Origin: Folioceros fuciformis
Taxonomy: Eukaryota
Assembly: GCA_049999805.1 (NCBI GenBank)
Contig: JBNGIO010006109.1
Location: 62,001 to 82,536 of the forward strand
Direction of reading: 5' to 3'
DNA length: 20,536 nt
Numbering within the stretch: position 1 is the stretch's first letter; every line of letters starts with the position of its first letter. Below, one piece after another: positions 1 to 20,536 of the stretch. The notes under the pieces are model-generated. The model did not search any database. It was not told the DNA's origin and saw only the letters and a list, made by a program, of their open reading frames with translations. The position numbers and the translations under genes were made by a program.

Positions 1-21
1 CAGTGTAGGCGCTTGAATTGA

Positions 22-432
22 TTCAAACTTGTGGAGGCAACCGCCCAGCCTAACTAACCGTTCAAACCTTGCCTCTGCTCAGACAGCGAGTTTGAGAACG
101 TTTTGAACCAGGCGCTTGTGTGTGAGCAACCGGCAACAGGTGACTTCGTCCCACCGGTCGAGGCACTTGGTGTGGAAGGTGTAGGCCGGGGGCATCGGAG
201 CTCGTTCAAATCCTCTCTTGTTGAGAGACCATGGGAGCGCCCACCCTTGGGGGTTTGAAAGGTGCGAGGGAGCTCCGTAGGCTTGGTAGTGAGATATAAT
301 GTGGGTGCGCGCCGCGCAAGAAGATGAGCATGGAGGATTCAAAGTCTGCTCTCGCGCATTCTGTCCTGGCTGTTCTTTCCGCCTCTTCTCCACCTCCTGC
401 TCATCTCGATAGCCCTCCCCTCTGTATATAGA
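22..432 (+). promoter_or_regulatory. Putative G2/M cell-cycle promoter with six TTTGAA/TTCAAA (CHR-like) motifs, one MSA core and a TATA-like box
   Basis: TTCAAA at 22, 61, 205 and 338; TTTGAA at 102 and 254; AACGGTT on the minus strand at 56-62; TATATAGA at 425-432. Confidence 0.45.
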
Positions 433-722
433 GGCGACTCAGTCTTGCTTTCTCGTGTACGCTCTTGCCTGGCCCCAATCGCAGCAGCCTTGCCCGTTTC
501 TCTGCCCCCCAGCGTAGTGGTACCGAGTGTCCGCTTGAGCGGAATTCTGTGTCTCTGCTCTCTCGAGTCCGCGTTGCTCTCAGGAGCCGGGGGCGAGGGG
601 TCTCCAATTTGATCGAATTTTTGGGGGAGTGAAGCAACAGGTGATTCCCAGCTGGTTTCTGGAGCAAGAAGCGCCAGGTGCGAGGGAAGTGAGTCTTCGG
701 CAAGTTGTGTTAAGGAGGAAAG

Positions 723-1466
723 ATGGCCAAGACCATCGACAGGGTAGTGCTCGTGGAGCCGCAGAAGGAAGCCAAGAAGGCGCGCAAGAAGTCGGGAGGA
801 AGGAACAAGGCCATATCTCAGGACAAGGAGAACCTGTGTGTTTTTCACGAGAATGCGTTCGTGGATGGCCAAGTCGTGAGCAGGAGTCCTCTCCCTCCAG
901 ATTATCCCCGTATTCCCCTCCAGGATATTACTGCGGTTCTCAGTCCTGCCAATGTACTATCCTTCTCCTCTAAGACTCGTTCTTCGCTTTGTCGGGCCCG
1001 CAGATGCATCTTGGCTGTGGTTTTTGAGGTTTTGAGGCTGGTTCTGACGAATACTCTTGGATCGCAGGTTATGCACGACGACGAAAGCGAAAGGAGCTCT
1101 AGAAGCTTGCCCGCGACCAGGTCCAAGACAAGGAAGAGTGTGGCTCCTTGGCCTTTGCGGTATGAACTGACTATCGTGGAGAACCAGAAGGCTATAACTC
1201 CTGAGGTTCTCTGCCAGAAGACTGTCGAGGATCTCGCTCAGGCCACAGACCTCAAGGGCACCACTGGTCTCTCCAAGGGAATTGAAGAGTCAGAGCTCGC
1301 TCTCTCAGCTACTAAGTGCGACAAGGATGAAAATGAGGGTCAGCAGAGACGTGCCCCAGATGAAGAGGACTGTGCACCTGCTCGGCAGCCGCAGAAGAGA
1401 AGGCGACCTCAGCCAAGGGCTCCAGCTGCACCCGAAAGGGGCACGAGCGTTCTCAAATTTCGATGA
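723..1466 (+). CDS. UVI4/POLYCHOME/OSD1(GIG1)-like APC/C inhibitor, about 209 aa; exons 723-953, 1068-1466
   Basis: The segment SPLPPDYPRIPLQDITAVL resembles the UVI4/OSD1 core LPSWYPRTPLRDI and contains a D-box (RxxL). A KEN box lies upstream (DKEN, with KEN codons at 825-833) and the C-terminal tail LKFR* resembles MR/IR tails. A 114-bp in-frame intron runs 954-1067 (GTACTA...CTGAC...GCAG). Confidence 0.6.
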   Translation: MAKTIDRVVLVEPQKEAKKARKKSGGRNKAISQDKENLCVFHENAFVDGQVVSRSPLPPDYPRIPLQDITAVLSPANVLSFSSKTRSSLCRARRCILAVVFEVLRLVLTNTLGSQVMHDDESERSSRSLPATRSKTRKSVAPWPLRYELTIVENQKAITPEVLCQKTVEDLAQATDLKGTTGLSKGIEESELALSATKCDKDENEGQQRRAPDEEDCAPARQPQKRRRPQPRAPAAPERGTSVLKFR

Positions 1467-2533
1467 TCTCATGTCCTGCATCCACCTCTCCATGACTGCT
1501 TGTCTTTCCTTGTTTTTCGTCAACACAGGTCATGATTCCGGGTATGCCAGACCTTCGAGGTTTTCATCTAGAAAGCCACTTTGCTGGTGTCGTAGCTCAT
1601 GGCTCTGTTTCCCAGCCAAGTTGCAGGTTCCTTGTGCAGCTGCTGTACCATGCTCTCCTTCCTAGAATGGCCTTCTTCTGTTCACCTAGCTTGCCGACCA
1701 AGTGTCGATGAGGGTTGTCATGCTGGTTTCAACATCTCTCACACTGCCTTTTGACAATCTAAGTTAAAATCTGGTGGAAGTATTCAAACACGAGGTGAGC
1801 GCTCAGCTTGGGCACACTTTGGAAGACTGGCTCGTGGAAGCAAACCCTGAGTCTGTATTCCAAATTTCAGGTATCCAACACAGTGGTGCTGCATTTGGGA
1901 GCCTGTTGAGGAGCAAGATTCAAGTAGTGCAGGCAGACGCTTGCACCCGGCGTAGGACTTTCGTAGTCATTACTTCAGTATTAACCCGTGTACATTGCAT
2001 ACCAGCCTCGGAACGAGACTAGTAAGAACTCCTTTGTCCTGTCAGTGCTCTGATGGATGACATTCCAGGCTATATTAATTTTATCATTTTCTTTTTCGCC
2101 GCTTGAAGCCTGTATCAACTGAAACTTGTTTTCGCTTGGCGTCTGATTTCGTAGTTCTACTAAATTAACAAGATGAGTTTGAGAACGTGTCACGACTGAA
2201 ACCAGCGAATGTCACTGTACAAACGATTCTCGCGTTAGGGCCCGTGAAACGTCATGTGAGGTGTAAATCTAAACACATGCGCTGCTCATTGGAGATCCGA
2301 GTGTTGGATCCGGCGGGGTCGGCAGGAGACTGGATGCTCTGCTATGGCTACGACTGCAGCTGAGCACCTTATCAGTGCCTCAAGATTGGGACCAGCGGGT
2401 TGTATTTGCGATGGATCGAAGCTGGGAAGGCTCTGGCAACTGCCTGCCTGTAGCAAGAAATACGAGGTGACCATGCTCGGGAGGCACCCACACTGTTCAG
2501 GTTTGACCTGGCTGTCTTTCGAATGGTGCTACA

Positions 2534-4040
2534 ATGTACAGTCTCATGCATTCGCACTTGGGGCCTGGGATTGAGCAGAGGTTGTATGCAGTGAGGCGAC
2601 CGCTGAAGGCACTGGATTCCCCTTGTTCCTCTCGAGGTGTGTCTGGTTTGGGGTGCAAGTCGAAGTGGGGCTCTTCAGCAGCCGTGTGCTGTCTGGCGAT
2701 GTGGGACGCCCACGCCCGCCCGTGGCCAGCAGTTTTTTCAGCCCCAGGACGATCAGGATTGTTCAGAAGAAATAAAAGCAGGCCACAGTTGGTCGTGTTT
2801 GTGGGTGCCCCCAGCACGGACAGGGAAGCAGAGTCGCAGGCTGGTGACGATTTGCCAGCAGGTAACGGTGGCAGTCAGGAGTATGGGGGTGGAGACGGGC
2901 AAGGAGGCGGGGGTGATGGTTCGGGAGGAGCAATGGGATATGCTTCCAATGGCATCCTCTTCTTTCTATGGGCTGGACTGATAGCGTATGCCGTGGCTCT
3001 AGCACCCTCGCAAACTCCTGTACGTCTGTTTCCCCTCGTGATGCTGGTGTGACACCCCTTTTCCTGAATTCTCACAGCAGCCTGGTGTTGCAGTTCAGGG
3101 ACCAGTATTTCCTTGAGAAGCTGGTATTTTTGAGAGCAGATGATGGGTTTTACATGAACCCAGTGTTGGTCAATGTGTGGTACATCATGGGCATATGGCC
3201 CGTCATCTACACTGCTCTACTTATACCTGGTGGCCGAAGGTTCGTCATCCTACCAGCCTTTGCGGCTGTGCTTGCAATGTCTGACAAGTGTCCAGGAAAG
3301 TCTGACCATGATCATCCCATTGTGGACAGCTCCAAGGGCGGGCCTCCTGTATGGCCCTTTGCAGCTCTGTCCACATTTTTTGGAGCGGGCGCGTTGTTGC
3401 CGTATTTCGCACTGTGGAAGCCACCCGTTCCGCGTGTATCGCAAGAAGAGCTCAACAAGTTGCCCCTCAAAGTTTTGGAGTCTAAAATATTTGCTGCGGT
3501 TGGTTTCTTTTCCTTCGGTGCATTCGTTCCGTTACAAGCTACCCTGTTCCTCACGTACGGATACTGGCTACAGGTTGTTACACTCGCAGTGGTGGCCTTG
3601 TTGGTGACTGGAGGCCTTGCCCCTGCGGACTCGTGGAGGGAGTATATCCAATACTTTAGAGAGAGCAAATTCGTGAGACCATTAGCCTCATCACTCTTCC
3701 GTGTTTTGCACATTACCCGGGTCGCTAATGCGATTTTGTGTGAACAGATTCATGTCATGTCCATCGACTTCCTCACTCTGTCGGTGCTGGCTCCTTTTTG
3801 GGTCTATAACGATTTGGCTGTACGCCGAGGGTACGTACCTCCTTCCACCCGGTTCAGAATTTGTAGCGCGCACTTGTGCTGTACGTGACTAGTTTTCTGC
3901 CTTGCTCCGTGTACAGGCTGGAGAAAAAGTTTTGGCTCGTACCATTGGCAGTGCTCCCCGTCCTTGGTCCGGCTTTGCATTTAGTGTTCCGGCCATCTTT
4001 GCCATCGGAAGTGATAGAGGAAGATGGGATTGAGCTGTAA
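2534..4040 (+). CDS. Conserved multi-pass membrane protein of unknown function, probably plastid-targeted (cyanobacterial DUF2834-like family); exons 2534-3019, 3094-3239, 3330-3498, 3574-3672, 3748-3830, 3917-4040
   Basis: All five introns are GT-AG and phase-consistent. The spliced protein reads LFFLWAGLIAYAVALAPSQTP|FRDQYFLEKL...GRSSKGGPPVWPF...FRESKF|IHVMSIDF...PVLGPALHLVFRP...EL*. The N-terminus is Ser/Arg/Gly-rich. The start codon is uncertain (2534, 2546 or 2699). Confidence 0.8.
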
Positions 4041-4265
4041 GCAAGGATCCCCAGCGCAGCTTTTGTAAATTTACCATTACCTGTCTCTTACCAGAGATGT
4101 TTCAATACAACGAGGCCTACCTTGGGGCTCAAGTCAATTCACAAGTCCCAAAGACATATCACGAGGTGCAGATAACACCGCAGATTTTTGATCCACAGAT
4201 CACGAAACTGGACTCGCCTTCCCAAACATGATTCCACAATCTTTTGCACCAGCCAGCTTGTGCTA

Positions 4266-7067
4266 CTACTGGTTAATGAGAGCGTGCCACAATCCATCAA
4301 CAGGAGTCGATAGAAGAAGTTCAGAGGCATTTTCCTTGGCCACCCACAGGCCCCGTCTCACTTCACTGCCAAGCTGTCCGACGTACCACTCCGCGTAGCC
4401 ATGTAAGACTTGAAGGATGTGAGGAGGATCACCTGTTCTGGAATTGCCCCCACCAGCAGCACTCAAATTTCCCATCCTGTTACTGGGAGCGTTCTCCTTG
4501 GACTCTCGCGCACCTGTCGGCGAGCAGCCCTTCTCCACTTCACCCAAGTCTTGAGATATGTTCAAGCAATTCAGGTGCTGCAGCACGGGTGCAAAATCCT
4601 TTCCCAGGTAAATTCCAGGCATCAGTTCAGTTCCCAGCATTGAGCTGCAAGCCTTCTTCTTCTCCATCCCCTCCACGTTCTTACATCCCGAACATCTGTG
4701 CAGAATCAACCACTCATCTTGTGCAATCGGCCCTCCTACCCCATGGGGAAGCCCTCTACCAACGTTGCCAGAACTTAAAACTTCCGTCTCCCACTGAATT
4801 ACTTTCTCCCTCTGAAAACAGCCGAGCCACGCACACAGTAGCACGAAAGGTGAATATCCATATCATTTTCACGGCAAAAACAACTAACTGCTGATCCACA
4901 TTTGAGCCAGTGCTCCTGAAAAGAATATTTGACCTCCAGGTTCACGTTGAGAATAAGGCCCCGGGATCCACTGCACCTCTGATGCTCATACAGCAATACC
5001 TTCATGATGCAACAGCAAGGTGAGGCAAGCACTGCCTATGAAACGATGGCAAAGGAGATGCAACTACAGGATGCCGGATGTAGGAAACAGCACACAGACT
5101 TACCACGGTACCAAAAAAAAATGGAGAAGGCATAGCATGGGTAGCAACTAGCAGGGTGCCTGGATGAAGGTTTGTCCACCCAAAACGCAACCTACTTCCA
5201 AGCAGGCTGCAGACCCCGGGAGTCCCTCCGTCAGCCTTTCACCTGCTGCACATGAGACTCCTGAAAGCAAACCTACTCTCAGCACTAGCAAAGAAGCTAA
5301 TCATCGCCCCAAACAACATTTCCGCTCCAGATATTCACCAAACTTCATACTGTTCTACTATGTGGACAAAAGTTCTCTTTGATAGTAACCAGCAAACCGC
5401 GACTCCAAGGACCAGATATCCAGCAACTAAGTCCCAACAGTGCTATCCTCCTGATCATACTTGACCGGCCGTACTATCACCCCAACCTGTTTGTATTGCG
5501 GTATTCTTCATCATCCAATGATTTAACATGGTCCCAGCTACTGGATTGCAAACTTATTACAGGAGTGTTTTGAATGCTGCATCGCCATGCCCCAGATCCA
5601 CACAGCAGAAATGAACCAATTCACTTTTTCAGAAACACAAACTTGCAGCATGATCACCCCAGACACAAGACCATGACCCCTAAAAGTGGAACAAGTTTAA
5701 GACTCACCTGCATGATCTTGAAAGGCATCTCTCATCAAGATTTACAAGAAAGCTACAAGGAAAGACTTCTCGCGCTATGGCGAGTCCAGTCTGTAGCTCC
5801 TCGATTATAGCTTGTAGGTTGTAGCCAGTGAGCGCCACATAGCAAGCACACTGTGCAATTCAACCACACGCCTTGGTTAAGCTAAATGGCACAGAGCTTA
5901 ACGAAATATACACTGACTGGCACATATTGGATGGCAGCATGCAGGACTAAACTTGATTCACATGCAAGAGCATCAGAAGGGGACTTGTCTGGGTTCTAGA
6001 GCCAATCAGTACTAGGGAATGGAGATGTCGGTGGAAACAAAATTCATATCGGCCTGGTGAGGACCTATGACATGGCTTCTCATGATAAAAGTCAGAAAGA
6101 AAACCTCTGAGACTAACATCCGGCGTGAAAGATTGAAGGGGTGAAAAAAAAAAAAAGAGAGAGAGAGAGAGAGCATCCCCACCGCAAAGAGAAAACAAAA
6201 ACCGCGTTTTTACCTTAGAATATGATACAATAACAGAGAAAAGCGGCAATGCTTGTGCAATACACCTGTTGCAAACAAAATCGTCTAATCTTTAAATTGG
6301 CTCCCTTGAACAAAACTACATTTTCCTTGACATCATGAAAGGACAAGGAAATCTGGAGCTACAACCCCTTAAGAGTGGACAAAATAGGAATAGCTATAGT
6401 GCTATTAAATCAGACCTGTCCCAACTGCGTTCACACACAAGCCAGCGCTTGAAATCAATACAGGTTCTGGATCCCTCGTTCTCACACATTCAGGACGAGT
6501 CAGTGAGGACATACCAAAATGATGAGAAGGCCCGCAACCTCACAGGAGTATCCTGTCATGGCTTTCCACAGCTGATAGCTGATGGCTGGCCGTGGTGGAG
6601 CCACCGAGAACTTATGAGTGCAGACAGAGCACCTGCATGAGTGACAAAGCTATCGACCGTGAAAGGTCCCAACGTTCACGAGACGGCACAGGGATGAACA
6701 AACAAGCAAAGCAATTGAAAAGTCTTACACAAGAGCAGGTCCCTGACTGGCTCCTGGCCTCCTTGAAGACATAACAGCCCTTTGCCATCGCCTAAGGCAC
6801 TTGAAATGTACAAATGCCTGAGTACCTGCCACACAATGAGCTCATTACGCTGCTGATTCCACGGAGTTGGCAAGAAAGATGCGAGCCTCAGACCATGCTG
6901 ATGAGAAAAGTACCAGAGCAAGCACAAGGAGATATCAAACGATCTTCCTCCATGATCAGAGAGTCTGAGAACTTGGAAAAACTGCTGGCGGCCACAGGCG
7001 ATGACTCCAGACATATGCGACATGTCCCTTCCACTTGCCCTACTCGCGCCATCTTACTTGCCTTCAT
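4266..7067 (-). CDS. RING-CH (RINGv, C4HC3) E3 ubiquitin ligase + transmembrane helix + DUF179 (AlgH/YqgE-like) domain, about 408 aa; exons 7067-6914, 6825-6729, 6632-6515, 5850-5708, 5206-5104, 4999-4934, 4811-4266
   Basis: The RING-CH ligands CRIC...PCACSGT..VHFKCLRRW...CSVC assemble across three exons. A hydrophobic stretch VAGLLIIL|CACYVALTGY follows. DUF179 motifs are GTLLVAT...FFGTV|VLLYEH...GLILN, GGP...LILH and GYAEW..GQL..E...GLW...LW. All six introns are GT-AG and the exons sum to 1227 nt in frame. Confidence 0.75.
6144..6173 (+). repeat. A13 run followed by a (GA)8 microsatellite, intronic
   Basis: Read directly from the sequence; lies in the 5851-6514 intron of the RING-CH gene model. 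Confidence 0.85.
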
Positions 7068-7941
7068 CAAACTATGACGAACCGACTACAGTTAGCACAG
7101 GCCTCCGTGACGTGATCCAATTCTGAAAAGTCGCACATGGATAACGAACACCGCACTTTGCAATCACCACCCGCAACAACTGAAAGAATCGGAAAAATTG
7201 AGGATCTGAGCTAACAATCCTCCAAGTTCCCTGACCCAACTCGGTCACACACACATGACTCCATTAAATCGGATGCCAATTCAACGATACACGCTTCACA
7301 GCTTGGGTGTGAATGAATGGGACCAGTCAACACAACCTGCTGCGCCAGTCCATCCAGATGCCAGAAGAGAGGGCCATCCATTACTCACATCAAAATTCGC
7401 CGACTAGATCCGCTCCTTCTTCAAGGAAGAGCATGTATTGCGAGCGGCGCCAGCCGACACTTATCGATTGTGGATCTCCAAGCTTGCTGCGATATCCGAA
7501 TTGGGCAGAGACAAAGGAAGGCGGCAGGGACGCAATGGCAATGGCAATGGAAGGGAGCGTGATCTCTCAGCAGGATGGAGTTAAAAATGGTGGGCGTCTC
7601 GGAGACGGTCCCGGTGGTAGTGGCAAGGCTGACGTGCGACCACTAGGTGTCCACCGGCCAGATATGCTTTCCGCGTATCTCGTATCTGGCAGCAATTCAG
7701 TTCGCACTAGAAAACAGTACACGCATTTTGCTCCTTGCGCACAGTGTGGTGCATGATGTTTCACGGCTGTGTTGTTGTAATAAAGAACAAGGGCAGCGGC
7801 CGATGTGAAAGGGCTGCAACTCCAGTTCTTTCGTATGAATCTACGTAGGCACCTAACCGTCGTTACTTTCCCGAGCTTCGCGGCGGAACCTGCACACGGA
7901 CAAGACAATAGAGTCGGGGCAGATTAGCGTCAGCAGCAGCT

Positions 7942-10428
7942 ATGGGACTTCTGGGCTCCTTGCTGGAGCATCCGGGGGAAGTGCCCGCACTCTTCAAGCT
8001 GAAGTTGGCAGCTGCCAGGGCAATGAGGGCCATCCCCGCTGATCCGCATCTCGCCTTCTGCTACTCCATGCTGCAGAGAGTTTCCCGCAGTTTTGCCATT
8101 GTGATTCAACAGCTTGGTCCGGAGCTGCGCAATGCTGTGAGTTGAGGTGGCTGTGTTGGGTGGGGATGTCCTGCACGGACGGATCTGCTCCTACTGGAGC
8201 GAATGATTTTAAGTTTCTCTTTATGTACAGGTGTGCGTCTTCTACCTGGTTCTCCGTGCTTTGGACACAGTCGGTAAGTGCACTGTTGCCCAGTACCTTT
8301 AGGGCCATTCGCGCTATTCTGGCAGCAGGTTCCATTTGTGGCACATTACGGTATTTGTGATAGATTTTGTGGTCTCGTTTCAGAGGATGACATGACCATT
8401 CCGGTGGAAGTGAAAGTCCCCATCTTGCACGACTTTGATAAGCATATCTACAATCCTTCGTGGCACTTCGCCTGTAAGATGATGTTTTTATGTGGTGCTA
8501 TCCCAAGTGATGAGTTTCCAGCCCTTGCTGAGCAGTGACTCGGAATGTCGTGGTACAGGCGGTGATAAGGACTACAGAGTGCTAATGGATGGATTTCTTC
8601 ACGTCTCAACTGCTTTCTTGCAGCTGGGAAAGGGGTAAGTCTCAACTTGTTGACCCAGTTCACAGGCGAGTTGGCATCTTCTAGGATGTGTCCGCGTTAT
8701 CCGACTATAAGTCTGTGCTGACAGGTATCAAGACACTATTGCAGAGATGACAAAAAGAATGGGAGATGGCATGGCAAAGTTTATTGTTGCGGAAGTATTG
8801 ACCTTACTGCATTTTTTTGTGTTCATGCTTTCTTCCATGTTGGAATGCCTTCGCCTGGCTAGGGCAATGGTTGCAGGTTTCGGTGGAATGTGACGTCTGT
8901 TCCTGCAGTTTTCATTGTTTAATGGCAGCTGTTTTCAAAAAAATGTCGATGGTCTTCTGCAGGTTGAAACTACTGCGGATTATGATGAATACTGTCATTA
9001 TGTAGCGGGGATTGTGGGTTTAGGCCTTTCCCGCCTGTTTTTCAATGCTGGTCTTGAAGATTTTCAACCAGACTTCCTGTCCAATTCTGCGGGTCTGTTT
9101 TTGCAGGTTTGTTCCCCTCCCCCAATGCATGCATGCTTCTGCCAGTAGGTTATCTTGTCAGGCAAGAAGGCACTTAGTCCGGATGCCTTGCAAGTCTTTG
9201 GATTCTTGACTTATGGGATCAGGAGTTGCAATCTGATTCCAGAAAACAAATATAATCAGGGACTACTTGGAAGACATTAATGAGTTGCCAGCACCACGAA
9301 TGTTTTGGCCACGTGATATATGGTCAAAGTATGCACCTAAATTGGAGGTATAACCTGCCTGCAAGCTGTCACCGAGTGCTCAAATTTATTTCTGGACCCC
9401 TTCCGTATAACTGTTCCAAATTTTTGTTTGTACAGGATTTCAAAGAACCGGAGAACTCTGATGCAGCTGTCGGCTGCTTGAACGAAATGATAACCAACGC
9501 TTTGCAACATGCTCCTGACTGTTTGAAATATTCTGCGGCTCTCAAGGATCCATCGGTTTTCCGTTTTTGCGCCATACCACAGGTTTGCCATTTGCCTTAA
9601 CCTGAGTAGCTCGGTTAACTTCAAGTGTGATGATCCTGGGTAGCATCGCAAAACCTGGACAGATCATGGCAATTGGTACCTTGGCTGTGTGCTACAACAA
9701 CGCTGAAGTTTTTAGAGGGGTTGTCAAATTGAGAAGAGGTAACTGCAGATTGCAGTCTCATCCCATCGCTCTTATGAACAAGGGAGCTCATTTGAGTTCC
9801 TTGTCATGATGGTCTCTGACAATTTCGTTACTTGTATAACAGGACTCACTGCAAAAATCATGGATTCATGTCGGACCATGACACAAGTGTATGAAGCCTT
9901 CGAGCAATTTGCGGACATGTTGGCTGCAAAGGTATACATTCGTTCATAACAGGGACAGATATCAAGCACCTCCATTAAACACTTCTTGCAACCGTGACGA
10001 TTCACCTTGGCAGATTGATGTGAAAGACCCATCAGCTGCACAGACAAGGAAATATGTAGACAAAATCCGCGAGGCTTGTAAGCATGGTCTGCAGTCCTCG
10101 AAGTCAAGGTAATTGAGCTCATCATTAACACACGCACATGTTCCCGGAACAGTACGGTGAATATGCTCCCTGATGTCAGTCACGCACAATCCTCCTAACT
10201 TTCTGTACGCCTGACACAGGAAAACTCTGCCACTGGACAGCAAAACCGGTCATGCTGCCGTCTTGGTATTTCTGCGTAATCCATTTGTTTACTCGCTTCC
10301 TGCGAACAGGAGTTGGTTGACATTTGTTCTGATATTGTCGTGTTATCTTGCAGGCCATATCTTTGATGATACTGTTCTTAGCAATGCTGTATCTGGTTCT
10401 GCGTCCATTGAAAGATATTGTAAGGTAA
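7942..10428 (+). CDS. SQS1: Squalene synthase (farnesyl-diphosphate farnesyltransferase), about 416 aa; exons 7942-8136, 8231-8273, 8384-8473, 8559-8634, 8725-8794, 8963-9106, 9243-9347, 9436-9582, 9663-9738, 9843-9931, 10014-10108, 10220-10265, 10354-10428
   Basis: Motifs [59 protein letters not shown] and VKLRRG are present, with a C-terminal TM anchor [16 protein letters not shown]. The 13 exons are joined by GT-AG introns and total 1251 nt in frame. Confidence 0.96.
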
Positions 10429-10656
10429 AATCATCAGGTTTGCACACTCAGACCTCTACGGAAAATTGTACGATAAGTTGCGCACCGGGATAGGTGTCGG
10501 AGACTGTGCCCCGACGAACTCAGAGTGGTGTGGATCGGGAAAGGGCATGCTTCATGTCCCACTCCACCCCACTAATAACGCAGCTGCGACATACTATCGG
10601 CGTCTTGTGCTTTTTGTGATGTCCAGTAGGCCCCTTTGTTGCACGTGGATTTGCCC

Positions 10657-10818
10657 TTAACCCGTTGTCCTTGACACAAGTCTGGGAAGCAGGACAGCGG
10701 ACTGAGTGCCGGTCCGAATTTGAGCACCTCCCTGTTAACGAAAGTTTTGGTGCATACCTCTCTGCAGCCAATCGTGTACGACTTCCTTGGCATTCTTTCT
10801 AGGGATGCCTGCGCGAAG
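10657..10818 (-). pseudogene. Degenerate duplicate of the SEC6 C-terminal coding region (copy of 11385-11543)
   Basis: Reads [44 protein letters not shown], against [44 protein letters not shown] in SEC6. It has a 4-bp frameshifting insertion near 10768-10771 and the aligned stop context TAAGG. Confidence 0.88.
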
Positions 10819-10864
10819 CACTTCTGTATCACACGATCCTTCACACATGCTATCGTTGCTCGAG

Positions 10865-11015
10865 CCTGACCTTCGGTACGCCTGACACAGGAACTTCTGC
10901 CACACTGGACACCAGACCGCTCATGCAGCTTTCTTGGGGTTGTCTTCGTAATTCGTCTGATCAATTCTCGTCTGCGAATAGGTGTCATTTGTCTACCATT
11001 CTGATGTTCTCGTCT
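10865..11015 (+). pseudogene. Degenerate duplicate of the SQS intron 11 end, exon 12 and intron 12 (copy of about 10195-10340)
   Basis: The exact 18-mer GTACGCCTGACACAGGAA occurs at 10205-10222 and 10876-10893. Co-linear similarity continues through CTGCCAC..CTGGACA..ACCG.TCATGC.GC..TCTTGG..CGTAAT..CTGCGAA.AGG..TTCTGAT. Confidence 0.8.
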
Positions 11016-11384
11016 ACGGTCGAAATGTAATGTTCTTCTCCCATCAATGTGTGATCTGCAAACGCAGAAGCACCTGGTCTGCACTGAACAATGCTTCTTA
11101 TTTGCTCAATCATATACATTGTTTGCAAAAATTGATTTAGGCCCCGGAAAAAGAATTGCACAATAAATTCGTTTATCTGCACTATTGTTCGCAATTCAGA
11201 ACTATTTTGAGAGACTACAAGAACCCGTGGCTTCTGGTTTGACTGAACAGTGTACAAACGATGGAAAGGGCATGTTTGATGCGTTGTTCCACTCTCTTCT
11301 AACGCAACAGCACCATGCTTGAGGATGTCCTGAGGCTTGATCCGACGCTTCCTATTGCATTAACTGATGACCTTGGATTTCACC

Positions 11385-13670
11385 TTAAGTCTTTTTCTTT
11401 GCCACAACTTTTGGAAAGCACGACAGCCGACTGAATACTGGGCCAGGTTTAGGCAATTCCCCATTCACAAGGGTTTTGGTGTACACCTCCCTGCAGTCGT
11501 GTACAACTTCCTTGGCATCCTTTCTTGGAATGCCCTCACGAAGGGCCACTACTTTCTCCACAACTTCTGGTGGACAATCGGGATGATTGCGAAGAATGTT
11601 GGTATACGCCATGGTAAAAGCGTCGACACTTTCAGCGGATGCTAGCTCTCTCAGCTCCAGCAGCGGCATGAGGGTAGTGTGAACTTGTGCCTCATCAATG
11701 AACCGCTTGAAGAAGTCGGCCAATTGCTCTTCATCTACAATCATCCTGGCAAGAGTTTCCTCTTTGATGTAGTTCCTCTGGGTCAAGAGGCGGTCAGCGT
11801 AAACCACGACCGTCTCTCCTAGACATGCCTCAGCGAACTGCAAGAAAGGCTTCTCCTCCAGGAACGTCTTCACATCTCCAAAATAATCACCATAGGTTGC
11901 AACAAGGTACTCAGTAACCGCTCCGTCATACCACTCTTTCAAGTGAAGCTTAGACACTAACTCCTTCACGCCAGGGTCTTCAAAGATGATACGGACCGTG
12001 CACTGCACAGCGGACTTGGTGAGATCCAAAAAGCCCTGGCAGGTAGCCTCAAAACTGATCTGATCATCATACTCAGAACCAAGATGCTCCTTTATATTGA
12101 TACCGAGATCCCTGGCCAAGGCATGGCAGCGCACGTTGTTGTTGATCATAGCACAGAGCGACTCCAGACCTAGTTGTGCCACAGGCTCTAAAAGCCTCTG
12201 CCCGAGCGCAGCCTGATAACCACTCAACACCTTGATAACAGCAGCAGCGATCTTGAAAATCATCACATCCGTGCTGTTCTGTTCCACATGATGCACCTGC
12301 TCGGTGAGGATGCCGAAAAGATCCACAGCCGCGGGTGTCCACAGCTTCCCGTCTTCTGTCACCTTAGGAGCCGTTGTCTTGTCCGCTTCCAGAATGTTCT
12401 TATACCATTTCTCCATGGTTTCCTGCATTCTTTCCACGTAGACCGCCATAAGAGGCTCCATGCAACCGCTTTCACCACACACCTGCGCCAGTTGCTCGTC
12501 TACTCCAAGGTTCACCAGTTGCACCTGATACTGCACCACCCACGCAGTTACCTTCAAGATCTCAATGTTCGATAGCTCTTTTGCCCTGTCGGCAAGCTTC
12601 CTAAGCATCTGGATGAAACGCTCTGTATATAGCTGGACCATGAGGTGTAAGATGTCGTACCGAGGGGGAAAACAGGGAGCCGCAAAGTCGTAGATATCAG
12701 GCAACTCGAGGGAAATGGCAGTGGCTTCTGCCAAAGCAGCCTTCAGATCCTTCTCCATGACGAGCTTGGTCAGAAGACAGTCAAATCTGGCTTCCACTGC
12801 CAGCCTGATTTTCTCGTAACATATGTCTTTGAAGCCCCTTCTACCCACCACCGGCTTCCCAGACGTACTTGCCCTGGCGGCAACACTCGTCCGCTTCGCC
12901 AATTCAGCTAGCGCGGCAGCTGAAGACGCCTTCCGACTGCCTCTGGCTCCCGAGATACCCGCAATCGGCTGCTGTCCAGCATCCCCAGCCGCCTCTGCAG
13001 CATCTTCTTTGTCCGCCAGCTCTTCCATTTCAACCACCTTGAGTGCACGAACGAGCGTCTGCGGACTCTCTTTAGCAAGCTTCAGAAAGTTCCCGATATG
13101 ACCCCAAAGCGTCTGCTCAAACTTCTCCCTCGTCACATTTACTTCCTCAAAGTACTCCGTCAGCTTGCTGGATTCCTCCTTCCTGGAGGAGGCTGCAGCA
13201 AGCGCAAACCTCCTCTTCCCCTCGAGAGCGGACAGCCTCTCGTAAGTCCTCACCAACTCCCGGTCGTCCGACAAAGACGCTCGGGCTGCTGCAGCCTCCA
13301 CGGAGATGGACATCATACCCTCCACATCCTGAAGCGTCACCGCGATGTTATTCCTTGCGTAGCTCAGCAACTTGATTTGCTCATGGTGTTCGATCAATTT
13401 CTGAGTCTCTCTGCACAGCTTATCGATGCGGCCAAAATCATCCCCAATCTGCGCCACGGTAATCTGAGCCGCCTTCAGCTGCTCGACACCAGCCCTGGCG
13501 TGCTCCACGAGCGTCATGACATCGGCACTGAGCTGCGCATCGTTCGCCTGCAGACGCTGCGCGTAATCGGATCGAATGGAGGCAATGTTGGTGAGGGAGT
13601 CCGGCAGCGGCAGAAGCTTCAACACGTCCCGCCTTGCCGATTCCTTGGCTTCCACTCCCTCATCTTGCAT
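11385..13670 (-). CDS. SEC6: Exocyst complex component SEC6 (EXOC3), 761 aa, intronless CDS
   Basis: The N-terminus [38 protein letters not shown], the internal APCFPPRY and the C-terminal [28 protein letters not shown] match plant SEC6. The ORF is uninterrupted, with the first ATG at 13670. Confidence 0.95.
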
Positions 13671-13802
13671 CTTCACCGACAGAAGGATCCCCGAGCCTCA
13701 AAAAAGAACTGAGTCCAAGAAAGCCCCTCTCCTGTTCCTTGGCAAAATCTTGACGACTCCCTCCCTTACCCCAGCAATGTGACCAACAGCATCCAATATT
13801 TC

Positions 13803-16088
13803 TCAATCCGTGTCTTCATCCTTCTCTTGCTCATCCTCCTCCAGATCATACAACAGCGCCCGCCGCTGCCCGGCAAACACACACGCCAGCCCTCTGGACG
13901 CGCTGACAGCCAGCGGCGCAACCGCCTCCGGTTGCGCCACAGCCCTAGCCTTGCCGTCCTTGAGCCCGACCGACACAAACGCCCCCGCCGAAGAGCACAT
14001 GTGCAGGAGATCCGGGGATCCAGAGGGGACGGGAATCCGCGCGAAAGGCAGCCCGTCCAGGCTCAGAAGCAGGAGCCAGGCCTGCCTGGCTCCGTCTCCG
14101 CCTACCGCCTTCCTCTCGGCCACCAACAGGATGAGCTGCTGGTTCTTGTAAAGCGATAAGTCGATGCAGCAAAGCTCTCCTCCCAGACACACGGCTACCG
14201 CATCAACATAGGCGGCGTCGGCCCCCTGGCTCCTGCTGCACCCGAATCCCCTCATGATCCCCACGGCACAGGGCGCACCAGCAGCGCTCGACTCCACCTC
14301 CATGTTGAAGCAGATGTAGTCCTGCAGCTTCGCCTGCCCCCTCATCCCGCCCTCCTGTTTCACCTCGAAGTACATGTGCGACAGCGGAGGGCCCCTGCCG
14401 TCCCTACACGCTCCGCACAACAAGACGCTGCTCCGGGCGGGGAAATTCGGGGACATGGCCTTCGGTGGCGTGGAGAAAGCCTCCAGGCACCGCTCACACA
14501 AGTCTTTGATCTGGTCGAAGAGCGTCCTCCTAAGAAATCCCTTGTCCTGGAACCCTCCCACCAGAGCCAGCTCCGCCACCCTCAACTCTTCCTCCTCCTC
14601 CTCCTCTTCCTCTCGCTGCAGCTCGCCACCAGCCGCAAGCTGGGGGCCCACCACGTCCTTCAGGAAGTGGGTCCGCAAGAAAGAAGCCACCACGGCGGGC
14701 TCCACCGGCGGCGGCGGATCCCCCTGCGGTACAGCCTCGTTGTTCAGCTGGTAGAGCGCCTTGGTGAGCCAGGCGAGGAAGAGCCGGAAATGGGCTGTGG
14801 CGTCCACCACCATGAGCAGCACCCGCTCGACATGCACCATCACCATCCCGGCGGCATCCACCGCCCGCTCCATCACCTCCTCCTCCAGCCCCACGCTCCG
14901 AAAGCGTTTCCCAGACCGTGACAGCGCCAGCAGCTCCCCAAGCCGGAACGCGATCATCTCCGCCGCGGGCTGCAGGTGCTCCGCAACCACGACGTGCATC
15001 TCCCGACCCACCGCCTCGAAACTCTTCGAGAGGCGCTTAAGCCCGGCCTCGCCCACAGAGGAGGCAAGGAACTGGTGCAGCCCGGACCCGGCCGCGCCCC
15101 CGGCCAGCAGGCTGAAGAGCTCCTCCTGCGGGCTAGCCGCGGACCCGTGGTCCGCCAACAACGCACCCAGCCCCTGGAACTTCTCCCTGAAGCCCCCCAC
15201 GGCGTCCGCCCAGTGCTTCCGCATCACAGCCACCGACGCATGCAGCACCTCCAGCAGCTCGTCCACTCCAGACGTCTGTAGCGCAACCTGCCGGAGCTCC
15301 CGCCTCCGGTCCCCGAGCAGAGCGGTGTCCACGGCGACGCCGTGCATCGCCCTGTCGCTCCCCCCCCGGCACAGCACCGTGAGGTGCCGGAGGTCTGGGG
15401 AGAGCGCCACCCGGAGCACGGCTGGCTCCCGGATCCCAGAACAGAGATGGCGGACGTCGAGGCGGGCCAGGAGGAACACCCCGAACGCGCTGAGGCAAAT
15501 GACGCCACGCTCATCTCCACTCACCAGGACGCTGAGCCGGCGACGGTGCAGAGCCCGAGTGCCGGCCCTGGAGGTGGAGAGAGAGGCGTCGTCCCCAAGG
15601 GCCCCGACTAGGTCGAAGGAGGGCGCCGCCCCGGGCATGGGAGGCGGGCGGGGCGCGGAAGGGAAGAAGCGCGGGGTGCGGTCCTGGAAGAGCATAGGGT
15701 AGAGGGCGTCATCGAGCTGTGCTACCTCCTCTGTCCACTGCAGACACTCCACAGCGGCTTGGTGGACGCGCACGGTGCGCAAGAGCTCGCCGTTCTCCAC
15801 GTCGTGCAGGGAGATGGCGCCGCTGTCGTGGCCCACAGCCAGGGCCTTCCCGTCGGGCCGCCAGCAGATGGCAGTGGCTCGCCGCTCTGGGGATATCGCC
15901 CACAGCCTCTGCCAGTTGAAGCGGTGCACGATCAGCTGATGCTCTCGCGTCACCATCGCTAGCAGATCCTTGTCCACATTCCATGCCGCCACGTCCACGG
16001 CGCCAGACAGCGGCTTGTCCAGGAGCAGCGTGAAGTGCAGTCCGCCGTCCTCGTTCCCGCCCGCCGCTTCCTCCTCCTCCTCCGCCAT
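13803..16088 (-). CDS. APC4: Anaphase-promoting complex subunit 4, 761 aa, intronless and GC-rich CDS
   Basis: The APC4 WD40-type N-terminus WNVDKDLLAMVT...HRFNWQRLW.I...CWRPDGKALAVG...LHDVENG and the C-terminal PLAVSASRGLACVFAGQRRALLYDLEEDE are present. The first ATG is at 16088; the ORF track begins at an upstream TTG. Confidence 0.93.
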   Translation of the reverse strand: MAEEEEEAAGGNEDGGLHFTLLLDKPLSGAVDVAAWNVDKDLLAMVTREHQLIVHRFNWQRLWAISPERRATAICWRPDGKALAVGHDSGAISLHDVENGELLRTVRVHQAAVECLQWTEEVAQLDDALYPMLFQDRTPRFFPSAPRPPPMPGAAPSFDLVGALGDDASLSTSRAGTRALHRRRLSVLVSGDERGVICLSAFGVFLLARLDVRHLCSGIREPAVLRVALSPDLRHLTVLCRGGSDRAMHGVAVDTALLGDRRRELRQVALQTSGVDELLEVLHASVAVMRKHWADAVGGFREKFQGLGALLADHGSAASPQEELFSLLAGGAAGSGLHQFLASSVGEAGLKRLSKSFEAVGREMHVVVAEHLQPAAEMIAFRLGELLALSRSGKRFRSVGLEEEVMERAVDAAGMVMVHVERVLLMVVDATAHFRLFLAWLTKALYQLNNEAVPQGDPPPPVEPAVVASFLRTHFLKDVVGPQLAAGGELQREEEEEEEEELRVAELALVGGFQDKGFLRRTLFDQIKDLCERCLEAFSTPPKAMSPNFPARSSVLLCGACRDGRGPPLSHMYFEVKQEGGMRGQAKLQDYICFNMEVESSAAGAPCAVGIMRGFGCSRSQGADAAYVDAVAVCLGGELCCIDLSLYKNQQLILLVAERKAVGGDGARQAWLLLLSLDGLPFARIPVPSGSPDLLHMCSSAGAFVSVGLKDGKARAVAQPEAVAPLAVSASRGLACVFAGQRRALLYDLEEDEQEKDEDTD

Positions 16089-16234
16089 CGTCGTCGCCAA
16101 TGAAGCGACTCAGAAGACCAGTCCTCCTCAGTTGATTGCATTTGCCACTCACACCGTCTTCCAACTAAAAAAGGGCCAACAACCCACAGAAGAGATCGAA
16201 TTTGTCCTCGGCTCTATCCCTGGACATTCGTAAC
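16089..16234. promoter_or_regulatory. Putative bidirectional promoter (146 bp) between APC4 and the FAD oxidoreductase gene
   Basis: Divergent ATGs at 16088 (-) and 16235 (+), separated by a spacer that is more AT-rich than the flanking CDSs. Confidence 0.5.
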
Positions 16235-18564
16235 ATGTCGCAATTTGGATGCGCACAGGGGAGCCTGTGGGGGCTGGCGGTCCCCGTTACCTGCCCGTTG
16301 CAGGCCAGGGCCACCGTGCGGCAATGCCCTTCTTCGCAACTTGTGCGGGCCATGTCCGTTGCTTCCAAGGATGGACTTCGGAGGTACCGGTTTGCTCTAC
16401 CTGTTACGTGTGCTGGTCCGGTGGACTGGCTGGCCGCTGGAGGCGTGCTGAATCCCTATCGTTTTCCAGGTTCGCGGTTCTCGGGGCAGGGTTTGCAGGG
16501 GTGTCCGTGGCATGGCATCTGTTGCAGGTCAGCTTCAAAGCAGTATGTGGAGGGTGATGATGGTGGATGACGAAGTGCACTGTCCCCGTGACATCCAAGC
16601 TGACATTGGTGGACTTGGTAATGCAATGCAGCACACAACTGCAGCAGCTCCAGTCTGTGTTGAGTTGTACGACGAGGGAGGGATAGGTGCTGGAGCTTCG
16701 GGTGTCTCCGGGGGTTTGCTGCACCCCTACAATCCACAAGGTTCCTACCTTTCCCACTGCTCTCGGGTACGTTGAAGTGCACTTCGTTGTGCCTTCCCTG
16801 ATTCGGTGACAAGATGGTGATGGTGCGTGCCGACAATGCGTGCTTCTCTTTTTCCTTGGGTGTGTGTAGGTAGTCTTTTGTGGAAGGGAGCCGAGGGTTT
16901 TGCCGCAGCATTGAAACTTATCGAAGTTGCCGAGCTATACAGCAGGGGGCTTGCTGAAGACGAGCGCTCTGAGAAACCGGGCCCGGCTGTTGCAAGTGAG
17001 CCCATCGCCTGGCGAAGGTTCGCTTCGAAATGAGTCCAAGCCGTCTGCATAGGTAGCTGGTGTACGTGGCTGGCGTAAGTGTCGTTCAACAGGCCGTGAT
17101 GCCCTCGGTACATGCTGCAGGGGAATTGTGAGACCTGCAATTTTGGAGAAGCATGCAGCAGGCTTTAGAAAGGTGTGACGAGAAGGGGCTTTGCGTCACC
17201 AATGATTCACGACGTGGAGGTTGTAGCCCTACGGCTGTCAGTCGGAGATTTCCAAGCTCACTTTGGTTGGGGCGGAATTCTGTGCAGAACGTGAAGCCAA
17301 GCAGTGGGCAGGGTGTGCTGTGCCTTGATAGCAAGTCCTTGGAACGTCTGGTGCCTGGGCTTCGTGTCCCTACAGAAGATCGTATTGCCCTGCATATGCC
17401 ACTGGGTATAAATGTACATCCGGAGCGTTACCTTCAGGTTTGGATCTGTACGAGCTTAGCGGTGGGTGCAGGTTATGCAAACGTGGCTTCATTCCCAGTC
17501 CTTGGTAGCTGATAAGCCGCTGTGGGGTAAACTTCAAATGTGCTGCAGGCCCTGTGGCTGGCGTGTAGACTATACAGCAAGAAAGCTGAAGCCTCGGGAT
17601 GTGTGGGGACTCAGGCACTGCTCCATCAGGAAAGCATACAGAATCTCTCAAGTCTTGCAGGTCATCATCAGTGCGCATCATCATGGCCCTGTCATGACCT
17701 GAATTAGCACTTCTTCTGGCATCTAACGAAGTGTGGTTGTGTTCCGCACAGGACGATTTGAAGCAGTCGTTGTTTGTGTAGGAGCAAGGGCTTCTCTTTT
17801 ACCGGAACTGGCGGGCAAGCTGCCCATTTCATTTTGCAGAGGCATTGTCGCGGATTTACAGAGTCCAGCATCTGTCAGGCATAGTTCTCATCCGTTTCCA
17901 CCTTTGGCTTGCCGTTCCTTTCATGGCTTTTTGAGCTCGTGCACTTTCGGCTTGTCACTCATGTCTGGGTAGCCTTGGATGCGTGGCAGTTAACATACTA
18001 GTAGCAGTCTTAGCGCAGAGATGATACGCCGGCAGACATACAATCTCATGGCATGCCTGTAGCAGGGAGGAGCACCCGGAGCAGACACCAAGCATATTAG
18101 CGAACACTTGGCTAGCGGTTCAAGGGCGGAGAAATATGGTTATGGGTGCAACCAAAGAATGGGGCCCCACTCATCTGTCAACTCGCCTTTCCCTGGCAGA
18201 AGCCACCGATGCATATGATGTCCTGGTTCAAAAGACCAAAGTTTTCTACCCGCTAATCTCAAGATGGGAGGTGCTGCAAATGCGAGCAGGCGTTCGTGCG
18301 ATGCCACCACGGACGCACATAGGGGCTCTTCCTTTAGTGGGTTGCATCGACAAGTGGGTGATGCCCTCCAACAGCTCAGATGACATGCGTACGAAGTTTT
18401 GGTTCTTCGGAGGTTTGGGAGCCAGAGGTCTGGTGTATCACGGTCTGATAGGCGAGCAGGTAGCACAAGCCGTGGTGACTTCAAATGCCGCTTCGGTCTT
18501 TGTGGAGTGTAGGCAGTGGATTGATGCTGATCCAACTCCATCTATGCCCAGAAGGGTTGTTTAG
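16235..18564 (+). CDS. FAD-dependent oxidoreductase, DAO/glycine-oxidase-like family, probably organelle-targeted, about 467 aa; exons 16235-16383, 16470-16527, 16632-16740, 16870-17017, 17121-17172, 17288-17437, 17549-17660, 17752-17878, 18066-18564
   Basis: Rossmann motif RFAVLGAGFAGVSVAWHL, plus GAGASGVSGGLLHPY, VVVCVGA, RAGVRAMPP...LPLVG and FFGGLGARGLVYH. The exon phases are consistent if the last intron is GC-AG. Confidence 0.85.
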
Positions 18565-19065
18565 AGCTCAAGGATACTCTTAGATCTGCACGTTGTATGG
18601 GCTGAGGCGCTTTGAGCCTTAAATCGTGGTTATCTAAGAGATACATTTGTAAGGGTGGAGGAGCTGCCGAGATCCGTCACGAGTGTGCCACACTTCCTGG
18701 AGAGTAAAGTTCGGACATGCCTGCGAGCCCAGTGATGGAAATGAAAGTTAGAGTTTAGCAAGATCTTTTCGAAAAGGAGAGTTATAAGATGAACGACGTG
18801 GACGACAGAATCCAAACCTGCGCGGGCGAACCCACATGATTTCTAGACATGCCCGATAACCACTCCGGTACGTCCACTCGAAGGACAATTAGAATTAGTT
18901 GTATAAAAATAAGAACTCCTTTGCCACTCCAGCATGGCCCTCCTTCCCCGTGCAGTTAATTGAGTAAGCAGGCGCGAAGATTGCCGACAGGAGAGTTGCA
19001 TTCCTTGCGCAATTCAGCAGCGGGAAGGTGGCCATGTGGTGGCAATTCGTGAGACACACGCAGTG

Positions 19066-20536
19066 CTAGAGAAAATGGAGGCCAGAGATGGGCTGCACAC
19101 GGTGGGTGGCGAGATGAAGATGCTCCATGCCCGCCAGGGCCAGAAGCTGCTGATCCGCGAATCCGTAGGCTCGGTTGAATTGCTTGGTGCAGGCCTTGGA
19201 GGAGGAGGAGGCGTACTCCCCGGAGCAAATCTTACAGCCGACGAAATGCGTGACGAAAGGCCACACATCCTGCTCATTCTTGCTGTCGACTAGATTGCCC
19301 TGGGCCTCCCACTTGTCGTACTTGTCCACCAAAATCTGCCAGTAGCCGTGGAGGTAGTATCGCAGCTCCAGGTAGACTCGGAAGAAGTCGTCCTGCGTTC
19401 TGTTCCTGTCCGTCACCACCTTGTTCTCCCGCAGCAGGTACACCAGCGCGCTCTGGTCGTCCGCAGGCCAGCTCTTGGGCCGGGTGGGCAGCTCTGCGTT
19501 CAGCTTGGTGCGTATGGCGAGCTCTTTCGCCGGGTCGCCCATCTGGATCCACCGGTCGAAGAAGTCGAGCGTGAAGTCGCAGTTCTTCATGAGGAAGACC
19601 CCGGCGTTGATTCCGGTCCAGTCGGGGTTGTCACCATACACCTGCACCCACACACACGCGTCGCATTCCCACGTTCATTCCATGGCGGTCCAGGTGAGGG
19701 AAGTCGGTGCATCGTTCTACTTTATCTGCACAACCCAAGCGAAGGCAAGCCAAGGCAAGCCGACAACGTTGGCGAGGCGGTTAGCAGCAGAGCTAGCTAG
19801 CACTTCTCCCACCACACAACACCACACCACACCAGGCCGGCGCTTGCACCCGCAGAGCCATGGCACCAACAGCACGGCGTGAACAGAGGCCGGGAACACG
19901 GCTTCCTTACGAAGCGCCAGAAGCCAGGCGGTGCAGGGGCAACAAAGGCGCGAACCATACCCACCTTGTCGTCGAAGCCGTGGAAAACCATGCGCTTCCC
20001 CCACTTGTCGTAGTCTGTGAACGGGATCTCGAAGGCCATGTCGGTGAACATGGCGTCCCCGTCCATCCACATGAACCACGGGATGTCCGGGAACGTGAGC
20101 ATGAGCTTCTTGAGCAGCCTGTACCTGGCCCACGTCCCGGGCATGCTCTCGTCCCAGACCTCCAGACTGTACCACACCTTGCAGCCGTGGAGGTTGCAGT
20201 AGTCCACCTTGTTCTTGTAGCTCTTCATGAGCATGTGGGAGCCCTCCATGGTCTGGCACCCTGTGGGCCGCTCCGCCGTCACCAGCAAGAAACGGATAGG
20301 CGCCTCCCCGTTACGCTGCAGCGCCGCCCTCTGCATGGAGCGCGTCTGCTGCTGCATCGCCATCGCCCTGGCGCTCATGGTAGCCGCCTTGCTGTACCGT
20401 CTCCCTCTCCCGAGCCCGGACTCGCCATACGCATCCCCATCCCCGCCCCCGCTACTTCCAACCAGCACCCGCCTCCCGGACGCCTCCTCGTCGCTCTCGC
20501 CCGAGTTCACAAAACACAAAAACACAGTACACGACA
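19066..20536 (-). CDS. Glycosyltransferase family GT34 (GMA12/MNN10; xyloglucan xylosyltransferase or galactomannan galactosyltransferase-like), 5'-partial; exons >20536-19965, 19641-19066
   Basis: Motifs KNKVDYC.LHG, WFMWMDGDAMFTDMAFEIP (DxD), W.GINAGVFLMKNC, ADDQSALVYLL, YYLHGYW and WPFVTHFVGCK.C are present. One GT-AG intron spans 19964-19642. The frame stays open to the window edge through a hydrophobic stretch (SCTVFLCFV), probably the type II anchor. Confidence 0.9.

Follow-up and report, generated by a model that had tools for sequence, protein, structure and literature searches.

The window (the whole 20,536-nt stretch of Folioceros fuciformis DNA analysed here) contains on its minus strand what we take, with a probability of about 0.7, to be a single seven-exon gene for a putative E3 ubiquitin ligase, in which a membrane-anchored RING-CH domain of the MARCH/Doa10 type is followed by an AlgH/DUF179 domain occupying the C-terminal two thirds of the protein. 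As judged by sequence comparison, the predicted protein is a member of a land-plant RING-CH-DUF179 orthogroup (Mp_4g10100 and others), and this land-plant clade belongs in turn to a much larger algal family with both domains.

Exon-intron structure

The spliced model was built from the sequence as a minus-strand gene of seven exons (7067/7052..4266; Table 1). Each of the six introns is of the GT-AG type (6/6), and the exons join into one open frame. The joined coding sequence is 1212 nt long and gives 403 aa from the ATG at 7052; an in-frame ATG at 7067 adds five codons (408 aa), so that the single 408-aa frame with canonical junctions claimed in the first-pass annotation was recovered. The complete C4HC3, the hydrophobic segment and the DUF179 motifs that it had named were likewise all located in the spliced frame (CRIC...CAC...H..C...C..C, GTLLVA, VVLLYEH, GLILN, GGP and HGYAEWYVGQLGSE..GLW). 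Exon 7 further encodes an insert of about 100 aa, variable between lineages, and a conserved N-A-S (4331-4323). Exon 1, which starts near position 7071, is preceded by a non-coding exon ending at 7389; the loose end at 7071 of a contig from run X1 (see below) maps to window positions 7389-7418. A candidate 3'UTR intron at 3831-3916 was rejected, as the GT..AG in question is read from the plus strand and is part of the convergent neighbour. In comparison with close relatives, 24 differences were listed in exons 1-6, 18 of them synonymous at the third codon position and 6 otherwise; for exons 5-6, four of the six listed differences were synonymous.

Table 1. Coordinates in the window of the exons, protein domains and alternative segments of the RING-CH-DUF179 gene
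Feature	Position	Strand	Remarks
5'UTR intron	7072..7388	-	GT at 7388, AG just before 7071
Exon 1	6914..7071	-	CDS start at ATG 7067 (408 aa) or 7052 (403 aa); first half of RING-CH (CRIC ... CAC)
Exon 2	6729..6825	-	middle of RING-CH (H-x2-C, conserved CL..W)
Exon 3	6515..6632	-	last C-x2-C of RING-CH, basic juxtamembrane stretch, first half of hydrophobic helix
Cassette exon (52 nt)	6214..6265	-	alternative, within intron 3; X1, X2, X3
Exon 4	5708..5850	-	second half of hydrophobic helix, acidic amphipathic helix, first land-plant-specific cysteines
Exon 5 extension (54 nt)	5207..5260	-	alternative acceptor 5260
Exon 5	5104..5206	-	linker and start of DUF179 (HPGTLLVAT...FFFGTVV)
Exon 6	4934..4999	-	66 nt; DUF179 core VLLYEHQRCSGSRGLILN
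Exon 7, coding part	4266..4811	-	remaining DUF179 (GGP, HGYAEW..GQL..E..G.W); stop at 4266-4268
RING-CH, overall	7022..6620	-	aa 11-83
Hydrophobic helix, overall	6547..6515 + 5850..5821	-	split across exons 3 and 4
DUF179, overall	5175..4269	-	exons 5-7

Transcripts and splice variants

RNA support was taken from contigs of 4 of the 22 sequencing runs (X1, X2, X3 and X5; X1 is identical to the window). None of these runs is recorded as RNA; since their contigs are spliced, the runs hold cDNA. Note that such contigs demonstrate the presence and not the absence of a joint, that variants are dropped from them, and that neither contigs nor depth can rank isoforms; the results below are the joints listed. 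Every modelled junction (6/6) was present in spliced contigs of at least one of the four runs. The junctions 6729|6632, 5104|4999 and 4934|4811 were found in all four, and 6914|6825 in X1 and X2; X3 and X5 carry four variant letters there. Of the two junctions that the first-pass annotation had left to RNA data, 6515|5850 was seen, among the joints listed, in X2 and X5 only, and 5708|5206, which keeps the frame, in X3 only (depth, 26.6 versus 17.7 for the alternative). Both were thus found, whereas X1 showed at these places only stop-introducing alternatives among the joints listed.

The alternatives are of two kinds. The cassette exon in intron 3 was represented by the joints 5850>6214 (X1, X2 and X3), 6263>6513 (X1 and X2) and 6424>6515 (X1), the last belonging to a longer variant from acceptor 6424 that was seen in X1 only. 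With the cassette included, the frame continues from ...LLIIL through 16 hydrophobic residues to a stop, giving a 134-aa RING-CH protein with a hydrophobic tail. The extension of exon 5 reads R-S-L-M-C-S-R-stop and gives a 172-aa isoform without DUF179; its joint to exon 4 (5259>5707, cut shifted by +1) was present in all four runs, and the exon-5 contigs continue to 5263 in X1, X2 and X5. Such stop-introducing variants without DUF179 are prominent in the contigs, and in X1, X2 and X5 the DUF179-less form may be at least as abundant as the in-frame form, as far as contigs, which cannot rank forms, allow. A Physcomitrium protein (P0011, isoform X2 in the database) has in-frame insertions at both corresponding junctions; hence variable splicing of these introns is old.

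These data bear on an alternative view of the locus, in which the sampled tissues produce mainly stop-containing mRNAs that either encode the 134- and 172-aa RING-plus-anchor proteins or undergo nonsense-mediated decay, the full-length form being minor and perhaps conditional and splicing acting as an on/off switch for DUF179. It would account for the use of acceptor 5260 in four of four runs with a stop after seven codons, for the passage of exon-5 contigs through the extension in three of them, for the listing of the in-frame joint solely in X3, for the stop-bearing cassette in X1, X2 and X3, and for the old variability at the same introns in P0011. We nevertheless consider it the less likely view, because the contigs give no abundances and drop variants, because the DUF179 exons are undamaged, retain every conserved column of the family and have changed mostly at synonymous sites, and because the full-length architecture has been kept from green algae to gymnosperms.

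The splicing data also decide whether the RING exons and the DUF179 exons form one gene. Spliced contigs connect both exon sets, and 26 of the 33 database matches carry both RINGv and DUF179 in one chain, in agreement with the first-pass annotation. The proposal that two adjacent genes, one for a small RING-CH membrane protein and one for a DUF179 protein, were wrongly merged could draw on the stop-containing isoforms, which terminate before DUF179, and on the single-domain database entries (7/33), several of which are flagged as partial or clearly truncated. It was rejected as highly improbable: exon 4 is joined to exon 5 in all four runs and in frame in X3, the DUF179 part has neither a start codon context nor a 5' exon of its own, exons 5 and 6 encode its first strands immediately behind the linker, and 18 land-plant proteins are collinear across both parts.

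Domain assignment and fold

The Pfam scan was run on unspliced pieces of the window, and homologs were used as stand-ins for the fold and for full-length scans. The C4HC3 pattern with RING-CH spacing (C-x2-C ... C-x-C ... H-x2-C ... C-x2-C) was matched at aa 11-83 of the spliced model. All eight zinc ligands, together with P42, G47, L57 and W60, are invariant or near-invariant family columns, and over its whole length the window protein keeps 26 of 26 such columns. DUF179 (PF02622) scored 41.9 bits (E = 1.3e-10; cut-off, 27) over profile positions 55-154 of 157 with the last exon alone. Its N-terminal half (GxLLxA strand, VVLL.EH and G.ILN) is in frame in exons 5-6 and aligns to the homologs without gaps; the conserved residues G182, L185, F196 and G214 are kept. 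RINGv (PF12906), whose domain is interrupted by two introns, gave 18.8 bits in one exon piece and 17.4 bits in another, against a cut-off of 21.6. In four full-length homologs, RINGv reached 29-41 bits and DUF179 47-68 bits (profile positions 1-154). The profile comparison proposed in the first-pass annotation was thus positive for DUF179 on the window itself, whereas RINGv stayed below the cut-off in each piece and exceeded it in the collinear homologs. Among the seven window pieces scanned with Pfam, three had no match and one had sub-threshold matches only; the matches of exon pieces to Trp_halogenase, PHAF1 and RNHCP were below the cut-off and were taken as chance.

The structure was modelled for the stand-in P0001 (64% identical to the window protein) with a 105-row alignment (pLDDT 83.4); a model from a 19-row alignment (pLDDT 56) was set aside. 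Most of residues 180-371 had pLDDT above 85, and the RING blocks had 83-97. The PDB matches of ranks 1-8 were all UPF0301/AlgH (E-values, 7.5e-10 to 1.1e-4; TM-score to target, 0.56-0.71). The next matches were the RING-CH domains of c-MIR (2d8s; E = 0.021) and Doa10 (2m6m, E = 0.036; 8pda), with that of KSHV K3 (1vyx; E = 0.53) at rank 14 (TM-score to target, 0.55-0.67 for 2d8s, 2m6m and 1vyx). A search of the ESM Atlas returned only a RINGv cluster at 0.79, which is below the meaningful level. Both domain assignments of the first-pass annotation are accordingly backed by the Pfam profiles and by the fold of the stand-in.

Family and distribution

Aligned end to end with the four full-length homologs, the window model showed 64.0, 58.4, 60.2 and 54.7% identity over 349-382 aligned columns. 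These homologs, among which are moss, lycophyte and Ginkgo proteins, have both Pfam domains and show no insertion or deletion at any junction of the window gene. The profile search yielded 83 cluster representatives at E<=1e-30, and in a Pfam scan of 105 aligned members RINGv was found in 104 and DUF179 in 103. Two-domain proteins occur in liverworts, mosses, a lycophyte, a fern, gymnosperms, green algae and a dinoflagellate; no angiosperm protein was found among the RING-DUF179 database matches. In the tree, the window protein falls inside a group of 19 land-plant rows (support 84/92, not starred), next to sequences from lycophyte, moss and liverwort, and has an end branch of 0.37. The window protein itself was absent from the protein collections searched.

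The literature search found no study or characterised protein of the RING-CH plus DUF179 architecture, as the first-pass annotation had supposed; its reservation that uncharacterised database entries might exist proved justified, the family being large and its database names automatic only ("hypothetical", "RING-CH-type domain-containing").

Membrane topology

In the window model, one hydrophobic segment separates the two domains, at about aa 108-128 (aa 103-130 when scanned with a 17-residue window, the core being about 18-21 aa long). The corresponding stretch in the land-plant rows is 17-33 aa long, and in the P0001 model it is followed by a confident helix (H130-147). A different picture is seen in the 155 two-domain proteins as a whole, which were scored with in-house profiles: in 28 the linker, which can be as short as 6 aa, is not hydrophobic, and in 76 it contains either two segments or a single one of at least 34 aa (two-helix-like). 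From these two classes we infer that DUF179 normally lies on the same face as the RING; both domains of the algal relatives would thus face the cytosol. The single short segment is found in the land-plant clade only, the window gene included.

The first-pass annotation had placed the RING and DUF179 on opposite membrane faces. This proposal fits the single helix of the land-plant clade, its flanking charges, its cysteines and its sequon, whereas the linkers of the wider family (28/155 and 76/155) speak against it. The C-terminal flank of the segment is net negative in 18 of 18 land-plant proteins and the N-terminal flank positive in 16 of 18; among the 76 two-segment relatives, the C-terminal flank is positive in 35 proteins and negative in 19, its net charge being zero in the other 22. 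Four cysteine positions are conserved in 13/13 land-plant rows and four more in 8-12 of 13, compared with 0-2 in other members, and the median number of cysteines after the RING is 11 in land plants versus 4. An N-A-S sequon is present in 13/13 land-plant rows versus 0/91 others. The window protein carries both the cysteines and the sequon of the clade. For the land-plant clade, the topology that we favour, with odds close to even, is of type II, the RING being cytosolic and DUF179 facing the lumen or another extracytosolic space, although a flipped DUF179 is an unusual claim given the family-wide pattern.

Less probably, though with some weight, DUF179 would remain on the cytosolic face beside the RING, as in the algal relatives, with the single stretch acting as a monotopic or re-entrant anchor or pairing with the following amphipathic helix, and with the cysteines binding metal or being lipid-modified; the extra cysteines could, for example, bind zinc in the cytosol rather than form disulfides. 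The linker types of the 28 and 76 proteins, which put both domains ancestrally on one face, the length of the land-plant stretch (17-33 aa) with a confident helix next to it, and the general experience that a cytosolic domain moved to the lumen seldom keeps its function would agree with such an arrangement. Conversely, the core of the hydrophobic run is too short for a hairpin, the C-terminal flank is acidic throughout the 18 land-plant proteins, and the sequon and the cysteines arise along with the loss of the second segment.

Proposed function

In the proposed mechanism, the N-terminal RING-CH would recruit a ubiquitin-charged E2 in the cytosol, the helix would anchor the protein in an endomembrane, and DUF179, as the specificity or sensing part, would choose the proteins to be ubiquitinated or switch the ligase. 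This role is suggested for DUF179 because two other systems already link the domain to regulated proteolysis: YqgE of E. coli exerts its effect through Lon, and DUF179 proteins of plastids are co-purified with CLPC1, a Clp chaperone (PMC8889267). The two introns on either side of exon 4 are also spliced alternatively into stop-containing mRNAs, which would either be translated into RING-plus-anchor proteins without DUF179 or be degraded. The link with proteolysis has its basis in genetics and co-purification. The fusion ties DUF179 to a third system, that of ubiquitin.

A more far-reaching scheme may be outlined, to which we give little probability. DUF179/AlgH might be a module of general use that passes proteins, or a redox or stress signal, on to the machinery of degradation: to Lon in bacteria, to Clp in plastids and, by way of the fusion, to ubiquitin ligation in algae and non-flowering plants. 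In land plants, the module would have crossed the membrane by the loss of one helix and gained disulfide cysteines and a glycan site. The outcome would be a RING-CH ligase of type II topology which senses lumenal conditions and attaches ubiquitin on the cytosolic face. The module would be turned off by alternative splicing at the introns within the helix-coding region, which in moss would instead restore a second helix, and the whole gene would then have been lost in flowering plants.

To our knowledge, DUF179/AlgH has been assigned no biochemical function despite its solved structures, of which there are eight among the PDB matches. The domain occurs also in plastids, and in bacteria it is present in 35%, or about a third, of 2,421 genomes (PMC11634777). 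The fusion to an E3 domain, which is conserved and recurs, hints in Rosetta-stone fashion at a role of DUF179 in substrate choice or in the control of proteolysis, in agreement with the links to Lon and ClpC1. The architecture is already in the databases, unnamed and unstudied, and its absence from the angiosperm matches would explain why work on Arabidopsis never met the family. Since members exist in Marchantia and Physcomitrium, both standard laboratory model plants, the idea is directly testable. The apparent shift from two-helix or soluble forms to the one-helix form amounts, in addition, to a natural experiment on the transfer of a domain from one side of a membrane to the other.

Comparison with known systems

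The closest counterparts are the land-plant orthologs: Mp_4g10100 of Marchantia polymorpha, R1flu_014263 and R1sor_013914 of Riccia, the 'uncharacterized protein isoform X2' of Physcomitrium patens, M758_4G230700 of Ceratodon, O6H91_12G026800 of Diphasiastrum, KP509_06G026800 of Ceratopteris, Gb_21776 of Ginkgo, KI387_017759 of Taxus and LOC131073032 of Cryptomeria. They are collinear with the window protein (43.5-55.4% identity by BLASTP), form single branches of one clade and are laid out alike, with a RING-CH, a single hydrophobic helix, an acidic helix, a linker containing cysteines and a DUF179 whose insert varies. The differences are that this insert, which precedes the last DUF179 strands, is of different length from lineage to lineage and that the window protein is a separate branch.

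With the MARCH/MIR proteins (human MARCH8/c-MIR and KSHV K3) and Doa10/SUD1, the predicted protein shares an N-terminal C4HC3 RING-CH followed by membrane helices, and the RING of the stand-in matches 2d8s, 2m6m, 8pda and 1vyx. One relative in the family is labelled 'Membrane associated ring' in UniRef, and most algal relatives have a two-segment linker resembling the MARCH hairpin. MARCH ligases have two helices, arranged as a hairpin with both ends in the cytosol, and Doa10 has fourteen; the land-plant clade has one, and the window model accordingly shows one hydrophobic stretch. Beyond the RING there is no likeness, and DUF179 was in none of the MARCH/Doa10 matches found.

The bacterial AlgH/YqgE (UPF0301) proteins belong to the same Pfam family and have the same fold, the best eight PDB matches all being UPF0301, including AlgH (2mui); the motifs GxLLxA, GGP and G.A.W..GQL..E..G.W are kept in the window protein. 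The bacterial proteins are stand-alone chains of 175-193 aa, whereas in the window protein the domain follows a RING and a membrane helix in one fused chain and has an insert of about 100 aa as well as 6-8 extra conserved cysteines. The roles mentioned for AlgH/YqgE in the excerpts available are a predicted disulfide isomerase activity and a predicted role as redox sensor (PMC11634777 and PMC7950407).

Plant DUF179 proteins are known in Arabidopsis: DUF179-1 (AT1G33780), DUF179-2 (AT3G19780) and DUF179-3 (AT3G29240). DUF179-1 and DUF179-3 are stromal interactors of CLPC1 (PMC8889267) and are thereby linked to a protease system. The Arabidopsis proteins may also offer a precedent for DUF179 outside the cytosol or stroma; in the excerpts at hand, none is described with a RING. 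When the last exon of the window gene was searched among longer proteins, only four RING-DUF179 proteins were returned, so that the Arabidopsis paralogs are not close.

Finally, the PA-TM-RING ligases (RMR and RNF13/GRAIL type) combine a recognition domain in the lumen with a single membrane helix and a RING in the cytosol. Should the type II topology hold, the land-plant proteins would follow the same logic, but in mirrored order: the lumenal domain comes first and a RING-H2 last in the PA-TM-RING ligases, and the RING subtype is another and the lumenal fold unrelated.

Gene model

The gene (RING-DUF179 gene) was assigned to seven minus-strand exons and six introns within 7067-4266 (see the table), and all six introns begin with GT and end with AG. 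The spliced frame (1212 nt) encodes 403 aa when read from ATG 7052; the ATG at 7067, the first of exon 1, is in frame and adds five codons, giving the 408-aa frame with canonical junctions of the first-pass annotation, while the start context is better at 7052 (A at -3, G at +4). The junctions 6515/5850 and 5708/5206, which that annotation had singled out, were both recovered.

The spliced protein contains the C4HC3 pattern with RING-CH spacing (aa 11-83), a single hydrophobic stretch (core at about aa 108-128) interrupted by intron 3, and a DUF179 region from about aa 177 to the C-terminus with every motif previously named. When seven unspliced pieces of the window were searched against Pfam, the last exon alone matched DUF179 (41.9 bits; cut-off, 27), and two exon pieces matched RINGv at 18.8 and 17.4 bits, each under the cut-off of 21.6 because introns interrupt the domain; three of the seven gave no match, and one further piece only sub-threshold chance matches.

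Features of the window around and beyond the RING-DUF179 gene
Feature	Position	Strand	Remark
Exon 1	7052(7067)-6914	minus	
Exon 2	6825-6729	minus	
Exon 3	6632-6515	minus	
Exon 4	5850-5708	minus	
Exon 5	5206-5104	minus	
Exon 6	4999-4934	minus	
Exon 7, coding part	4811-4266	minus	
5' UTR intron	7072-7388	minus	upstream exon beyond 7389
Acceptor 5260	5207-5260	minus	54-nt extension; joined to exon 4 in 4/4 runs
Cassette, 52 nt	6265-6214	minus	X1, X2, X3
Acceptor 6424	6424	minus	X1 only, among joints listed
Convergent neighbour	2917-4040	plus	long open frame 2917-3830; GT..AG intron 3831-3916
Intronless open frame	11385-13697	minus	105 nt from the next
Intronless open frame	13803-16109	minus	
Glycosyltransferase family 34 (GMA12/MNN10-type galactosyl transferase family) fragment	19066-19674 / 18025-18564	minus / plus	54 bits
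FAD oxidoreductase match	19066-19674 / 18025-18564	minus / plus	weak, sub-threshold

Evidence for a single gene

With the last exon as query among longer proteins, four proteins were obtained, all with both PF02622 (DUF179, 47-68 bits) and PF12906 (RINGv, 29-41 bits). The spliced model aligned with them end to end (64.0, 58.4, 60.2 and 54.7% identity), no insertion or deletion fell at an exon junction in these alignments, and all 26 invariant or near-invariant columns of the 105-member family alignment were retained.

Contigs from four sequencing runs were also compared, of which X1 is identical to the window and X2, X3 and X5 represent related organisms (90-99% identity); no run is annotated as RNA, yet their contigs are spliced. 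The joints 6729/6632, 5104/4999 and 4934/4811 were found in all four runs, and 6914/6825 in X1 and X2, with four variant letters at that place in X3 and X5. Among the joints listed, 6515/5850 was present in X2 and X5 and 5708/5206 in X3, so that the two junctions proposed for confirmation by RNA are represented in spliced contigs. Eighteen of 24 differences from the relatives in exons 1-6 were synonymous third-position changes and six were not (among 40 differences listed), which indicates purifying selection on the frame, DUF179 exons 5 and 6 included. The alternative of two separate genes, one for RING-CH and one for DUF179, was rejected; the exons belong to one gene, as first annotated.

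Stop-introducing isoforms

Three alternative splice events were found in the contigs at the introns flanking exon 4, each with a premature stop on translation. The extension via acceptor 5260 adds seven codons and then TGA, giving 172 aa without DUF179; with the cassette included, translation stops after 16 further hydrophobic residues, so that the RING-CH protein has 134 aa and ends in a hydrophobic tail; and acceptor 6424 leads to a stop after four codons. At the places of 6515/5850 and 5708/5206, X1 had only stop-introducing alternatives among the joints listed, and the exon-5 contig reads through the 54-nt extension in X1, X2 and X5. Since contigs lose variants and do not rank splice forms, and the joints are those among the pieces listed, we describe the DUF179-less forms as prominent and no more. 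The events at exon 4 are common to the window's organism and related organisms. In isoform X2 of Physcomitrium (P0011), both of these junctions carry in-frame insertions, and one insertion is a second hydrophobic stretch. At about 6136-6182, intron 3 contains a (CT)n tract and then a T tract, which was passed over as a repeat in read placement and at which the X1 contigs break.

Family and distribution

A profile of the four homologs retrieved 33 proteins at E<=1e-5, 26 with both domains. Named members are from Marchantia, two Riccia species, Physcomitrium, Ceratodon, Diphasiastrum, Ceratopteris, Ginkgo, Taxus and Cryptomeria, and further from Closterium (partial), Chara (partial) and Tetraselmis. 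No angiosperm was found among these matches or among the 26 proteins retrieved with the Cryptomeria protein (E<=1e-10), and the protein is likely absent from flowering plants; this is not proven because the word-indexed searches score only the best 8000 candidates. An Arabidopsis survey gives three DUF179 members, with RING not mentioned in its available excerpts (PMC8889267).

When 1.84 billion cluster representatives were searched exhaustively by profile, 17,649 matched at E<=0.001; this number fell to 2,691 with a limit of E<=1e-10 and to 83 with one of E<=1e-30. The weaker matches will take in single-domain proteins. By our own profiles, 154 of 174 retrieved sequences had both domains, and Pfam found RINGv in 104 and DUF179 in 103 of the 105 aligned members. 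Distant members with names are from Coccomyxa, Scenedesmus and a dinoflagellate; the rest are environmental. These comparisons show the combination to be conserved in green algae and in non-flowering plants. A tree of 24 rows placed the window protein on a separate branch next to those of lycophyte, moss and liverwort, a position that fits a non-seed land plant. The Marchantia protein Mp_4g10100 (P0018) lacks, at about residues 195-200, 23 residues (VLLYEHQRCSGSRGLVLNKEAGE in Riccia) corresponding to the 66-nt exon 6 here, probably through a micro-exon skipped in annotation or an isoform disrupting the DUF179 core.

Gene ends and neighbourhood

The X1 contig with exons 1-3 (4280 nt) reaches about 3.9 kb past 7071 and represents either a long leader or a merger with a neighbouring transcript. 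The stop of the convergent neighbour, placed at 4038-4040 by frame count (end of the plus-strand ORF 3867..4040), is only about 225 nt from that of the RING-DUF179 gene, and therefore the 3' ends must overlap; one X1 contig spans both genes. Its 323-aa piece had no Pfam match. Of the two intronless frames, one encodes Sec6 of the exocyst (330 bits), the other APC/C subunit 4 (130 and 93 bits); G+C is 61-69% in the stretch that holds the second, versus 43-55% around the RING-DUF179 gene. The glycosyltransferase match presumably fits a plant genome.

Predicted structure

The fold was predicted for the closest full-length homolog (P0001) as a stand-in for the spliced protein. The model was poor when built from 19 aligned rows (pLDDT 56); with 105 rows it reached a pLDDT of 83.4 (pTM 0.63), with RING and DUF179 confident, one 30-residue helix (96-125), a second helix (130-147) and a disordered linker (153-175). 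With Foldseek against the PDB, ranks 1-8 were all UPF0301/AlgH (2ew0, 2haf, 2gs5, 2aj2, 2mui, 2hrx, 2gzo and 2do8; E 7.5e-10 to 1.1e-4), ranks 9-11 the RING-CH of c-MIR (2d8s) and Doa10 (2m6m, 8pda), and rank 14 KSHV K3 (1vyx). The window protein has a RING-CH finger with all ligands, a membrane anchor and an intact AlgH-fold domain.

Membrane topology

Linkers were classified in 155 two-domain proteins, the spliced model included: 28 lacked a hydrophobic linker (its length being just 6 aa in some), 76 had two segments or one of at least 34 aa, 31 had one segment of 27-33 aa, and 20 had one of 26 aa or less. Most of the family being two-segmented or without a hydrophobic linker, both domains must, on this prediction, face the cytosol in most members. 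All land-plant members fall in the single-segment classes, and the change co-occurs with an acidic C-flank, extra cysteines and a sequon. The 15 residues C-terminal of the segment are net acidic in 18/18 land-plant proteins and the 15 N-terminal net basic in 16/18; of the 76 proteins in the two-segment class, 35 have a C-flank of positive charge, 22 one of zero and 19 one of negative charge. Cysteines occur after the helix at four positions in 13/13 land-plant rows and at four more in 8-12/13 (other members, 0-2), the median after the RING is 11 versus 4, and 13/13 have an N-A-S sequon close to the C-terminus, versus 0/91 of the others.

These flank charges, cysteines and sequon are compatible with, and not proof of, a type II protein. 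We give about even odds that the land-plant protein is type II, with DUF179 translocated, oxidised and perhaps glycosylated; a cytosolic DUF179, as in most relatives, is a less probable but serious alternative. The earlier proposal that DUF179 lies opposite the RING is partly supported by the land-plant features and is complicated by the arrangement in most of the family.

Possible function and relation to known ligases

The RING would recruit a charged E2 in the cytosol, and DUF179 may provide specificity or control. The latter suggestion comes from published excerpts: yqgE promotes dormancy in E. coli, with lon epistatic to yqgE, and YqgE is proposed by the authors as a modulator of Lon proteolysis (PMC11634777, which also cites an in silico prediction of disulfide-isomerase activity); two Arabidopsis members, DUF179-1 and DUF179-3, interact with CLPC1 as candidate adaptors (PMC8889267); and a DUF179 protein was pulled down with 2-Cys peroxiredoxin (PMC13102171). 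Excerpts also describe P. aeruginosa algH mutants as HOCl-sensitive and AlgH as a putative redox sensor (PMC7950407). The E3 ligase fusion is a third independent tie of the AlgH fold to a degradation machine.

No published description of a RING-CH and DUF179 protein was found in the main texts searched, which covered few subscription journals, in line with the first-pass statement that no characterised one was known; such proteins are public under automatic names, a possibility it had allowed. The gene is of moderate interest, mainly as a lead on DUF179 function testable in Marchantia or Physcomitrium. Its product would belong with the membrane RING-CH ligases, a known kind. MARCH ligases have two helices and both ends in the cytosol, and most of the RING-DUF179 family would resemble them in the cytosolic position of both ends.
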